The notes under the pieces: model-generated
Told to the model about the DNA's origin: nothing
What the model saw: only the letters and a program-made list of their open reading frames with translations
Database searches by the model: none
Position numbers and translations under genes: made by a program
Part shown: piece after piece, positions 1 through 64,000 of the stretch
Layout of the letters: every line of letters starts with the position of its first letter
Numbering within the stretch: the stretch's first letter is position 1
Assembly (NCBI GenBank): GCA_038740895.1
Contig: JAVYLK010000001.1
Coordinates: 175,656-239,655, forward strand
Source of the DNA: Candidatus Caldarchaeum sp.
Lineage (GTDB): Archaea > Thermoproteota > Nitrososphaeria_A > Caldarchaeales > Caldarchaeaceae
Direction: 5' to 3'
Length of the DNA stretch: 64,000 nucleotides

Positions 1-198
1 GAGGATGTCCCTTTCCGTTATTATGCCGACGAGCTTGCTCTCACGGTCAACTATCAAGACGCTCCCAACCCCCTTCTCCCACATCACCCTCGCTACATCG
101 TCTACGCTGGCCTCCTCGTCGACAGAGATCGGGGGCTTCGACATCAAGTCGCCAGCCTTCAGGGGCGAGTACTTCAGCGTGCGCTTGAACAAAGGCAT
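1..198 (-). CDS. CBS-domain protein, N-terminal ~66 aa only; gene runs off the window start
   Basis: Reverse-complement translation from ATG (rc of 196-198) gives MPLFKRTLKYSPLKAGDLMSKPPISVDEEASVDDVARVMWEKGVGSVLIVDRESKLVGIITERDIL, a textbook CBS-domain sequence. No stop before coordinate 1. This reading replaces the low-complexity plus-strand track ORF 5..214. Confidence 0.55.
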   Translation of the reverse strand, partial: MPLFKRTLKYSPLKAGDLMSKPPISVDEEASVDDVARVMWEKGVGSVLIVDRESKLVGIITERDIL

Positions 199-302
199 AG
201 CCCTTCATAGATAAACCTATTTAAAACGATTTTTACCGCCAGACCTGACGTCTTCCGCTCCAAAGATTTAAATTATCAAACGGGCTGGTGAGGTTGAAGC
301 AG

Positions 303-377
303 GCTCCGGTAGTATAGTCCGGTCAAGTATACCGGCCTTTCGAGCCGGCGACCCGGGTTCAAATCCCGGCCGGAGCA
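303..377 (+). tRNA. tRNA-Glu (anticodon UUC); CCA not encoded
   Basis: Cloverleaf read by hand. 7-bp acceptor stem gctccgg/ccggagc (303-309 / 370-376) with discriminator A377. Anticodon stem ccggc/gccgg with loop cTTTCGa, anticodon TTC. T-arm ccggg-ttcaaat-cccgg (GTTCAAATCC motif). Confidence 0.8.
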
Positions 378-379
378 CT

Positions 380-1180
380 TCAACTGGTCAGAAAACCACC
401 GTCCACCACGACGACAGCGCCGTTCACATAAGAAGACAACTCTGAAGCAAGAAACAACACGACGAGGGCCACTTCGTCGGGATGACCCAGCCTGCCAAGA
501 GGGATCCGTGAAATAAACTGCATCCCCAACCAGAGGAACCCCAGGCGGAGTTTTTTCAAAGCCTCGTTTCGGACCCTCCCGGTTCCCGGAGTATGAATTC
601 CACCCGGCATCACGGCGTTAACACGAAAACCTTTGTCCCCGAACTCACGGGCTAACGACCTGGTCAAGCTCACCAAACCGATCTTACTCATGCCGTAATG
701 TGTCAAATCTTTCATCCAGTGCAACACTGCTTCGACAGAGCTGACGTTGACCACGACACCTCCTCTTTCACCACGCACTCTGAAAAAATGCTGACACATG
801 TAAAACGCCGATTTCAGGTTAACCGACAACATTCTTTCCAAAAATTCCTCATCGACTTCGAGAAAATCCCTGAACTGGTATATTCCCGCGTTGTTGACGA
901 GAATTTCGGGTGAGGCATCCGACATTTCACCCCACAGCAGGTCGATTTCTGACTTTTTCGACAAATCGGTTTTCTTCGCGAACACGTCGACGCCGAAACG
1001 GTCTTTGATTCTTCGGGCCGCTTCGTCGTTGGCTTTCTCGTCGACGTCGACGAGTATTAGGTCGGCGCCGGCTTCTGCAAACCTTTCAGCTACGGACAGG
1101 CCGATTCCAGAGGCAGCTCCGGTTACTAATGCCCGTTTTCCACGGAGCGAAATCAAATCCTTTAGGGGCTTTCGCGACAA
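380..1180 (-). CDS. short-chain dehydrogenase/reductase (SDR, FabG-like oxidoreductase)
   Basis: N-terminal Rossmann motif LVTGAASGIGLSVAERFAEAGADLILVDVD. Length 266 aa is typical of classical SDRs. Confidence 0.75.
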   Translation of the reverse strand: MSRKPLKDLISLRGKRALVTGAASGIGLSVAERFAEAGADLILVDVDEKANDEAARRIKDRFGVDVFAKKTDLSKKSEIDLLWGEMSDASPEILVNNAGIYQFRDFLEVDEEFLERMLSVNLKSAFYMCQHFFRVRGERGGVVVNVSSVEAVLHWMKDLTHYGMSKIGLVSLTRSLAREFGDKGFRVNAVMPGGIHTPGTGRVRNEALKKLRLGFLWLGMQFISRIPLGRLGHPDEVALVVLFLASELSSYVNGAVVVVDGGFLTS

Positions 1181-1231
1181 AACAGCATCATTATTTTCAC
1201 GCTGGTTAAAAATCTTGGCGGAAGATCAGGC

Positions 1232-1513
1232 CTACGTTCGTGACGGAATGATTTTGACGAGGCTTCCCTGACCGAGTCCGGAGGGCCCTCCTTGGGAGAT
1301 GGCTTCTTCGGAAAACCTAACAACCAGGTTATCGACACCATAAACATCCGTCACCACGCCCTCCCACAAGTCGCCTTTGAAGTCTTCGTAGAGGACCTTG
1401 GAGCCCAGGAGCTTCTGCAGGAGAGTTGGTTCGAGCGGCGAGGTCGGCGACACTATGCAGTCGTCTCCGTCAAAGGCCACCACTATGGCTGAAACCTCTT
1501 CTTCCTCAGTCAA
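1232..1513 (-). CDS. hypothetical protein (93 aa)
   Basis: ORF fills the gap between the SDR gene and trxA. No recognisable motif. Confidence 0.3.
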   Translation of the reverse strand: MTEEEEVSAIVVAFDGDDCIVSPTSPLEPTLLQKLLGSKVLYEDFKGDLWEGVVTDVYGVDNLVVRFSEEAISQGGPSGLGQGSLVKIIPSRT

Positions 1514-1590
1514 CGTTAAAACTTTCTTCGCGGGAGCTATTATTTCTTACGACCTCAAAACTTATTAACTGAACATGAAAAGTAGGAACG

Positions 1591-1998
1591 ATGTCCGGCG
1601 ATGATGAGCTGGAGCGCATAAAGATGCGGAAGCTCGCTGAAATGCTTTCAAGCAGACCGCCCGCACCGCAGCAACCCATAGCCGAGCCCGTGGAGCTCAC
1701 CGACCTCAGCTTTGACGACTTTGTTTCCAAGCACGAGTTTGTGGTGGTTGACTTTTGGGCGGAGTGGTGCGCTCCGTGCAGGGCCATAGCTCCCGTGGTG
1801 AAGGAGCTGGCAAAGCAGTACGCAGGCAAGGTTGTTTTCGGAAAGCTCAACGTCGACGACAACCCGAGGACTGCAGCCATGTTCGGCATAATGAGTATAC
1901 CCACGCTGATGTTCTTCAAGAACGGCAAGCCCGTTGACATGGTTGTGGGCGCTGTCCCCAAGCGGATGCTCGAAACACGAATAGCTCATCATCTTTAA
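1591..1998 (+). CDS. trxA: thioredoxin
   Basis: Active site FWAEWCAPCRAIAPV (WCxPC) in a 135-aa protein. Confidence 0.85.
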   Translation: MSGDDELERIKMRKLAEMLSSRPPAPQQPIAEPVELTDLSFDDFVSKHEFVVVDFWAEWCAPCRAIAPVVKELAKQYAGKVVFGKLNVDDNPRTAAMFGIMSIPTLMFFKNGKPVDMVVGAVPKRMLETRIAHHL

Positions 1999-2041
1999 CC
2001 AGCTAAAAATATAATACAGTCTTCATCACTAACGTTGTTGG

Positions 2042-2980
2042 ATGAACACGGTCCTAGAGAGAACACCGCTCGATAACCTCCTCATCGGGCTAAAAACGGA
2101 CTTGGAGAAAAACCTTCTGGATAAACTATCAGGAAGGCCCGACAGGTTTCTGATCGAGAGAGCTGTTTCGGGAGGCAAGAGGCTCAGGCCTATCCTTCTC
2201 CTCACGGTCTTCAAAGCCCTTGGAGGAAGGGAGTACCAGAAAGCTCTGGACGTGGCTGTGGCTCTAGAGCTGGCTCACAGCGCCAGCCTCGTCCACGACG
2301 ACATAATCGACTTGGATAAGAGCCGTAGGGGTGGCAGAACGCTCTGGGCTCAAATAGGAATGGGGAAGGCGGTTCTCCAGGGTCATCGTATCATAAACTT
2401 TGCTTTCGAGATAGTGCTGGACATAGGCGTTGAGATGGCTCGGATATTCCTTGACGCATGGGAGAGGGCTTCGAAGGGGATTCTGGACGAGGTTCTGAAC
2501 AGGTCTGTCCTCACCGAGCGACTGTACATGTTCATGATAAGGGAGAAGACCGCTTCTCTGTTCGAAGCCGCAGCACACGCCGGTGCTTTGCTAGCGGGCG
2601 CCAGCCACGATCAGACCGAGCTGATGAGGAGGTACGGCCTGGAGGTTGGAACGGTGTACCAGCTTGCCGACGACCTCGAGGAACTATACGTCAAAAAGAG
2701 AATGGGCAGAGCCCTGTACGTCGTGCAGGAGATGAGGGACAGGTTTCTACACCTGATACTCGCTTCCAAGACTGGAAACACTAAAGGAGTTTTCAGAGCA
2801 GTAGCTCCACTAAATCCCGGCGAGGAATTTATGAAGAGACAGATGGTTGAAAAGCTTAAATCCTCCATCAACCTAGCGTCAAGCTCTCTAATACCTGAAA
2901 CACCTTACAAACAGCTTCTCCAGCATCTGCCCATGTATTTCGTGAGGCAAATGTTCGGCGAAGCCCGCAGCCACGTTTAA
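2042..2980 (+). CDS. polyprenyl synthetase (geranylgeranyl/farnesylgeranyl diphosphate synthase family)
   Basis: First aspartate-rich motif LVHDDIIDLD, second YQLADDLEE. About 312 aa, trans-isoprenyl diphosphate synthase size. Confidence 0.75.
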   Translation: MNTVLERTPLDNLLIGLKTDLEKNLLDKLSGRPDRFLIERAVSGGKRLRPILLLTVFKALGGREYQKALDVAVALELAHSASLVHDDIIDLDKSRRGGRTLWAQIGMGKAVLQGHRIINFAFEIVLDIGVEMARIFLDAWERASKGILDEVLNRSVLTERLYMFMIREKTASLFEAAAHAGALLAGASHDQTELMRRYGLEVGTVYQLADDLEELYVKKRMGRALYVVQEMRDRFLHLILASKTGNTKGVFRAVAPLNPGEEFMKRQMVEKLKSSINLASSSLIPETPYKQLLQHLPMYFVRQMFGEARSHV

Positions 2981-3002
2981 ACGATGGCTTTAGGATGGTT
3001 AG

Positions 3003-4589
3003 ATGTCTTTGGACGTTTTGGCTTATGTTGCGACTTCAACGGCTGCTGTGGCTGCTTCTTGGGCACGGATGGGCATAGCTCTCGCATTCTCAGTTCTGTT
3101 CTCGTTCCTAGTCGGAACCTTGGCGGGAACCAACAAGTTTTTTGAAAGAATAGCCATACCCGTGCTAGACGTACTCCAGTCAATCCCCATTCTAGGCTTC
3201 TTCCCCGTAGCCATAACGCTCTTCTACACAATCTTCCCGGTTGTAGGAGCTGAGATGGCCGCAATCTTCCTAATCTTCACGAGCCAGGCCTGGAACATCA
3301 CGTTCGCAGTCTACGAAGGAACAAGGTTGATCAAATCAGAGCTTCTTGACACGGCTCGGTTCCTCGGAATCAGCTGGTTCGAGAAGTTTAGGTATCTTTA
3401 TGTTCCGGCAACCCTTCCACGGGTTTTGTACAACCTCCAGCCCTCATGGGCCAACGGAATTTTCTTCCTCGTCGGAAGCGAGATACTCACCTTTGGCGAG
3501 ACTGAGATGGAGTTGTTCGGCCTGGGAACGGTGATCTCGAGGTACACGATTGAAGGCGACACTGTGGGTGTTCTGATAACCCTTTTGATGCTCGTTTTGG
3601 CGACTTTGATAACGACGTTCTTTGTCTTTCTCCCCCTCACCCAGCTCACCGAGCCCAGGAGAAAACCACCAAGAGAGATGCAGCCCTACGTAAAAATCAT
3701 GAGGCGGGTTCTAGGTCCTGCGTTCAGAACCGTCTACCTGCCATCCCATCTCATTTTCTTCGAGTACAACAAAGCAATCGAACAGCTGACTAGACGTGTC
3801 TCCCTGTCAACTTCCCTGATCAGGGGTGTCCTATTCTTCCTCCTAGGAGGGCTGCTGATAGCTCTGCTTATAGCTCGAGGAGAGGAGCTGCTGGCCAGGC
3901 TTTCTTTCCTAGCGCGGGAAGTGAACGAAGTTGGTCTTGAGAACCTTGCCGTCTCCTCGGCTTACTCCTTCGGACGTGTAGCAGCCGCCGTGTCTTTTTC
4001 AGTAGCCTGGAGCCTTCCAGCAGCTATTGCGATATCGAGAAGGGAGAGGCTTTCATCAACAGCGACCACCCTCGTTCAGATTATTGCTTCAATACCCGCC
4101 ACAATTGTTTACCCACTCTTCGCCAGCCAGCTAGCTGGCCAGCCTGAGCTGAGGACCTTCCTGATGACTGTGGCAGCCACGCAGTATTATGTTTTCTTCC
4201 AAGTCTACGGAGGAGTCAAGAACATTCCTAAGGTTGAGCTGGAGTTGACGGAGCTTCTGGGTCTCAGGACACTAGACAGGATTAGGAATGTATACATACC
4301 TAGGCTGCTTCCCCCCCTCGTCACAGGCTGCATCACAGCTGCCGGTGGTGCTTGGAACAGTTTAGTGGTTTCGGAGAGGCTAGTCCTCGGCGATGTTGTT
4401 GCTGAGACGGATTTGCCTGGTCTTGGTAAGCTTTTGTCTCTGATGACGTATGAGGGGAATTTGGTCGGCAGCGTCGTCGTGATAACTGTGATGTCCAGTC
4501 TGATAGTTTTGATGAACAGGCTTTTCTGGAAGAGGCTCTACGATGTTGTTATCTCACGTCTTAAAATTCAAGAAGAAGCTGGGAAGTAG
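3003..4589 (+). CDS. ABC transporter permease, tandem-duplicated (NitT/TauT-type binding-protein-dependent inner membrane component)
   Basis: Two repeated multi-TM halves. Each carries an EAA-like loop: [24 protein letters not shown] and [25 protein letters not shown]. Confidence 0.7.
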
Positions 4590-4612
4590 GGGATGGAAGG
4601 CGGTGGAGGCGT

Positions 4613-5374
4613 GTGAGGGAGCCAATAATCAGCGTTGTCGACGTCTCGCACAGTTTTTACACTCGGAAAGGCATGAACATAGATGTTCTGAAGAACATGA
4701 ACATCAACCTTTACTACGGGGAGTTCTTGGGAGTCGTTGGACAGAGTGGCTCCGGCAAGACAACGCTTCTCAAGATCATGGCTGGGCTAATCAAGCCGAC
4801 GTCGGGAAAAGTGTTGTACAAGTCGAAGCCGCTGGACGGCCCGACACCAGCCATATCACTGGTCTTCCAGGAACCGGCCCTGTTTCCATGGCTAACGGTT
4901 CTCGAGAACGTCGTCCTCGCCCTCAAACGGTTTAAAGAGCTATCGAAGCAGGAAGCTGTTGAAAGAGCTAGGTCTTATCTCGACATGGTTGGCCTGTCGG
5001 GTTTTGAGTATGTTTACCCGGGCGAGCTAAGCGGCGGCATGAAGCAGCGGGTTGTCCTTGCGCGGGCCTTAGTAACGAACCCAGACGTGCTGCTGATGGA
5101 TGAGCCGTTCAGCAACGTCGACCCTCTTACAGCTGTGTCGCTGCGGCGTGAGATCGACATGCTGCGGGCGCATGAGACCCTTCCCCCTTCCTCTGTTCTT
5201 CTAGTATCTCACAACGTCGAGGAGATCGTCGAGCTGAGCGACAGGGTCTTAGTTCTGAGCGGAAGGCCCGCCGAGGTCAAGGGGGAGATAAGGGTTTTAA
5301 TGGAGAAGCCTCGGGATAGGAGAAGTCCTCAGTTCTACGAGTACGTTGACCAGATCTTCACGTTGATGAGTTAA
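4613..5374 (+). CDS. ABC transporter ATP-binding protein (NitT/TauT family)
   Basis: Walker [13 protein letters not shown] signature LSGGMKQR, Walker B LLMDEPFS. Lies immediately downstream of the permease. Confidence 0.85.
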
Positions 5375-5877
5375 ACGGTCTTACGTGCTCTTAGCCTGAA
5401 AAGCCCCGAGTCCCCGTCGTAGCTCAGCAGCTCCGTGTAGATCATCCAGTCCATAAGAAGCTCCCGCAGCTTCTCCGTGTCTTCTGCGTACTGGACGAGG
5501 TTGGGGTCGTTGGACAGACGGTTTACCAAGTCGTCTATGCTGAAGCCTTTCGGGTTCTCCCTAGCCAGGTTCAGGGCAGTTGAGAAAGGCTCTAGGTTAG
5601 GAACCTGTTCCTTCAAAATCCTCTTCTTTCCCTTAGACAGGCTTTTGCTTACTTTAATCCCCAGCTGAGTGGCCACGCCTTCACCGTCATGAATCTCGAG
5701 AACGCCCAGCATCTCCGCCGCCGTCGAAGCGGGGAGTATCTCGTCAACCTCCATCTGGAGCTCTCTGGCTATGAAAGCTAGGTCAGCCTTTCCTCCGTAT
5801 GCGACGACAAGCTCGAGGAGGCCTAGGACGGTCCCTAGCCGGGCGTCGAGGGGGAAGTTCTTCGGCTGTTGCCCCAT
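5371..5877 (-). CDS. stand-alone AAA-associated C-terminal domain protein (usually fused to NitT/TauT ABC ATPases)
   Basis: Pattern [55 protein letters not shown] ... [19 protein letters not shown] matches the AAA-associated domain as I recall it. Convergent with the ABC ATPase, overlapping by 4 nt. Confidence 0.5.
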
Positions 5878-5914
5878 ACGTCTTTGGGACTGGGTTCGTC
5901 CTAAATTAACACTT

Positions 5915-7081
5915 CTACGAAAGGTTTAATACAAGCCTCTCAACGGCTTCAGCTGCACGCCTAGCTCCGCCCAACTCCCGCACCCTACTCTGGTGTGTTT
6001 TGGCGGCATGGTCCATGCGGCTGTTTTCGAGAACATCGGAGACAACAGCCTCGAACTCCGAAGCGTCCAGCATGTCTTGGTCATAAACCTCAGCCAACCC
6101 AAGCTCCTTAGCCTTCAAAGCGTTAGCATTCTGCTCTCCGTGCTGAGGCGTGGGGATCAGCAGCATCTTCTTACCGTACGCCATGCATTTAGTTATCAGC
6201 GTTAGGCCGCCCCTCCCAACAACCAAGTCTGCGGCCATAATCATGCTGTCTAGGTCTTCAACCCAGCTAGATACGTAAAAAGACCCTACCCTGAAAGACT
6301 CGCCGCCACCGGGGTTAGCTGTTGAGAGGACGTAGCTGAACCTGCTGCTCAGCCTGGGGGCGATCTCTAAGAACTTTTCGACAAGCCTTCTCTTCTCCTC
6401 CAACCCGCCGCTTACGGTTATCAGTACAAGAGGCTTATCAGAGCCGCCGTACGTCCTCCTCAAACTCATCATCTCCTGTTGTGAAACGGCCGGCGGGTCG
6501 ACCAACGGGCCCACGTACAAGACTCTGTTAACGACTTTTCGCGGGAAGTCGAGAGTGGCTTCGGAAATTGTGCTTGGCGGCGGCAGGTCGGGCACGATTA
6601 TTACGTCCGACAAGTCCCAGATGAGCTGAGCCGCCTGGAGGGCTGGCTCGGCAAGCTTCGCAGCCCTTCTGTGCCTTCGAGTCTCTAGCAGGAGGTTGTA
6701 CTGGTTTAGTATTGTGGCTACAGGCTTGTTCATCAGCTTGGCGGCCGCTACGGCTGAGGCTCTCGTGTCTGAGACTACGCAATCTGTCCCTGTCTCGGAG
6801 ATGTTTACCGCTTCTGCGCCGACCTGTGATAGGAAGCGGGCTGGGAGCGTGATGTTTTCCTTAATCGTCTTCTTTACGCTCACTACTCCGTCATCCCCAA
6901 CTCCATACTTGACTGCGGGAACTCTTGAAGGGCTGAACCCCGTCCGCTCCAAGTAGGGGACGGCCTGTCCGTAAGCCGAGAACGAAACTCCATGACCCCT
7001 TCTCATCAACTCCCTCGCCACGACTAAGCTCCTGGAAGCATGCCCTAGCCCGATTCCGCACACAGCTACATGGATAAACAT
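5915..7081 (-). CDS. glycosyltransferase (MurG/MGDG-synthase-like GT28/GT1 fold)
   Basis: C-terminal GT-B motif GGLTLITKCMAYGKKMLLIPTPQHGEQNANALKAKELGLA. 388 aa. Confidence 0.65.
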   Translation of the reverse strand: MFIHVAVCGIGLGHASRSLVVARELMRRGHGVSFSAYGQAVPYLERTGFSPSRVPAVKYGVGDDGVVSVKKTIKENITLPARFLSQVGAEAVNISETGTDCVVSDTRASAVAAAKLMNKPVATILNQYNLLLETRRHRRAAKLAEPALQAAQLIWDLSDVIIVPDLPPPSTISEATLDFPRKVVNRVLYVGPLVDPPAVSQQEMMSLRRTYGGSDKPLVLITVSGGLEEKRRLVEKFLEIAPRLSSRFSYVLSTANPGGGESFRVGSFYVSSWVEDLDSMIMAADLVVGRGGLTLITKCMAYGKKMLLIPTPQHGEQNANALKAKELGLAEVYDQDMLDASEFEAVVSDVLENSRMDHAAKTHQSRVRELGGARRAAEAVERLVLNLS

Positions 7082-7668
7082 TACTGCCTACGCACCACAG
7101 CCCCTCTAGGCTCAACCTCCGAGAAAACCTCAGCCCTGAACTTGCTGAGACGCATCTCGCCATAAACCCAGTAAGTTGGGTTGAGACCCGCTTTGACGCA
7201 GAGATGGGAGAGGTATTCTTCAGCATTCCAGCCGTACTCGACGGGCACTTGGGGAAGAAGTAGGCCAGAGCCGTAGGGGGTTTCCAAGACCAGCCCATCC
7301 TTACCCACCTCTATCTTCGCCGGCAGCTCCTCTCTCGAAACGCTGCTAACTGGCACGGGAGGAGTAAGCACGCTTACCTCGAACACGACCCTAGGAAGCT
7401 CCTCAATCGTCATCGGCGGAAACCTGGGGTCGTCGAAGGCAGCTGCAAGAGCCGCCCTAGCCGTGGCCTCATCCAGCGGCATGTCCGGCTTGACAAAACC
7501 TATGCATCCACGCAGCTCCTTGGCTGGATGGGTGTATATCGAGACGAACACTCCTCTCTTCTCCTGCAAGTACTGACCCACGGGCTTGTAAAGCTTTTGC
7601 GTCGCAAAATAGTGCTCCACGGCCCTTCGCGCGACAGAGACGAGTAGAGCTCCTTCCTCCAAGTTCAT
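7081..7668 (-). CDS. AMMECR1 domain protein
   Basis: RGCIGF motif in ELRGCIGFVKPDMPLDEA. I place the start at the internal M (MNLEEGALLV...) so the gene does not overlap the upstream ORF. The track's longer start is at 7728. Confidence 0.7.
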   Translation of the reverse strand: MNLEEGALLVSVARRAVEHYFATQKLYKPVGQYLQEKRGVFVSIYTHPAKELRGCIGFVKPDMPLDEATARAALAAAFDDPRFPPMTIEELPRVVFEVSVLTPPVPVSSVSREELPAKIEVGKDGLVLETPYGSGLLLPQVPVEYGWNAEEYLSHLCVKAGLNPTYWVYGEMRLSKFRAEVFSEVEPRGAVVRRQ

Positions 7669-7675
7669 CTCCACA

Positions 7676-8095
7676 CTAAGTCTGAAGCCGCTCAAGCGTC
7701 TTACTAATGTTTCTCCAGTGGCCTCCAACCCAGTATTGCTTACCGCAGAAAACGCAAACCCATCTAGGAGGCTGATTCGACAACTTTTCCAGCACCGTGT
7801 TGCACTCGGGGCAGCGGCTGTTGTCCATGCTGAAGACGAGTGTTATGCCTGTCTCGGACTGGATTTTTTTAAGCCCTTGGACTACGTCGTTGGAGTCAAG
7901 TAGAACACTTCTGACCAAGCCTTTGACAGCCCTTTGAGCCAGCTCTCTGTCCCTCGTGACTAAGACCCTCTCTCCCCTCCTCGCGGCTTCAATAAGTTCG
8001 TCGTCAGAAAGGTTATCGCCGTAAAGAGTGTCGTACCCCAACAGCCTCAACCAAGTCACTAGGTGGCCGAGCATAGTGTCGAGGATAAACTTCAT
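7676..8095 (-). CDS. Mut7-C RNase domain protein (PIN-like nuclease + C-terminal zinc ribbon; DUF82)
   Basis: MKFILDTMLGHLVTWLRLLGYDT...VLVTRDREL plus CPECN...CVFCGKQYWVGGHW, the Mut7-C/DUF82 signature. Confidence 0.7.
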   Translation of the reverse strand: MKFILDTMLGHLVTWLRLLGYDTLYGDNLSDDELIEAARRGERVLVTRDRELAQRAVKGLVRSVLLDSNDVVQGLKKIQSETGITLVFSMDNSRCPECNTVLEKLSNQPPRWVCVFCGKQYWVGGHWRNISKTLERLQT

Positions 8096-8706
8096 TTTGG
8101 AGCGCTGAACTTCTCCTTCCCCTCAAGCTCCAGCCGGCATTCCTCGCAAAGAAGCTGGTCCTCAACCCTCACCAGAAGGTCCGACCACTCGCCGCAGGAA
8201 TCGCAGTAGCCTTCGACGGGGTTTGAAGACGGGTATGCCGCAGCTCCGCCGATCTTTAGCTTTTCCCTCACAATAGACAGAATCTCGGGGGTGACTTGGA
8301 GAATGTCCTTGATCGTGACAACTCCGACAAGTTTATCTTTATAGACCACTGCAAGCCTGCTGAGCTTGAGACGGTTCATCTTGCTCAAAGCCTCTTCGAT
8401 TACTATATCTGGCTCGATCGTCTGGAGAGGCGTGGTCATGATATCTCTGGCTTTCACCTTGTTAGGGTCGCTGCCGTTGGCCACAACCTGGCAGACTATG
8501 TCTGTCTTGGTAATGATTCCTAAAGGCTTGCCGTTCGAGGTTATTATTATGCTGCCTATGCCGTACTTCCTCATCAACCCAGCGACCTCAACTATCGTCG
8601 CTGAGTCGCTTGCCTCGATGACCGGGCTTGACATCACGTCTCTGACCCTGACTTCGTCAAAAAGGGCTGTCGGCTTGACCATCTTCTCCCAACCTACTTT
8701 ACACAA
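8092..8706 (-). CDS. CBS-pair domain protein with C-terminal Cys4 zinc ribbon
   Basis: Two CBS repeats (VRDVMSSPVIEAS..., ARDIMTTPLQTIEP...) and CDSCGEW...LLCEEC at the C-terminus. ATGA overlap with the Mut7-C gene. Confidence 0.75.
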   Translation of the reverse strand: MCKVGWEKMVKPTALFDEVRVRDVMSSPVIEASDSATIVEVAGLMRKYGIGSIIITSNGKPLGIITKTDIVCQVVANGSDPNKVKARDIMTTPLQTIEPDIVIEEALSKMNRLKLSRLAVVYKDKLVGVVTIKDILQVTPEILSIVREKLKIGGAAAYPSSNPVEGYCDSCGEWSDLLVRVEDQLLCEECRLELEGKEKFSAPK

Positions 8707-10596
8707 CTAACGACTAATAAGCTTGTCCAAATAATACACTGAGCAGCGTCCGAACGGTATCTGGGCTGCGAGCATGTCGGCCTCTTCCTTGGAGAGTGTT
8801 GCTTCCATAAGACTCAAAACCTTAATAGCAGCATCTTCAGCCAACGTCCTCCCCGGCCTAAGCTCGACGAAACTACGTCCCGACCGGAGAGCCGTGAGGT
8901 AGGGAACAACCGTAAAGCCTTTCTCCATCCGGACAGCCGCAAGCCGAAGTTCGGCTGAGACGTATCTTCTCTGGCCGTAGACCATGAAAGAACCCTTCGG
9001 CAGGAACTGGCCCGAGGGCGGGGTGAAGGAGACTTGGTCCGCCGCCACGTAGTAAACCGATGCGTTTGAGAACATCTCCCTCCAAGCCCTGCTGTAGGAG
9101 GCGGTGAACTGGGCTGCCTCCATTATGTCTGCTTCAGAGGCTCTCCCCCCGTCCTTCAGGACCGTCGCCGGCGAACCCGCCACCTCTGTATGGAACACGA
9201 CATCGTTTCCGGCTAGGTGTTGCTTGAGCAACTTTATGTTTGACCTGCTGTCCCTCCCCGACATAGCTAAAAAACCACCCGAAGTCGTGAACTCTCTGAA
9301 CGGCTTGACCTGCCTACGGGGCGTAGGCTTGGGCAGGTGCTTCTCCAGCCCAGCCAACTCGCTGCCAGAAGTAAGGCGTCTAACCCTATCGTCGATCTGC
9401 TCAACCTCGGCTGAAAGCTTCACCACCGAGTTTTTGAGGGTTTTGAGCTCGTCGTACAGCTTTCCAAGTTCTCGGTGTATTGAGGAGGTGCGCCTCAGCA
9501 CAAGCCTCAGTTCTCCCATCTGAAGCGTCAGCGTGTTTTCTCCCAGCTCAGCCCTGCATCCCGTTGATGCGAAGACCTCTTCAACTGCTTCCCTAGGAGC
9601 TGTCCACGGGTCTTCCAGCATGTAAGTCAACGGCTTGGTTCTGTTGATGAAGTTCTCCAGATCGTCTATTCTCCGCCTCAACTTCTCTATTGCAAAAAGC
9701 TTGTCCCCCTTCTCCTTCTCCAAAGCTTCTACCTTCTGCTGAATGGCTTTCTTCTCCTCGTCCATTCGCCTTCTGCCGACTTCATTTATGTAAGCCTCCA
9801 AAACGGCCTCGCTGAAGCTGGTTTTTTCTACGAATTCGAAGTCGTGGAGAGACCTGAGCTCGACGGGGCTGGGCACCGCTTCCAGCCCACGCTTATATAC
9901 TCGGGGGCGGGGCTTGGCCATCTCATCGAAAAGGTCCTTCAGAGCCACTGCGATCCTCGTCCTCTCCTCCTCGGACAGGCTTGACGTCTTCCTCCTTTTC
10001 TCAACGCCAGCCCTGTACAGAACCTCTTCAGCGTACTTCCCTCCCAGGCCTAGGTCTCTAGAAAGAGACGCAACGACGGGTGATCCCGGGTTGAGCATGT
10101 GGAGATGGTCGGAGGGGTTCATAGAAGGTATGAGGGCGAACTTTTCAGCTGGGGGTTTGTATGCAGCCCCTTTGACTACGGTTCGTCCAGAAGACTTGAC
10201 AGGCTCGAGCAGCCATATCACGGTTTCGTCCCGGAGTAGGAAGACACCGCCGGGAGGCAATAGCTCTGCCACGATTTTAAGCCCATCTCTGTTGAACGCA
10301 AGTTCCACAATCCTCTCGGACCCAAGCTGGTTCAACGCAGTTATTTTCAGGCCTTCGACCATCCTCCTTAGATGGAGGATGGTGGCCGGCGGCTCGGCCG
10401 GCTTGGGGTACGGAGTGGACGTGTATGTAATCATCTTCCCGGCTGCTACTAAAAGTTCGTAGGACTGAAACTGGGGCTTGTAAAGCCTGAAGACCGTCGT
10501 CCTTTCCTCCGTCTGGTATACGTTTTTGACGTAGGCGTCTTCGACAAGCTCTTTGAGCTCCTTCACGACAACCGTGAGCTCCGCTGATGTAAGCAT
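8707..10596 (-). CDS. NFACT-family protein (Rqc2/NEMF/FbpA homolog: NFACT-N plus DUF814/NFACT-R)
   Basis: FbpA-like N-terminus LTSAELTVVVKELKELVEDAYVKNVYQTEERTTVFRLYK, a long central coiled coil, and a C-terminal DUF814-like segment VVFHTEVAGSPATVLKDGGRASEADIMEAAQFTASYS. 629 aa. Confidence 0.7.
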   Translation of the reverse strand: MLTSAELTVVVKELKELVEDAYVKNVYQTEERTTVFRLYKPQFQSYELLVAAGKMITYTSTPYPKPAEPPATILHLRRMVEGLKITALNQLGSERIVELAFNRDGLKIVAELLPPGGVFLLRDETVIWLLEPVKSSGRTVVKGAAYKPPAEKFALIPSMNPSDHLHMLNPGSPVVASLSRDLGLGGKYAEEVLYRAGVEKRRKTSSLSEEERTRIAVALKDLFDEMAKPRPRVYKRGLEAVPSPVELRSLHDFEFVEKTSFSEAVLEAYINEVGRRRMDEEKKAIQQKVEALEKEKGDKLFAIEKLRRRIDDLENFINRTKPLTYMLEDPWTAPREAVEEVFASTGCRAELGENTLTLQMGELRLVLRRTSSIHRELGKLYDELKTLKNSVVKLSAEVEQIDDRVRRLTSGSELAGLEKHLPKPTPRRQVKPFREFTTSGGFLAMSGRDSRSNIKLLKQHLAGNDVVFHTEVAGSPATVLKDGGRASEADIMEAAQFTASYSRAWREMFSNASVYYVAADQVSFTPPSGQFLPKGSFMVYGQRRYVSAELRLAAVRMEKGFTVVPYLTALRSGRSFVELRPGRTLAEDAAIKVLSLMEATLSKEEADMLAAQIPFGRCSVYYLDKLISR

Positions 10597-10683
10597 CCTA
10601 CTAACTCAACGTAGTCCGGGTTGGTAAAAACTGTTGACCTGCCAACCTTAAATTAGCGTTTTCTTGAAGAGAACGGAGGAAGC

Positions 10684-10953
10684 TTGGGCTTCGACTACGT
10701 CTACTGGGTCAAAGTTTTCACAGCTGTCGTTTATGGATACATCTCGGCTCTGGGAGCCATAGCCCTCGAATCCGCTTTGTATATCTATGTTTTTCTGTTG
10801 ACGGCGGTTGTCATCTACATCTTTCTCGCCGAGGTTATCTGGAGAATGAGCGGTATGAAGGTTCGGAGGAGACAATCCTACCTTAACGGGGCGGGAGGGT
10901 ACGCAGGTGTATACCTTCTTGCCTGGCTGTTGTTTTTCAACCTTCTTGCGTAG
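10684..10953 (+). CDS. small hydrophobic membrane protein (hypothetical)
   Basis: 89 aa with 2-3 predicted TM helices. Divergent from the NFACT gene. No homology recognised. Confidence 0.3.
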   Translation: MGFDYVYWVKVFTAVVYGYISALGAIALESALYIYVFLLTAVVIYIFLAEVIWRMSGMKVRRRQSYLNGAGGYAGVYLLAWLLFFNLLA

Positions 10954-11302
10954 CGGTTATTTTCGCCGGCTTGGGCAGCTTCTCAACAGCCTCGAGCACG
11001 TGCCGCCACGCATGGAAGAACCTGTCGTCTCCTCCAAGCGTCTTTGATAGAGCCTCCAAGCACTTCTTGACATCGCTCTTCCTCCTCCTAAACTCCTCGT
11101 TGAGATAAAGCATGTACAGCAAAGAGTCTCTGTCTTCACCGACGTAGGAATGGTACAAACCCTTGAGGGCATGGATGTACCTCGCGTCGTCTGGATGTTT
11201 CTCCTCCAGCTGGGTGAGATACTTCTCAGCCTCGGTAAGCCTGTTCCTGAACAGAATATCTAGGAACTCGAAGGTCTCCTTGGCCGAGACAACCATCATC
11301 AT
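10937..11302 (-). CDS. hypothetical protein (121 aa), translationally coupled to radA
   Basis: Start ATGATGATG overlaps the radA stop by 4 nt. Predicted helical protein, no recognised motif. Confidence 0.45.
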
Positions 11303-12261
11303 CCACCTTCTTCAACATCCTCGACGCCGTTCTCAGTTATCTGGAAAACCGCCTCCCCCTCAGGCAGGTAAGGGCTCGAGACCAGACGAGCTATCCTCGT
11401 CCTCCTGCCAGAGACTTTGCGGAGCAAAACTCTGTTATGGCTTGTGTGGCCGACGACATGGCCTCCTATCGGGTAGACTGCCAGGCTGCTTATGTCGTCA
11501 GGCCTTGCCATCACCTGGTTCGTGGCTACGGCGGCGGCGTTGAAGGCTCTGGCCAGCCTAACGATGCGATGCATGTGTTTGTTCAGCTTCTGCTGCCTCT
11601 CAGGAAGCATCTGCCTTCCAAGGTATTCGCTCCTGAAGTGAGCGGTCAAGGAGTCGACTATAATCAGTTTAACGTTTTTCTCCTTGATGACCTTGTCAGA
11701 CTTCTCGATTAGGAGTATTTGATGGTCGCTTGTGTAGGCTTCTGCGTATACTATGCGCTCCATCACCTCGTCCGGTTCAAGCCCTAGATGCTTGGCCATC
11801 GATACTATTCTTTCAGGTCTGAAGGTGTTCTCGGTGTCTATGTAGAGCGCCGACCCGTCGAGTCCCCCCCTCCTTACTGGAAGCTGAACGTTCACGGCTA
11901 GCTGGTGGCATATCTGGGACTTGCCCGTGCCAAACTCTCCGAAGAACTCTGTTATCGCCTGTGTCTCAACGCCTCCGCCGAGCAGCATGTCAAGCCTCAT
12001 GCTTCCCGTGGTAACGCGGCCTATCGAGGTCTTGAGTTCGGCCAACTCCTTCGCAGTCACCCACGTGATTTCGATAAACTCCCTTGCTGTCGAGATTACT
12101 CGCGATGCCTGCTTATCGTCGAACCCTGCTGCAACAAGCTCAGCCACCGTGGCTGTTGCGACAGACTCGACGGTTGTGTACCCCATCTCCCTTAGCCTTT
12201 CCGCAAGCTGTTTGCTCACCCCGGGCAAGTCCTCCAAGAATACGTAGCGAGGCTCTTTCAA
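11299..12261 (-). CDS. radA: DNA repair and recombination protein RadA
   Basis: N-terminal HhH domain, Walker [18 protein letters not shown], Walker [16 protein letters not shown], and the characteristic [10 protein letters not shown] segment. 320 aa, no intein. Confidence 0.9.
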
Positions 12262-12326
12262 ACCACAGCTCTGGGTTCATGTCTGCAGGGAATTATAAAA
12301 ACTAATAGCCTCGTCAGGCTCTCACC

Positions 12327-13562
12327 GTGTTGATGAAAGCGGTCTTGATTGTTCTCGACGGTCTAGGGGACAGGAGATGCAGGGCCCTGAACGGGCTCAC
12401 ACCTCTTCAGGCCGCCAGCCCTTCTTTTTTCGACAGGCTTGCGGCTGAGGGCGAGACTGGTATAGTGGACGTTGTTTCCCCGGGAGTTCCCAACGGAAGC
12501 GACACGGGGCATCTAGCTCTGCTGGGCTACGACCCTCACAAGTACTACACGGGCCGTGGGCCTTTCGAGGCTTTGGGAGCGGGCCTACACCTCGATAAGA
12601 AGGATGTTGCGCTAAGGTGTAATTTCGGCACCGTCGACTCTGGCTCCGTGCTAGTTGACCGGAGAGCGGGGAGAATATCCTCGGAGGAGGCCGGCAAGCT
12701 GGCCGAGTCGGTTGGAGCGATGGAGGTTGAGGGCGTGAAGGTCTTGTTCAAACACACCGTTGAACACAGGGGCGTTCTACTCCTACGGGGCGACGGGCTG
12801 TCTCACAGAGTTTCGAACGTAGACCCGCACAGCACGGGGACTGTCGTCGCCATGCCCAAGCCGCTTGACGGGAGCAGAGAAGCAAGGTTCACGGCCGAAG
12901 TCTTGACGAAGTATCTGACGGAAGCCAGAAGAATACTGGAGACGCATCCAGTAAACCTGCGGAGGGTCGAACGGGGCCTTCCCCCAGCCAACTTCATACT
13001 TACTCGGGGGGCGGGTGTCAAGCCAGACCTTCCCGGCTTCGAGTCGAAGTACGGAATGCGGGGGTCTGTCGTGGCCGGAGGCGCTCTGTACAAAGGCGTC
13101 TGCAAGGCCGCCGGATTGGACGTAGCCCTTGTCGAGGGTGCTACGGGAACTGTCAACACAAACCTAGACGGCAAGGCGGCGGCTGTGCTGGAGCATCTCA
13201 AACGCCACGACTTCGTCCTTCTCCACATCAAAGCCACCGACACCTTGAGCCACGACAAAAAACCCGCCGAAAAAGTAATGATGATAAAGAAGGTGTCGGA
13301 TGTCTTGAAGAAAATGTTGGAGGAGCTTCCCGACGGAACACATCTAGCCGTCACTGGCGACCATACGACTCCATCGGAGTTGGGGGAGCATCGCGGGGAC
13401 CCGGTTCCGCTGCTGGTCTGGGGTCCGCAGGTAAGGGGCGACATGGTTAACTCTTTCAACGAGGTTTCATGCAGCCGTGGAGGACTGGGTAGAATACGAG
13501 GGGTCGACGTGATGCCCATACTAGCTAACTACGCAGGAGCTCTCGAGCTGTTTGGGGAGTGA
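12327..13562 (+). CDS. apgM: 2,3-bisphosphoglycerate-independent phosphoglycerate mutase, archaeal type
   Basis: AVLIVLDGLGDRRCRALNGLTPLQAASPSFFDRLA...NGSDTGHLALLGYDP and HIKATDTLSHD. 411 aa. Confidence 0.8.
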   Translation: MLMKAVLIVLDGLGDRRCRALNGLTPLQAASPSFFDRLAAEGETGIVDVVSPGVPNGSDTGHLALLGYDPHKYYTGRGPFEALGAGLHLDKKDVALRCNFGTVDSGSVLVDRRAGRISSEEAGKLAESVGAMEVEGVKVLFKHTVEHRGVLLLRGDGLSHRVSNVDPHSTGTVVAMPKPLDGSREARFTAEVLTKYLTEARRILETHPVNLRRVERGLPPANFILTRGAGVKPDLPGFESKYGMRGSVVAGGALYKGVCKAAGLDVALVEGATGTVNTNLDGKAAAVLEHLKRHDFVLLHIKATDTLSHDKKPAEKVMMIKKVSDVLKKMLEELPDGTHLAVTGDHTTPSELGEHRGDPVPLLVWGPQVRGDMVNSFNEVSCSRGGLGRIRGVDVMPILANYAGALELFGE

Positions 13563-13933
13563 TTGGGGCGAGGGTTCCGATAATCATAAGGGTTGAGGGC
13601 CTGCCCGACGTAGAAGGCGAGCTGCACAGGTTCGCTGCACCCCTAACCGTCGAGGAGGTCGTGAAACGGCTTCCCGTCGAGGGTTTCGTTGTCCGATGGC
13701 CCACAGCCGTCTACATACTCACAGAAGTCCGGAGAGGTGTGGAAAAGACGAGCAGCAGGCTTGCGGCCGGCGACATCTTCTACTGGCCGCCTGAAGGCGT
13801 GTTAGGAGTAGCTTTGGAGGAGCACGTGCCGCGTTCGCAGACTTTGAAGATCGGATCAGCCGGCTCAGGCTATGCCGTGCTGGAAAAGGCTAGGGTTGGC
13901 TCACGGATGAGGGTTTCTTTGAAGGCTTTTTAG
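13559..13933 (+). CDS. cyclophilin-like (TM1367-type) small protein, hypothetical
   Basis: 124 aa with a pattern resembling the Cyclophil_like/DUF3830 fold. Weak assignment. The 3' end overlaps the S25e gene by 44 nt. Confidence 0.35.
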   Translation: MIGARVPIIIRVEGLPDVEGELHRFAAPLTVEEVVKRLPVEGFVVRWPTAVYILTEVRRGVEKTSSRLAAGDIFYWPPEGVLGVALEEHVPRSQTLKIGSAGSGYAVLEKARVGSRMRVSLKAF

Positions 13934-14267
13934 CCTTTTTGGGCTTGGCCTCTGCCTCGGTTGACGCCTGGCTTGTGGGGGCTTGTGCTGTCTTGAGAAG
14001 CGGCTCGTAGATTCTTATGCGGTTGACTCCTACAACCTCCCGGACCAGGCCTTTGGAGACGAACTCCTTGAGAACTGACTTTGCTATGGACACCCTTACC
14101 TTCAGACGCTCAGCCAGAATGGATGGGGTGACGACATTCAGCCCAGCCAGAGCACTCTTGACATCTTCGTCGGACGGCAGAACAACTTTAAGAACACCCT
14201 TCTCCACAGACTCCTCTTTCTTCTCAGGCGCCTTCTTACGCTCCTGCTTCTTCTGGTCCCCGCTCAC
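13890..14267 (-). CDS. rps25e: 30S ribosomal protein S25e
   Basis: Lys-rich N-terminus MSGDQKKQERKKAPEKK followed by the wHTH core VVTPSILAERLKVRVSIAKSVLKEFVSKGLV. Unusually it also has a Lys-rich C-terminal tail. Confidence 0.6.
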   Translation of the reverse strand: MSGDQKKQERKKAPEKKEESVEKGVLKVVLPSDEDVKSALAGLNVVTPSILAERLKVRVSIAKSVLKEFVSKGLVREVVGVNRIRIYEPLLKTAQAPTSQASTEAEAKPKKAKKPSKKPSSVSQP

Positions 14268-14333
14268 GGCTCTGCATGACGAGGCTTCATTTATTAAGGC
14301 TTAAACCCCGCCCAGCCCCCAAGCCCCTCAGGG

Positions 14334-15110
14334 ATGACAAGGCCTTCAGTAAAATACCTCGGTCATGTGGCCTTAGTAAGGCTTCCTCCCGGCTTCAGCG
14401 GTAGCCCCGAACAGTATGCCGAGAGATTGCTCGCTGGACGGTCTAGGGTGAAGACGGTTGTGCTCATCGACGGCGTCGAGGGGCCGTTGAGGATTCCTCG
14501 GGTAATAGGCATTTTCGGCGAGGCCCCCGCCGAGACGGTCCACAGGGAGAATGGCATGGTGTTCAAGCTTGACGCTTCACGCCTGATGTTCTCTCTGGGG
14601 AACAGCTTCGAGAGGCTTAGGATGATTGATCTTCCACGAGAAGGCGAGACGATAGTCGACATGTTTGCGGGAGTGGGGCAGTTCACAATCCCAGCAGCAA
14701 AATCCCGAGCCGAGCGGGTCTACTCTTTCGAGGTCAACCCCCAAGCGTATGATTACCTGCTGCAGAACATAAGCCTTAACAAGGTTGAGGATAGAGTGAA
14801 GCCATTCTGCGACGACTGCAGGAACGCTACGAGACACGGCCTGAGAAACACGGCAGACCGGATAATAATGGGCTACTTGAACGGAACCCTCAACTACCTC
14901 TCAACCGCACTCGAAATAGCCAAAACCGAAGCCGTCATACACTTTCACGAGCTCGCTAAACCAGTCGACGGATGGGTTGACCTCTACAGCCGCTGCCAGC
15001 TCTGGGCGGGTGAGAAGGGTAGGCAGCTGAAGCTCCTGGGATGGAGGGTTGTCAAGACATACTCGGCTAGGATGTGGCATTATGTTCTAGACCTAGGGCT
15101 CGGAGGCTAG
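14334..15110 (+). CDS. tRNA methyltransferase of the Trm5/Taw2 (Met-10+) family (class I SAM-MTase)
   Basis: Motif I IVDMFAGVGQFTIPAAK and the NPxx-like region SFEVNP. 258 aa. Cannot separate Trm5 (m1G37) from Taw2 (wyosine acp transfer). Confidence 0.65.
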   Translation: MTRPSVKYLGHVALVRLPPGFSGSPEQYAERLLAGRSRVKTVVLIDGVEGPLRIPRVIGIFGEAPAETVHRENGMVFKLDASRLMFSLGNSFERLRMIDLPREGETIVDMFAGVGQFTIPAAKSRAERVYSFEVNPQAYDYLLQNISLNKVEDRVKPFCDDCRNATRHGLRNTADRIIMGYLNGTLNYLSTALEIAKTEAVIHFHELAKPVDGWVDLYSRCQLWAGEKGRQLKLLGWRVVKTYSARMWHYVLDLGLGG

Positions 15111-15509
15111 GCGCTGCTTCAGCCATTTCGCCACAGCTGAGAAAGTTGGGCTCCTCGAAACGTTGATGACCAAGGCTTCAGGGCCCTTCTCAGCGCTCAG
15201 CATCTGGGTGTAGTTCGGCAGGGGGGCGAAAGAAACGCTCATCCAGTAAACTCTTCCGCTCATCAACTCTTCAACCACCTTCGTGTTGTTCGAAGCCAGA
15301 GGTATCGGCAAAAAAACAACGCCTTCAGCCCAGTACAGAACGGCCGGCTGACCCGGCGGCAGAATCATGTTCCGGATCAGCTCGTCAGCTGTCGGATACT
15401 TGACGTACTCCAGCACGACTATCTCTTTAAGCGGGCTGTATACTATCGACACCATGGTATTAAGAGGATGAAAAATCCTTTTAAGTGTTTGTACACGCTT
15501 AACCAACAT
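15093..15509 (-). CDS. hypothetical protein (138 aa)
   Basis: ORF exactly fills the gap between the convergent/divergent neighbours. No motif recognised. Confidence 0.35.
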   Translation of the reverse strand: MLVKRVQTLKRIFHPLNTMVSIVYSPLKEIVVLEYVKYPTADELIRNMILPPGQPAVLYWAEGVVFLPIPLASNNTKVVEELMSGRVYWMSVSFAPLPNYTQMLSAEKGPEALVINVSRSPTFSAVAKWLKQRLASEP

Positions 15510-17208
15510 GGACGGGCTTGAGTTCGTCTTGAGCAGGCCTTGGACAAGGTTTTACGAAAAGTCTGTCAACGGCAACATCACGGCTCCGAAAACACCCCTT
15601 CCGGACTTTTTTGAGGCTAACTGCACAGAGTACAGGAATAAAGTGGCCGCAGTCTTCCTCGACACGCAGTTCACTTTCGACGAGCTCAGCAAGTATGTTA
15701 GAAGGTTTGCAGCATTCGTATCCAAGCTGGGGATTGGAAAGGGAAGCAGAGTGGTTGTTCTCCTTCCAAACAGCGTGCAATTCATCGTATCATACTACGG
15801 AGTCCTCAAGACGGGGGCCACAGTTGTTCCGATAAACCCGCTGAGCACAGCGACCGAGATACAGCAGTACTGCTCCATCTCTTCCGCATCAGCCTTAGTT
15901 TGTCTCGACTTGTTCATAGACAACGTGATGACAGCTATGCCTGGCACTCAGCTACGCTACGTCATCACCTCCAATATAGCAGACCATCTACCCGGGCTTA
16001 AGAAAACTTTGGGAAAACTGTTGAGGAGGATACCTTCGAAGGAACTTCCCAAGCACCCCGCCATCAAGACTTACACGGAGGCCTTGGAAACTCCTGAAGA
16101 GGAGATAAAAGCCGACATCAACCCCGAGAAAGACACGGCCTCGCTCCAGTTCACCGGAGGAACAACAGGCCTTCCAAAAGCCGTCGTCCTAACCCATCAC
16201 AACATACTGTCGAACATAATCCAGATGTACGAGTTCATCAGGCCCTACATAGTTGAAGCTGGGGAGACCTTTGCAGCGCTACTGCCGTTCTACCACATAT
16301 ACGGGCAGACAGTAATACTGGGAGCTGGGCTCAACAAGGGCAACAGGCTGATAATCTTTCCGAGGCTAGAGCTCGAGAAGTTCATGGAAGACGTTGAAAA
16401 ATACGCCGTCACCATACTGCCGGGTGTCCCCACCCTGTTCAACGTCATGATGAAGCACCGCCGAGCCTCTGAATTCAAGTACCCCAAGCTTAAGCTAGTC
16501 ATATCTGGAGCTGACATGCTGCCGCCTGAAGTAGCTGAGGAGTTCGAGAAAACTTTCGGAAAACGGATAGTGGAGGGCTACGGGCTTACTGAGGCATCCC
16601 CCGTCACCCACGTAAACCCGCCCGACAGGGTCAAGAAAGGCTCGTTCGGAATACCAATTCCGTCCACTTTGGCAGCCGTCCTAGACCCTGCTACAAAGAC
16701 GTTCCTACCTCCCGGCGAGATCGGGGAGCTTGTAGTTTCTGGCCCTCAGGTAATGAAGGGCTACTTGAACGATGACTCGAGCGTCTTCCTGATGGAGGCA
16801 GGCAGGCGGTGGCTGATGACAGGCGACTTGGTTAGGATGGATGAAGAGGGCTACTTCTACTTCGTGGAGAGGGCGAAGGATGTCATCAAGCACAAAGGGT
16901 TTACAGTTTTTCCTGCGGAGATTGAGAGAGTTCTTTATGAAAGCGAGTCTGTCAAGGAGGCTTCGGTGGTAGGGGTAAAGGATGAAGTCACTGGTGAGAG
17001 AATCGTGGCTGCGGTTGTTCTGAAGCCGGGGGCTGACGAACGCGTGGAGCTTGAAAAACTGAGAGAAAACTGCAGGGCGAAGCTCGCCGAGTACAAGCAC
17101 CCCTCCGAGTTCATCGTCTTCAGCGAACTGCCCAAGTCCCTGGTCGGAAAGATGCTGAGGAGAAAAGTCAAGGAGATGATATATCAAAAAACTGGCGGGA
17201 AAGGCTAG
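15508..17208 (+). CDS. long-chain-fatty-acid--CoA ligase / AMP-dependent synthetase
   Basis: AMP-binding signature LQFTGGTTGLPKAVVLTHHN and C-terminal GEL...GDL...DEEGYFYFVERAKD. 566 aa. Confidence 0.85.
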   Translation: MDGLEFVLSRPWTRFYEKSVNGNITAPKTPLPDFFEANCTEYRNKVAAVFLDTQFTFDELSKYVRRFAAFVSKLGIGKGSRVVVLLPNSVQFIVSYYGVLKTGATVVPINPLSTATEIQQYCSISSASALVCLDLFIDNVMTAMPGTQLRYVITSNIADHLPGLKKTLGKLLRRIPSKELPKHPAIKTYTEALETPEEEIKADINPEKDTASLQFTGGTTGLPKAVVLTHHNILSNIIQMYEFIRPYIVEAGETFAALLPFYHIYGQTVILGAGLNKGNRLIIFPRLELEKFMEDVEKYAVTILPGVPTLFNVMMKHRRASEFKYPKLKLVISGADMLPPEVAEEFEKTFGKRIVEGYGLTEASPVTHVNPPDRVKKGSFGIPIPSTLAAVLDPATKTFLPPGEIGELVVSGPQVMKGYLNDDSSVFLMEAGRRWLMTGDLVRMDEEGYFYFVERAKDVIKHKGFTVFPAEIERVLYESESVKEASVVGVKDEVTGERIVAAVVLKPGADERVELEKLRENCRAKLAEYKHPSEFIVFSELPKSLVGKMLRRKVKEMIYQKTGGKG

Positions 17209-17221
17209 ACATCTATTTATT

Positions 17222-18379
17222 GTGATTGTTAACAGAGACCATGTGAGCTCTTCGGGAGTCTACAAGGGGTTGGACAACTTACCCATCAAGGAGACTGTTC
17301 TTTCCACTATTGACGGTGAGAAGGGCAAGCTGTACTACGTTGGTTATTCTGTCGAGGAGCTTGCGGAGAAATCAACCTATGAAGAGGTGTGTTTCCTCCT
17401 TCTGAACCACAGGCTTCCGTCAGGGTCGGAGCTGGCTGATTTCACCAGCAGGCTTGTCGAAGAGAGGAGACTTCACCCCGATGTATGGAGTTTGTTGAGC
17501 CGATTACCGCCAGAAGCCTCGTTGATGAACAAGCTAAAGCTAGGCGTCGACCTGCTCGCACTCTACGACAAGGAAGCCGACAGCGTCGACAAGAACTCAA
17601 GGATGAGGACGGCCATACGGATAATATCTAAGATAGCCACGCTAGCTACGGGCCTCTACCGCCTGAGCAAGGGTCTTGAGCCGGTTGAACCCGACTCCCG
17701 GCTTCTGCATTCGTCGAACTTCCTTTACATGGCTACTGGAAGAAAGCCCGACAGTCTAGAATCCAAGATAATGGACGTAGCATTCATCCTACACGCCGAG
17801 CATGAGCTTCCAGCCTCCTCGACAGCAGCCCTCGTCGTGGCATCCACGCTGTCAGACCTCTACTCTGCAGTTTCGGCTGGTATAGGTGCGTTGAAAGGGC
17901 CGCTGCACGGAGGAGCGAACGAGCGGGCTTTGGAGATGCTGATGTCGATAAAATCGCCCGAGGAAGCTCAGCAGTATGTTTTGAGGGAGCTCGGGTCTAA
18001 AAGGAAGATTATGGGGTTCGGCCACCGGGTTTACAAGACGTTCGACCCAAGAGCAGTCATATTCAAGTCTTATTTGGAGAAGCTCTCCGAGGTTAAGGGA
18101 GACAGGAGGCTGCTGGGGATAGCTGACAAGGTTGAGGAGGTGATGATTAAGGAGCTGGGCTCTAAAATGATATTTCCAAACATAGACCTCTACTCGGGCC
18201 CGGTTTTCAGCCTCCTCGGGCTCGATAAGGAGATGTTCACACCCATTTTCGCAGCGGCCAGGTCTGTGGGATGGATCGCTCACGTTCTCGAGTACTGGGA
18301 GGACAACAGGCTCATCAGGCCGCGCGCTGTGTACGTGGGGCCCGAGCCTAGGAAATACATCCCTATCGACGAACGATAG
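17222..18379 (+). CDS. citrate synthase (or 2-methylcitrate synthase)
   Basis: Catalytic signature GFGHRVYKTFDPRA and HAEHELPASSTAALVVAST. 385 aa. Confidence 0.85.
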   Translation: MIVNRDHVSSSGVYKGLDNLPIKETVLSTIDGEKGKLYYVGYSVEELAEKSTYEEVCFLLLNHRLPSGSELADFTSRLVEERRLHPDVWSLLSRLPPEASLMNKLKLGVDLLALYDKEADSVDKNSRMRTAIRIISKIATLATGLYRLSKGLEPVEPDSRLLHSSNFLYMATGRKPDSLESKIMDVAFILHAEHELPASSTAALVVASTLSDLYSAVSAGIGALKGPLHGGANERALEMLMSIKSPEEAQQYVLRELGSKRKIMGFGHRVYKTFDPRAVIFKSYLEKLSEVKGDRRLLGIADKVEEVMIKELGSKMIFPNIDLYSGPVFSLLGLDKEMFTPIFAAARSVGWIAHVLEYWEDNRLIRPRAVYVGPEPRKYIPIDER

Positions 18380-18380
18380 G

Positions 18381-19088
18381 TTGAAGCCTTTAACGCAGCT
18401 CAAGGTGGAGAAAGCATTCTTCCTCGAGAGGGTTAACAGGTTTTCTGCCAGGGTGAGGAGCGGGGACAGAGTTCTGCCGCTTCATCTCACCAACACGGGG
18501 AGGCTTCACGACCTGCTCCGCCACGGCGTCGAAGTCGTCTACCTCAAAAACGAGACGTCTAAGTCGGCTGGTAGGCTCGTGGGCGTTGTCGTTCCCGGCG
18601 GAGTGGCCGTGGTGGACACGTGGACGCAGGCATCGGCTTTTGAGGAGGCGTTTCGTCAAGGGTTGATTCCATGGCTTGGAGATTTTAGGCTTAAAGGCAG
18701 AGAGGCCGTCGTGGGCGGAAGTAGGGTTGACTACGTCTTCGAAGACCCAGCTGGGGGTTCTGTGTATTTAGAGCTCAAGTCAGCTGTTTACATGAACAAC
18801 TCGGGCGGAGCCATGTACCCTGACACAGTCTCCGAGCGTGGACGAAAACACATAAAGCTCATCACAGCCCTAGCCGAGAAGCATAGCGCGAAGATAGTGT
18901 TCGTGGCCGCTCACCCCCTAGCTGAGTTTTTCACTCCATGCGACGAGGCAGACCCGCTGGTCAGAAAACTTCTCATCAAGGCTGCTCACGCTGGAGTCGA
19001 CGTGCGAGCGGTCAAAACCTTCATGGATTCCTCGGGAGCCGTTTACTGGAGCAGTTCAGACCTCCCCGTCGTATTAGATCCAAGCTAG
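18381..19088 (+). CDS. sfsA: SfsA family protein (sugar fermentation stimulation protein homolog)
   Basis: N-terminus VNRFSARV...LHLTNTGRL and C-terminal nuclease-like core. 235 aa. Confidence 0.65.
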   Translation: MKPLTQLKVEKAFFLERVNRFSARVRSGDRVLPLHLTNTGRLHDLLRHGVEVVYLKNETSKSAGRLVGVVVPGGVAVVDTWTQASAFEEAFRQGLIPWLGDFRLKGREAVVGGSRVDYVFEDPAGGSVYLELKSAVYMNNSGGAMYPDTVSERGRKHIKLITALAEKHSAKIVFVAAHPLAEFFTPCDEADPLVRKLLIKAAHAGVDVRAVKTFMDSSGAVYWSSSDLPVVLDPS

Positions 19089-19922
19089 AAGAAGAGCGGC
19101 GAACACGACTGAGAGCCACGGACTCGAGGCCTTGAATGCGTTCCACGCGTGGGCTTTAGACTGATACTTTATAGTTTTTAGGTTTTCGTGCAGAAGCCAC
19201 GCTGAGGACGGAACCACTAAAGCAAGGTAGGCTAAGGGTGTTGATACGAAGGGCGTCAGCAAAAGCGCAGCCATGACGGACAGCAGGTTGGAGGCTAGGA
19301 TGGCTTTCGCTGTCGGCAGAAATCCATGCTTGACAGGAAGCATCGGCAGGCCCGCCGACCTATAGTCCTCGGCGGCTCTTATTGCAAGGGCCCAAAAATG
19401 CCCCGGCGTCCAGAGGAAAACCACCAAAGCAAGCAGAGCTGGAACTACTGTGAAGTCAGCACCGGCTGCAGCCCATCCAGCCAGGGGCGAGCAGCTCCCA
19501 GCAGCGCCTCCGATGACGATGTTCCAGACAGACCTTCTCTTCAGCCATAGGGTGTAGACGAAGACGTAGACTAGGACGCCCATGAGCATAAAGGACGTCG
19601 TGAGCACGTTGATGAACAAAAGCGAATAGACCGCTGAGGCTGTTGTGAGCGCTAAGCCGAAGACAAGGGCGTTGCGTGGGTTTAGACGGCCGGATGGAAG
19701 AGGTCTTCTGGATGTCCTGCCCATCTTGGAGTCGATGTCCACGTCTAGAAAGTGGTTGATGGCGCTGGCTCCTCCGACAGAGAGATACCCTGCGACGGAA
19801 AGGTGCAGTGCTCCCTGCGGCCCTCCACCTGCGAGGAAGTAGGACACGAGCCCAGTAAGCAGGTTTAGGAAAGTTATCTTCGGCTTCGTCAGCACGGCGT
19901 AGAGTCTAATTTTTCGACTCAT
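19074..19922 (-). CDS. ctaB: protoheme IX farnesyltransferase (heme O synthase, UbiA prenyltransferase family)
   Basis: LTKPKITFLNLLTGLVSYFLAGGG start, about 8 TM segments, UbiA motifs DVDIDSKMGRTSRRPLPSGRL. Confidence 0.7.
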   Translation of the reverse strand: MSRKIRLYAVLTKPKITFLNLLTGLVSYFLAGGGPQGALHLSVAGYLSVGGASAINHFLDVDIDSKMGRTSRRPLPSGRLNPRNALVFGLALTTASAVYSLLFINVLTTSFMLMGVLVYVFVYTLWLKRRSVWNIVIGGAAGSCSPLAGWAAAGADFTVVPALLALVVFLWTPGHFWALAIRAAEDYRSAGLPMLPVKHGFLPTAKAILASNLLSVMAALLLTPFVSTPLAYLALVVPSSAWLLHENLKTIKYQSKAHAWNAFKASSPWLSVVFAALLLAWI

Positions 19923-19937
19923 GCTTCTTGCCTCTTG

Positions 19938-20801
19938 TCAGAAACGCTCAGATATAAACAGGCTGACGTAGGAAATAGCCGCCGACACCACGACAGCCCT
20001 CTCCCATGAAACTCCCTTGGAGCTCACCAACACCGCCGAGACCGCAGCCATCTGCCACACGTGGAGCGCAAGATAGACCCAGCTGGTTATCGATGCAAAC
20101 ATGGCTGAAGACGCCACTCCGAACCCCGATATAATCGTGAAGTACGTTAACAGAATGTTGGACGGCGTGAGGGCTATTGGAAGGGTTAAGGCGATGGCCG
20201 ATTCGCCGCCGAGCCGCAGAGAAGCCAAGAATCCGGCGGCCATTAGCAAAGCCATCAGGAGGAAGATGTTGAGCGTGGATGCTAGCAGTGCGGCTTCAGG
20301 AGACGACATAGGCCTGAAATGTAGGAGGATCTGGCTGTTCGACAGCCTCCACGAAAAAACTACGTAAATGATTGATGATAGAAAAGCCACGGGTACCATA
20401 GTGGCTCTGGACATCTGGACCTTGTCCAGCAGGGGGTTCAGCGTGAACATCAGAAGAAGCCTCCTAGGGCCCTGAAGCCCCCCAACGCTCGACTCGGCCA
20501 AGTAGTCCGAAACCCTCATGGACTCGACAAGCCTAAACCCCCTTTCGCTCAGCATGTACTTCCGCTTGGAAGTCTTGATGACAAAAGGCTGCATAAACTC
20601 TAGGTGGTAGTAAAGAGTTCCTACGCTAATGCCTAGCAGGTGCTTAAGGTCTGTAGCAGCCATGGGACCGTTCTCCTTCAGAAGTGTTATTATCTGCCTG
20701 CGGATGGGGTTTTTTAACAGGGTATAAAACAGCAGCTTCTCATCCTTCGGTTCTAGGGTTTTAGACACCGTAACTAGATTCGGGTTTTCTTCCGCCGCCA
20801 T
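19938..20801 (-). CDS. membrane-anchored transcriptional regulator (N-terminal ArsR-like wHTH + C-terminal multi-TM domain)
   Basis: wHTH segment LLKNPIRRQIITLLKENGPMAATDLKHLLGISVGTLYYHLEFM followed by about 5 hydrophobic helices. Confidence 0.55.
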   Translation of the reverse strand: MAAEENPNLVTVSKTLEPKDEKLLFYTLLKNPIRRQIITLLKENGPMAATDLKHLLGISVGTLYYHLEFMQPFVIKTSKRKYMLSERGFRLVESMRVSDYLAESSVGGLQGPRRLLLMFTLNPLLDKVQMSRATMVPVAFLSSIIYVVFSWRLSNSQILLHFRPMSSPEAALLASTLNIFLLMALLMAAGFLASLRLGGESAIALTLPIALTPSNILLTYFTIISGFGVASSAMFASITSWVYLALHVWQMAAVSAVLVSSKGVSWERAVVVSAAISYVSLFISERF

Positions 20802-20902
20802 AGGTCTTCTCTAACTTCGAATAACATGCCTATAAACCGTTGCTTTCTAACTAGTTAGACTATAAATCCAATAAATAACAGCTCCACCTCTATCGTGGAG
20901 AG

Positions 20903-22168
20903 TTGGCGACTCGTAAACCGGCCACGCTGGCTTTAGCCTTCATGCTGGTAGCCTCCTCGGTGCTCTTACCCACAGCCCTCTCCCAGAACGCCGACCCCAG
21001 CCTAGCCGCTAGGCTAGAAGCGGTCAAAACCGTCGTCCAGAAGCTCAAGTCAAGCGGCTTGGACACCCAGGCTTTCGAGAAGACAATCTCCGACGTCGAG
21101 ACGGCTTTGAGACAGGGCTCCGGCTCGATGGAGTCAGGCATTACGCTTGAGAAGATTCACCGCCAGCTAACACAGGTGTCGGCAGTCCTCGAGCAAGACC
21201 GCCAGAAGGCTGTGAAGGCATACAGCCTGCTAAGCATCATCCACTACCTCAGACCCCTCTCAACCGGCTTCTCCGCTGTTTTACTAGACGTCTCTGAGCA
21301 GCTTGTCGAGCAGGCCTTGAAGGACAGGCAGGACGTCCATCCGGACCTGCTGCCGAAGGCTCAGGCCCTTGTCGACAGCGTTCGCGGCGTTTTTGAAGGG
21401 AAGCCGATTAACCTGAAGGTTGTCCGGAGTGCAGACGCGGGAGGTGAGGAAACCGAGATAAGCATAGCGTCGCTGTCAACGGCGAACGATGTAGTGAGAG
21501 TCTTCATGACTGAGGAGAGGTTGCGGTACTCCAACAACACAGTGGTGGTTTCGAAGAACGCCTTCATCAGTCTCGGAAGCACCATCATCATACAGAAGGA
21601 GACCACGAGGAATGTTGAGCCAGCCTCGGAGAAAACCGTTCTTCTGGGCGAGAACAAAGCAATAGGTGCGGTGCTTTCGCTCAGCAGGCAGTCGAACAAA
21701 CTCCAGCTCGAGAAAACAGAATACGATGTAGCCGTGCTCAGCCATTCCTTCGAACAAAACCATGTGAGGCTCGTGCTGTCCAGCACAAAAGAAGCAGCTG
21801 GAAAGCTTGTGATAATCGATGTAGACAAAGACTTCATGAAAAACTATCTGCCACGAGACATCTCGATAAGGGTTGACGGAACCCCCGCCGTTCTCGCTCA
21901 AAGCATAACAGAGATCCTCACAGAAGACTCGACGGAGCCAAAATACTTCTTGGCTTTAACAGGCAGGGGTCTTCAAATCGTTTTGTACATACCCAACTGG
22001 TCGACGAAGGTTGTGATAATCGGCTCGGCTAGCTCCCTGTCTTTCCAGATAGCGATACCAGGATTCTGGAACAGGGAGTTTGAGCTGTTCGCAACAACTG
22101 TCGGCTTTATGCTGCTCATGGCGTTTGTCTTCGTCGCCAAGGTTCTGAGAAGAACTTTAGACGAATAG
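20903..22168 (+). CDS. secreted/membrane-anchored hypothetical protein (signal peptide + C-terminal TM)
   Basis: TTG start. Signal-like LALAFMLVASSVLLPTALSQ and C-terminal TM FATTVGFMLLMAFVFVAKVL. No enzymatic motif. Confidence 0.45.
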   Translation: MATRKPATLALAFMLVASSVLLPTALSQNADPSLAARLEAVKTVVQKLKSSGLDTQAFEKTISDVETALRQGSGSMESGITLEKIHRQLTQVSAVLEQDRQKAVKAYSLLSIIHYLRPLSTGFSAVLLDVSEQLVEQALKDRQDVHPDLLPKAQALVDSVRGVFEGKPINLKVVRSADAGGEETEISIASLSTANDVVRVFMTEERLRYSNNTVVVSKNAFISLGSTIIIQKETTRNVEPASEKTVLLGENKAIGAVLSLSRQSNKLQLEKTEYDVAVLSHSFEQNHVRLVLSSTKEAAGKLVIIDVDKDFMKNYLPRDISIRVDGTPAVLAQSITEILTEDSTEPKYFLALTGRGLQIVLYIPNWSTKVVIIGSASSLSFQIAIPGFWNREFELFATTVGFMLLMAFVFVAKVLRRTLDE

Positions 22169-22586
22169 CGGGACTGCTGCTGAGATAGTGCTGGACAAGC
22201 CTCCTAGTGTATCTCTCCAGAGGCAGCTGAAGCGACTTCCTCGGCTCGACCCACACGTATCCGTGAATCTCGTAGCAGTCAGCCCTCACATCCGTCGAGA
22301 GAGCCCTGCAGAGAACGTCTACGAAGATAAAGTGCCTCCCCCTCATATAAAACTGGTCGGGGCTGCAGACCTCTTGAAGAGCTATAACTTTCTCAGGCCT
22401 GACGTTGAGGCCAACTTCTTCCCTCGCCTCCCTCACGACGGCGTCGAAGATTTTTTCTCCATAATTCACGTGCCCTCCGGGTATCGAGTAGAGGTAGCCC
22501 CATTTATGGCTCACTACGAGCAAGAGGTTGTCTCTGCGGTCGAGTATGAATGCCCCTACAGTAAGCTCGGGATTTCTACGCTTCAA
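22116..22586 (-). CDS. NUDIX hydrolase
   Basis: Nudix box GGHVNYGEKIFDAVVREAREEVGL. ATGA overlap with the upstream ValRS gene. Confidence 0.8.
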   Translation of the reverse strand: MKRRNPELTVGAFILDRRDNLLLVVSHKWGYLYSIPGGHVNYGEKIFDAVVREAREEVGLNVRPEKVIALQEVCSPDQFYMRGRHFIFVDVLCRALSTDVRADCYEIHGYVWVEPRKSLQLPLERYTRRLVQHYLSSSPAIRLKFFSEPWRRRQTP

Positions 22587-24910
22587 GTTTTCAGCCTGTG
22601 CATGGCTTTCAAGTCTTTCTCGAAAAGCTTAAGCTCGGAAGGTACAGTCATCTCAACTTCGTCCTTCAACGATATTCCACGGCTTTTCTTGAACGACCAA
22701 ACCATGGAGTTGAACTCCATCAGCTTGGATGTGTAGGGGGCGTAGTCTTTGCTCCAAACTGGCTTTGGAAACTTCTCAAGATGAATGCTTTTGCTGCCGT
22801 ATAGCTTTGTCCAGAGGTAGTCGGTTATGAAGGGAGTGATGGGAGCGAGCAGTAGGAGCACGTTTTTGAATACTGCGTGGAGAGTGTAGAGAGCTGCCTT
22901 CCTCTCCTCCTCGTCGAAGCCGTCCCCATAGGCTCTAGGCTTGACCATCTCGACGTAGTGTGGTGCGTAGATGTTCCATACAAACCTCCTGACCTCGTTG
23001 GCTGGTATGAAGAAGTTGAACTCTCTGTATCCTTGGAGGCAGACTTCGATTGTGCGGGACAGCTCGGAAAGTATCCATCGGTCTGAAGGCTGCGGAGCTG
23101 CTCTCTTAGGTACAGGGAACATCGACACATACCGTCCTAGGTTCCAGAGCTTTGAAAGAAACTTTCCAGCTCCAGCGATCCTTGCCTCCGATATCCTAAA
23201 GTCTTCCCCCAAGCTTGCCTCTTGAGCGCTCCAGAACCTGAAGCAGTCCGCCCCGTACTTTTCGAGGATAGGAACCGGGTCTATTACGTTGCCACGGCTT
23301 TTGCTCATCTTCTCCCCGTGTTCGTCTAGGCCAAGACCTCCAAGCCAGACCTTCCTGAAGGGCTCTTTCCCGGTCAAAAGATAGCAGCGTAGAACAGTGT
23401 AGAAAAGCCACGTCCTCACGATGTCCTTTCCCTGAGGCCTTATCGTAGCCGGATAAAGATTCCAAGAGATCTTTCCTGTTTCCCTGTCGCTTATTATGAA
23501 CAACGGGGTGATGCTCGAGTCCATCCAAGTGTCAAACGTTCTTTCGTCTCCGACAAACTGCGTCGAACCGCACTTGGAGCAAGCCTCAACAGGCGGTTTC
23601 TCCTTCCAAGGCCTGTGATACTTCCCGTCGTCGGCAACGTATGTCTCTCCGCATGCCTTACAGTACCAGACAGGTATCTCCGTAGCGTAGACCCTCCTCC
23701 TGGATATGGGCCAGTCAATCGCTAGGGAGTTTATCCAGTTAATCAACAGCTGCCGTGACGGCTCTGGATGGAACTCCATTTTGTAGGCTAGTCGCTTCAG
23801 CTCTTCAACGTAGTCGAGCTGCTTCAGGTAGTATTCTTCCATTGGGATGATCTCTATCGGGGTCTTGCTTCTTTCGCAGACAGGCGTCATGTGAGTTATG
23901 TTCTCGGACTTGACTAACCGCATCGTCTCTACGAGCTTCTCAACCATCTTCTCCCGGGCCTCTTCCACCCTCAACCCGGCTAGGAAACCAGCGTTTTTGT
24001 TCATCTTGCCGTCTAGGTTTATGACTATGCGTTCAGGCAGTTTCAGCTCTCTGAAGAGACGTACATCCGTGTAGTCGCCGTAGCTGCAAACCATCAACGC
24101 ACCGGAACCGTAGTCGGGCTTAGCTTCAGGACGAGGTATGATCTCGACGGCTTCACCGAAGACCGGTGTGATGGCTTTAGCTCCGTGCAGGCCTTTGTAT
24201 CTCTCGTCTGCAGGGTTGACTATGACGGCTCTACAGGCAGGTATGAGCTCCGGCCTTGTAGTGGCTATGGTTATATCTCCACCCTCAGCCAAGTCGAACT
24301 TGATGTAGTGCAGCTTGGAGGGCATCGGCTCGTGGTCCACCTCCGCGTCAGCTATCGTGGTTCCGCAGACGTGGCAGTAGTTGTTCGGCCTAGTGGCTCT
24401 GTATATCATCCCCTTCTTCCACAGCTTCACGAAAGTAGCTTGAGTAAGACGCCTGTACTCGGGCGAGTCAGTCCGGTACTTGTTCTTAAAATCACCGCTC
24501 AACCCCATCCTTTTCATGATTGAAACCATCTCCTCCTCTAGCTCGTCCAGAGAGGTTGAGCAGAGCTCGATGAATTTCTCACGCGGCGTCTTGTGTATGG
24601 AGATGCCGTATTTTTTCTCGGTGTACATCTCGACAGGCAATCCGTTCCTGTCTATGCCTATGGGGAAAAGGGTCATGTACCCTGACATCCTAGCGGTCCG
24701 AGCTATCATGTCAATCTGGCTGTACTGGGCAGCTGCACCTATGTGCCAAGGCCGGCCAGATGGATACGGCGGAGGAGTGTCGATGACAAACTTCTTCTTG
24801 CGAGACCTTCTGCTGAATGCGTAAATGTCTTCTCTCTCCCAGCTTTCAAAGACCTCCTTCTCCAACGCCGGGCTCCAGTTCTTTTCCTGAATGGTGGGAT
24901 TAAGGGGCAT
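22583..24910 (-). CDS. valS: class I aminoacyl-tRNA synthetase of the Val/Leu/Ile family, most consistent with valyl-tRNA synthetase
   Basis: ValRS-like N-terminus (KNWSPALEKEVFESWERE...FVIDTPPPYPSG), degenerate HIGH motif WHIGAA, GIDRNGLPVE, KMSKS motif GEKMSKSRGNVIDP, and a Zn knuckle CKACG...CSKCG. 775 aa. Confidence 0.6.
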   Translation of the reverse strand: MPLNPTIQEKNWSPALEKEVFESWEREDIYAFSRRSRKKKFVIDTPPPYPSGRPWHIGAAAQYSQIDMIARTARMSGYMTLFPIGIDRNGLPVEMYTEKKYGISIHKTPREKFIELCSTSLDELEEEMVSIMKRMGLSGDFKNKYRTDSPEYRRLTQATFVKLWKKGMIYRATRPNNYCHVCGTTIADAEVDHEPMPSKLHYIKFDLAEGGDITIATTRPELIPACRAVIVNPADERYKGLHGAKAITPVFGEAVEIIPRPEAKPDYGSGALMVCSYGDYTDVRLFRELKLPERIVINLDGKMNKNAGFLAGLRVEEAREKMVEKLVETMRLVKSENITHMTPVCERSKTPIEIIPMEEYYLKQLDYVEELKRLAYKMEFHPEPSRQLLINWINSLAIDWPISRRRVYATEIPVWYCKACGETYVADDGKYHRPWKEKPPVEACSKCGSTQFVGDERTFDTWMDSSITPLFIISDRETGKISWNLYPATIRPQGKDIVRTWLFYTVLRCYLLTGKEPFRKVWLGGLGLDEHGEKMSKSRGNVIDPVPILEKYGADCFRFWSAQEASLGEDFRISEARIAGAGKFLSKLWNLGRYVSMFPVPKRAAPQPSDRWILSELSRTIEVCLQGYREFNFFIPANEVRRFVWNIYAPHYVEMVKPRAYGDGFDEEERKAALYTLHAVFKNVLLLLAPITPFITDYLWTKLYGSKSIHLEKFPKPVWSKDYAPYTSKLMEFNSMVWSFKKSRGISLKDEVEMTVPSELKLFEKDLKAMHRLKT

Positions 24911-25022
24911 GGTTCCTGAATCTTGATAACGTGAATTTAAGGGATTTTACCTCCCAAGCCTTACCGGGAAAATAGACAGCTTCCAGCAGGGTTCTATAAC
25001 GGCGTCTTCAGCCTGCTGCGAC

Positions 25023-25328
25023 CTAGACAAACCCTAAAGCCGCTTTGGCGTCCTCGCTCATTCTGTCAGGCGTCCACGGCGGGTCGAACACCAGCTCGAC
25101 GTCGACACGCTCCACTCCTTCGACCAAGGTTGTGATTGCTTCCTTCACCTGCTCCGCCACAAAAGCTCCCACAGGACATCCTGGAGCGGTCAGGGTCATC
25201 TTCACGTAGACGGTTCTTTCGTCGACTATTTTGACGTCGTAAATGAGACCAAGGTCGACTATATTGACCGGGATCTCCGGGTCATAGCAGTTTTTCAACG
25301 CCTCCATAACTTGCTCAACTGTAGCCAT
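25023..25328 (-). CDS. Fe-S cluster assembly protein, DUF59/MIP18 family (SufT-like)
   Basis: ALKNCYDPEIPVNIVDLGLIYDVKI...LTAPGCP. 101 aa. Confidence 0.7.
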   Translation of the reverse strand: MATVEQVMEALKNCYDPEIPVNIVDLGLIYDVKIVDERTVYVKMTLTAPGCPVGAFVAEQVKEAITTLVEGVERVDVELVFDPPWTPDRMSEDAKAALGFV

Positions 25329-25416
25329 CGACGGTTTTATTCTAGCAGGGCAATATAAACATGCGCTTGTATAAACCTTCAGACATAAAGCTGGGCTTCT
25401 CCCTTGTCCGGATGGT

Positions 25417-25923
25417 TTGAAGGCCTGTGTGCTGGTCGGGCCCGAGTTCGAGGACCTCGAGCTTTTTTACCCCGTCATTAGGCTCAGAGAGGAGGGTTTC
25501 GACGTGGACCTTGTTGGGCCGGAAAAGTCTTCTTACGAGGGTAAGCACGGCATACCTGCGTTAGCCGACAAGCGGATAGAGGACGCCAGCCCCGAAGAAT
25601 ATGATTTACTGATAATTCCAGGCGGATGGGCTCCGGACAGGCTGAGAAGGAATGCCCGAGTCGTCGAGTTCGTCAGAGAATTCTTCAACTCAGGCAAACC
25701 CGTCGCAGCAATATGCCACGGCCCTCAACTACTCATATCGGCCAAAGTGCTCAAAGGCTTTAGGCTAACATGCTCGCCAGCCGTCAAAGACGACGTGGAG
25801 AACGCCGGCGCTCTCTACGAGGACAAGCCTGTCGTCGAGGACCGCAACTTGATAACTTCCCGCGGTCCAGCAGACCTGCACCTATTCATGAGGAAGGTGG
25901 TCGAGAGGGTGGTTTCTCGTTGA
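25417..25923 (+). CDS. pfpI: DJ-1/PfpI family intracellular protease
   Basis: TTG start. Catalytic nucleophile elbow AAICHGPQLL and LLIIPGGWAP. 168 aa. Confidence 0.8.
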   Translation: MKACVLVGPEFEDLELFYPVIRLREEGFDVDLVGPEKSSYEGKHGIPALADKRIEDASPEEYDLLIIPGGWAPDRLRRNARVVEFVREFFNSGKPVAAICHGPQLLISAKVLKGFRLTCSPAVKDDVENAGALYEDKPVVEDRNLITSRGPADLHLFMRKVVERVVSR

Positions 25924-26082
25924 GAATGTTCACTGTGGAAGAGCGGTACGACTTGGGCGAGCTGGTGACTTTTAAGCTCAACAAACACAAACCACGTCAT
26001 CGATGGTTTTTTCTTTAAGGAAGGCTTTTCGAGCAGGTTCGTTGAGATCACGCTCTCAAGCCTTGGGGCTGGGAGGAACCAC

Positions 26083-27057
26083 GTGGTCCTCGACCCTTTC
26101 GCCGGCGTTGGCACTACGCCTCTTACCTGCCGTGAGACGGGGGTTCCGTCGATAGGAGTCGAGGTCTCACCCCTATTCCAGTTCATAGCAGACGTGAAGC
26201 TTCAAGACTACGACGTCAACGTCCTCAGGCGTCTCAGGGACGAGGTCATGTCGGTTAAATTCGTAAAACCGGAGTATAGGGCAAGCCCGTTCATACGTAA
26301 GCTCTACCCCAGGCCCGTTCTAGAGGACGTCTTCTTCTTCAAGAAAATATTAGAAGACATGCCGAACGACAAGTACAGGCGGTTCATAACACTGGCTCTC
26401 GTCATAGCCGCTGAGAAATCCTCCTACATTTACCGAGATGGCAGCGTAGTAAAGGCCGTGAAGAATAAGCCGAGAATACCCTCTCTGCGAAAAGCACTCC
26501 GACGTGTGTTGAGCATGATGATAAAGGACGTTGAAACATCCTCGCTGGAAAACGTCGAGTCAAATGTTGTCCTTGGGGACGCGCGACGCCTAGACTTTAT
26601 ACAGGACGAGTCCATCGACATAGTGATTACATCTCCTCCCTACTTGAACAAGATCGAGTACACGCAGTGCTACTGGCCTGAGTACGAGCTCTTCTTTCCC
26701 AACGAACCGCATTCCTCTCTCAGGTCTTACATAGGCGTCAGGCCGGACAGCATGGAGTTTTCCAGCTATTCAGGTGAGGTTCCCCCAGCAGCTCATCTCT
26801 ACTTCGAGGACATTGGCATGGCTTTAAGAGAGCTTCACCGTGTCCTCAAGCACGGGGGAAGAGCCGTCGTAGTGGTTGGTGGTGGAGTTTTCCCCCACAA
26901 GGTGATTGAGACCGACGTCGAGCTGGCCGCCCTAGCTGAAGAGAAAGGTTTCAGAGTCGACAGGATCGTGGCTGTGAACAAAAGAGCTGCGACCACGAGG
27001 AGGGTTGTCAAAATAGGTGAGACTAGAGAAAGCATTATCTACCTTAGCAAACTTTAA
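26083..27057 (+). CDS. N4-cytosine/N6-adenine-type methyltransferase (PF01555-like; motif I DPFAGVGTT, motif IV SPPY). N-terminus apparently split by a frameshift; the putative upstream segment is 25926..26018.
   Basis: VLDPFAGVGTT (SAM binding) near the current N-terminus, then ITSPPYLNKIEY. The in-frame region upstream of the GTG start has no start codon back to a TGA at 25966. A short ORF starting ATG 25926 in the +0 frame, right after the pfpI stop, ends at TAA 26016-18 inside a T6 tract (26007-26012). Confidence 0.6.
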   Translation: MVLDPFAGVGTTPLTCRETGVPSIGVEVSPLFQFIADVKLQDYDVNVLRRLRDEVMSVKFVKPEYRASPFIRKLYPRPVLEDVFFFKKILEDMPNDKYRRFITLALVIAAEKSSYIYRDGSVVKAVKNKPRIPSLRKALRRVLSMMIKDVETSSLENVESNVVLGDARRLDFIQDESIDIVITSPPYLNKIEYTQCYWPEYELFFPNEPHSSLRSYIGVRPDSMEFSSYSGEVPPAAHLYFEDIGMALRELHRVLKHGGRAVVVVGGGVFPHKVIETDVELAALAEEKGFRVDRIVAVNKRAATTRRVVKIGETRESIIYLSKL

Positions 27058-28210
27058 CAACGACCTCATGCATATCGCCCATCCCCAACAAGTAGTTTCT
27101 ATCACGCCATTTGACCGAGGGCATTCCAGCCGTCTTTACGACAGCCGTGAGCAAGGCCGCTGAGACGGCGGCCGCTCCTAGATACCAGAGGAAGCCGTAG
27201 ACGAAACGGGATGAATGGAGCCTTGCCTCATGACCTAGAGCCAGGCTTGCGGCGAGGTAGCCTGCGAGGAAGGCTGGCAGGTTTCCCGACAGCAGAGTAA
27301 CTATCGGTATGGCTAAGCATAAGGATGTGAGGATTATGTAGGGTGCTTTTTGCTTGAATGAGCGGTTAAGCATTAGTGGTATGAACACTCTCAGCATGCC
27401 ATTCCATAGAGACTTCGAGTCGTCGTTCCACGAGGAGGTTAGCCTGTCTAAAGCCTTGGCGAACGAAACCCTTAGACCTGCCTTCAAAGCTCTCAACGCA
27501 AGAGCCCTATCCTCAAGAAGGGCGTTCCTAACAGCTCTATGGCCGCCGACCTTCTCGTAGGCTTCTCTCTTGATGAGGATGAAGCTGCCGAAAGCGAAAG
27601 CAGCCCTTCCAGTCTGGAACATGTGGGGCTTACCTAGCACGTACAGGCCTGTGAGCAAAATAGGCATGGTGAGCTTGTGGAGGACGCTGTTGAACCTCAG
27701 CCTAGGGTACAGAGTTATCAGCTCGGCCTGTTTCTCCTCAGCCTTCGACAAAGCCAGGGCTATAACATCCTCCGAGAAATGAGTGTCGGCATCTGTAAAG
27801 AGAAGCCAGTCGCCGGATGAATGGCGGTAGCCTACCTCGCATGCCCATGTCTTCCCAACCCATCCCTCAGGCGGTGAACCGCTCTTGATAGACTTCACTC
27901 CCCTATCCGAATACATCTGAGTAATTCTCAAGGTCTGGTCCGAAGAGTTGTCGTCGACGACGATGACCTCGACTGAAACGCCTCTCTGGGAGAGAAGCGA
28001 CTCGACGCATCCGGCTATGGTCTTCTCCTCATTCCTGGCAGGAACCACGACTGAGACAACTGTCTTAGGAACCCTAGTTTGGGAGTCGAGGTCGTCCAGA
28101 TGGTTCAAGGCCTCGATTTTCTTCAAAAATACGTACAGCCAAGCAGCAACGAACACGAGGGCTCCGGCAACAATTATCGCTTGGTTCAACCCTAGAAGAG
28201 ACGCAAACAA
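27044..28210 (-). CDS. family 2 glycosyltransferase with C-terminal TM region
   Basis: N-terminal TM, then GT-A motifs VVVPARNEEKTIAGCVESLLSQ, VIVVDDNSSDQT and LFTDADT. Multiple TM helices at the C-terminus. Confidence 0.75.
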   Translation of the reverse strand: MFASLLGLNQAIIVAGALVFVAAWLYVFLKKIEALNHLDDLDSQTRVPKTVVSVVVPARNEEKTIAGCVESLLSQRGVSVEVIVVDDNSSDQTLRITQMYSDRGVKSIKSGSPPEGWVGKTWACEVGYRHSSGDWLLFTDADTHFSEDVIALALSKAEEKQAELITLYPRLRFNSVLHKLTMPILLTGLYVLGKPHMFQTGRAAFAFGSFILIKREAYEKVGGHRAVRNALLEDRALALRALKAGLRVSFAKALDRLTSSWNDDSKSLWNGMLRVFIPLMLNRSFKQKAPYIILTSLCLAIPIVTLLSGNLPAFLAGYLAASLALGHEARLHSSRFVYGFLWYLGAAAVSAALLTAVVKTAGMPSVKWRDRNYLLGMGDMHEVVVKVC

Positions 28211-28219
28211 TTTATACTA
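28208..28219 (+). promoter_or_regulatory. putative BRE/TATA box (aacaaTTTATACT) about 25-30 nt upstream of the hsp20 ATG; a leaderless transcript is likely
   Basis: AT-rich TTTATACT preceded by a purine-rich BRE-like gcaaacaa, at the canonical archaeal spacing from the start codon. Confidence 0.4.
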
Positions 28220-28241
28220 CTTAAACCTGTTCTCATACAGA

Positions 28242-28820
28242 ATGTCTGACGACTGGTGGTTCGGGAGAAGGCGCAAAAGACCTTCAAGCTTCTTCGAAGA
28301 GTTTGAAGCCATGTTCGAGGAGATGCAGCGTGAGTTCTTGGATGAGATAAGGAGGATGATGGACTCTCTGCCCCGTGAGCTTGTGAGGGAGACTAGGACT
28401 CCTACGGGCGTCAGGAGAGAGTATGGTCCTTTCGTTTACGGCTACTCAATAACTATAGGGCCTGAGGGAAAGCCAATCATACGTCAGTTTGGAAACATAT
28501 CTCCAGCCGCCTTGCCCAAAGGTTTAGAGGTGAAGGCTGAGAGGGAGCCTTTGGTAGACATCATCGAGGACGAAAAGACTGTCAAGGTGGTTGCCGAGCT
28601 TCCCGGCGTTAAGAAGGAGGACATAGACCTCACGCTCGAGGAGAAAAGACTGACGATAAGGGTTGATACGGAGGCTAGGAAGTATTACAAGGAGGTGAGC
28701 CTACCGACAGAGGTGGAGACGTCAGGCGCTAGGGCCGAGTACAACAACGGCGTCCTGTCCGTGTCTTTGGTGAAGAAGCAGGCGGGCAGGATGAAGGGCG
28801 AGAAGGTGAGAGTCGAATAA
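28242..28820 (+). CDS. small heat shock protein (Hsp20/alpha-crystallin family)
   Basis: Alpha-crystallin domain PLVDIIEDEKTVKVVAELPGVKKEDIDLTLEEKRLTIRV...AEYNNGVLSVSL. Start placed at the internal ATG 28242 (MSDDWWFG...). The track's upstream 98 aa overlap the GT2 gene on the opposite strand. Confidence 0.75.
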   Translation: MSDDWWFGRRRKRPSSFFEEFEAMFEEMQREFLDEIRRMMDSLPRELVRETRTPTGVRREYGPFVYGYSITIGPEGKPIIRQFGNISPAALPKGLEVKAEREPLVDIIEDEKTVKVVAELPGVKKEDIDLTLEEKRLTIRVDTEARKYYKEVSLPTEVETSGARAEYNNGVLSVSLVKKQAGRMKGEKVRVE

Positions 28821-28881
28821 TTCATTAAAACAGCTTGTTTCTTCATCATAGTTAAATAAAGCAAAGAGCCTTTACATACGA

Positions 28882-31811
<2,930 letters not shown>

Positions 31812-31879
31812 CCCTCGGAGATAGACCAATCATACATCTCATATATATTCGGACCGCTCGCACAAGTAGCCGAAGAACC

Positions 31880-32344
31880 ATGAAGAGACTAGTCGCTGCA
31901 ACCGCTGTTCTAGCAGCTGTGGCCGCCTTAGTGGCTGGGTTTTCAGCGGTGAACGCTCTAAACCCCTCGCCGGTTCACGGACTGGGGCGTGGAAGAGGCG
32001 GGCCGTGGATGGGCAACGCAACGACGACAGAGAGCGTTGTTGAAGGCGTGGTCGTCAACGCAGACCACGGATTGATTGTCGTAAGCTCTGGTGGCCAGGA
32101 GCTCAGGCTTTCCGCTCCAAGGCTGTGGTCTGTCAGAGGCGAGACCAAGACTTGGTTCAGGCTGTTCGCCGACGACGATGTCAACATAGGCGACAACGTG
32201 AGGCTTATCGTCGTGACGATTTCGCACACAAGCCCGCGTGGAGCTACGATAACAATCCAAGTAGTCAAGACCATCACAGACCTTTCGACGGGCGTTGAGG
32301 CCTCAGCCGTCCAACGTCAGCCACCAGCAGCGCCACAAACGTAA
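31880..32344 (+). CDS. secreted hypothetical protein (signal peptide, 154 aa)
   Basis: N-terminal LVAATAVLAAVAALVAGFSAVNA signal-like segment, Thr/Val-rich. Confidence 0.4.
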   Translation: MKRLVAATAVLAAVAALVAGFSAVNALNPSPVHGLGRGRGGPWMGNATTTESVVEGVVVNADHGLIVVSSGGQELRLSAPRLWSVRGETKTWFRLFADDDVNIGDNVRLIVVTISHTSPRGATITIQVVKTITDLSTGVEASAVQRQPPAAPQT

Positions 32345-32393
32345 ACAACCCCCAAATAATTTTTTATAACAACGCCCTGCATATGCGAGTGAG

Positions 32394-33020
32394 TTGATGG
32401 TTCCGGCGATCGTTAGGCTAGACATTATTTTCGAAGCCGTCAGCTTCATCTTCAGCCTAGCCATATCCTCCGTCGCCCTCCTTGCTTGGAGGAAGTTAAG
32501 GTCTAGAACCCTGCTGCTGTTCGCCTTGGGCTTTTTCCTAATGGCTGCCGCCATGCTTCTGCGTGTAGTTTTGGTAAGCTTAGCTTTCTCGTCCGCTTCC
32601 TCCCCCCCATACTTCAGGCACCTGTTTTTCCTAACTCTCCAGCTTCAGGAGACAATCTACTCACTCATACGGCTGGTGTCGTACATCGTTTTTCTGTACC
32701 TGTACGCCGCCTACCCTTTGAAGAAGGACGGAGGCCTTTACCTTCTCACCCCCGCATCCCTAATCTACAACCCGTTCTTCGAAGCGGTGTCTGCAACGAT
32801 ACTCGCTTTCATAGTTTATCAGCTGGTCACAACAACACGGGACAAACAAGCCGGCTACGGAACAGCAGGCTTCATATTCCTACTGATCAGCCACCTACTC
32901 TTCATAGCAACGCCCCTGTCTCTAAACTTCTACCTTCTAGCCCACTTCACCCAGATGCTGTCATTCGTTCTCTTCCTGACAGGGGTTTCGACGGTGCTCA
33001 AACATGGTGAAAGACTATAG
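32394..33020 (+). CDS. integral membrane hypothetical protein (about 6 TM)
   Basis: Uniformly hydrophobic 208-aa ORF. Confidence 0.4.
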   Translation: MMVPAIVRLDIIFEAVSFIFSLAISSVALLAWRKLRSRTLLLFALGFFLMAAAMLLRVVLVSLAFSSASSPPYFRHLFFLTLQLQETIYSLIRLVSYIVFLYLYAAYPLKKDGGLYLLTPASLIYNPFFEAVSATILAFIVYQLVTTTRDKQAGYGTAGFIFLLISHLLFIATPLSLNFYLLAHFTQMLSFVLFLTGVSTVLKHGERL

Positions 33021-33279
33021 GTCGAAGGCTAGAATATACTCGGACATACTCGAGTCCGTGTCTTCGCAGGGCTTGGCTAAGCCCACGAAGATTATGGTGG
33101 ACGCCAACCTCTCATACGACCGTTTGACCAAATACCTCTCGCTGCTGCTGGAGAAAGGCTTGGTAAAAAAGTATGAAGGGTCTGAGCTTTCGTACGTGAT
33201 TACAGAGAAAGGCGTGCAGTATCTCTCCGAGTTTAAAAAATTCGAAAAGCTGGCAGCTGCTTTCGGCCTCAGGCTATGA
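33004..33279 (+). CDS. small winged-helix DNA-binding protein (HTH_45-like)
   Basis: ARIYSDILESVSSQGLAKPTKIMVDANLSYDRLTKYLSLLLEKGLVKK, a typical crenarchaeal small wHTH regulator. Confidence 0.55.
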   Translation: MVKDYRSKARIYSDILESVSSQGLAKPTKIMVDANLSYDRLTKYLSLLLEKGLVKKYEGSELSYVITEKGVQYLSEFKKFEKLAAAFGLRL

Positions 33280-33492
33280 TGTTGAGGCATGCTGCGTCTT
33301 CTTCTTGACGATCCGGATTTTGCAGAGCAGCGAGTCGCCGTCCTTGATCTCGAAGATTTTCCTTATCTCTTCAGGGATAGTTATCCGACCGCCCGCAGTG
33401 ACTTCTGCGAAGAACGGAATATCTTCCTCAGATATTTCAACCATTTTTACGGCTTTTACAGGTTCAAGCTGCTTAATAACCTCACTCGGCAC
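33274..33492 (-). CDS. AbrB/MazE/SpoVT-type swapped-hairpin DNA-binding protein (72 aa)
   Basis: GRITIPEEIRKIFEIKDGDSL motif. Overlaps the upstream decarboxylase gene by 11 nt (co-transcribed). Confidence 0.55.
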   Translation of the reverse strand: MPSEVIKQLEPVKAVKMVEISEEDIPFFAEVTAGGRITIPEEIRKIFEIKDGDSLLCKIRIVKKKTQHASTS

Positions 33493-34456
33493 GGGCCGGA
33501 CCCCCGACCTCCGAAACCCATGGCGTCAACCCCAAGTCCTCCACCCTGCTGGAGACATACTGGGCGTCCTCGGGATGGGTGTTTATGAAGACAGTGGGCC
33601 CTGTCTGCATGGAGTAGTAGCATTCGACTCCCTCCCTCCTCAGCCGGAGCACCTCGTTAATTATTCTCATGCTATCAACCGACGCAAGTATCAGCCTTCT
33701 TGGACCGGTGGCTGTGGCCGCGTGCAGCTCTATCGTGTCCAGCTCCTTCAGATCGCCAAAAGTCTTGAAGTCTCCGTTTAGTATGGCTTTCTCCATCTCC
33801 TCGCATCTCTGCTGAGCGTTTTTGACGCGGGTGTCAAAGAAAGTTGAGCGCTCGGCCTCCGAGTGAGCTTCTTCAGTTGAGTACTCGGCGTTAAGCGGTA
33901 CCACAACTACTTTGAGCGGGAGGTTTTTCTCGTCTGCGAAACAGACGGCGTAGGAGTCTTCGTCAGAACTACCTGCGTACCATCTGGAATACTTGCCTAC
34001 GACGCTTCTGCAAGCCGAACCAGCTAGCCTCCGTGCAATCCTCGACAGGAGACGCATGTCCCATCCGTACCGCTTGTCCAAGCCCGCTGCCTTGAAGGAG
34101 GCGACGGCTAGCGCAGCCCCTCCGGATGACGAGAACCCAAGACCCTTCACCCTTCCTAGGGGTATCGAATTGTTTGAAACAACTCGGAAGTCGGCCTCAA
34201 ACCCCGCAAGCTTCATGACGTACTCTACAACGGTTTGGATGCGCTGAAGCTCCCTCCCCGAGACCCTGACGCCGTTGATGACTGCCGTATTCTCGCCGAA
34301 ATCGCCGAACTCAACCTCAGTAGTCGTCGTGAACGCGCCGAGGTTGACCGAGATGCTGTCATGGTAGGGTATTCTAAGCCTCCAGTCCCTGAGACCGTGG
34401 TACTTTACAAGCCCCTCCATCGGATGAGCGACAGCCCTGCCCTTCACATCCCCCAC
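33482..34456 (-). CDS. diphosphomevalonate decarboxylase family (GHMP kinase superfamily)
   Basis: N-terminus AVAHPMEGLVKYHGLRDWRLRIPYHDSISVNLGAFTTTTEVEF...NTAVINGVRV matches the MVD pattern NIALIKYWGKRD..LNLP.NSSISVTL..TTT. GHMP motif SIPLGRVKGLGFSSSGGAALAVA. Confidence 0.65.
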   Translation of the reverse strand: MGDVKGRAVAHPMEGLVKYHGLRDWRLRIPYHDSISVNLGAFTTTTEVEFGDFGENTAVINGVRVSGRELQRIQTVVEYVMKLAGFEADFRVVSNNSIPLGRVKGLGFSSSGGAALAVASFKAAGLDKRYGWDMRLLSRIARRLAGSACRSVVGKYSRWYAGSSDEDSYAVCFADEKNLPLKVVVVPLNAEYSTEEAHSEAERSTFFDTRVKNAQQRCEEMEKAILNGDFKTFGDLKELDTIELHAATATGPRRLILASVDSMRIINEVLRLRREGVECYYSMQTGPTVFINTHPEDAQYVSSRVEDLGLTPWVSEVGGPARAE

Positions 34457-35605
34457 CTAAGTGTAGCGTATTCTTTGAAACCGTCTGACTAACTCAACAA
34501 CCTCAGCCGAGACATTCTCCCCCTCCAAGGCTCTCTTACAAAGCCGGGCTGCCCTCGACATCTGCTTCAAACCCATACCCCTTCTGGAAACCTCGGAAGT
34601 CCCCATCCTCACAGCTATATCCACAAGTATCTTAGACTTCTCCAGAACATCCCTCATCCTCACTCCATCCTGCTCGGTGCAAGGTATGTAAACTTGGTGT
34701 GATTTTGTGTATCCACTCGAGTCCTTGAAAGGCCTGACCCCATACTTATCGAGAGACGAAGCCAGCTCTGACGCGTTGCTCACCACTCTTTCTGCGTAGG
34801 CCCGACCGTTGCGTTTCATCTCTTCTAAGGCTACGGCCAGCCCTGCAACCCTGTTGAAGTGAATGTTATCTACAAACTTGTGGAAAGTCGTTTCCTCCAC
34901 CGCTCTGGCGATTTTTTCGTCATTGGTGAGTATAATTCCTCCTTGGGGGCCGAAGAATGATTTGTGAGTCGACCCGAGCAGGATGTCAGCTCCTTCTTCG
35001 AGAGGTTTCTGGAACAAACCGCCCGCTATCAGCCCTAGAACGTGAGAGCCGTCGTAAACAACCCTGCCTCCGTATGAGTGGACAGCCTCCGACAACTCTT
35101 TCACCGGCATCGGGTAAAGAAATAAACTCGCCCCCAACACCACGGCATCCGGCCTCTCCCTCTCAACAATTCTGAGACACTCTTCCAAGTCTAGGTGAAA
35201 CCCTTTGTACGGGAGAAAATGAACACGGTAGCCGAAAACTTCAACAATCTTATCCTTCATCAAGCCGGGGTATCCGCCAACCGAGGGGTCGACCGACGCG
35301 ACCTTACCTCCCCTACCTGCGACAACGTACAAAGCCTGCATCAAGGCCAGATGACCGGAGAGAGGAGCTACGCTGACGAAGTCGCAGCGGAATACACTCT
35401 TAGCCAAGTCCTCGGCAGCGCTCCAGACTTCATGCATCATCGACGTGCCTGAGTAGAATTCTGGCCTGAACGCATAGCGGGAGGCCATGTCTGACGAGAG
35501 AGCTCTTCTGACGGCCGGGCTGAGGACGTTGTCGCTTGCCAACAGGCTGAGATACCTTGGCCTTTCACGGTCATGCCTGTAAACAGCTTCAAGAGGCCTG
35601 TACAT
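34457..35605 (-). CDS. glyA: serine hydroxymethyltransferase-like PLP enzyme (SHMT family)
   Basis: LLASDNVLSPAVRRAL (cf. LIASENF), PLP-Lys region GSTHKSFFGPQGGIIL. At 382 aa it is shorter than canonical SHMT, so it may be a SHMT-like paralog. Confidence 0.55.
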   Translation of the reverse strand: MYRPLEAVYRHDRERPRYLSLLASDNVLSPAVRRALSSDMASRYAFRPEFYSGTSMMHEVWSAAEDLAKSVFRCDFVSVAPLSGHLALMQALYVVAGRGGKVASVDPSVGGYPGLMKDKIVEVFGYRVHFLPYKGFHLDLEECLRIVERERPDAVVLGASLFLYPMPVKELSEAVHSYGGRVVYDGSHVLGLIAGGLFQKPLEEGADILLGSTHKSFFGPQGGIILTNDEKIARAVEETTFHKFVDNIHFNRVAGLAVALEEMKRNGRAYAERVVSNASELASSLDKYGVRPFKDSSGYTKSHQVYIPCTEQDGVRMRDVLEKSKILVDIAVRMGTSEVSRRGMGLKQMSRAARLCKRALEGENVSAEVVELVRRFQRIRYT

Positions 35606-35641
35606 CCAATAAATCCTTAACGCCGAGGATTTTACTGTTTT

Positions 35642-36100
35642 TCACACATAGACGTACCTAGTGTCAGACTTGACAACTCTCAGCGTGACATACGTGTTCA
35701 CCGCTGAAACACCTTTGAGCTTCTTTATCCTATCAACAACCTCCCTGACGTGGTTTAAATCGTAGCCGACGACGACTGCGATCGCGTCATAGTCTCCTGA
35801 AAGCTGGTAGATGTTATAAACCTCCCTCATGGCTTTCAGCTCCTCAAGAACATTATCCAGCTCGGAAGGCTCGATCTTAATCATCAAAGCAGCTGAATTC
35901 TTCAGCCCAAGCTTAGAATGGTCCACAAGGGCAGTGATACGGCGGATTACACCGCTGCGGACTAGCCTGTTAAACCTGAAACGAACCGTGTTTTCGCTGA
36001 CTCCCAGCTTCCTCCCTATGTCGGCAAAAGAGGCTCGTCCATCCTCGTAGAGGATAGACAATATCTTCTTGTCGAGCTCGTCAACCTCCTCAGCCATCAC
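35642..36100 (-). CDS. Lrp/AsnC family transcriptional regulator
   Basis: LDKKILSILYEDGRASFADIGRKLGVSENTVRFRFNRLVRSGVIRRI plus a C-terminal RAM domain. 152 aa. Confidence 0.85.
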   Translation of the reverse strand: MMAEEVDELDKKILSILYEDGRASFADIGRKLGVSENTVRFRFNRLVRSGVIRRITALVDHSKLGLKNSAALMIKIEPSELDNVLEELKAMREVYNIYQLSGDYDAIAVVVGYDLNHVREVVDRIKKLKGVSAVNTYVTLRVVKSDTRYVYV

Positions 36101-36536
36101 CGTCCCACCTAACTATCAACCCTTTGTCCGGGCTGTGTTTTGAGAGGTCGACAAACCTCCAACCCCTTCCGACAAACCTTATAGCGGCGACGGGCCTTGG
36201 GTGTATCCTCTCGCCGCAGTGAGGGCATTTTACTTCAAACTTCTTTACAAACTCCATCAGCCTAGAGACCTGCTCGCTGTTCAGCATGGCGTATGATTTG
36301 CTGCTGCTTTTCACCTCGACAGCTATCAACTCCCCCCCGTCAACGGCCAGCATGTCGGGCTTAGCCATCTTACCCGAGCCGCTTCCCGGAGTCCTTATGG
36401 CGTAGAAACCATCCTCCCCGACCTCAACGAACTTTCTCAGCAGGCTGTACTCACCTTCGTAGCCCAACCGCGCCCTATACCTTGGGGAGTTGGGGTTGGA
36501 GGGTTTTCGAGCCATACATTCAACGCCCGTCTTCAA
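36090..36536 (-). CDS. Holliday-junction-resolvase (Hjc/Hje)-family PD-(D/E)xK nuclease with an inserted CxxC...H element
   Basis: Hjc-like pattern G.EGEYSLLRKFVEVGEDGFYAIRTPGSGSG...PDMLAVDGGELIAVEVKSS...YAMLNSEQVSRLMEF, plus KCPHCGERIHP. Overlaps the lrp start by 11 nt. Confidence 0.55.
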   Translation of the reverse strand: MKTGVECMARKPSNPNSPRYRARLGYEGEYSLLRKFVEVGEDGFYAIRTPGSGSGKMAKPDMLAVDGGELIAVEVKSSSKSYAMLNSEQVSRLMEFVKKFEVKCPHCGERIHPRPVAAIRFVGRGWRFVDLSKHSPDKGLIVRWDGDG

Positions 36537-36903
36537 GATGTATTATCTTCTTCTCCTGCTTCTCCGCGACAGGCGGGTTCTTCTCGATCTCGTTCAGCTC
36601 GATCAACAGCGGACTCAGATACCTGCTGAAAGTAGCTGAGTTCTTGACCCATTTCCTCTCCGAAGGCTTAGACAAATACCCAATCTCAACAAGGTTGGAG
36701 AGGAATGTGGAAACGCTTCTACGCTTTCTTTCATTCCTCGAAACAGATTCGTGTAAACGTTCAGTCAAGTCTGTGAGGCTGAAGGTGGTTTTACTCATCG
36801 TGGCGATTGCCGCCAGCACCTGCACGATCTCGTCCTCGGTCAAAAGCCGCGTCTTCCACTTCAGCATCTTCACCACAGGGTTCACTTCTTTCATTTTTGT
36901 CAA
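36520..36903 (-). CDS. hypothetical small winged-helix-like protein (127 aa)
   Basis: wHTH-like segment LTDLTERLHESVSRNERKRRSVSTFLSNLVEIGYLSK. Overlaps both operon neighbours. Confidence 0.4.
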   Translation of the reverse strand: MTKMKEVNPVVKMLKWKTRLLTEDEIVQVLAAIATMSKTTFSLTDLTERLHESVSRNERKRRSVSTFLSNLVEIGYLSKPSERKWVKNSATFSRYLSPLLIELNEIEKNPPVAEKQEKKIIHLEDGR

Positions 36904-38330
36904 GCCCTGTAAAACCTTTCATAAATGTATGCCGGGTCAACCATCACCATTTTACTGCATGAGAAGCATGTCGTCTGCAGCATTTCTTTATCGGATATGG
37001 CTAGCTCAAGCTCGGTTTTAGATGGGAGAACTAGAAGGTTTATCGACTGGCAGTAAGGGCATTTAAGCTTCACTCTCGTGCCGCTGTCGTCGTTGAGCAA
37101 GATGCCTTTGTTCTTCAGCTTGAAGAAGACGGGGGATTGAGGTACGGCTGGTTCGGGAGCGGGCTGCTTGACACCGCTGAGCCGGCTTAGCTCCGCCCTC
37201 AGCCTCTCGTTCTCCTCCTCCAGCTGAGACTTCTTCGCCACAACTTCCTTAAACTCCTTCTCCAGCTTTTCGAAAACCCATTTAGGAATCAAGTCGTTCT
37301 TTATAGCGGGCATTACAAACTCGACGACCTTCTTCCTGACGTTCTCCACGAGGGGCTGCTCCAGCGGCTTAAGCACTTGGATCTCGCCGGCCTTCACCTT
37401 GGCGATGTTTGCGAACTGTTTTGACAACGCCTCCAAGTCCTCTCTCTTCACCAGCTCAGGACTTTGGAGAAGCATCATGAGGGAACGGGCCGAAGCCGCC
37501 TCGTCCTCCAAAACCTCCACTATCTCCCTTCTCTTCTCAACCTCCTCCTCCAGCTTCCTCAACTCTTCCTTCTTCTCCTCTATGGCCTTCAGCACATCCT
37601 CGGCACTCCCCCGGAAACCAACGAGCGCTTCATACTCCTTGGCAAGCTCCTCAAGCTGTTTAGAAAGAACCTCCCGCCTGTCCTCCAGCTCAGCCACCGA
37701 TTGTCTAAGCCTTTTGAACAGCTGTTCAAGGTCTTCGATTTCGGGCAGCGACAGAGATAGTTGTTTCAGCCTCTCCTGCTTGGCGTTAAGCTCTTCCTCG
37801 ACCCGGCTGAGCTTTAGCTCCGTCTGCTTAAGCATGTTGTTAGCTTCCACTATCTTCGACTCGACTTCATCCAAGCGTGCGAATTTTTCAAACAACTCCT
37901 TGACATCTAGGCCTGAAGCGGTCATCTTCACCGCGGCTCTAGCTATCTGCTCGAGGTTGTTGACGTCGACGGAATACTTCTCAAGCGTTTTCATAAGGGC
38001 CCCAACCCTGTTGACGGTCTCGAGAGTTAGCTTATGCTGCTCTAGGTAAATCTTCAAGTCCTCCTCAATTCTTCTCCTCTTCTCCAGCAGCTCGCTGATG
38101 GCGTACTCGAGCTTGACACTCTCACGGAATTTCTTCTCATAATCCTTAACCAGAGCGGAGTAGTTTTTTCCATGGGCCCTCTCCAGCTCACGAAGCTTCA
38201 GCGCAGCCTTCACATACCTCTTGAACTGTTGGGGAGACAGCCCCAGCTCTTTATATGCGGTAAGAACCTCGCTCATCGCCCCCCCATCATCCTTACCCAC
38301 TCCACCGCCGGCCTCCAAGTTCTCGTCCAT
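36900..38330 (-). CDS. long coiled-coil protein with C-terminal Cys4 zinc ribbon (476 aa), hypothetical
   Basis: Gly-rich N-terminus, about 350 aa of heptad-rich E/K/L sequence, and C-terminal CPYCQS...CFSCS. No Walker motifs, so not an SMC/Rad50 ATPase. Confidence 0.5.
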   Translation of the reverse strand: MDENLEAGGGVGKDDGGAMSEVLTAYKELGLSPQQFKRYVKAALKLRELERAHGKNYSALVKDYEKKFRESVKLEYAISELLEKRRRIEEDLKIYLEQHKLTLETVNRVGALMKTLEKYSVDVNNLEQIARAAVKMTASGLDVKELFEKFARLDEVESKIVEANNMLKQTELKLSRVEEELNAKQERLKQLSLSLPEIEDLEQLFKRLRQSVAELEDRREVLSKQLEELAKEYEALVGFRGSAEDVLKAIEEKKEELRKLEEEVEKRREIVEVLEDEAASARSLMMLLQSPELVKREDLEALSKQFANIAKVKAGEIQVLKPLEQPLVENVRKKVVEFVMPAIKNDLIPKWVFEKLEKEFKEVVAKKSQLEEENERLRAELSRLSGVKQPAPEPAVPQSPVFFKLKNKGILLNDDSGTRVKLKCPYCQSINLLVLPSKTELELAISDKEMLQTTCFSCSKMVMVDPAYIYERFYRA

Positions 38331-38483
38331 TAACTTCTTAATACAACAAACAATGATTTAAGAGTATAAGTTTACCCAGACCAATCGGCGTCCAGACGTA
38401 TTAGCCTCAATGGTCTTCGAGTAATACGTGAGTAGTGAAGTCTTAAATAAATACGGGGCATAACCATATGTAGTGCAGTAGTT

Positions 38484-39290
38484 ATGTTGTTGATGTTCAG
38501 CATGTTGTTATTTCCAGCGGTGCTGGGCCTAGAATCAGTGGTTCCGCTCTTCTTCATTATATTACTGCTGCTGATAATCCTCTCTTCTTCCATCAAAGTC
38601 GTCACCGAGTACGAGAGAGCGGTGATATTCCGTCTGGGCAGGTTGATAGGCATCAAGGGCCCTGGAGTGGTAATCATACTGCCGATAATAGACAGGCGTA
38701 GGGTTATAGACCTGAGGCTGGTGACCTTCGACGTGCCTAAGCAGCGGATAATCACGAAGGACAACGTGACGGTTGACGTCGACGCTATTGTCTACTTCAG
38801 GGTTACAGACCCTCAGATGGCTGTCGTCAAGGTTAAGGATTATTTCACGGCGTCTGCTCTTCTTGCTCAGACGACTTTGCGGGATGTTATAGGTCAGGTT
38901 GAGCTAGACGACCTCTTGACACGTAGGGATGAGCTGAACAAGAGGCTTCAGCAGATACTCGACGAAGCCACGGAGCCTTGGGGAATCAAAGTCACGACAG
39001 TTGCTTTAAGGGATGTCGTGATCCCGGAGATGATGCAGAGAGCCATAGCGAAGCAGGCGGAGGCGGAGAGGGAGAGGCGTAGCAGGATCATAGCCGCCGA
39101 GGGCGAGCTGATGGCTGCTGAGAAGATGGCTCAAGCCGCCGACTACTACGCCAAACATCCCATAGCTCTCCGTCTTAGGGAACTCCAGACGTGGAGCGAG
39201 ATAGCGAGGGAGAAGAACATGATAGTCGTGACGGAGTCGGCTTCTAAGGAGCTGGGGACTGTTTTAGGGATAGTCAAGAAGCAGGAATGA
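38484..39290 (+). CDS. stomatin/prohibitin-family (SPFH, band 7) protein
   Basis: N-terminal TM, then VTEYERAVIFRLGRLIGIKGPGVVIILPIIDR and an Ala/Glu-rich coiled coil. Confidence 0.85.
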   Translation: MLLMFSMLLFPAVLGLESVVPLFFIILLLLIILSSSIKVVTEYERAVIFRLGRLIGIKGPGVVIILPIIDRRRVIDLRLVTFDVPKQRIITKDNVTVDVDAIVYFRVTDPQMAVVKVKDYFTASALLAQTTLRDVIGQVELDDLLTRRDELNKRLQQILDEATEPWGIKVTTVALRDVVIPEMMQRAIAKQAEAERERRSRIIAAEGELMAAEKMAQAADYYAKHPIALRLRELQTWSEIAREKNMIVVTESASKELGTVLGIVKKQE

Positions 39291-40555
39291 ATTTACTTGC
39301 TTTAATAATCCTCGTCGGGGTTTTCCAGACAGCGGCTGCCCAGCCCTCGGCAGTATTGTGGGTCGAGGTCAACGGATACATCTCGCCCGGCACGGCAGCT
39401 TACGTCGAGGAGGCTTTCGCCGAAGCCTCTAGGTATTCTGCGGTTCTGGTCACGCTTGACACTCTTGGCGGGCAGGCTGACGCGATGCTCAGGATAGTAG
39501 AATCGATACAGCGTTCTCCTGTTCCGGTGATAGGGTTTGTTTACCCGGTTGGAGGAAAAGCCATGTCGGCAGGCACCTACATCCTGATGGCTTCGAACTT
39601 CGCCGCCATGTCTCCGGGTACGCTGATAGGCTCAGCCCAGCCGGTTGCAGGGGGAGAGCCTGTGACCGATTCGAAGGTGCTGAACTTCTTCGCCGAGAAG
39701 ATGGGCTCTCTCGCCGAGGCCAACGGACGGAACAGGGAGGAGGCTGTGAAGATAGTGCTGGAGAACAAAAACTTCAACCCCCAGTCTGCGATGGAGGCTG
39801 GGTTGATCGAGGCTGTCGCCAACAGCGTGGACGAGCTTTTAGAGCAGGCTGACGGAAAGACGGTCATGACGTTCTGGGGTGAGAGAGTTTTGAACGTGAA
39901 AGGCGCAAGCGTAGTCAGGAAAAGCCCAAGCTTGACCGCTACGATAGTCTCGATGCTGTCGGACCCGCTTTTGTCGAGCGTCCTGATAACTCTTGGAATC
40001 CTGCTTGTGGTGTTCGGCTTGTCCAGCCCCGGATGGGGAGGCGAGGTGATGGGCATTCTGCTCGTTATTTTGGGTTTGGTGGGCCAGGGGCTGAACATAA
40101 ACATAGCGGGGGCGTTGCTGGTCATTGTCGGGGCTGTTCTGATGCTCTATGAGCTGCTGTCGCCCGGGTTCGGGATAGTTGGAATTGGCGGAATACTGTG
40201 CTTGACTCTAGGCATGATACTCATAGGAGGCTACCCGCCAACACCCGCGTTCGTTGCACAGGAGTGGTTCACTCAGTTCCAGACAACGGTAATAATGCTG
40301 GCTTTGTTCATGGCTGCTTTCCTAGGCTTTCTAGGATACAAATCCTACAAAGCTCAGAGACGCAGACCCATCGAGTTATCTGCGAAGCATGCTAGAGCGG
40401 TTGAGCGGATAGAGACTGGAAGAGTTGGCTACATCGTAATAGAAGGCGAGTACTGGCGTGCGAAAGCGGTGAGGGCTGTTGAAGAGGGGCAGTCTGTTAA
40501 AATAGTTGGGCGGGAGGACGGGGTTTTTGTCGTGGAGCCAGAGGAACCTACCTGA
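39287..40555 (+). CDS. NfeD-family membrane-bound ClpP-class serine protease (stomatin operon partner)
   Basis: ClpP-like N-terminal domain (GYISPGTAAYVEEA...DTLGGQADAMLRIV...GGKAMSAGTYILMA), central TM helices, C-terminal OB-fold. ATGA-coupled to the stomatin gene. Confidence 0.75.
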   Translation: MNLLALIILVGVFQTAAAQPSAVLWVEVNGYISPGTAAYVEEAFAEASRYSAVLVTLDTLGGQADAMLRIVESIQRSPVPVIGFVYPVGGKAMSAGTYILMASNFAAMSPGTLIGSAQPVAGGEPVTDSKVLNFFAEKMGSLAEANGRNREEAVKIVLENKNFNPQSAMEAGLIEAVANSVDELLEQADGKTVMTFWGERVLNVKGASVVRKSPSLTATIVSMLSDPLLSSVLITLGILLVVFGLSSPGWGGEVMGILLVILGLVGQGLNINIAGALLVIVGAVLMLYELLSPGFGIVGIGGILCLTLGMILIGGYPPTPAFVAQEWFTQFQTTVIMLALFMAAFLGFLGYKSYKAQRRRPIELSAKHARAVERIETGRVGYIVIEGEYWRAKAVRAVEEGQSVKIVGREDGVFVVEPEEPT

Positions 40556-40973
40556 AAGGCCGGCGCCTCTGGAAACCTCTAGACCTGAAACCTCCTCTCT
40601 CCCTTCGCTCCTCGGAGAAGCTCTCTTTCTGCGACAGGTTGTTCTCTGTGTTTACCTCTTCTATCTGGACGTCAGCTGGCTCGATCTTCCCGAACCTTCC
40701 AAGGTTTAGCTGCATGCGGCCTTTGAACAGCTTGATGAAACCGTTAGTGACCTTTACTGCGTCGCCTTCGTTCACCGTGTCTATGTTCTCATCCCACAGC
40801 ACCAGCGTTATGGCTCCGGTTTCGTCAGCTATCAGCGCCTCGGTAAGCCTGTGCTCCGACTGGTCGTACTGCGATGACACAACCCTTGGCTCCGGCTTTT
40901 CGACGAGTTTGGCAACGAGGTTCACACCCCTCGAGCGAGGGGTTAGGCTTCCAATCTTAACGAGTTCGCTCAA
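40548..40973 (-). CDS. ssb: single-stranded DNA-binding protein (crenarchaeal SSB, single OB fold + RGG/acidic tail)
   Basis: IADETGAITLVLWDE...GDAVKVTNGFIKLFKGRMQLNLGRFGKIE matches Sulfolobus SSB (IVGDETGRVKLTLWG...ENGFVRLFKG). C-terminal RGGFRSRGFQRRRPFR tail. Confidence 0.75.
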   Translation of the reverse strand: MSELVKIGSLTPRSRGVNLVAKLVEKPEPRVVSSQYDQSEHRLTEALIADETGAITLVLWDENIDTVNEGDAVKVTNGFIKLFKGRMQLNLGRFGKIEPADVQIEEVNTENNLSQKESFSEERRERGGFRSRGFQRRRPFR

Positions 40974-41027
40974 CTTCTTTCTTCACTCTTTTTGGTGTGT
41001 TTAGTTAATCCAAGCCGTATATAAGTC

Positions 41028-42602
41028 TTAGGCTAGGCAGCGGGCTATCATCTCGTAAGCCCTTTCGACGCCCAAGTCCTCGACGACGAACGTCCCAAAC
41101 CTCGGCCCGCTGTCCTGCCCGAGGAGTATTCTGTAAAGCTGCTGGAAAAGCTGCTGCGGCTTGAGACCGTGGCGCCTCGCTGTTTCGAAGACGGCTGACT
41201 GGAGCACCTCGGCTTGCTTTGCCTGCTTAATAATCTCTGCGACCTCGGCGACTGCAGGCTTCAGGGCCTCGTCGAGTTTTACCTGCTCGGCGGAAGGCTG
41301 GCCGAAGGATTTGTAGTAGTTGATGGCCATGGTTATCCTCTCCAAGGCTTGTTCGTCGACTCTGTAGCCGTAGCGTTCAAGCCTTGACGCGATGAAGTCC
41401 TTCTCTTTCCCTTCGGGCGCTATGGAGGACAGGAAGACGAGTAGGTTGTAGGGTATGATGTTGGGCCTTTTCGTAGGCGGGTGTAGGAAATAGGCGTAGA
41501 CGTAGAGCCCTGTCTTCCTCGGGTCTCCCGTTCTAGAGTAGTGTTGCTCGGCGAGCCGGTCAAGCTCGTTCATCAACGCAGGGATCAGCCTGTGGGAAAT
41601 GACTCGGGTCCCCCTCATTCTTTTGAGAAGAAGTAGAACGAGGCTCTGCGGAGTACCGTATCTGTACCATGTGTGGGGTGTGAAAACTGAAACTCCTCTG
41701 GACTTCGAGATCTTCCTCTTGGATTCGTCGAGGAACAGCTCGTACTGGACATGGTAGGGAGGCGGTCTGTTGAGGACGTTTGCACACACCCAGTCGTTGA
41801 CCTTGACTGAGTCGGCGAGGTCTTTGCCGTACGCTTCGAACCTCACGTCTAGAGCAGCCCATCTGGCCGCCCACTCGACCTTCCACGACAGCTTCCCCTC
41901 AGCCTTAGAGACGTCGGCCTCTCCCTCGTAGCCGCAGCCCTGATGCCAGCGCTTCTTGATCTCAACCCCCCTGCATACGTAGTGGACACGGCCAGTCGAG
42001 TGGTCGAAGGACTGTGCCTGAGTGGTGTATATCCTCCCGCATGAATGGCAGAGAGGGAAGTAGGGAAGCGTCTGCGTGAATTTCCTCTGACCCGTTGTCT
42101 CAGCTATCTTCTCGCCTATCGTCGTCCAGTTCTTCAGTATGGCGGTAATCTCGTTCTTCAGTGTTCCGTTTCCGTAAACTACGTATCCTCTGTACAGCCT
42201 AGCCTCAACGCCTGTTTTAGACAGGGCGTCGAGGAGCTGGTCCTCCATGTGGACTGCGTAGGATTCATGGCATCCAAAGGGGTCTGGTATGAGGGAGACA
42301 GGCTGGAGCAGGTACTTCTCGTAGGGCTGAGGTATCTCGGCTGGAACGCTGCGCAACCCATCCATGTCGTCGGCGAACTGAATCATCTCCGAATTGTATC
42401 CAAGGTTTTTCAAGGCCAGCGAGACGGCGTAGGCCCTCACCGAGTCAGACATGCTGCCTATGTGGACGAAGCCTGATGCGGCGATGCCGGCCTCAGTCCT
42501 TAGCAGGCTAAGGTCTCTGCCCAGGGCTTTTTCACGCTCTACGATCTTCCAGGCAAGGTTGTCCAGCCACGTACCGAGACCTATCAGCCTCCCGTCGCTC
42601 AT
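41028..42602 (-). CDS. lysS: lysyl-tRNA synthetase, class I
   Basis: 524 aa. HIGH-like SGFVHIGSMSDSVRAYAV, KMSKS-like KISKSRG, and a zinc-binding CHSCG...C. Confidence 0.75.
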   Translation of the reverse strand: MSDGRLIGLGTWLDNLAWKIVEREKALGRDLSLLRTEAGIAASGFVHIGSMSDSVRAYAVSLALKNLGYNSEMIQFADDMDGLRSVPAEIPQPYEKYLLQPVSLIPDPFGCHESYAVHMEDQLLDALSKTGVEARLYRGYVVYGNGTLKNEITAILKNWTTIGEKIAETTGQRKFTQTLPYFPLCHSCGRIYTTQAQSFDHSTGRVHYVCRGVEIKKRWHQGCGYEGEADVSKAEGKLSWKVEWAARWAALDVRFEAYGKDLADSVKVNDWVCANVLNRPPPYHVQYELFLDESKRKISKSRGVSVFTPHTWYRYGTPQSLVLLLLKRMRGTRVISHRLIPALMNELDRLAEQHYSRTGDPRKTGLYVYAYFLHPPTKRPNIIPYNLLVFLSSIAPEGKEKDFIASRLERYGYRVDEQALERITMAINYYKSFGQPSAEQVKLDEALKPAVAEVAEIIKQAKQAEVLQSAVFETARRHGLKPQQLFQQLYRILLGQDSGPRFGTFVVEDLGVERAYEMIARCLA

Positions 42603-42630
42603 TACCCGCAGACAATCCTCAAGCCATTTG

Positions 42631-43482
42631 TTATACCTTAACAGCTCTCACGCAACGGACTTTATCTACGTATTGCGGTCTGAACCCTGCTCTCCTCAAC
42701 CTCTCCATCACTCCGACGTAGACCCTCTGGCCACGGGTAAAACCCGGCTGGCCGACGTAATGAACCAAGCATCCCCCCTTCTTAAGGACGCTGGCGACCA
42801 TGCAGTAGAACTCGAGAGAGTACAGCTCTCCAACCATTCTAATGGTCGGAGGGTCGTGGACGACGCAGTCGAAAGTTTCGTTGCATCTGGAGAGAAAGTC
42901 GAATGCGTCGGCGTTGACGACGTCTACTCTTTCGTCGCTGAACAAAGCTTTGGACCATGGGTTGTAGGAGGCCATCCTCAGCACGTTAAAGTCTTTCTCC
43001 ACGGTTATAACCCGTGCGACGCCTCTTTTCAGCAAAGCCGTCGAAGTGTAGCCCAGACCTGTGCAGACATCTAGAACAGACTTGTTCCTGAGGCTTGCGA
43101 ATAGCTGGACCTTCTGGGCGGCGTCCGCCTCTGGCGGCACGTCCACTGTTCGGTGCATTCTTATGCCGTCAATCTCAACAGTCGGTGCGTGGCCCCACTT
43201 CGGGAGGACTAGGCGGTAGTATCGCTGGTCGAACCAGCCCAGCCTGCGTACTCTACCCCCAAGAACGTAGACATCCTCGGGGGTATCAGCCATCTTCTCC
43301 AATTCATTCCAGCCAACGGAAACATCTTTCATAACAAGGGCCTCGGAAGTAAGCTTGCAAAGAGTAGTTGACAGCCCCAAGTCAAGCGACACTGAGGCCT
43401 CCGTTGCTGAAGACCTCAGCCCGATGATCCGTCTCGCCTCCCATCCAGCCAAGAGTCTTAGCTTCCTCGGCTTCAGCAACAA
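42631..43482 (-). CDS. class I SAM-dependent methyltransferase (putative RNA methyltransferase)
   Basis: Motif I VLDVCTGLGYTS, motif IV VVHDPP. The N-terminal about 110 aa could be a substrate-binding domain. Confidence 0.55.
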   Translation of the reverse strand: MLLKPRKLRLLAGWEARRIIGLRSSATEASVSLDLGLSTTLCKLTSEALVMKDVSVGWNELEKMADTPEDVYVLGGRVRRLGWFDQRYYRLVLPKWGHAPTVEIDGIRMHRTVDVPPEADAAQKVQLFASLRNKSVLDVCTGLGYTSTALLKRGVARVITVEKDFNVLRMASYNPWSKALFSDERVDVVNADAFDFLSRCNETFDCVVHDPPTIRMVGELYSLEFYCMVASVLKKGGCLVHYVGQPGFTRGQRVYVGVMERLRRAGFRPQYVDKVRCVRAVKV

Positions 43483-43533
43483 CAGCTCGTCGAGTACATC
43501 CCTATATAAACGAGTAATGGCAGCGTTGCAGGG

Positions 43534-44337
43534 TTGAAGGCTGTCATCCTAGTCTCTTCGGAGGACGTCGCCGCGATGAACGTCCTCAAAGTTCTGAGGG
43601 AGCTTCATGGATTCGAGCAGGGAATGGAGGCGTCTCTGTACGTGGGCGGCGGGGTTGAAGCCCGTGTACTCGACCAGCCAGCTCTTTATGCAGACCAATA
43701 CATCGGTGAGACTGCCGCCGACCTTATCGTAGTTGCCTCCCGCCATGTCTCGGAGTCAGGTCGTCGTTGCTTGTTGGTTCATTCTACCGGAAACTGGAGG
43801 GATAAGGCTGAGTTCGGCGGCCTTCCGTCAAAGCTCTCGATGACCTCCGCCAGAGCAGTCTACACAGCTGTTCATGCATTACGCTCATCAGCGGATGAGC
43901 TCGGGCTGCGTGATGTAGTTGTCGGGCTTGAGGCCACCCACCACGGACCGTACTCGGAGAAGCCTCTCGTCTTCGTCGAGATAGGTTCTTCACCGGACAG
44001 CTGGAGAGACCAAACGATGGCCGAGGCTGCGGCGGACGCCTGCCTAAAGCTCTGCAGGGACAAAGGCAACCTCCCAGAGTCGTGCGCAGTAGGGTTCGGA
44101 GGAGGACATTATGCCCCAAACTTCCTAATGCCGGTCTTTGAAGGCAGGTTCGCCGTCGGCCACATCGCCTCCAAGCACGTGTTCCCGCTGACCGAGGACC
44201 TTGTCGAACAAGCTTTCTCGAAGACCGTTGAAAAGCCGAGGACGGCTTTGGTTGACTGGGACGGGCTCAAGTCTGACCATCGTCAAGCACTCCTGAAAAC
44301 TCTGGCGAGAATGGATGTGGAAGTGGTCAGGGTTTAG
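43534..44337 (+). CDS. dtdA: D-aminoacyl-tRNA deacylase, archaeal type (DtdA/DTD2)
   Basis: MKAVILVSSEDVAAMNVLKVL, EATHHGP, VEIGSS, GFGGGHYAP and VDWDG, all signature segments of archaeal DTD. Confidence 0.8.
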   Translation: MKAVILVSSEDVAAMNVLKVLRELHGFEQGMEASLYVGGGVEARVLDQPALYADQYIGETAADLIVVASRHVSESGRRCLLVHSTGNWRDKAEFGGLPSKLSMTSARAVYTAVHALRSSADELGLRDVVVGLEATHHGPYSEKPLVFVEIGSSPDSWRDQTMAEAAADACLKLCRDKGNLPESCAVGFGGGHYAPNFLMPVFEGRFAVGHIASKHVFPLTEDLVEQAFSKTVEKPRTALVDWDGLKSDHRQALLKTLARMDVEVVRV

Positions 44338-44371
44338 CTGGCAAGTGTTTATATACCGAAAATCATACAAC

Positions 44372-44752
44372 ATGCTGGGGTTGCTGCTACCTGCGGAGAT
44401 AGAGTCTAAGGTCACGATACCTCTAATCAGGGCTCTAATCGCCAAGAAGCTTGTCTACGGGAAGAAGTTTACGCAGGAGCAGGTGGCTAACGTGCTCGGA
44501 ATAACTCAGGCGGCGGTGAGCAACTACTTGAGGGGCGTCAGAGGCTGGTCCGCCGAGTGGGAGAGAAACGAGGAGCTGAACAAGTGGGCTGACGAGGTTA
44601 TCGAAGCCATTCTGCGGAAGGAGCCGAAGGAGGAGGTGGCTCGGAGGATAAACGCCGCTGTCAAAAGCATTCGTTCGAACAGGATACTGTGCGAGATTCA
44701 CAAAAAGATCGAGCCGGAGATAGACGTCGACTCCTGCAAGGTCTGCGACTAG
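44372..44752 (+). CDS. small HTH (XRE-like) + C-terminal Cys4 zinc-ribbon regulator; paralog of the N-terminal module of the adjacent ThiR-like protein
   Basis: QEQVANVLGITQAAVSNYLRG (HTH) and CEIHKKIEPEIDVDSCKVCD. Start taken at the internal M after dtdA; the track's upstream start is 44315. Confidence 0.5.
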   Translation: MLGLLLPAEIESKVTIPLIRALIAKKLVYGKKFTQEQVANVLGITQAAVSNYLRGVRGWSAEWERNEELNKWADEVIEAILRKEPKEEVARRINAAVKSIRSNRILCEIHKKIEPEIDVDSCKVCD

Positions 44753-45684
44753 GGTTGAACAACCCGGCCGACTAGCTTCAGCACTATCTCAACAACCTCT
44801 TCGGGTGTTTTTCCAAAGATGTAGGTTATCGGCTCGTACCCAACCCCTCCTCCGTGCAGAACCGCCCTACACTCACCGCCCTCCAAGCATCTCTTGACGT
44901 CGTCCAGTATGTCCTGCTCAGTCAGAGGCCTGGCTCGAGGCCCTACCGAGACAGCCTGAACCCCGAGGCTCTTCAACGCCTCCTCCACCTCAGGGCTGTG
45001 CTTAATGTTTATGGCTGACCTTATGGATGGGTCGACCTCCCTTGCGCGGAGGAGAACGCTGGCTAGATGTTTAGAGCCTCCCATAGTAGGACGCCCTACT
45101 GACTTGACGCGTTTGTTGACGGACACGATCCTGCCGGCTACTCCGGCGACCTCGTTGATGGACACGGCGTTCTTCAAACTGTACACCAAGTTTGAGCCAA
45201 CTTCCGGGATCAGCCTGTATATGCCCGGAGACTCTTCCAACCGTTTGACAGCTCCCTCCAGCTTCCTGAGAACGTTCATCCTGTCCCCGTCCACCATAGC
45301 ATCGGCATCCAGGCTCATGCATATCTCGCAGTCAGCCAGCTGTGGATAGATACTCCTGTGGAAGGCGCAGAGCCTACCCTCCGAAAGAAGAGAACGCCAG
45401 TAGGAGTAAAGCATGCCAGCCGCGTGGGCAGGGCTCTCATGAAGAACGTCGACGAGCGTGTCTACAAGCATCAAAGCCTCGCCCCTCTCTACACCCATGT
45501 TCTCAAGAACTCTAAAGTACTTGTCCTCCCCCTTGGCGAGAATCTGGCTCACCGCCGGCTGAGTCGTGCCCACAAGCCTGGCTATCGTGGGCTGTCCAAC
45601 CCCTTTCCGCCTGAGCCGGTGGACGACGATGCCCCTGACGGCTGGCAGGAAGAACTTCGCCATCATCTCGCATGGAGGGAACAT
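44749..45684 (-). CDS. HTH + Cys4 ribbon + ThiN-like domain protein (ThiR-like thiamine regulator candidate)
   Basis: N-terminal QPTIARLVGTTQPAVSQILAKG (HTH) and CAFHRSIYPQLADCEIC, then about 200 aa resembling the ThiN/ThiD-C domain (...GRIVSVNKRV...GGSKHLASVLL...GYEPITYIFGKTPEEVVEIV). The ThiN assignment is from memory and not verified. Confidence 0.45.
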   Translation of the reverse strand: MFPPCEMMAKFFLPAVRGIVVHRLRRKGVGQPTIARLVGTTQPAVSQILAKGEDKYFRVLENMGVERGEALMLVDTLVDVLHESPAHAAGMLYSYWRSLLSEGRLCAFHRSIYPQLADCEICMSLDADAMVDGDRMNVLRKLEGAVKRLEESPGIYRLIPEVGSNLVYSLKNAVSINEVAGVAGRIVSVNKRVKSVGRPTMGGSKHLASVLLRAREVDPSIRSAINIKHSPEVEEALKSLGVQAVSVGPRARPLTEQDILDDVKRCLEGGECRAVLHGGGVGYEPITYIFGKTPEEVVEIVLKLVGRVVQP

Positions 45685-45736
45685 GTATGAACAGGTAGAC
45701 GGATGTTTATAAACAGGAGCCGGCCGGGTTCTGACG

Positions 45737-46771
45737 ATGGAGAAACACGAGATGGAGCTGCCCCGCTATGTCGTAGTTGGGAGGGGGTTGGAGTATGTTC
45801 TGGCGGAGCGGCTGTTAAAGAACGGTTTCAGGAGGGCTGTGATGACTACTAGCAGGACGCCCTACAGGCTTTACGGCTCTAGGATTGTTGAAGCTTGCGG
45901 CGGTGATGTCGAGGTTGAGACGCTGGTCGTCGACGACGTGGTCGAGGAGTTTGAAGACGCTGTTAGACGTGCTAAGCAGGCTGACGTCGTTCTGGGCGTG
46001 GGCGGAGGCAGGGTCGGCGACGTCTCGAAAACCCTTGCCGAGGTCTCTGGAAAGCCGTTCTTCAGCGCTCCGACTGTCGCGTCCCACGACGGCATAGCGA
46101 GCCCTATGACTTCCTTCAGACGGGACGGGCAAGCCTACTCAAGAAAGTCGGTAATGCCCTCCGAGGTGTTTGCAGACATGGACGTCATCAGCCTCGCTCC
46201 CCGGAGATACTTACTGAGCGGCTGCGGCGACTTGGTTGCCAAGCAGAGCGCTGTGAGAGATTGGTGGCTGTCTCACAGGGTCTCGGGCGAGTACTACGGC
46301 AGGTATGCGGCTCATCTGGCTTACCTGAGCTCCACAGTCGTTATGAAATCGACGAGGCTCGTTGCGGAGGGTTTGTTGGAGGGGGTTAGGACGGTTGTCG
46401 AGGCGTTGATAAGCGCTGGAGTAGCCATGGGGGTTGCTGGAAGCAGCAGGCCATGCAGCGGAAGCGAGCACCTCATAGCGCATTCACTCGAGATGCTGAT
46501 GGACAGGCCTGCTCTGCACGGCGAGCGATGCGGTGTAGCGACTATATTCACATCCTACCTGCAGCGTGGCAGGTGGAGGAGGATTCGGGAAAGCCTAGCC
46601 GCCATGGGAGCCCACCACAAGCTAGAACACATAAACGTCGACGCAGACCTGTTCGTCGAAGCCGTTCATCGGGCCCCCGAGATCCGTAGGGAAAGATACA
46701 CTATCCTCCACCACCTCAAACCGACAAGAAAGGATGTACTGAAGGCCTTGGAAGAGACGGAGCTAGTCTAG
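45737..46771 (+). CDS. egsA: sn-glycerol-1-phosphate dehydrogenase
   Basis: VVLGVGGGRVGDVSKTLAEVSGKPFFSAPTVASHDGIASPMTSF, the G1PDH/DHQS-like fold. 344 aa. Confidence 0.8.
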   Translation: MEKHEMELPRYVVVGRGLEYVLAERLLKNGFRRAVMTTSRTPYRLYGSRIVEACGGDVEVETLVVDDVVEEFEDAVRRAKQADVVLGVGGGRVGDVSKTLAEVSGKPFFSAPTVASHDGIASPMTSFRRDGQAYSRKSVMPSEVFADMDVISLAPRRYLLSGCGDLVAKQSAVRDWWLSHRVSGEYYGRYAAHLAYLSSTVVMKSTRLVAEGLLEGVRTVVEALISAGVAMGVAGSSRPCSGSEHLIAHSLEMLMDRPALHGERCGVATIFTSYLQRGRWRRIRESLAAMGAHHKLEHINVDADLFVEAVHRAPEIRRERYTILHHLKPTRKDVLKALEETELV

Positions 46772-46776
46772 TATAA

Positions 46777-48204
46777 ATGATGGTGGGACGATTTAGAGTC
46801 ATGGCTCTGAGGTCTGAGTTCGACACGCTTGGGGAGATGAAGGTTCCTGCAGAAGCCCTGTACGGAGCGCAGACAGCCCGGGCTGTTGAAAATTTTCCCA
46901 TCTCTCGGTACAGGTTTCAGAGAGCTTTCATCAAGGCTCTCGGCCTGGTCAAGCATGCTGCAGCGGAGGCGAACATGGCTCTGGGGTTGCTGGACAGGAG
47001 GATAGGGGAGGCTATTTCGAAGGCGGCTTTGGAGGTTGCGGAAGGTCTTCACGACAAGGAGTTTGTGGTGGATGTTTTCCAGACCGGCTCCGGCACGTCG
47101 ACCAACATGAACGCCAACGAGGTGATAGCCAACAGGGCCCTCGAGATACTGGGAGCCAGCAGAGGAGATAAAAAACTCATACATCCCAACGACCACGTCA
47201 ACATGGGGCAGTCAACCAACGACGTGATACCAACAGCCATAAACATCTCGGCAGCTATACTCATCAGGGAAAAACTCCTCAAATCTCTCGACCTCTTAGA
47301 ATCCGCGCTTGCCAAGAAGGCCGAGGAATACAGGGACATCGTCAAGCCTGGCAGGACACATTTCCAAGACGCCGTCCCCATGACCTTTGGCCAGGAATTT
47401 TCAGGATACGCGGCGATGATAAAGAAAAGCCGTCAAAGAGTCTTGAAGGCTTTCGACAGCCTTCTCGAGCTGCCGATAGGGGGCACGGCTGTGGGCACAG
47501 GTCTCAACGCTCATCCCGACTTTGCGAAACTCGTCGTCGACCGGCTCCGGGAGAAGACGGGAATCGATTTCAGTGTCGCTGAAAACCGTTTCGAGGCGAT
47601 GGGTAGTAGAGACTGTTGCCTTGAAGCCTCTGCGTCCTTCAGGAGCGTCGCCGTCTCTCTGCTGAAGATATGCAACGACCTCCGAATCCTTTCATCAGGC
47701 CCCAACACGGGAATCAACGAGATAGAGCTTCCCGCTGTCCAGCCAGGGTCTTCAATCATGCCTGGAAAAGTAAACCCAGTCATCGTCGAGTCGGCGATGC
47801 TTGCGGCCGCTCAGGTAATAGGGTACGACAGGGCTGTCGAAGAGGCCTGCAGGCTTGGCGAGCTTGAGCTGAACATGGGTCTACCGCTGATAGCCTATGA
47901 CTTGATCGAACAAATCGAGATACTTTCAAACACCTGCACAAACCTAGCTCTCAAGTGCGTGGCGGGTATCAGGGTGAACGTCGAGAGGGCGAGGACGCTG
48001 GCGGAGTCAAGCCCAGCACTAGTGACCGTGGTCGCTCCCGTAATAGGCTACGACGCCGCCGCCAAGGCCGCTAAGAAGATGCTGGCGGAGAATAAGCCAA
48101 TCAAACAGGTTCTCCTCGAGGAGGGTGTTTTAAGCCGAGAACAGGTCGAGAAGGTTTTGGACTTGCTGAAGATAAGCAGGGGAGGCATCATAGGCGGAAC
48201 ATAG
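46777..48204 (+). CDS. fumC: class II fumarate hydratase / aspartate ammonia-lyase family
   Basis: Lyase signature [11 protein letters not shown] and N-terminal [24 protein letters not shown]. FumC versus AspA is not resolvable by eye. Confidence 0.7.
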
Positions 48205-49393
48205 CTGGCTTCAGCTGGCCCTTAGTCTCTTCCAACTGCCTGAGCACGTAGCTGCGAACATTCTTCGGAGGCGGAGTCTCCCTCACCACCCTGCCGTTTT
48301 CTATCAAGGGGGTGAGCAGGGGTCTGGCGTTTGACATGCAGACCGGGCACTTTTCCAACGCGTTCCTCCACGGCGTGACGACGTCGTGGTAATTGACGCA
48401 CCTGTACACCTGTTTACGGCCCGGCAGCTTCCCCCTCTTCGAGAAAGCAACCCCCTCCCGCTCAACTATGTCAAGAGAAAGGTCTACGGAGGGCGGGAAA
48501 GCGATAGACGTCCCGACGCCGAAGCCGTCAACCAGGTCCCTGAGCTCGCTTATCCTACGCTCGTCCAGCCCACCGCTTACAAAAATTTTCACATGCCCGT
48601 AGCCGTTGATGTCAAGAGTCCACCTAACCTCCTCCACTATCCGTCTGATGTTTCCTCTTCTCGAGCTGGGAGTGTCAACCCTAACTCCGTACAGGTCTTT
48701 TCCAAGCGTCTCGGCTGCGAGCAAGGCTTCAAACCTCTCGTCGGAGAAGGTGTCGACTAGAGCTATCCGTGGAACTTCTGGCGGAGCTGCCTTGTGGAAC
48801 AGAAGCCAAGCTTTCGCCGCATCGCCCACCGACAGTATCAACGCGTGGGGCATGGTTCCCATCGGCTGCAGCCCAGCCATCTCGGCACCAACCACTCCAG
48901 AGACCGCATCGCAGCCACCTACGTACGCAGCTCTGTCGACCATGGGGGTTATGGCTGGGTGGACGCATCGGATTCCAAAGAAAAGCACGGGCTTGTCTCC
49001 AGCCGTCAGCTTAACCTGAGCGGCCTTCGTGGCTATGCTCGTTGCGTGGCGCAAGAAGCCCAGGATCGACGGCTCGTAAACGCCGAAATCGCCGTATTTT
49101 CCCTCGACGCTGAGAACGGGCATCATCTCGGTGAACAAGGTCCCCTCCTCGACGGCGTAGACGTTCACGGGAAGGCCTTCCAGCAGCCAGGCAACCTCCT
49201 CCAACCCCGTCAGCACAGCCCAGCCAGCTCCCTCCGGCAGGGAGTAGGAGTGAACCTCGGCGACGACCCCGACGTTGAACTCCTCAGAATGCTCGAGAAC
49301 CGTCTTCGTTCTCCTGAAATAGACGTCGGTGGAGTAGCCGCTCTTTATCATCCCCTCGTCCGCTAGATAAGGCAGAGGCCTTGTCTTCTTCAT
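48188..49393 (-). CDS. pncB: nicotinate phosphoribosyltransferase (archaeal-type NAPRTase)
   Basis: [38 protein letters not shown] and FGVGTS segments as in characterised archaeal NAPRTases. 401 aa. Confidence 0.8.
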
Positions 49394-49977
49394 GCTATCT
49401 CAACTAGGTCCGACCGGGTTAGAGTCCCCCGGTAGAGAAACGTTATCTGCCTGAAGGCCGCCTTCAAGTCGAACTCTGTAAGGGCTGAAACGCAGTCTAC
49501 GGGCACGAATATCTTGATCCAGCGGAGGGCGGCGCTTCCAGCCGTGTGGAGGACGCAGATGTTGGCCACGGTCCCGACGACCACGAGGTTCTTGACACCG
49601 TGCATGGAGAGGTAGTGGTCAAAGGCTGTTCCGTAGAACCCGTCGTACCTCAGCTTCTTCACGACGACCTCGCCGGGGAAAGGCTTGAGCTCGTCAACTA
49701 TCTCGGCTCCCCAGGTTCCCTCCAAGGCATGCACCCCCCATATCGAGAACTCAGGGTCATCCTTGCCATGCCAGTCCTGGGTGTAGAAAACCCTAGCCCC
49801 AGACCTTCTAAACTTGTCCAGCAGGCTGCGTATGCGTGGAATCGTCTCAGGTGAGGTGGGGACGAACAGACTGCCCTTAGGGTGGCAGAAGTCGTTCTGC
49901 ATGTCGACGACTACGACCGCCGTGTCAGCTCTGCTGAGCCTCACGGGCACGGCCTCTGGGACGACGAACTCCGCCAT
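49390..49977 (-). CDS. pncA: isochorismatase-family nicotinamidase
   Basis: [17 protein letters not shown] and the catalytic Cys region [17 protein letters not shown]. Start placed at the internal M ([10 protein letters not shown]); the track start is 50067. ATGA-coupled to pncB. Confidence 0.7.
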
Positions 49978-50034
49978 ACCGGGCTGGATGTATGACAATC
50001 TAAAATAATAAGGTTCGTCTCTGGAACAGGCGGC

Positions 50035-51375
50035 ATGGAAGACGTTCTGGCAAGAGTCAACGACCAAGTGTCCGCTGAGAGGAAGTACTTGATGTCGACG
50101 CTCTCAGACTTCATATCCATCCGCAGCGTCTCAGCCAGGATGGAGGGATTGACCGAATCCGTAGCATATCTTGAGAAGCTTCTCGAGGAACATGGGTTCA
50201 CGGTCTCAGTCCTTGACACGAAGACCGGCAGGCCTGCGGTTTACGCCGAGCTGGGGGGAGGGAGTAAGTCTCTACTGCTTTACAACCACTACGACGTGCA
50301 GCCACCCGAACCTCTGGAAGAATGGAAGACAGACGCTTTCAAACTCGTTGAGAGGGATGGGCTGCTGTACGGAAGGGGTGTGGCGGACAACAAGGCTGAG
50401 ATAATCGCTAGGCTTGGGGCTGTAAGGGTCGTTGAGAAGGTTTTGGGTGAGACGCCCATAAAAATCAAGTGGTTGATCGAGGGTGAGGAGGAGGTGGGAA
50501 GCCCCTCCATCCAGGAGCTTGTGGGGCAAAACCTTCACCGCTTCAGGGACGTAGTCGGATGCATGTGGGAGGGAGGAGAGGTGGTTGACGACGTCCCACA
50601 CTTCTACCTGGGTGTGAAGGGAATGCTTTACGTCGAGCTCAGGGTGAGGACCAGCGAGTCCGACGCCCACTCTATGTACGCCCCTGTCATCGAGAACGCC
50701 GCCGAGAAGCTCGCCAGGATTGTTTTGAACCTTAAAGACAAGAACAGCCGGATAACTGTTCCAGGGTTCTACGACGACGTGGCGAAGCCCACGAAGCTTG
50801 AGAGGCTCATGATGGCCCGTGCGAGAGCATCGCCGGCAAGGCTAGCTAATGCGCTGGGGGTGAAGAAGCTCACCGCCCGAAGGGATGAAGTAGTCGAGAG
50901 GCTTGTTTTCCAGCCGACCTGCAACATAGCAGGGTTCCTGTCAGGCTACACGGGCCCTGGCTCCAAGACCATCACGCCGTCGACAGCCTCAGTCAAGATA
51001 GATTTCAGGCTTGTCCCAAACCAAGACCCTGACAAGATTCTGAAGAGCTTGAAGAAAATTTTGCCGGATGTCGACATAATCGTCCACTCCAAAGCTCATC
51101 CTGCTAGAACAAGCCCCGACGAGCCTTTAGTCAAGGCAGCCCTGAAGGCGGCGGAGAAAGTTTACGGCAGGAAGCCTGTCCTTCTGCCCAACATGTTCGG
51201 GACAGGCCCCCTGCACCACTTCACGAAAGCCGGAATACCGACCGCGATGTTGTCGTCTCTAGCTCATCCGGGGTCGAGGCTGCATGCACCCAACGAGAAC
51301 ATCTACTTGAGCCACTTCCTCAAGTCAGTTGCCCACCACTCACTAGTCTTCATAGAAGCTGGCGGGCAAGCTTGA
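50035..51375 (+). CDS. M20 family metallopeptidase (ArgE/DapE/CPG2-like)
   Basis: LLLYNHYDVQP (metal-binding His-x-Asp), GRGVADNKA and IEGEEEVGS motifs. 446 aa. Confidence 0.8.
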   Translation: MEDVLARVNDQVSAERKYLMSTLSDFISIRSVSARMEGLTESVAYLEKLLEEHGFTVSVLDTKTGRPAVYAELGGGSKSLLLYNHYDVQPPEPLEEWKTDAFKLVERDGLLYGRGVADNKAEIIARLGAVRVVEKVLGETPIKIKWLIEGEEEVGSPSIQELVGQNLHRFRDVVGCMWEGGEVVDDVPHFYLGVKGMLYVELRVRTSESDAHSMYAPVIENAAEKLARIVLNLKDKNSRITVPGFYDDVAKPTKLERLMMARARASPARLANALGVKKLTARRDEVVERLVFQPTCNIAGFLSGYTGPGSKTITPSTASVKIDFRLVPNQDPDKILKSLKKILPDVDIIVHSKAHPARTSPDEPLVKAALKAAEKVYGRKPVLLPNMFGTGPLHHFTKAGIPTAMLSSLAHPGSRLHAPNENIYLSHFLKSVAHHSLVFIEAGGQA

Positions 51376-52489
51376 CCGCTAAGACAGGATGCGACAGAAG
51401 CTTCCTAGCCGCACGGCCTAGGTCAAGCCCGTTGGCAAGGTCGAGGATGTCGTCCGCCTGGAAGACCTTGGCAAGAGTGTCCAAGTCCTCGTCCGAGAGC
51501 TTCTCGACAGCCCTCATGGCCTTAAGGCTCTTGTTTATCCGTGTCAGCCAGTTTTCATACAGCTTGTAGAACTGAGAGAGCCGCTGCTTAGAAACATTCC
51601 CTTCTTTAACGGCTTCAGCCGCAACACGGCCAGCGGCAAGGCCCGCAGAGACCGACGAATGAATTCCAGCCCCCGTAAGCGGGATGACGTGGCCGGCGGC
51701 GTCGCCTACGAGCATGGCTCCGTCGAAAACACTCTCCGAGATCACGCCGCCGATGGGCACGGGTGCCCCTCTGTAGTCTATTATCCTACCCCCACCCAGC
51801 TCTTCGCTAAACTTTTTGACGAAAGCGTCGAGGTACTCTTTTGCCACTCCGCCCCTGACGCCTATCCCGACCTCTGCCAGTTTCTCGCTTCGCGGGAATA
51901 TCCATGCATAGCCTCCCGGGGCCAGTTTGTTTCCTAGGTAGAAGCGCACGGCGTCGGGGTGTCGGAGCCTGCAGTTGGCCATGATGTACTGCACCGTGGG
52001 TATCGGCTCGGGCCTCTCAACCACTCCAAGACTCCTAGCTACGGTCGAGTTGTAGCCGTCGGCGCCGATCACAACCTTAGCCTTGTAAGTATCCCGGTTC
52101 GTTTTGACAACCATGGTCGAGTCCTCCCTCTTGACTCCCGAGACCTCCTCCCTTACATGGATGTCGGCGCCGAACTCAGCGGCCTGAGCAGCTATCTCCT
52201 GAATGAACAGCGACTTGTTGATGTTGTAGCCGATCTGGGGAATCTTCACCTCGATTAAGCTGGGCGAGTACACCAAGGCGTAGGCTTCATGCATGACGAT
52301 GCGTGGAGAAGGTCTGACTCCAGCGGTAGCCAGAGTCTCCTTGCTCACAGCCTCGCCGCAAGGCTTGTTAGCCATAATCGTAGGATACTTCTCCAGCAGA
52401 AGAACGTCGACATCCCCCGCGGCAGCAGCCTTGGCTGCAGAGACACCAGCCGGGCCGCCGCCGACAACAACGACGTCGTGCTCCTCCAT
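51350..52489 (-). CDS. geranylgeranyl reductase (digeranylgeranylglycerophospholipid reductase, FAD-dependent)
   Basis: FAD motif HDVVVVGGGPAGVSAAKAAA and GGR-family pattern VIGADGYNSTVAR. 379 aa. Confidence 0.8.
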   Translation of the reverse strand: MEEHDVVVVGGGPAGVSAAKAAAAGDVDVLLLEKYPTIMANKPCGEAVSKETLATAGVRPSPRIVMHEAYALVYSPSLIEVKIPQIGYNINKSLFIQEIAAQAAEFGADIHVREEVSGVKREDSTMVVKTNRDTYKAKVVIGADGYNSTVARSLGVVERPEPIPTVQYIMANCRLRHPDAVRFYLGNKLAPGGYAWIFPRSEKLAEVGIGVRGGVAKEYLDAFVKKFSEELGGGRIIDYRGAPVPIGGVISESVFDGAMLVGDAAGHVIPLTGAGIHSSVSAGLAAGRVAAEAVKEGNVSKQRLSQFYKLYENWLTRINKSLKAMRAVEKLSDEDLDTLAKVFQADDILDLANGLDLGRAARKLLSHPVLAVKLARQLL

Positions 52490-52504
52490 GCCTGCATCTG
52501 GATG

Positions 52505-52570
52505 ACTAGGTTATTTAAAGATTGTCTAAAAACGCCCCCACCATCAGAAACCGACGACGATGTTTAAATC
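52505..52570. promoter_or_regulatory. divergent promoter region: TATA-like GTTATTTAAAG for the GGR gene (minus) and TGTTTAAATC about 30 nt upstream of the rps4 ATG
   Basis: Two AT-rich TATA-like boxes at appropriate spacing from the two divergent start codons in a 106-bp intergenic region. Confidence 0.4.
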
Positions 52571-52595
52571 ATGGTTGTCCCGGGTTTGTTGAAGA

Positions 52596-53093
52596 ATGGG
52601 AGACCCTAAGAGGATTAAGAAGAAGTACGAAACTCCGGGGCATCCTTGGAGGAAGGAGAGGCTTGACGAGGAGCTGAAGCTCATGGGCGATTACGGGCTG
52701 AGGAACAAGAGGGAGATTTGGCGTGCTTCCAGCCAGCTGAGGAAATACCGCTCCATGGCCAGGTCTCTCTACACAGCCGTCGGCCAGCGGAGGGCTGAGG
52801 AGGAGGCTAAGCTGATGGGGCGGCTTTACAGGCTGGGTCTTCTTCCCCAGCAAGCCACCCTCGACGACGTTCTCCGTCTCAGCGTCAGAGACCTGCTCGA
52901 AAGAAGGTTGCAGACAATAGTGTACAGGCTCGGCCTCGCGAAGACCGTCTACCAAGCAAGGCAGCTTATAGCCCATGGCAAAGTGTTCGTAGGAGAACGA
53001 AAAGTTAAGGCACCCAGCTACCAAGTCCTGCGTGGAGAGGAGGAGTCGATCAGGCTCTCCACGCCAGCCACGCCCAAAGCCTCGGGTGAGTGA
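52596..53093 (+). CDS. rps4: 30S ribosomal protein S4 (uS4)
   Basis: [18 protein letters not shown]...RELWRA-like N-terminus and S4 RNA-binding domain [37 protein letters not shown]. Confidence 0.9.
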
Positions 53094-53521
53094 GCATGGA
53101 AACCTCTGAGCAAAAACAGCCTGCGGAGCAGAGGACCCAGCTCCGGTGGGGTGTGGTCCACATCTACTCATCGTACAACAACATCATCGTCCACCTAACC
53201 GACTTGACGGGCGGCGAAACAATAGCTAGAGCTTCCGGAGGGATGTTCGTCGACGCCGGCAGGCTTGAGCCTACGCCTTATGCAGGGATGAGGGCTGCGA
53301 TGTTTGTCATGGAGCAGGCCAAGGCAGCTGGAATCAACGCCGTCCACATCCTCGTAAGAGCTCCTGGAGGCGTCAAGTCTAGGACCCCTGGGCCGGCGAC
53401 GCAGGCGGCCATAAGAACCATCGCAAGGTCCGGGCTAGCCATAGGCCGCATCGAGGACGTCACACCCATACCGCATGATAGCGTGAGGAAGAAGGGCGGC
53501 AGACGAGGAAGAAGAGTGTAG
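53090..53521 (+). CDS. rps11: 30S ribosomal protein S11 (uS11)
   Basis: [31 protein letters not shown]...[30 protein letters not shown]-coupled to rps4. Confidence 0.9.
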
Positions 53522-53569
53522 GAGAAGCTTGTTTATTTACCTCGGCCGATTCGTGTCCTTGGTGGTTGT

Positions 53570-54028
53570 TTGAGCATAAGGCAGGCCGACATCTCGGGAA
53601 AGTCTGCGGCGAGACGTGTGGCATGGGCCGTCGGCAGGATAAAGCTCAGACCTGAAACCATCAACCGGATTAGGCAGTCCTCGACCGAGAAGGGCGACGC
53701 TCTGCAGCTAGCCCGTGTTGGAGGGGTGATAGGGGCTAAGCAAACTCCTGTTTTATTGCCTCTATGCCATCCGTTGAAGCTGGAGCACGTGGAGGTCTCG
53801 GAGACGGTTGGCGAGGATTTTGTGGAAATCGCTGTGAAGGTCGTGGCTCATGAGAAGACAGGCGTTGAGATGGAAGCTCTCACAGCCGTGGCGGCGGCTC
53901 TCCTCAACGTATGGGACGTTGTCAAGCAGTACGAGAAGGATGCTGAAGGTCAGTATCCGACGACAGAGATATACGGCGTCCGAGTCGTGTCCAAGGTGAA
54001 GTCCGTTGAAGCCCCATCAACACCATAG
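53570..54028 (+). CDS. moaC: cyclic pyranopterin monophosphate synthase accessory protein MoaC
   Basis: KGDALQLARVGGVIGAKQTPVLLPLCHPLKLEHVEV, the MoaC signature. Confidence 0.85.
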   Translation: MSIRQADISGKSAARRVAWAVGRIKLRPETINRIRQSSTEKGDALQLARVGGVIGAKQTPVLLPLCHPLKLEHVEVSETVGEDFVEIAVKVVAHEKTGVEMEALTAVAAALLNVWDVVKQYEKDAEGQYPTTEIYGVRVVSKVKSVEAPSTP

Positions 54029-54533
54029 GAGCAAGAGCCCCGAGAAACTCAGAATAGCCGTCCTGACAGCCAGCAGCTCGAGGTACTACAAGAACGTCGC
54101 CGGAGAAACCTACACGGACGAGTCGGGCATGAAGGCTGTCGAGATGCTTTCTAAGCTGGGGCATGAAGTCGAGTACTTGGGGGTCGTCAACGACGATGTC
54201 TGGATGATCCGTACAGCAGTCGTCAAAGCTCTGGATGAACCTTTTGACGCGGTAGTAGTAACAGGTGGGACGGGTGTATCTCCCAGAGATGTGACCGTGG
54301 AGGCACTGAAGCCTTTGCTCGACAAGGAGCTGGAGGGGTGGGGTGAGATTTTCAGGCTCGAGAGCTTCAAGACCGTTGGCGCGGCGGCAGCTCTGTCTAG
54401 GACTTTCGCCGGAGTAGCTAGGGGCAAGCTTGTGATGGCTCTCCCTGGGTCTCCCGAGGCCGTTGAGTTGGCGCTGGAGCTTTTCGGAGGAGAGATGCCT
54501 CACGTGGTTCACATAGCTCGGGGAGGATCCTGA
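54006..54533 (+). CDS. moaB: molybdopterin adenylyltransferase MoaB/MogA family
   Basis: LRIAVLTASSSR...VVVTGGTGVSPRDVT, MogA/MoaB fold. 175 aa. Confidence 0.75.
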   Translation: MKPHQHHRSKSPEKLRIAVLTASSSRYYKNVAGETYTDESGMKAVEMLSKLGHEVEYLGVVNDDVWMIRTAVVKALDEPFDAVVVTGGTGVSPRDVTVEALKPLLDKELEGWGEIFRLESFKTVGAAAALSRTFAGVARGKLVMALPGSPEAVELALELFGGEMPHVVHIARGGS

Positions 54534-55309
54534 TGAGGATAGTTGTGGTAGGGTCCGGCAGCATAGTGCCTTCGCCTGAAAGATTTGGAAGCGGGCTACT
54601 TATCGAGACAGGGTCGCTCAGGATCGGGGTTGACCCCGGGCCAGGGTACTTGGAGAAGCTGAGACGTCTCCGCGTCTCTCCGAAGAGCCTCCTAGCCTGC
54701 TTCATCACCCACTTCCACCTAGACCATGTGGCGGACCTGCTTCCGCTATTGATGCTGTGGGCTTACGACCAAGACGGAAAGCCCAGCACCTCCCCCGGAA
54801 AACTAAACCTAGTGGGGCCGGCGGGTCTCTCCCAACTCGTGCACACCATAGCCGAGGAGACGTTCCCGTACTTGAGCAGAACTATGGGCTGCAATAGGTA
54901 CACAACAACAGCCGAGCTGAGGAACGGCGGGGTGTGGGAGTCTAAGGGGCTCAGAGCTGTTGCGGCTGAAGTCGAGCACTTCAACGGGCTGGCCTACCGC
55001 TTCGAGGCCGAGCATCGATCCGTGGTGTTCTCCGGCGACACCACTCCAGACGAAAGGCTCGTCAAACTGGCCAAGGGATGCGACGTTTTGATCCATGAAT
55101 GCAGCTTCCCCGAGGAGGTAATGCTCGGCAAGCACACCTCCGAAAAACAGCTAGCCAAGCTAGTTGAGACGATAAGGCCTAGAACAATCGTGGCGACGCA
55201 TCTGTACCCTGCGTGGGAGGGGGCTGAGAAACGCCTCGAGACAGCTCTCAAGGGATGTGGAGCAGAAAACATCGTAGTAGCTAGGGACATGACCGTCATA
55301 GAGATATAA
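54533..55309 (+). CDS. MBL-fold metallo-hydrolase (RNase Z-like)
   Basis: HFHLDHVADL (HxHxDH) and downstream His/Asp ligands. 258 aa. Confidence 0.65.
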   Translation: MRIVVVGSGSIVPSPERFGSGLLIETGSLRIGVDPGPGYLEKLRRLRVSPKSLLACFITHFHLDHVADLLPLLMLWAYDQDGKPSTSPGKLNLVGPAGLSQLVHTIAEETFPYLSRTMGCNRYTTTAELRNGGVWESKGLRAVAAEVEHFNGLAYRFEAEHRSVVFSGDTTPDERLVKLAKGCDVLIHECSFPEEVMLGKHTSEKQLAKLVETIRPRTIVATHLYPAWEGAEKRLETALKGCGAENIVVARDMTVIEI

Positions 55310-55332
55310 ATAAGGCTTCAACACAACCATCG

Positions 55333-55851
55333 ATGATACTGTCCGACTTCGACCTGTGGAACTACATAAAAAGCGGCAGGATCAGGATACAGCCTTTCGA
55401 CGAAGACGTGGTGAGGGAGAACGGGCTTGACCTCAGGATAGGGCGTCAAGTAGCCCGGTTCAACAAAAACAACCAGGTCTTCGACACTAGAAACTCTTCT
55501 GCCAGCGACTTCTACCACTTCGAGGAAGGCGACTCGTTCGTCGTAAACCCCAAAGAGCACGTCCTCCTCCACACGCTAGAGTACCTAGCACTCCCCAAGG
55601 ACCTGATGGGGTTCGTCAACCTCCGGAGCAGCTACGCAAGGATAGGGTTGACGATTCCTCCAACGATAATAGACGCAAATTTCGAGGGGGAGCTCACCAT
55701 AGAGATAGTGGGCGGAGACTTCCCCGTACGACTATACAGCGGGGACAGGTTCCTGCACGTCGTCTTCGCAAGGCTTTCGTCCATCGTCGAGAAACCATAC
55801 AGCGGCAAGTACCAGGGACAAAGGGGTGTGAGGCTCCCCAGCTTCAGGTGA
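55333..55851 (+). CDS. dcd: dCTP deaminase (dUTPase superfamily)
   Basis: MILSDFDLWNYIKSGRIRIQPF...ENGLDLRIG and GFVNLRSSYARIGL. 172 aa. Confidence 0.8.
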   Translation: MILSDFDLWNYIKSGRIRIQPFDEDVVRENGLDLRIGRQVARFNKNNQVFDTRNSSASDFYHFEEGDSFVVNPKEHVLLHTLEYLALPKDLMGFVNLRSSYARIGLTIPPTIIDANFEGELTIEIVGGDFPVRLYSGDRFLHVVFARLSSIVEKPYSGKYQGQRGVRLPSFR

Positions 55852-56128
55852 TCCCTCCTGCGATGGGGGGAAGTATGACCACTACGTCTCCCTCCTTCAG
55901 CGGAGTTGTTTTCCAGAGTAAACGATCCAAGGTTTCGCCGTTGACCGCTAGAGCGTAGCCAGGTCTCAGAGAAGACCCCTCGAAAGCTTCCTTCAGCTTG
56001 TCGCCGTACAGCCGCCTAACTAGTTGGATGAAGTCCTCGACAGTCGAGCTTTCGTCCATCTCGAAAACTTCAGAGCCCCTTCCCAGCCTCTCACGTATGA
56101 ATGCAAAGTACTTTGTCGAGATCCTCAT
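55844..56128 (-). CDS. moaD: MoaD/ThiS-like beta-grasp sulfur-carrier protein with a 2-residue extension after the Gly-Gly
   Basis: MRISTKYFAFIRERLG...VNGE...GDVVVILPPIAGG-IT. ATGA-coupled to moaE. Start placed at the second M; the track start is 56143. Confidence 0.65.
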   Translation of the reverse strand: MRISTKYFAFIRERLGRGSEVFEMDESSTVEDFIQLVRRLYGDKLKEAFEGSSLRPGYALAVNGETLDRLLWKTTPLKEGDVVVILPPIAGGIT

Positions 56129-56565
56129 GCTCCCTCGATCCATGAAGAGCTACCGTCGACGTAGACTTCTTTCTTGAAGAGAGCAGGCTCTCTCTTGTAG
56201 CGTTCGACAGCCCTCCTAAGACCGGCGAAGACCTCCACCCTACCCTCTCCAGCGGCTGCAACCACCACCACCGGCTCTCCCAGCTTGAATTCGCCGACTA
56301 GATGCCAAACTCCGACGAAAGCCAGTCCGTACTCGGCTCTCACCTCCTCACATATCCTGTTGAGGGCCTTGTCAGCATGCTCCCTGTACGATTCCATCAG
56401 AAGCATCTCAACATCGACAGGCCCACGCCCGCGTTTCTTTACGACGCCCACGAAGAAAGCACACGCTCCACAGGAGCCGTCGGACACAAGACCCAGAACG
56501 TCCTTCATCAACGACCCCAAGTCAAGCTCATCCTTCAAATAGACCCCCGGCCCAGGAACTTTCAT
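56125..56565 (-). CDS. moaE: molybdopterin synthase catalytic subunit MoaE
   Basis: FFVGVVKKRGRGPVDVEMLLMESYREHADKALNRICEE...GEPVVVVAAAGEGRVEVFAGLRRAVERYKREPALFKKE, the MoaE pattern. Confidence 0.8.
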   Translation of the reverse strand: MKVPGPGVYLKDELDLGSLMKDVLGLVSDGSCGACAFFVGVVKKRGRGPVDVEMLLMESYREHADKALNRICEEVRAEYGLAFVGVWHLVGEFKLGEPVVVVAAAGEGRVEVFAGLRRAVERYKREPALFKKEVYVDGSSSWIEGA

Positions 56566-56771
56566 CTTTCTACAAGCGTGCGATCTGTTTTATTTGTTTT
56601 TCGTGGCCAATTTTTCAACCACCCAGCTTCGACGTACGTCGTCGTATTTTTGCGGTAAAAAAATTAGTTGCACGACAAAAAATGGTGATTTTTTTGAGGA
56701 CGCATGACGACGTATGAAATGATTTATATGTTATTATTTTAAGCACATCTGCGAGGTTCGTAGAAAAGAAA

Positions 56772-57149
56772 ATGCTCCAGAGTAGAACGGTGCATAAGCA
56801 GATCGTCGGGAAGCACGTCTTCGGAAACCTGTACGGGTGTTCAGCGGAAGTGCTTAGGGACCAGAAGCTTCTGCGTCAGGTCGTCCTAGATGCTGTGAAT
56901 CTGTCCAAGATGACGCTGGTGTCTCTGAGGTCCTGGAGGTTTGGAGGAGAAAAGGGAGGGGTGTCCGTGATAGCTCTGGTTAAGGAGAGCCACATAGCCG
57001 TCCACACGTGGCAGCAGTACAGATATGCTACGGTAGACATATACACCTGTGGAGAGCACAGCGACCCCGATAAAGGGTTTGATTACGTTGTTAACCGGCT
57101 GTGTCCAGAAAAAGTTGTCAAGCATGTCGCGGACAGGTCTTCCGAGTAA
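56772..57149 (+). CDS. speH: pyruvoyl-dependent S-adenosylmethionine decarboxylase proenzyme (SpeH/AdoMetDC; or its arginine-decarboxylase paralog)
   Basis: HVFGNLYGC...VIALVKESHIAVHTWQQYRYATVDIYTCG, with the self-cleavage ES motif in ESHIA. Confidence 0.8.
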   Translation: MLQSRTVHKQIVGKHVFGNLYGCSAEVLRDQKLLRQVVLDAVNLSKMTLVSLRSWRFGGEKGGVSVIALVKESHIAVHTWQQYRYATVDIYTCGEHSDPDKGFDYVVNRLCPEKVVKHVADRSSE

Positions 57150-57150
57150 A

Positions 57151-57508
57151 CCTTTTAACTTTTAACTCGATGCTTTAGCTTTCCCATTTTTTCCTGTTTT
57201 ATTTTTCGAACAATCACAAGCCCGCAGCCCAACCAGCTAAACTCAACACCTGTTGAGCTATTCATCCATCTGTCCGATACCTCCCCCGATTAGCCTAACT
57301 CGACGTGGTTTAAACTCCTCTACGGGTACTAAGGCTGGGTATGGGGACTCATCTGCTGGGCTAATTCAAACAGCCTTGAGTTGCTGCAGCCGGTTTATCG
57401 CAACGATGGTTTGATTGCAGTTTGAGTTGTTTTAGGCGTCGGCTATATAAATTGTTCGATTTTTCGAACAACACGGACAGGCCGGTGGACGAGTTAAAAG
57501 TTAAAAGG
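57151..57508. mobile_element. MITE-like non-coding element: 358 bp bounded by perfect 19-bp terminal inverted repeats (CCTTTTAACTTTTAACTCG / CGAGTTAAAAGTTAAAAGG) and flanked by a TAAA direct duplication
   Basis: Left TIR 57151-57169 and right TIR 57490-57508 are exact reverse complements. TAAA at 57147-57150 and at 57509-57512. Interior is AT-richer than the genome and has no ORF of 60 aa or more. A subterminal direct repeat ATTTTTCGAACAA (about 57209 and about 57459) and a strong TATATAAA (about 57445) are present. Confidence 0.55.
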
Positions 57509-57529
57509 TAAAACGTTAACAACTAAAAC

Positions 57530-57826
57530 ATGAAAAAGAGGCAAGAACATGTTGACGAGAAAATGCTCAAAACCGCCGTCAAACAAGCCATCAAGCAGCC
57601 TAGGCTAGCCTTCTACTCACCCCTCGCCAGCGGAATCTTGAACTACAGGAAAAGCGTAATACCACGGTACAGCATAAGCGACGAACTAGCCACCATAGTC
57701 GAGTCAGCCTTGAGCGAAAAATATCCAGCCCTCACCGCTAAGGCGAAGAAGCTGCTGACGAAGGCGAGGAAGTCTAGCCGACAGACTTCCGCCAGACAAC
57801 CCGGCAGAGAGGCTGAGAGCTCGTAA
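57530..57826 (+). CDS. hypothetical basic protein (98 aa)
   Basis: ORF starts 21 nt downstream of the right TIR. Lys/Arg-rich, no recognisable motif. Confidence 0.35.
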   Translation: MKKRQEHVDEKMLKTAVKQAIKQPRLAFYSPLASGILNYRKSVIPRYSISDELATIVESALSEKYPALTAKAKKLLTKARKSSRQTSARQPGREAESS

Positions 57827-58658
57827 GCCTTTCAGGCACCCTCAAAGGCGGATGATAATTCATAGACAGCCTCACCAACTCCAGAGCCCGGACCGCTGAT
57901 TCTTCAGCCGAGAGTCCTTGACAGGCGAGGGCGGTGAAAGCCCCGGTCAAAATGTCTCCTGCGCCCGTAGTGTCTGCGACTCTCTGGGGGTCGATGACCT
58001 GGATGAACATAACGCTGTCTCCATTCATCACGTAGAGGCCGTTCTCGACGCCCAAGAGACATTTTCCAACGCCATGTCGATGCATGAACCTAAGGGCCTC
58101 GTAGGGAGTGTTTTTCATCGATATGGCTTGAGCTTCTTCCTCCGAACAGTGAACAACCTCAGCATACTTCAGCAGGTTGGTGTTGTTGAGTGGTTTTAGG
58201 TAGATTTCGCCGCATTCACCAGACTCTCTCACAAACCCTTGAAGGTCTACGGTTAGGCGTTCCACACGCCTCCTGACAGCATCAAGATGCTCAAGCTCAA
58301 GCTCTTTGAAGACAGGTGAGATGATGACGGCGTCGGCGTCCAGCTCCTCCAGCTGCTCCAAAGATATTCTAGGGCCTTGGGAAACTAGCCTCAACCTTCT
58401 GCCAGACTCCGTGAACACAGGCTTAAAAGAATAGGTCCTCGCTCCCTTCACTGTCTTGACGCCTGACGTATCCAGCCCCGCCTCGATAATCTCTCTGAAA
58501 AAGTACTCTGGAAAGTCTTCGCCAACGGTCGAGATAAGGGAAACCCTGGCCCCGCATCTATGTGCTGCGATGCCTGCGTACCACGGGGGGCCTCCCACGA
58601 CAGGCTCGTCTCCTATCAAGTCTACGGTTAGTGCGCCGACGACGGATATTTTCATCAA
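57774..58658 (-). CDS. PfkB-family carbohydrate/nucleoside kinase (ribokinase-like)
   Basis: C-terminal PfkB signature VADTTGAGDILTGAF and N-terminal Gly-rich KISVVGALTVDLIG. 294 aa. Confidence 0.75.
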   Translation of the reverse strand: MMKISVVGALTVDLIGDEPVVGGPPWYAGIAAHRCGARVSLISTVGEDFPEYFFREIIEAGLDTSGVKTVKGARTYSFKPVFTESGRRLRLVSQGPRISLEQLEELDADAVIISPVFKELELEHLDAVRRRVERLTVDLQGFVRESGECGEIYLKPLNNTNLLKYAEVVHCSEEEAQAISMKNTPYEALRFMHRHGVGKCLLGVENGLYVMNGDSVMFIQVIDPQRVADTTGAGDILTGAFTALACQGLSAEESAVRALELVRLSMNYHPPLRVPERLTSSQPLCRVVWRKSVG

Positions 58659-58711
58659 TATAGGTGTTGATGGAAAAATTTAAGGGATGGGCTTAACAAG
58701 CTTGCTGAGGA

Positions 58712-59716
58712 TTGGCCCAAACGATTCCGTTGAAAGAAGTTGGAAAGCCTGTCAGGAAGGAGGTCAAGCTTGCCCAGAAATTTGAGCAGGCCGGCTACAG
58801 AGTTGTCGGCAGACACTCAGCGGTCAAAGTCTGCCACTGGACCAAGTCGGCCCTGAGGGGCGGTAAGCTCTGCTACAAGAGCTGGTACGGAATAGACAGC
58901 CATAGATGCATTCAGATGACCCCCTCCGTTCAGTACTGCAACATGATGTGCGTCTTCTGCTGGCGCTTCCACACTTTAAACAGGGTTCAGCCCTTCGACG
59001 GAGAATGGGACGACCCACGCCAGGTCCTCGACAAGGTGGTCGAAGAACACAAGCAGCTTCTTTCAGGCTTCGGCGGAAACCCTAAAGTCTCTAAGGTGAG
59101 GTTCGAGGAAGCCATGCAGCCGAAGCACATGGCGATATCGCTGGACGGCGAGCCCACTGTCTACCCCTACCTAGCTGAGTTGATTGCGGAAGCTACGCGT
59201 CGCGGCATGACGACTTTCCTAGTCAGCAACGGCACCATGCCGGAAAGGCTTGAGGAGCTTCTGGAGAAGGCTCAGCCAACTTCTCTGTACATAAGCCTGT
59301 ACGGGCCCGACAAGGAGACACACTTGCGGGCTAGCAAGCCCTTGATCCCGGACAGTTGGGAGAGGCTGCTTAAGTCTCTCGAGCTGATGGGCAGGTTTTC
59401 GTGCAGGAAGGTCATAAGGCTGACGCTCGTGAAGCACGTAAACATGCACTCGCCTGAAAAGTACTCTGAGCTGATTAAGACGGCCTCCCCCGACTTCGTC
59501 GAATGCAAGGGCTACACGCATGTGGGTGAGTCGCAGAAACGGCTCAAGAGAGAGAACATGCCTACTCTGGAGGATTTGAGGTTGTTCGCAGAGGAGCTGG
59601 GAAGGCTTCTTGCATACACCAAAGTAGTCGAGGACGATGTGAGCAGAGTAGTGCTGCTGGCGAACACTTCCTCCACTTACTACAAGCAGGTAGCTGAAAG
59701 GCTGGCTACAGCTTAG
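58712..59716 (+). CDS. taw1: radical-SAM tRNA 4-demethylwyosine synthase (TYW1/Taw1)
   Basis: Radical SAM CNMMCVFCWR (Cx3Cx2C), an upstream auxiliary Cys cluster (VKVCHWTKSALRGGKLCYKSWYGIDSHRC) and MAISLDGEPTVYPYL, as in archaeal Taw1. Confidence 0.7.
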   Translation: MAQTIPLKEVGKPVRKEVKLAQKFEQAGYRVVGRHSAVKVCHWTKSALRGGKLCYKSWYGIDSHRCIQMTPSVQYCNMMCVFCWRFHTLNRVQPFDGEWDDPRQVLDKVVEEHKQLLSGFGGNPKVSKVRFEEAMQPKHMAISLDGEPTVYPYLAELIAEATRRGMTTFLVSNGTMPERLEELLEKAQPTSLYISLYGPDKETHLRASKPLIPDSWERLLKSLELMGRFSCRKVIRLTLVKHVNMHSPEKYSELIKTASPDFVECKGYTHVGESQKRLKRENMPTLEDLRLFAEELGRLLAYTKVVEDDVSRVVLLANTSSTYYKQVAERLATA

Positions 59717-60185
59717 CCTCTAAGAGCCTTTTGTATGTCTGGTCCACCATCTCAGGGAGAACCCTCGTGTTGGAAAGCGTGGTCATGAAGTTCGTGTCTC
59801 CTCTCCAGCGTGGCACAACGTGGAAATGGATATGGTCCTCTATACCAGCGCCCGCATACCTGCCTATGTTAACCCCTATGTTGAAGGCCTCCGGGTTCAG
59901 AGCTTTCTTGACCAGTGCTACAGCCGTCTTCAGAAGCCTCATCACGTCAAGCATCTCGTCATCATCCATCTCCAGTATGCTCGAGATGTGGCGGTACGGG
60001 GAGACCATCAGATGACCGTTGTTGTATGGGTAGAGGTTCATGATGATAAGCGACTTGGCCCCGCGGTGGACAACGTACCTTGAGGCGTCGTCGGATGTTT
60101 TGGCCGCCTCGCAGAAGATACATTCGGCCGTGTCCTTAGCGGTCTTTATGTAACTCATCCTCCATGGCGCCCACAACCTGTCCAA
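59706..60185 (-). CDS. HIT-family hydrolase/nucleotidyltransferase (Ap4A-phosphorylase/Fhit-like)
   Basis: MDRLWAPWRMSYI start, CIFC, and histidine triad HIHFHVVPRW. Confidence 0.7.
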   Translation of the reverse strand: MDRLWAPWRMSYIKTAKDTAECIFCEAAKTSDDASRYVVHRGAKSLIIMNLYPYNNGHLMVSPYRHISSILEMDDDEMLDVMRLLKTAVALVKKALNPEAFNIGVNIGRYAGAGIEDHIHFHVVPRWRGDTNFMTTLSNTRVLPEMVDQTYKRLLEAKL

Positions 60186-60753
60186 ACTGTTTTTTGACGG
60201 AGTTACCTTGATATAAGGTGTAGCTTTCTAGGAAGCAAGTCCACTTGGGGCTCATCTTCCTGACTATGGCTGCACCGTTTAGAAGAGTTTCAGGAGCCCG
60301 TAGAAGGCCTGTTAGCTTGTCGACCGACAGGACGAAGACTCCCGACACAGGCTGGATGCTGTCGGAGTACAGAGCCATGATTACCGGTGCGAAGAAGACT
60401 AGGTTGTTTCCCGGATACAGGTCCCGGAGCCTGTCGGCCAAGGCCTCAGTCCTCTCAACTTCTTTCGCTACCGTGGTCTGAAGAACTTTCCCCTTCAGAG
60501 GCTTCCGCCACCTCTTGCATTCGACCACGATGCAGAGGCTCGTGGTCGCAGCTACAACGTCGATCTGCACTCTTCGCCTACCATTCATGAGGCGCACATC
60601 CCTCAAACACTTCATGCCCGCTTCCCTGCATGCTGAGGCAACAAACTCCTCCATCCCCCTCCAGTCAAGTCCTCTCACCACTTGCTCGGGGTCAGCTCCC
60701 GTCTCCACAGCTCTCAACGCCTTCCACACGTCGCCCGAGCCCATGTTCCTCAC
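60136..60753 (-). CDS. Mrr-cat/restriction-endonuclease-like PD-(D/E)xK domain protein
   Basis: WRGMEEFVASACREAGMKCLRDVRL...RRRVQIDVVAATTSLCIVVECKRWRKP fits the Mrr catalytic-domain pattern (D...(E)xK with IQCKRY-like ECKRW). The 3' end overlaps the HIT gene start by 50 nt. Confidence 0.5.
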   Translation of the reverse strand: MRNMGSGDVWKALRAVETGADPEQVVRGLDWRGMEEFVASACREAGMKCLRDVRLMNGRRRVQIDVVAATTSLCIVVECKRWRKPLKGKVLQTTVAKEVERTEALADRLRDLYPGNNLVFFAPVIMALYSDSIQPVSGVFVLSVDKLTGLLRAPETLLNGAAIVRKMSPKWTCFLESYTLYQGNSVKKQFGQVVGAMEDELHKDR

Positions 60754-60759
60754 CCCATT

Positions 60760-61514
60760 TCACCGGAACAGGTCCTCAGCCTCGTCCCTCACAACAGCCC
60801 TAGCCGGGACGCTAGTCCTGTCGTAAGCGTAGCCACGTATGACGGCGGCTGGGACGCCTTCGTCTCCCTCCCCCATAACCAGCTCGGCCGCCGAAGCAAG
60901 CTCGTCCGCTATTGCTATGACTTTTGAGACTAGAGTCCTGCCGAATAGGTCTTTCTCGCCTCTTCTGTCCCTCAAGGGGTTGATCCCGCTGCATCCTATG
61001 GCGACGTTTACTGCTCCTTTCCTGAAAGGCCGTCCGAAGGTGTCGCTCACGACGACTGCGACGTCGACGTCGGCCAGCCTCTTGATTTCTTTTCGGATCC
61101 TTTCGGCAGACTTGTCGGGGTCCTTGGGTAGAGTTATGACATATTCGGGCCCTCCTGAGTTGGATGCGTCTACTCCAGCGTTGGCGCAGATGAACCCGTG
61201 CTCGGTCTCGCAGACGATGACGCCACCCCCCATCCTGACGACCTTCCTACTGTTCCTGAGGACAATCTCCACGTGTCTTGGGTCTTTTCCCATTCTCTCG
61301 GCAATTTTCACGGCGAGTTCGGAAGGCTTGACCTCTGAAAGCTTGACCCTGCAGCCCTCGCTCCGGGAGATGATTGAATGAGCCACGACGACGACGTCGC
61401 CGTCGACTAGCCTCTCACCAGACCTTTTCAACGCTCCGAGAATAGCCTCGCCGACGCTGTGCCCCTCCTCTACAACGGGAATGCCTTTCACAGGTATTAT
61501 TTCGACCCGGTTCA
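60760..61514 (-). CDS. CofE-like protein (coenzyme F420-0:L-glutamate ligase family fold)
   Basis: VEIIPVKGIPVVEEGHSVGEAI...GDVVVVAHSIISRSEG...CANAGVDASNSGG...MGEGDEGVPAAVIRG aligns closely with the CofE family. Start placed at TTG about 61512-14 (MNRVEIIP); the track's ATG is 61605. Confidence 0.65.
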
Positions 61515-61525
61515 AATAAGGCTCC

Positions 61526-61825
61526 TCACAGCCCCAGCTTGTCCAGCTTCTTCCGAGCTCTTGCGACCGGAGTAGGGTGCATGTTGACAACCTGGACGTC
61601 CTCAACTGTCTTCCTTTTGACGAAAAGCCCGCACCTGCCGTCGGGCAGAAGCTTCATCTGGTTGCACTGGGCGTAGGGACATTGGTATCCTATGCAGGGA
61701 GCGTCAACCCAGTTGCACCACGGGGGGTCCCTCCTGTAGTCGAGGACTTTTTTAGCGCACCTGAAAAACCTGCAAAGCGGGTTGCATATTGGTGTTGGTT
61801 CTTTGCTCAAGGTCCAGTTAGCCAA
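61526..61825 (-). CDS. small Cys-rich protein (8 Cys, 99 aa), hypothetical metal-binding
   Basis: CNPLCRFFRC...PPWCNWVDAPCIGYQCPYAQC...GRCG. No ferredoxin-type CxxCxxCxxxCP spacing. Confidence 0.35.
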   Translation of the reverse strand: MANWTLSKEPTPICNPLCRFFRCAKKVLDYRRDPPWCNWVDAPCIGYQCPYAQCNQMKLLPDGRCGLFVKRKTVEDVQVVNMHPTPVARARKKLDKLGL

Positions 61826-61866
61826 TTCTGAACCCCACTTTAGCCCTTGTCCAGCATGGTTTTATA

Positions 61867-63564
61867 TTAACGTTGCCTAGCTAGCCGCAGCCTGTAAACG
61901 ACCATCAGCGACAAGACAGCGAGGACGATCGCTAGGAAAGCAGAGACAACAAGGTCCACGGAGACCAATCCCCCACCCACGTAGACGTAGGCCAAAAGCC
62001 TAACTTCCATACTGCCGGCGCCAGCCGCCAAAACCCTTTCCCTCGCCAGAAGCTCTCCGCCTCTGTAAACGTCGACCGTAAGCGTCGACGGCTTCTCAAC
62101 CACTAGGCTTATGGGCTGGCTCTCCGTCAGTCTGTCGACGACGACTTCGTCGTCAAGCTTGACAACAACCTTGAGGCCTTCGACGTATCCTCCTAGGGCG
62201 TCGACTATTCTCACAGTCATGGGGAAGTTGACGTTTGACAACCTGACTGTGAAAACTTCTCCAGATAGTTCGACGGATCGTTTGAAGACTTCTCTCTGCT
62301 GGTAAGTTATCTGGACTTCGTTGGACCCGGGGAAGACGTTCAGAAGGCTTGCGCCGTTGGCTGTTGTTGCGTTAGCCGACCGGCCTGTCTGCGGGTCTGT
62401 GATCATTACAACGGCTCCTGACACAGGGCTTCCTCCGGCGTCGTAGACGTTAACAGTGATTTGTTGAAACCTGAGATAAACATCCTTGACGGTTTCACGC
62501 TGGTCGACCGCAAGACTCTCGACCTGAATCCTCGTCCTACCCCTGAAAAGAGACAAGCTGTACTCGCCCGTTCTCGACGAAAGCGGAAGAACGCCAAATT
62601 CGTAGACGCCGTTTTCGTTGGTGACTCCGCTGGTGAAGTTTCCAAGCTCCCTAGTGCCGACGAGCATGCCCACACCCCTGACAGGTTTTCCCTCAGGGTC
62701 GAGAACCCTGACTGTAAGCTTGCCTACGTCGGCGGGGAGGAATATGCTTGCGTCAGACTGGAGTGTGAGGAACGATGAATGCACCACAACGTTTCTAGCC
62801 CCTAGCCTGATGAACAACGAGGCGTTGTACGCTCCTACCTCAGCGGAGGTCGGCAGGTTTATGACAGAAGCAAGACCACGCGACACCGACAGCGATTGGC
62901 TGAAGTTTCCAGCCCGTAGAGAGAGCTCAGCGTCGACCGGCGCCTCCTGCCCGTCTCGGAACACGACCGTGAAGTTGACGTTGACGAGGCCCGCTGTAAT
63001 TTCATGAAACACCCTTCCAGCAGCAACATCAACACTACTCCTCGCCACGACTGCATCCTGTTTCGAAACTCGGAGAGAGTACGCTCCGCCGATTCTGCCG
63101 AGCGTGGAGTAGGGAACGTCGGAGAAGAAAGCGTGGCCGGTTGAGTTTGTCCGCTGAGATACTGAGACGACGCCTGTTGGGGCGTTCAGCGTGACGATGA
63201 CGTTTTCCACGGCTCTGCCAGCCAAATCCGATACTTTTACAGATAGACGGCTGACTGGAGCCTGCAGCTCCAAGAATGTTGTCTCAGGATAGCTGATGCT
63301 CCTCCTCAAAAGCTCGATGTTCTGCAGCAGGAGAACCAGTTCGTAAGAGCCCGGAACTATCTGCCGGAAGACAGCGTGCCCGGAGGAGTTGGTTGCAGAT
63401 GTCTCCCTGAAGCCGGGGCCCTCCACGACAACCGTAAGGCCTGGCTTGGGTAGCCCGTCTGGGTCCACGACTCGGACGGTTAGCGTCTGTGGTTGTTCTT
63501 GAGCCTCCGCCGCCTGGATGAACGCCAGCATCAGAATCGTAAGTATTAAGGCCGTCGCCTTCAT
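61867..63564 (-). CDS. secreted, C-terminally anchored surface protein with repeated carboxypeptidase-regulatory-like/Ig-like beta domains
   Basis: Signal peptide MKATALILTILMLAFIQAAEA, about 5 repeated 80-100-aa Val/Thr/Ser-rich beta-rich modules (LTVRVVDPDGLPKPGLTVVV..., LTVRVLDPEGKPVRGVGMLV...), and a C-terminal TM plus basic tail. Confidence 0.6.
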   Translation of the reverse strand: MKATALILTILMLAFIQAAEAQEQPQTLTVRVVDPDGLPKPGLTVVVEGPGFRETSATNSSGHAVFRQIVPGSYELVLLLQNIELLRRSISYPETTFLELQAPVSRLSVKVSDLAGRAVENVIVTLNAPTGVVSVSQRTNSTGHAFFSDVPYSTLGRIGGAYSLRVSKQDAVVARSSVDVAAGRVFHEITAGLVNVNFTVVFRDGQEAPVDAELSLRAGNFSQSLSVSRGLASVINLPTSAEVGAYNASLFIRLGARNVVVHSSFLTLQSDASIFLPADVGKLTVRVLDPEGKPVRGVGMLVGTRELGNFTSGVTNENGVYEFGVLPLSSRTGEYSLSLFRGRTRIQVESLAVDQRETVKDVYLRFQQITVNVYDAGGSPVSGAVVMITDPQTGRSANATTANGASLLNVFPGSNEVQITYQQREVFKRSVELSGEVFTVRLSNVNFPMTVRIVDALGGYVEGLKVVVKLDDEVVVDRLTESQPISLVVEKPSTLTVDVYRGGELLARERVLAAGAGSMEVRLLAYVYVGGGLVSVDLVVSAFLAIVLAVLSLMVVYRLRLARQR

Positions 63565-63591
63565 CTTTATACCCGCTAAGCTCGCTGCGTT

Positions 63592-63996
63592 TTAAATATG
63601 TATGTGCGTCTGGCTCCTCAGGAAAGAGTCGGCTTGAAGCAGCGTGTCCTTAGCCGTCTTGAAAGTAAGCCTCTCGACCGCCTTGCCGACCGGAAGCCAC
63701 GTGAAGTCGAGGTGTTCGGGTGAAAGGACGATGGATTTTGTGAAGGCTCTGCCTAGGTAGAAGACGACCTCTTTCCTTACGAGCCTCCCCTCCTTCATGA
63801 ACATGTAGTTGATTGTTTTCCTGAAGCCTTGGATTATCTCGATCCGGTCGAGGCCCGTCTCCTCCCTCACCTCTCTCAGCACGGCGTCCATCTCCAACTC
63901 GTCCTTCTCTATGTGTCCCTTGGGAAAATCCCAGTGCCCCGCCCCGTACTTGAGCAGCAGGTACTCCACCCCCGCGTCCTCCGCGTAGAAGACCAC
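63592..63996 (-). CDS. NUDIX hydrolase (Ap4A-hydrolase-like)
   Basis: Nudix box GHIEKDELEMDAVLREVREETGL. 134 aa. Confidence 0.8.
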   Translation of the reverse strand: MVFYAEDAGVEYLLLKYGAGHWDFPKGHIEKDELEMDAVLREVREETGLDRIEIIQGFRKTINYMFMKEGRLVRKEVVFYLGRAFTKSIVLSPEHLDFTWLPVGKAVERLTFKTAKDTLLQADSFLRSQTHIHI

Positions 63997-64000
63997 GGCC

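Follow-up and report, generated by a model that had tools for sequence, protein, structure and literature searches.

An archaeal NFACT gene clustered with CBS/zinc-ribbon, Mut7-C and AMMECR1 genes in Candidatus Caldarchaeum: a conserved gene order and a tentative model of its function

The window considered here, that is, the whole stretch of 64,000 nt that was analysed, comes from a Candidatus Caldarchaeum sp. MAG (JAVYLK010000001.1; Aigarchaeota/Caldarchaeales) and not from the Thermoproteales/Crenarchaeota setting supposed in an earlier sequence-only reading. The ORF listing and domain searches of the window place five co-directional genes on its minus strand: an NFACT gene (8707-10596, 629 aa, assigned with Pfam and NCBIfam), a gene encoding a CBS pair and a Cys4 zinc ribbon (hereafter CBS-ZnR; 8092-8682, 196 aa), a Mut7-C gene (7676-8095, 139 aa, with a PIN-like/TOPRIM-like core and a zinc ribbon), an AMMECR1 gene (7081-7668, 195 aa, TIGR00296-type, within a longer ORF at 7081-7728) and a gene for a GT-B glycosyltransferase of the GT28/MJ1255 type (5915-7081, 388 aa). 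The five genes, their domains and their stop/start overlaps had been described in that reading and are borne out by the ORFs, the domain matches and the junction sequence: an ATGA is common to the CBS-ZnR stop and the Mut7-C start, 7 nt lie between the Mut7-C stop and the AMMECR1 ATG (GTG 7674 and TTG 7695 being other possible starts), and the AMMECR1 stop and the glycosyltransferase start have 1 nt in common in a TAATG. NFACT and CBS-ZnR are same-strand neighbours as described, but they most likely do not abut. It follows the mechanical ORF (8092-8706, from TTG 8706); the CBS-ZnR orthologues start with MVKP in the alignment, and the most likely start on these sequences is ATG 8682, which therefore leaves a gap of 24 nt, holding a GGGAG.

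The NFACT protein is, as judged from its sequence, an archaeal homologue of RqcH, Rqc2 and NEMF. It matches Pfam NFACT_N (E=6.8e-38, 131 bits) and NFACT-R_1 (E=2.9e-26, 92.6 bits), scores 390.5 bits against NCBIfam RqcH_arch, slightly below the cutoff of 400, and finds NEMF, Rqc2 and RqcH among PDB sequences; its ER motif pairs with D96-R97 of NEMF, and [D/E]R is present in 53 of the 53 aligned sequences. Upstream, the 87-nt spacer at 10597-10683 is the sole sizeable non-coding gap before the cluster and is presumed to be its promoter region. It contains an A/T-rich AATTTAAG on the minus strand (10647-10654, 51-58 nt before the NFACT ATG); a sigma-70/terminator scan, which does not model archaeal promoters, gave nothing above chance. 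The cluster is probably transcribed as a single unit from this spacer. On its other side, the plus-strand gene at 10684-10953 (89 aa) encodes an EMC6-like small membrane protein, recognised from the ORF listing and from positional orthologues, which point away from NFACT and lie under 100 nt from its start in Caldarchaeales, Desulfurococcales, Methanomethylicota, Bathyarchaeia and Nezhaarchaeales. The EMC6 and EMC6_arch profiles give repeated full-length but sub-threshold matches, and the Asgard orthologue is above the cutoff (26 against 23.3 bits). The gene is thus a conserved divergent neighbour of NFACT whose functional membership is uncertain.

The CBS-ZnR protein contains two CBS domains (Pfam, E=2.5e-27) with T58, D61 and D126, at the ribose-binding T/D positions, invariant in the alignment of its family. 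So are C160, C163, C179 and C182 of the ribbon, with the signature C160-x2-C163-G-x-W-S-D...C179-E-x-C182. Members follow NFACT or precede Mut7-C in Nitrososphaeria, Bathyarchaeia, Nezhaarchaeales and Methanomethylicota, and on sequence criteria they form one orthologous family embedded in the cluster. The TA0289-type proteins ("CBS-rubredoxin-like"; PDB 1PVM, 2QH1, 3GHD) likewise carry a Cys4 metal-binding ribbon after a CBS pair and align with CBS-ZnR in Foldseek over 157-173 columns; their sequence likeness is, however, limited to the CBS pair (residues 11-129, E=1.8e-7), and the CxxCGxWSD...CExC signature is specific to the CBS-ZnR family. The best PDB sequence match of the window protein is Dri (9e6q_3, E=2.5e-15), although CBS domains are promiscuous and best matches among CBS proteins carry little weight.

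The Mut7-C protein matches Pfam Mut7-C (PF01927; E=3.5e-31, 108.7 bits). Among 24 aligned archaeal Mut7-C sequences (41-82% identity), D6, D22, D31, T47, D49, C95, C98, C114 and C117 are invariant; the conserved acidic residues presupposed by the earlier nuclease proposal are thus present, together with a Cys4 zinc ribbon. According to the alignment and an AF2 model (pLDDT 91.9), D6 comes after beta-strand 1 and D49 after beta-strand 3, which is also the arrangement of PIN/TOPRIM-type active sites. The top PDB fold matches in Foldseek are the PIN domain of AF0591, which is weak (E=0.016), and the C-terminal domain of C. elegans MUT-7 (8q66). The MUT7-C region of animal MUT-7/EXD3 (PDB 8Q66; PMC11347159) combines PF01927 with a zinc finger, as the archaeal protein does, and compares with our model at a TMq of 0.59 (rmsd 3.2 over 116 columns); in the archaeal case the domain forms a minimal protein by itself, lacking both the DEDDy exonuclease and the insertions found in animals.

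AMMECR1 is clearly assigned (Pfam E=4.5e-52, 176 bits; TIGR00296, 198 bits against a cutoff of 91; PH0010/1VAJ, E=8.5e-53). The glycosyltransferase matches Pfam Glyco_trans_1_3 and Glyco_tran_28_C and scores 110.6 bits against TIGR00661, under the cutoff of 195.9. Its gene is found after AMMECR1 in Nitrososphaeria, Bathyarchaeia, Methanomethylicota, Baldrarchaeia and Freyarchaeota, and this conserved neighbour probably encodes a housekeeping enzyme of glycosylation. The GIGLGH14 near the N terminus of the enzyme is similar to the GGH motif of Agl24/Alg14 (PMC8993221), a resemblance only.

The gene order has been kept between lineages as distant as separate classes and phyla. The order NFACT, CBS-ZnR, Mut7-C, AMMECR1, glycosyltransferase recurs in Nitrososphaeria, Bathyarchaeia and Methanomethylicota, with variants in Asgard (Baldrarchaeia), Nezhaarchaeales and Desulfurococcales, so that the adjacency noticed in this genome extends to several archaeal classes and phyla; a protein named by NCBI as Ca. 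Caldarchaeum subterraneum shows identical gene order. Fifteen of 16 Caldarchaeales-like loci reach far enough upstream to show NFACT, and in 14 of these CBS-ZnR directly follows NFACT and precedes Mut7-C, whereas small ORFs intervene in the remaining one (L030); among the 15 loci that extend far enough downstream, 12 have AMMECR1 immediately following Mut7-C, and in one locus (L089) the whole block lies in a different upstream context, having moved as a unit. An amidohydrolase gene precedes Mut7-C, AMMECR1 and the glycosyltransferase both in Bathyarchaeia, after NFACT and CBS-ZnR, and in Baldrarchaeia, after NFACT; in Nezhaarchaeales, amidohydrolase, Mut7-C and AMMECR1 lie opposite a divergent NFACT-CBS-ZnR pair; in Methanomethylicota, three CBS genes separate NFACT and CBS-ZnR from Mut7-C, AMMECR1 and the glycosyltransferase. 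Direct succession of Mut7-C and AMMECR1 extends to the Asgard, Bathyarchaeia and Nezhaarchaeales loci, and the two adjoin in 47 of 61 Thermoprotei loci (the Thermococcus AMMECR1 stands alone). In most Thermoprotei, NFACT does not adjoin Mut7-C or lies on the other strand, being 3.8-6.4 kb away and often in opposite orientation; NFACT nevertheless lies less than 10 kb from Mut7-C in 18 of 25 fully flanked Thermoprotei loci, across at least five arrangements. Freyarchaeota, Stetteria and Sulfolobales-type loci have no NFACT at the Mut7-C locus. The cluster thus splits into two stable modules, NFACT(+CBS) and (CBS+)Mut7-C+AMMECR1. The proposal of a dedicated nuclease coupled to an RQC factor was therefore overstated: the gene directly coupled to NFACT is CBS-ZnR, and the most constant neighbour of Mut7-C is AMMECR1.

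In Desulfurococcales and Methanomethylicota, the gap between NFACT and Mut7-C is occupied by sriABCD-like CBS genes. In one Desulfurococcales locus (L051), where Mut7-C and AMMECR1 follow, the four CBS genes best match SriA, SriB, SriC and SriD in the same order (E=2.7e-41, 1.6e-45, 2.1e-30 and 1.6e-20), and in two other loci (L029, L091) Sri-like genes come after CBS-ZnR. Conversely, the CBS-ZnR family is found immediately upstream of sriABCD in 33 of 45 Methanosarcina-like contigs, which agrees with the "dual CBS gene MA4647 immediately upstream" of PMC13004131; these contigs have no NFACT, Mut7-C or AMMECR1 within 10 kb of CBS-ZnR/sriABCD. CBS proteins are known to bind archaeal ribosomes, with AMP/ATP sensing (PMC13004131, 10.64898/2026.01.19.700304, PMC12934967). 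Sri (SriA-D), Dri, HibA/AHA and ARC-P/ARC-A (PMC13004131, PMC13324472, PMC12934967, 10.64898/2026.01.19.700304) consist of CBS (Bateman) modules with canonical T/D adenosine-binding positions, as in CBS-ZnR, and sriABCD-like genes replace or follow CBS-ZnR in its genomic slot; the Sri type has four CBS domains, whereas the window protein has one pair and a Cys4 ribbon in 196 aa.

We suggest, as a possibility that we favour without calling it probable, that these genes form an ancient archaeal neighbourhood, its function being read from gene order, that runs from the divergent EMC6-like gene through NFACT, CBS-ZnR, Mut7-C and AMMECR1 to the GT28-like gene. NFACT homologues bind large ribosomal subunits with peptidyl-tRNA still attached, and bring in tRNA so that C-terminal tails can be added. 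In the proposed model, NFACT would mark obstructed 50S subunits, and the Mut7-C/AMMECR1 pair would act on RNA of the marked complex, most likely the tRNA 3' end or nearby RNA, with Mut7-C as a metal-dependent RNase, or at least an RNA-binding subunit, and AMMECR1 as a partner enzyme. CBS-ZnR would couple their activity to adenine-nucleotide (energy) status at the ribosome, a role suggested by its relatives in the same slot, the Sri/Dri-type hibernation factors; the glycosyltransferase and the EMC6-like gene would be conserved passengers or looser partners. Eukaryotic RQC, with Rqc2/NEMF and the releasing enzyme Vms1/ANKZF1, also places an NFACT protein on the obstructed large subunit and shares the NFACT-N, NFACT-R and [D/E]R features; likening its release enzyme to an RNA-directed resolver of peptidyl-tRNA is functional speculation, the eRF1-like fold of Vms1 is unrelated to Mut7-C, and the window locus has no Ltn1, Rqc1 or Cdc48 partner. 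The factor of bacterial RqcH-RqcP poly-alanine tailing has the same NFACT-N, coiled coil and NFACT-R (B. subtilis RqcH aligns with the window protein over residues 12-505), but an RqcP (Hsp15-like) gene is absent at the window locus, and bacterial NFACT genes have no conserved neighbourhood (PMC4075521), unlike the archaeal cluster. Counting against the model are the separation of NFACT from Mut7-C in most Thermoprotei, their lack of linkage in Freyarchaeota, Stetteria and Sulfolobales-type loci, and the Methanosarcina-like contigs in which CBS-ZnR keeps sriABCD alone. Moreover, archaeal Pth2-type hydrolases could free RQC substrates without a nuclease.

The nuclease role of Mut7-C is putative. 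The invariant acidic residues, as far as sequence goes, suggest catalysis, and the archaeal versions were scored active by Burroughs & Aravind (PMC4075521). Mut7-C might instead be a non-catalytic RNA-binding adaptor that tethers tRNA or rRNA for AMMECR1 or NFACT, with no nuclease arm. Indeed, the sole structural and biochemical study of the MUT7-C fold reported RNA binding, a structural zinc finger and a TOPRIM-like fold and disputed its PIN similarity, detecting none (PMC11347159); Matelska et al. describe a "deteriorated" PIN whose catalytic residues, except for the first, are not general (PMC5499597); and our model is closer to the MUT-7 domain than to any nuclease. RNA binding only, a TOPRIM-like fold and the weak Foldseek PIN match all count against a nuclease role. 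The four invariant aspartates, two of them placed as in PIN/TOPRIM-type sites, speak for catalysis, and we consider the adaptor rather unlikely.

A second alternative is that CBS-ZnR, perhaps with Mut7-C and AMMECR1, functions with the Sri/Dri-type CBS factors, by which idle ribosomes are silenced and protected, in a hibernation or energy-state module, NFACT being nearby only since both systems act on the large subunit. The ordered Sri-like genes, the Methanosarcina-like contigs and the match to Dri favour it. However, the window CBS-ZnR has two CBS domains, not four, and is no Sri family member, MA4647 is reported not to be co-transcribed with sriABCD (PMC13004131), there is no 4xCBS gene within the 64-kb window, and the match to Dri is, as noted, of little weight. 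We regard this alternative as improbable.

The pattern could also be that of a slowly rearranging ancestral housekeeping block, in which NFACT and Mut7-C are neighbours by descent without functional coupling. Both Caldarchaeales and Bathyarchaeia retain RadA and an upstream gene of 121 aa, a RadA/Rad51-family gene adjoins the NFACT-CBS pair in Nezhaarchaeales, the modules have genes for topoisomerase VI, ThyX and dCTP deaminase between them, and the Thermoprotei block is broken on either side of the CBS array without apparent cost. That unrelated housekeeping genes (RadA, the glycosyltransferase and the EMC6-like gene) are retained along this stretch as well means that the pattern is due in part to inherited synteny. 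As the whole explanation it seems doubtful: Mut7-C and AMMECR1, with overlaps or gaps of less than 100 nt, are kept together in Asgard, Bathyarchaeia, Nitrososphaeria, Methanomethylicota and Thermoprotei, as unrelated genes seldom are, NFACT remains no more than 10 kb away despite the rearrangements, and the block was transposed intact in L089.

Finally, the reading proposed with the discovery of the neighbourhood (PMC4075521), in which Mut7-C and AMMECR1, possibly with NFACT, process or modify rRNA or tRNA in biogenesis or repair and not in clearance of stalled products, draws on the RAGNYA fold and conserved cysteine of AMMECR1, a predicted RNA-base-modifying enzyme (its LRGCIG motif is present in the window protein), on TRM5/TYW2 methyltransferase (L087) or ThiI (L095 and L096) genes after the glycosyltransferase, on TYW3 near the Stetteria locus and on the persistence of the Mut7-C+AMMECR1 pair without NFACT, but appears unlikely because NFACT has since been shown to be a tRNA-recruiting RQC factor, not glycosylase-like (RqcH, Rqc2 and NEMF ribosome PDB entries; PMC8373112), AMMECR1 is linked to no modification so far, and the CBS/Sri link suggests a connection with states of the whole ribosome, not with biogenesis.

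The linkage of NFACT and Mut7-C noticed in the sequence-only reading was already published: Burroughs & Aravind (RNA Biol 11:360, 2014; PMC4075521) described a conserved archaeal neighbourhood of NFACT, Mut7-C and AMMECR1, naming "caldiarchaeota", and Makarova et al. (2019; PMC6393860) linked AMMECR1 (arCOG01336) to the PIN+Zn-ribbon arCOG04290. The 2014 neighbourhood has the same three families as the window, on the same strand and in the same order; its functional reading, RNA base modification, is older than the RQC role of NFACT, and its main text does not include the CBS/Zn-ribbon gene, the Sri-like CBS arrays, the amidohydrolase, the glycosyltransferase or the EMC6-like gene. The literature searched contains no report of sriABCD-like genes filling the NFACT-Mut7-C gap in Desulfurococcales and Methanomethylicota, of the CBS-ZnR family upstream of sriABCD in Methanosarcina-like contigs, or of the EMC6-like gene as a conserved divergent neighbour of NFACT; a term search of the hibernation papers (PMC13004131 and the ARC preprint) found no mention of NFACT or gene neighbourhoods. 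The CBS-ZnR family in the cluster, not found in the literature searched, likewise looks new. What appears new is therefore that a small, energy-sensor-like CBS/zinc-ribbon protein, and elsewhere whole ribosome-hibernation gene sets, share the NFACT cluster.

The cluster was delimited by a six-frame ORF listing combined with direct reading of the junctions, and domains were assigned with Pfam and NCBIfam. It comprises five minus-strand genes encoding, from 5' to 3', the NFACT protein (8707-10596, 629 aa), CBS-ZnR, a CBS-pair protein with a C-terminal Cys4 zinc ribbon (mechanical ORF 8092-8706; 196 aa counted from the ATG at 8682), Mut7-C (7676-8095, 139 aa), AMMECR1 (7081-7668, 195 aa) and a GT28-like GT-B glycosyltransferase (GT; 5915-7081, 388 aa). 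The start of CBS-ZnR is most likely the ATG at 8682, because its orthologues begin with MVKP, and this start would leave a 24-nt spacer containing GGGAG after the NFACT stop. The tightly packed run described by the sequence-only reading thus stands for the ATGA common to the CBS-ZnR stop and the Mut7-C start and for the TAATG in which the AMMECR1 stop and the GT start overlap by one base, but not for NFACT and CBS-ZnR, which are likely spaced and not abutting. The Mut7-C stop and the AMMECR1 ATG are 7 nt apart, with alternative AMMECR1 starts at GTG 7674 and TTG 7695. The sole real non-coding gap is the 87 nt located 5' of NFACT, common to a divergent membrane-protein gene, which contains an A/T-rich box; a scan of 5200-11400 for sigma-70 promoters and intrinsic terminators returned counts no higher than shuffle expectation, these models being bacterial and uninformative for an archaeon. 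Every domain assignment initially proposed was confirmed by Pfam and NCBIfam, and the observed gene cluster is correct and well above chance. By exact sequence matches, the window belongs to Candidatus Caldarchaeum sp. MAGs and hence to Aigarchaeota/Caldarchaeales rather than Thermoproteales.

We tentatively favour an inferred model in which NFACT would mark 50S-peptidyl-tRNA particles, the Mut7-C/AMMECR1 pair would act on RNA in or from the marked particle, and CBS-ZnR would gate this process by energy state. NFACT homologues bind obstructed large subunits and recruit tRNA (PMC8373112). The window protein contains an NFACT-N domain (PF05833, E=6.8e-38, residues 7-315), which aligns with the N-termini of NEMF and Rqc2, and an NFACT-R (DUF814) RNA-binding domain (PF05670, E=2.9e-26, residues 433-541) covering the profile in full; it aligns over its full length (3-618) with the curated archaeal RqcH equivalog NF041120 and falls narrowly short of the cutoff (390.5 bits vs 400). 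The conserved Asp-Arg motif of NFACT-N is needed for tRNA binding and tailing. At this position the window protein aligns E-R with D96-R97 of NEMF, and the [D/E]R motif is present in 53/53 aligned sequences (ER in 47, DR in 6), namely 52 archaeal NFACTs and a human NEMF fragment used as reference; the Asp-to-Glu change appears conservative. Separately, a topoisomerase VI B subunit (minus strand, 7922-9499 of L024, L-numbers being handles for individual loci fetched from genome or metagenome collections) weakly matched NFACT_N (E=1.3e-5, residues 228-307), presumably through a shared helix-hairpin/H2TH-like element.

Mut7-C is an ancient domain and, to our knowledge, neither it nor AMMECR1 has a known function. 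The window protein (PF01927, arCOG04290) scores 108.7 bits vs a cutoff of 23.3, its residues 1-133 aligning with positions 1-145 of the 146 in the profile. A loss of the conserved acidic residues, raised beforehand as a possible objection to a nuclease role, was not observed: D6, D22, D31 and D49 are all kept and, together with T47, invariant over 24 Mut7-C sequences sharing 41-82% identity with the window protein, the position near residue 68 is mostly acidic, and the zinc-ribbon cysteines C95, C98, C114 and C117 are unchanged in 24/24. Judged by secondary structure in the AF2 model (pLDDT 91.9), strand 1 is followed by D6 and strand 3 by D49. As its best PDB matches, Foldseek aligned this model with the MUT-7 CTD of C. 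elegans (8q66_A; TMq 0.59, probability 1.00, E=0.031) and weakly with the AF0591 PIN domain (E=0.016, TMq 0.31). The sole experimental study of the MUT7-C fold reported RNA binding and a TOPRIM-like core with no PIN similarity (PMC11347159), and a PIN classification regards Mut7-C as a deteriorated PIN, with an activity that "depends on the species" (PMC5499597). With these residues retained, catalysis by Mut7-C is plausible and a non-catalytic protein is doubtful; it is also rather doubtful that tRNA or mRNA cleavage by Mut7-C is the specific step of the marking-and-processing model.

AMMECR1, a human disease-region gene, is found in most archaea and eukaryotes. The window protein is matched by PF01871 (176 bits) and TIGR00296 (198 bits vs a cutoff of 91), carries LRGCIGF with the conserved cysteine, and has PH0010/1VAJ as a PDB match (E=8.5e-53). 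It also matched TIGR04335 (AmmeMemoRadiSam, 178 bits); we rejected assignment to that system, the cluster and its flanks being without a Memo-like or radical-SAM gene. The N-terminal GIGLGH14 of the GT is similar to the GGH motif that is essential in Agl24/Alg14-13/MurG, and the protein matches the MJ1255 family below cutoff; it may be an Alg14-13-type N-glycan chitobiose enzyme, i.e. a housekeeping passenger. A GT28-like gene lies 3' of AMMECR1 in five lineages.

From an alignment of 24 Mut7-C homologues, 80 species-level loci were fetched from the genome collection and annotated by tblastn and phmmer using the window proteins; the labels "Caldarchaeales-like" and "Thermoprotei" are based on record titles and synteny, not on phylogeny. 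NFACT is visible in 15 of the 16 Caldarchaeales-like loci, those with enough upstream sequence. CBS-ZnR lies immediately 3' of NFACT and is followed by Mut7-C in 14/15 of them (small ORFs intervene in L030), and AMMECR1 adjoins Mut7-C in 12/15, the other three having a 1-3 kb insertion. The GT and an AAA_assoc_C gene come next, and RadA and a 121-aa gene are also conserved upstream, so that the pattern within Caldarchaeales partly reflects general synteny. Plain inheritance of gene order would account for the cluster without any shared function and has in its favour that neighbours of unrelated function, RadA and the GT among them, are conserved too; we consider it unlikely as the whole explanation. 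Confinement of the adjacency to this genome, which would have spoken against the proposed coupling, was not observed: the order recurs in Nitrososphaeria, Bathyarchaeia and Methanomethylicota, with variants in Asgard archaea. Briefly, with > and < giving gene direction, a Nitrososphaerota locus (L089) reads NFACT>CBS>Mut7-C>AMMECR1>GT>AAA_assoc_C in another upstream context; Bathyarchaeia have RadA>142 aa><104 aa<>NFACT>CBS-ZnR>amidohydrolase>Mut7-C>AMMECR1>GT; Methanomethylicota have NFACT>CBS-ZnR>three 4xCBS genes>Mut7-C>AMMECR1>GT; Baldrarchaeia (Asgard) have NFACT>amidohydrolase>Mut7-C>AMMECR1>GT; in Nezhaarchaeales, <CBS-ZnR<NFACT is divergent from amidohydrolase>Mut7-C>AMMECR1; a Freyarchaeota locus has only Mut7-C>AMMECR1>GT, and a Stetteria locus has CBS>CBS>Mut7-C>AMMECR1.

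Among the 63 Thermoprotei loci, Mut7-C and AMMECR1 are adjacent, in that order, in 47/61 informative loci, and NFACT lies less than 10 kb from Mut7-C in 18/25 fully flanked loci, at 3.8-6.4 kb, in at least five arrangements and on either strand. Sulfolobales-type loci have Mut7-C alone. One Thermococcus locus has AMMECR1 alone; the cluster is thus not universal, which, as far as one locus can show, tempers the phrase "all archaeal lineages" in an earlier description (PMC4075521). The most faithful partner of Mut7-C is therefore AMMECR1, not NFACT, and of the NFACT–Mut7-C coupling proposed from the window, the conserved cluster stands but the tight pairing does not hold in Thermoprotei. The cluster is ancient, and its two stable modules, NFACT(+CBS) and (CBS+)Mut7-C+AMMECR1, are fused in the window. 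Order and residue conservation are consistent with functional NFACT, Mut7-C, AMMECR1 and CBS modules.

Several other genes recur around the cluster. In the window, a small membrane-protein gene (10684-10953, plus strand, 89 aa) is divergent from NFACT across a gap of less than 100 nt. Its counterparts encode 88-131 aa with two to three helices (L094:5725-5994, L029:4593-4922, L095:5111-5425, L097:6016-6342) and occupy the same NFACT-divergent position in Caldarchaeales, many Desulfurococcales loci, Methanomethylicota, Bathyarchaeia, Nezhaarchaeales and Baldrarchaeia. These proteins gave repeated full-length weak matches to EMC6/EMC6_arch, the Pfam cutoff being passed by the Asgard one only; the conserved placing of an EMC6-like gene next to NFACT could be a sign that RQC is linked with membrane insertion, and a literature search combining EMC6, archaea and gene neighbourhood found nothing useful. 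Upstream of the NFACT/EMC6-like pair, two overlapping genes at 10937-12261 (minus strand) encode RadA (320 aa) and a 121-aa protein without family match; RadA and a small gene are paired again in Bathyarchaeia (L095), and a RadA/Rad51-family gene adjoins NFACT-CBS in Nezhaarchaeales (L097). An Amidohydro_1 (DHOase-like) gene of 444-448 aa is the direct 5' neighbour of Mut7-C, often with an overlap, in Bathyarchaeia, Baldrarchaeia, Nezhaarchaeales and one unassigned contig (L095:8126-9466, L094:8114-9460, L097:6352-7686, L091:8360-9706) and is missing from the Caldarchaeum cluster. On the other side, the stand-alone AAA_assoc_C gene (5371-5877, minus strand, 168 aa), syntenic with the cluster throughout Caldarchaeales, converges with a 4-nt overlap on the ATPase gene of an ABC transporter (3003-5374, plus strand; permease 3003-4589, ATPase 4613-5374), of which its product is probably a part. 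Finally, in one arrangement seen in Desulfurococcaceae, NFACT is parted from Mut7-C by topoisomerase VI A/B genes.

CBS-ZnR proteins form one orthologous family of about 181-217 aa (45-100% identity among matches), with an invariant C-terminal CxxCGxWSD...CExC and the canonical T/D adenosine-binding positions in the alignment. In Nitrososphaeria, Bathyarchaeia, Nezhaarchaeales and Methanomethylicota, the gene occupies a slot 3' of NFACT or 5' of Mut7-C. Its evolution is slower than that of NFACT (87% vs 51% identity in locus L010). As in TA0289-type proteins, a CBS pair is followed by a Cys4 ribbon; 1pvm and 2qh1 were structurally aligned with CBS-ZnR over 157-173 columns, the phmmer alignment covering residues 11-129 only. 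Searched by phmmer among 1.84 billion representatives, the 50-aa ribbon tail gave only 19 matches, all relatives of the CBS-ZnR family of about 190-200 aa, the query being too short for family size to be read from this number.

In Thermoprotei and Methanomethylicota, the slot between NFACT and Mut7-C holds arrays of two to five genes encoding four CBS domains each. The four CBS genes of L051 (6520-9927) best match M. acetivorans SriA, SriB, SriC and SriD in the same order (E=2.7e-41, 1.6e-45, 2.1e-30 and 1.6e-20 against chains of PDB 9ZNF/9ZNI, identified as in PMC13004131). Where clusters are split, the array remains with NFACT or with Mut7-C. Such arrays, sriABCD-like as judged from their top PDB matches, were also seen between or beside the two genes in thirteen further loci of the Desulfurococcales/Methanomethylicota set (L018, L020, L029, L033, L036, L047, L056, L062, L063, L065, L072, L078 and L085). 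The years 2025-2026 saw the description of the CBS-domain ribosome hibernation factors Sri, Dri, HibA/AHA and ARC-P/A, some of which sense AMP/ATP (PMC13004131, PMC13324472, PMC12934967, 10.64898/2026.01.19.700304); binding to archaeal ribosomes and to adenine nucleotides is established for CBS tetrads (PMC13004131, PMC12934967, 10.64898/2026.01.19.700304). Whereas Sri/Dri factors consist of four tandem CBS domains (about 260-340 aa), the window CBS-ZnR has two and a ribbon within 196 aa; its gene neighbours or replaces Sri-like genes in genomes, but the protein is not a Sri/Dri member. The Sri preprint nowhere mentions NFACT or neighbouring genes.

A scan of metagenome contigs with SriB recovered 45 Methanosarcina-like loci (L098-L137 among them), and a CBS-ZnR-family gene lies directly 5' of sriABCD in 33 of them, most of the others being truncated. 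NFACT, Mut7-C and AMMECR1 are all absent within 10 kb of these sri genes, which makes the NFACT-sri link lineage-restricted. On these contigs, an RPA-like 484-aa gene precedes CBS-ZnR (e.g. CBS-ZnR at L099:7761-8390), and 3' of the sriABCD operon, on the same strand, lies a 390-aa gene bearing a KxNG ligase-like motif. A role of CBS-ZnR centred on hibernation, with which its position beside sriABCD would agree, is in our view improbable. Because one family is found both between NFACT and Mut7-C (TACK) and directly upstream of sriABCD (Methanosarcina-like), CBS-ZnR could be a previously unrecognised ribosome-associated energy sensor linking two systems of ribosome surveillance in archaea, with NFACT-CBS(-Sri)-Mut7-C-AMMECR1 as one pathway, a still less probable proposal.

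The central linkage is not new. Burroughs and Aravind reported in 2014 that archaeal NFACT partners include an active Mut7-C RNase domain with a Zn ribbon and AMMECR1, and read the neighbourhood as an RNA-modification pathway (PMC4075521); NFACT, Mut7-C and AMMECR1 are likewise co-directional in one cluster in the window, this genus was already included, and a Mut7-C protein named by NCBI as Ca. Caldarchaeum subterraneum lies in exactly the gene order of the window. Makarova, Wolf and Koonin (2019) also linked AMMECR1 (arCOG01336) to arCOG04290, a PIN + Zn-ribbon group (PMC6393860). The main text of PMC4075521 is without the term "CBS"; our literature search returned no paper pairing Mut7-C or AMMECR1 with RQC terms, nor is this pairing taken up in a 2019 review from the same authors. 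Reading the neighbourhood in terms of RQC appears unpublished in the literature searched, as an interpretation and not a new observation, and the CBS-ZnR family and Sri-type genes seem new as recurrent members. The interpretation given by the sequence-only reading was reasonable and is partly supported, by the conserved cluster and residues, its central linkage being already known. The RNA-modification pathway proposed in 2014 has a low probability in our estimate. A toxin-antitoxin module (COG4634/PIN_10/DUF5615 relatives; DUF5615 matches only the N-terminal 54 residues of Mut7-C, 24.0 bits vs a cutoff of 23.8) was rejected given CBS and AMMECR1 neighbours in stable chromosomal synteny across phyla, as was an anti-phage role of the PIN-like gene, PADLOC finding nothing except that NFACT weakly matched LmuB through its coiled coil, and the synteny being ancient and chromosomal.

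Archaeal RQC is essentially uncharacterised, notably how NFACT-bound 50S-peptidyl-tRNA complexes are resolved, and the conserved operon of Mut7-C, AMMECR1 and NFACT is the best available lead, on record since 2014 and not known to have been taken up by experiment. CBS-ZnR and, in other lineages, sriABCD (described in 2026) in the cluster connect this old comparative-genomics lead to the fast-moving field of ribosome hibernation. If the energy-sensor proposal were true, the fate of an idle or obstructed large subunit would depend on adenine-nucleotide status: protection by Sri, tailing by NFACT, or cutting or processing of its RNA by Mut7-C/AMMECR1. Archaeal RQC would then have in Mut7-C the RNA-cleaving enzyme for release or clearance that has been missing from it.

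Follow-up and report, generated by a model that had tools for sequence, protein, structure and literature searches.

A clade-specific coiled-coil/zinc-ribbon protein and a small winged-helix protein encoded beside the Holliday-junction resolvase gene hjc of Candidatus Caldarchaeum

Organization of the locus

The genes described here lie in a stretch of 64,000 nucleotides from Candidatus Caldarchaeum sp. (Aigarchaeota), a stretch called the window (64 kb) below. Four genes follow each other on the minus strand, accompanied by two AT-rich elements. The four ORFs had already been recognized in the earlier note, and all of them are present on this strand and at the positions it gave; here the starts are set according to homologs.

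36900..38330, minus strand: gene of a 476-aa coiled-coil/Cys4 zinc-ribbon protein (hereafter CC) without ATPase motif, from the ORF listing
36520..36894, minus strand: small winged-helix gene, 124 aa when read from the ATG that homologs support (127 aa with the TTG at 36903)
36090..36515, minus strand: hjc, Holliday-junction resolvase, 141 aa with the start at the ATG shared by homologs
35642..36097, minus strand: regulator of the Lrp/AsnC family with Pfam HTH_AsnC-type and AsnC_trans_reg domains
38356..38370, minus strand: putative AT-rich TATA-like element cttatactcttaaat, read from the sequence, 26-40 nt upstream of the CC ATG
about 38443-38454: second putative TATA-like element, facing the divergent Band7 gene

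Judged from the usual archaeal promoter geometry, both AT-rich elements are candidate promoters. The earlier note had described all junctions between the four genes as overlapping. This applies only to the end of hjc, which overlaps the start of the Lrp gene (ATG at 36097) by 8 nt; the two other overlaps arose because the longest-ORF TTG/GTG starts were taken. In the alignments the homologs begin at internal ATGs (MKEVNP... and MARKPS...), and with these starts a gap of 5 nt separates the CC stop from the ATG of the small gene (36894) and one of 4 nt separates the stop of the small gene from the Hjc ATG (36515). Even with the revised starts the genes are as tightly packed as in an operon. Past the Lrp gene the co-directional string runs on with genes for SHMT-like and mevalonate-decarboxylase-like proteins and with a 72-aa MazE/AbrB-like ORF. 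A search of the window for RNA genes and repeats found nothing but tRNA-Glu.

Identity of the nuclease

[quoted passage not shown] The NCBIfam equivalog model NF040854 gives 64.6 bits against a cut-off of 70, the match being interrupted because of an insert of 11 residues. Four residues (E22, D54, E67 and K69, counted in the 141-aa protein) do not vary among 19 sequences, one of which is Hjc from P. furiosus, where the catalytic Glu, Asp and Glu-x-Lys of the PD-(D/E)xK type are E9, D33, E46 and K48. The Hjc core that the earlier note had seen in this protein is thereby borne out by both profile and catalytic columns. A profile search found exactly one Hjc copy in the window and in each of the first 29 related loci (30/30), and the orthologs form a single series with one match per MAG locus-tag prefix. 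As an Hjc, the enzyme would act as a homodimer that cuts four-way junctions symmetrically.

In fold family, size (141 aa) and E...D...ExK pattern the protein agrees with the known archaeal resolvases (PF01870; NF040854; structures 1GEF, 1HH1 and 2WCW; paralog Hje, 1OB8). Compared with these, the Hjc of the Caldarchaeum clade is extended at its N-terminus by a conserved basic stretch (PRKPxxPxSPRYKAR), has a larger loop (GSGSGKMAKPD) and carries the insert with a lone CPxCG half-site:

36198..36230, minus strand: Hjc insert KCPHCGERIHP, 11 residues, flanked by the helix that follows the ExK strand and by the strand that comes next

This insert occurs in all 18 aligned relatives and is absent from P. 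furiosus Hjc; the earlier note had called it atypical of canonical Hjc, and it is a trait of the clade. Only its CxxC pair is conserved, while the two histidines are variable. The idea that it serves for docking of the neighboring proteins and varies together with them was rejected, since the insert is also found in the Hjc of Ca. Calditenuis, where neither partner gene adjoins, and in that of other lineages lacking the partner genes. The most cautious reading in the earlier note, i.e., the organism's own Hjc in an unusual context, thus proves essentially right, as the catalytic residues are intact and the orthologs are named Hjc.

The coiled-coil/zinc-ribbon protein and its relatives

Homologs of CC were found in 25 cases, all of them in Caldarchaeum/Nitrososphaerota MAGs, and neither CC nor any of these 25 contains a Pfam domain. 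Its heptad periodicity is pronounced, with 31% of the 28-aa windows exceeding the 95th percentile of shuffled sequences versus 3% for the shuffles themselves. AlphaFold2 predicts helices from about residue 18 to 384, followed by a confident small beta/zinc-ribbon domain. The protein has exactly four cysteines (424, 427, 455 and 458), which are invariant in 20 homologs; a Walker A motif (G....GK[ST]) is absent, as are SMC_N or AAA domains of Pfam. The heptads, the C-terminal Cys4 ribbon and the lack of an ATPase motif were all part of the earlier description and are confirmed, whereas the Gly-rich N-terminus mentioned there, which is indeed present in the sequence, is not conserved among homologs and is predicted to be disordered. 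A known cytoskeletal or cell-division factor is not recognizable in CC: Pfam is empty, NCBIfam gives matches at the coiled-coil level only and the fold search yields no structural match. Three parts can be distinguished.

37881..38273, minus strand: N-module, about aa 20-150, with the motif L.ELEK..GKSY...EYEKK ... HKLTLETVN
37176..37538, minus strand: helical part of the C-module, about aa 265-385, with an invariant P..W.F..LE.E block (alignment A1)
36903..37133, minus strand: C-terminal Cys4 zinc ribbon, about aa 400-476, CPYC...CFSC with C424, C427, C455 and C458 invariant

The N-module is the most conserved block of the CC alignment (A1), and an exhaustive HMM search revealed that it is common to CC and an HTH-bearing coiled-coil family of other archaea. 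Comparison of A1 with the alignment of this family (A5) by hhalign gave a probability of 99.8 (E=6e-28), and the HTH-bearing proteins align with CC from the N-module onward. Members such as that from a Bathyarchaeia MAG (MFQ6085823.1) share the coiled coil and the N-module in the form L.LE...GKSY...E[FY]E.K ... K.T.E.I ... G.dp but differ from CC in having an HTH_23/HTH_7-like domain at the N-terminus and no Cys4 ribbon at the C-terminus. On one long contig the respective gene stands alone in a polysaccharide-synthesis cluster, away from hjc. Because these distant homologs have the HTH in the same chain as the N-module, the family appears to be associated with DNA.

The C-terminal half has relatives of its own. 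Ca. Calditenuaceae/Aigarchaeota have stand-alone proteins of about 270 aa (e.g., MCS7094843.1, GBC71391.1; alignment A6) that share the C-module, i.e., the VP.W.F..LE helix and the Cys4 ribbon, with CC (hhalign of A1 versus A6: probability 99.7, E=6e-27, residues 265-470). The ribbon, which is modeled with four strands at a pLDDT of about 85, is kept in these short homologs. They are devoid of the N-module and the long coiled coil, and neither a small winged-helix gene nor hjc is found close by; one of them sits in the same Band7/NfeD/SSB/LysRS context as CC.

The small winged-helix protein

The neighboring 127-aa protein is predicted to consist of a winged helix and a C-terminal helix (pLDDT 80.5). 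A basic KKRRS patch in front of the predicted recognition helix and an RKW wing are conserved, and the model suggests that it is a winged-helix protein that would bind DNA. Fold searches with this protein and with CC returned only generic winged-helix and helical matches. Downstream of one HTH-coiled-coil homolog (L036) a 128-aa ORF was considered as a counterpart of the small protein and discarded, hhalign detecting no similarity between the two. Both CC and the small protein are confined to Caldarchaeales-type archaea. In this lineage the separate winged-helix gene may supply the role of the HTH that is fused to the distant CC homologs.

Conservation of the gene neighborhood

Adjacency was counted in 107 Hjc loci, which were reduced to 42 non-redundant clusters at 90% identity. 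In 33 of the 42, hjc and the small gene are immediate neighbors, in three arrangements. In 16 clusters CC, the small gene and hjc follow each other co-directionally (CC>small>Hjc) and in 12 hjc is inverted (CC>small> <Hjc); in 4 the small gene is convergent to hjc and no CC gene was found, two of these having a flank too short to exclude one. The pairing in the CC-less arrangement is confirmed by the adjacent NCBI accessions MEM1575142/3. Wherever CC is present it immediately precedes the small gene in the same direction (28/28), and the junctions among called genes are tight, ranging from -52 to +37 nt. The three genes are thus conserved as neighbors in 28 of the 42 clusters, as the reading of them as a set had supposed, and these identities, their conservation and their adjacency are read directly from the loci. 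The Lrp gene, which the earlier note had placed in the same operon, does not belong to this set, since it occurs only in the co-directional loci and is absent where hjc is inverted. Its product is a clear member of its family (PF13404, 57.2 bits, cut-off 27; PF01037, 56.1 bits, cut-off 25).

The region is core, syntenic and housekeeping in character. Its flanks (tRNA deacylase, LysRS, SSB, NfeD, Band7, SHMT and MVD) are found in relatives down to 38% CC identity. In the lineage with inverted hjc the genes of Lrp, SHMT, MVD, Band7 and NfeD are gone from the junctions, and the SSB gene is located directly upstream of CC. In Ca. Calditenuis Hjc adjoins a short-chain dehydrogenase, and the gene for a short homolog of the CC C-module lies at another place, away from both Hjc and the small gene. 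As hjc is separated there from the CC-related gene, the association is therefore dispensable. Mirror-tree and partial-correlation analysis of CC, the small protein and Hjc versus five control genes in 17 non-redundant loci gave no specific co-evolution signal. A literature search found no paper that names CSUB_C1623-1626 or the trio of CC, small gene and hjc.

Comparison with SMC-type and defence systems

The SMC-type systems, including LmuB, JetABC, Rad50/SbcC and an archaea-specific SMC-related protein, possess an ATPase head that is absent from CC. Profiles of this type score 12-25 bits with CC (cut-offs 300-1000), and the NCBIfam Rad50 models 14-22 bits (cut-offs 700-1087). With regard to the Wadjet and kleisin proteins that partner SMCs (JetA, ScpA), CC has no profile match above cut-off. 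Moreover, its cysteines reside in the C-terminal ribbon, in contrast with Rad50/SbcC, where the CxxC hook is found at the apex of the coiled coil.

A further proposal, raised in the earlier note with regard to Lamassu, takes the locus as a defence or DNA-conflict module resembling Lamassu or Wadjet; CC would then be the sensor, the small protein the DNA-binding adaptor and the PD-(D/E)xK nuclease the effector. The architecture is superficially alike and CC does produce weak profile matches, namely to LmuB (20.5 bits in PADLOC), JetC (about 14 bits) and the N-terminus of JetA (16.8 bits, cut-off 26.2), but these are restricted to coiled-coil regions and far below the thresholds, and CC has neither ATPase head nor Walker A motif. 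PADLOC gives no match to either Hjc or the small protein, the nuclease is in all likelihood the orthologous housekeeping Hjc and no LmuA-type effector, and in every relative the locus, with one Hjc copy in each of those searched, keeps a fixed chromosomal position amid housekeeping genes instead of lying in a variable island. Searches of the defence and phage profile libraries (PADLOC, PHROG) gave no specific match for CC or the small protein, and viral contigs scanned with the alignments of both contained no relatives. The proposal cannot be upheld and a defence function is highly improbable; with considerable confidence we regard Hjc as an ordinary resolvase and the locus as something other than a defence system.

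Possible roles of the CC-small pair

In Sulfolobales PINA is encoded beside hjc. The PINA ATPase and the Hjm/Hel308 helicase bind Hjc of these organisms and modulate junction processing (PMC6061704, PMC8775617), and the statement of the earlier note that canonical Hjc is normally a stand-alone gene is only partly true, since Sulfolobales Hjc works with both proteins (PMC6061704, PMC8775617). PINA and Hjm set a precedent for Hjc-binding proteins peculiar to one lineage. They are ATPases or helicases; an NTPase motif is lacking in both CC and the small protein, neither of which resembles them in sequence or fold. To our knowledge, the targeting and restraint of archaeal Hjc in vivo are poorly understood outside Sulfolobales and Thermococcales, and we know of nothing in this respect for Aigarchaeota.

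CC and the small gene remain beside hjc across the lineage and therefore look like lineage-specific helpers of junction processing. The explanation that accounts best for the observations overall, which we put forward tentatively and at somewhat short of an even chance, is a Caldarchaeales-specific CC/winged-helix pair that cooperates, or shares its regulation, with the housekeeping Hjc. The two proteins would form one DNA-binding complex, in which the coiled coil could oligomerize or bridge while the winged helix and the zinc ribbon touch DNA or partners. This complex might take part in the same process as Hjc, handling branched DNA where forks stall or ahead of chromosome segregation, and might position, recruit or restrain the resolvase; minimally, its genes would be co-expressed with hjc. 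Complex formation, DNA binding and the link to Hjc are what we infer, and they are of unequal strength: that CC and the small protein act together is likely, whereas a functional coupling of the pair to Hjc is plausible without being probable.

The main competitor of this explanation is inherited synteny, with CC and the small protein as a lineage-specific nucleoid-associated, cytoskeletal or scaffolding pair unrelated to Hjc, whose gene would adjoin theirs by chance in a compact core region that rearranges slowly. The whole neighborhood is syntenic in relatives, unrelated metabolic genes (SHMT-like and mevalonate-decarboxylase-like) included, and even the rearranged lineage retains LysRS-SSB upstream and Nre/MazG downstream; the CC-related gene of Calditenuis lies apart from Hjc, the mirror-tree analysis of the 17 loci is without co-evolution signal and Hjc has its CxxC insert regardless of the neighbors. 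However, the trio has stayed contiguous in 12 independent clusters although five flanking genes were lost and hjc was inverted, the small gene keeps its place against hjc even without CC, and the HTH on the distant CC relatives points to DNA. We consider mere synteny less likely than not, albeit a serious contender. If the link to Hjc should turn out to be of this kind, a clean annotation stays, comprising an ordinary Hjc, two clade-specific proteins and no defence system. It is quite unlikely that the small protein is instead a transcription factor for hjc and/or the gene string, with CC as an unrelated or co-regulated structural protein. The small gene is never divergent in the way of the local regulators, being coupled downstream of CC or convergent to hjc, and the string already has a bona fide regulator in Lrp. 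Its tight coupling to CC (gap of 5 nt, order kept in 28/28) rather suggests a protein partner.

Returning to the pair as a helper of Hjc, a more specific version can be imagined, in which an ATPase-less, DNA-bridging CC-small complex is a dedicated Hjc partner that tethers the resolvase to junctions of sister chromatids or forks and so couples resolution to segregation. The one CPxCG half-site per protomer might then act as a zinc contact like the Rad50 hook, between Hjc dimers or with a partner. This version is unlikely; if true, it would add a novel type of accessory system for resolvases that has no relation to RuvAB, PINA/Hjm or SMC complexes. As a candidate for controlling junction resolution in a lineage-specific way, the conserved ATPase-less CC/winged-helix pair beside hjc is concrete enough to be tested. 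Newly defined here, and hitherto without Pfam or NCBIfam model, are two protein modules, the 'GKSY' N-module and the C-module composed of a helical part and the Cys4 ribbon.

Gene organization and genomic setting

The locus is best described as a housekeeping Holliday junction resolvase gene (hjc) with a lineage-specific two-gene unit, which encodes a coiled-coil/Cys4-ribbon protein (CC) and a small winged-helix protein. The four minus-strand ORFs of the earlier note are all present with exactly its boundaries.

36900-38330 (-): CC, 476 aa
36520-36903 (-): small protein, 127 aa
36090-36536 (-): Hjc, 148 aa (longest ORF)
35642-36100 (-): complete Lrp/AsnC regulator by Pfam, 152 aa
26-40 nt upstream of the CC ATG: AT-rich TATA-like element
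Facing the divergent Band7 gene: second AT-rich TATA-like element

That all junctions overlap proved to be an artefact of TTG/GTG starts in the longest ORFs. Homologs of the small protein begin with M(K/R)xxNP and those of Hjc with MPRKP, which places the respective ATGs at 36894 and 36515. The junctions then read TGA, caaaa, ATG for CC/small (5-nt gap), TGA, atgt, ATG for small/Hjc (4-nt gap) and ATGGCTGA for Hjc/Lrp (8-nt overlap). Thus, the genes are operon-tight but mostly non-overlapping; the corresponding spacings between called genes of relatives lie between -52 and +37 nt. Both TATA-like elements, recognized from the sequence, are putative promoters. Beyond Lrp the co-directional string continues with an SHMT-like gene, a mevalonate-decarboxylase-like (MVD) gene and a 72-aa MazE/AbrB-like ORF.

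The trio of CC, small gene and hjc lies in core chromosome and not in a variable island. The syntenic order comprises tRNA deacylase, methyltransferase, LysRS, SSB-like OB protein, NfeD and Band7, followed by CC, small, Hjc, Lrp, SHMT-like and MVD-like genes, and this housekeeping synteny around CC persists in relatives whose CC is as little as 38% identical. GC content across the window is unremarkable (51-58%) without an island-like step at the trio. Elsewhere the window encodes an aminoacyl-tRNA synthetase, pyruvate:ferredoxin oxidoreductase, fumarase and similar proteins as well as one tRNA, and a search for repeats in it found none. CC shares 99% identity with a protein encoded in a Candidatus Caldarchaeum MAG, and the 25 word-indexed CC homologs all originate from Caldarchaeum/Nitrososphaerota MAGs. 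The 49 homologs of the small protein belong to the same lineage and include CSUB_C1625 of Ca. Caldiarchaeum subterraneum.

The Hjc nuclease and its insert

Assignment of the nuclease to the Hjc family is confirmed by its match to Pfam PF01870 (61.8 bits, E=6e-17), by Hjc and Hje structures as its top PDB sequence matches and by catalytic Glu, Asp and Glu-x-Lys residues that do not vary when 18 relatives are aligned with Pyrococcus furiosus Hjc. The score against the NCBIfam Hjc equivalog (64.6 bits) lies just under the cut-off of 70. Its orthologs fall into one series, each MAG contributing one match, and several carry the NCBI name “Holliday junction resolvase Hjc”. A second Hjc, for which the earlier note proposed to look, was not detected by profile searches, which returned one copy each in the window and in the first 29 loci.

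Three features set Hjc of this clade apart from the P. furiosus enzyme: the N-terminus is extended by a conserved basic stretch, the GSGSGKMAKPD loop is enlarged, and an 11-residue insert separates the helix that follows the ExK strand from the strand that comes next. This insert, noted earlier as CPHCGERIHP, is real and its C-P-x-C-G is conserved among the 18 relatives, whereas its two histidines are not. A metagenome scan seeded with the Hjc alignment added 80 Hjc loci, and all intact Hjc among them possess the CxxC insert. Since these include partner-less lineages, the insert characterizes the “aigarchaeal” Hjc clade and does not mark the trio. In Ca. Calditenuis an insert-bearing hjc without partner genes is followed by a short-chain dehydrogenase gene. 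Hjc itself is already known, and the clade with the insert represents a variant form. In the Rad50 hook two half-sites share a zinc ion; by speculative analogy, the lone CPxCG half-sites of two Hjc protomers could do the same.

On a 185-kb metagenomic contig (L116, 5977-6473) the Hjc match is broken across three reading frames without an intact ORF, possibly because of pseudogenization or misassembly; the same contig carries a short CC homolog 3.4 kb upstream. In one stand-alone-Hjc lineage (L089, L092, L094, L096, L097; Hjc ORFs at about 5880-6770) the stop-to-stop frame extends ~100 residues past the Hjc domain. This Arg/Gly/Glu-rich low-complexity extension overlaps the next gene and could be a real tail or a high-GC artefact.

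Co-occurrence of the trio

Phyletic co-occurrence of the trio, proposed as a check in the earlier note, takes the following form: of 42 clusters, 33 have the small gene abutting hjc, with three different arrangements among them, and wherever CC is found (28/28 clusters) it is immediately upstream of, and co-directional with, the small gene.

Table. Gene arrangements in 107 Hjc-containing loci (42 clusters at 90% Hjc identity).
Type A: CC>small>Hjc, co-directional; 16 clusters; Caldarchaeum, Pelearchaeum, HR01
Type B: CC>small> <Hjc, hjc inverted; 12 clusters; Nitrososphaeria MAGs, “Thaumarchaeota” AUK100
Type C: Alba, Hjc> <small, unrelated genes, no CC found (flanks of at least 5 kb in two clusters; two short flanks could still conceal CC); 4 clusters
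Type D: Hjc alone; 9 clusters; Calditenuis and others
Untyped: small>Hjc, co-directional, contig too short to decide on CC; 1 cluster

Type B junctions are devoid of Lrp, SHMT, MVD, Band7 and NfeD, with SSB directly upstream of CC. The small-Hjc pair of type C is confirmed by adjacent NCBI accessions. In this latter lineage an Alba chromatin-protein gene, identified by eye, is found on the other side of hjc (L053, 5582-5881 (-); L088, 4646-5086 (+)), and a TnpB/OrfB-like ORF, assigned from sequence only, lies close by (L053, 8496-9260).

The coiled-coil protein and its relatives

No Pfam family was found for CC, and its matches to the NCBIfam SMC, Rad50 and ASRP models are coiled-coil matches of 14-25 bits against cut-offs of 300-1000. 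Heptad repeats and a lack of ATPase motifs had been recognized correctly: the periodicity far exceeds that of shuffled controls, and no Walker A motif was found in the sequence. CC contains exactly four cysteines (424, 427, 455, 458).

An exhaustive profile search over 1.84 billion representatives yielded ~10 representatives of full length plus partial relatives in two informative groups. Short C-module proteins (230-280 aa) from Ca. Calditenuaceae/Aigarchaeota align to CC residues ~265-470 (hhalign probability 99.7, E=6e-27) and share a helical block with invariant P..W.F..LE.E and the Cys4 ribbon. One of their genes is found in LysRS-SSB-NfeD-Band7 context, the others elsewhere with neither hjc nor small gene nearby; the former, located in the context of full-length CC, suggests domain loss or gain in one orthologous slot. 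HTH-coiled-coil proteins (310-610 aa, one from Bathyarchaeia) align from CC residue ~20 onward (probability 99.8, E=6e-28) and share the motif series V.AA..L..LE...GKSY...EFE.K, K.T.E.I and G.dp. They have an N-terminal HTH_23/HTH_7-like domain and no ribbon, and on the sole long contig the gene stands alone within a cluster for polysaccharide synthesis and neighbours HEPN/MNT pairs. Judged from these alignments, CC is a mosaic of N-module, coiled coil and C-module, none of which has a curated family.

The stand-alone short proteins of ~270 aa (P0109-P0111, P0125, P0136, P0212; loci L030-L034 and L116, 1678-2535) combine a short N-terminal helical unit with the CC C-module and ribbon. The HTH-coiled-coil family (including P0108 and P0113-P0119; loci L035-L038) is archaeal and uncharacterised; besides a long coiled coil it has the “GKSY” N-module of CC, and neither Pfam nor NCBIfam offers a model for it.

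The small winged-helix protein

An AlphaFold2 model (28-sequence alignment, pLDDT 80.5) predicts a canonical winged helix (H1-S1-H2-H3-wing) flanked by an N-terminal helix and an amphipathic C-terminal helix. Fold matches comprise DpnI (9.1), Stn1 (8.6), Fur/PerR and Cullin/APC2 WHB (both about 8), histone H1 (7.6), kleisin C-terminal winged helices (6.6-7.5) and JetB (6.7-7.1); a solved relative was not detectable by sequence. Given this list, the sub-threshold JetA profile match (16.8 bits, cut-off 26.2) is no evidence for a kleisin.

Functional interpretation

The Lamassu-like defence module considered in the earlier note fails every test available and is very unlikely: the ATPase is absent, the core-genome position is fixed and the nuclease is the orthologous Hjc. 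PADLOC and PHROG profile scans gave no specific match to a defence system, and no relatives were found in viral contigs. The fallback of the earlier note, the organism's own Hjc in an unusual setting, largely holds.

Most likely, CC and the small protein form a DNA-binding coiled-coil complex; distant relatives of CC bear a DNA-binding domain on the same chain. Such a complex might recruit, position or restrain Hjc at branched DNA. Sulfolobales offer a precedent for Hjc partners confined to one lineage: PINA, an ATPase, and Hjm, a helicase, both bind Hjc and influence its cleavage (PMC6061704, PMC8775617). Both are unrelated to CC and the small protein. Functional coupling of the two-gene unit to Hjc is a tentative, quite possible reading. 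The complex could also merely sit beside Hjc by synteny, which we regard as only slightly less likely. A mirror-tree test that included five control genes detected no co-evolution specific to the trio. The trio stayed contiguous where local rearrangements deleted or inverted neighbours, so adjacency exceeds blanket synteny. As the wider region is still partly syntenic in relatives, this contiguity is a suggestive argument but falls short of proof.

The CC and small-protein families are uncharacterised and without curated models, and a literature search found no paper mentioning them. The finding is not categorically new, and the functional link between the two-gene unit and Hjc is a proposal; for research on recombination in archaea it provides a useful lead.

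Neighbouring genes

40548-40973 (-): Sulfolobus-type single-OB SSB with RGG-rich tail, two genes upstream of CC
34457-35605 (-): short “SHMT” gene (382 aa), moderate SHMT profile match (103 bits)
33274-33492 (-): 72-aa ORF, weak MazE/AbrB-like SpoVT match (E=3e-4)
33004-33279 (+): 91-aa HTH_45 winged-helix protein
26083-27057 (+): 324-aa ORF

NfeD/Band7 separate SSB from CC in the window. With SSB directly upstream of CC (L027, 7313-7717 (+)), the inverted-hjc lineage has SSB, CC, small and Hjc as one contiguous DNA-related block. The “SHMT” may be a divergent SHMT-like PLP enzyme rather than canonical GlyA, judging from its profile match. The 72-aa ORF terminates the co-directional string and is faced by the 91-aa gene; some relatives keep this pair in the same position (loci L004/L005, with genes of 56 aa and 91 aa). 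Only the C-terminal half of the 324-aa ORF matches an N6_N4 DNA methylase profile, and only the first half of that profile is covered.
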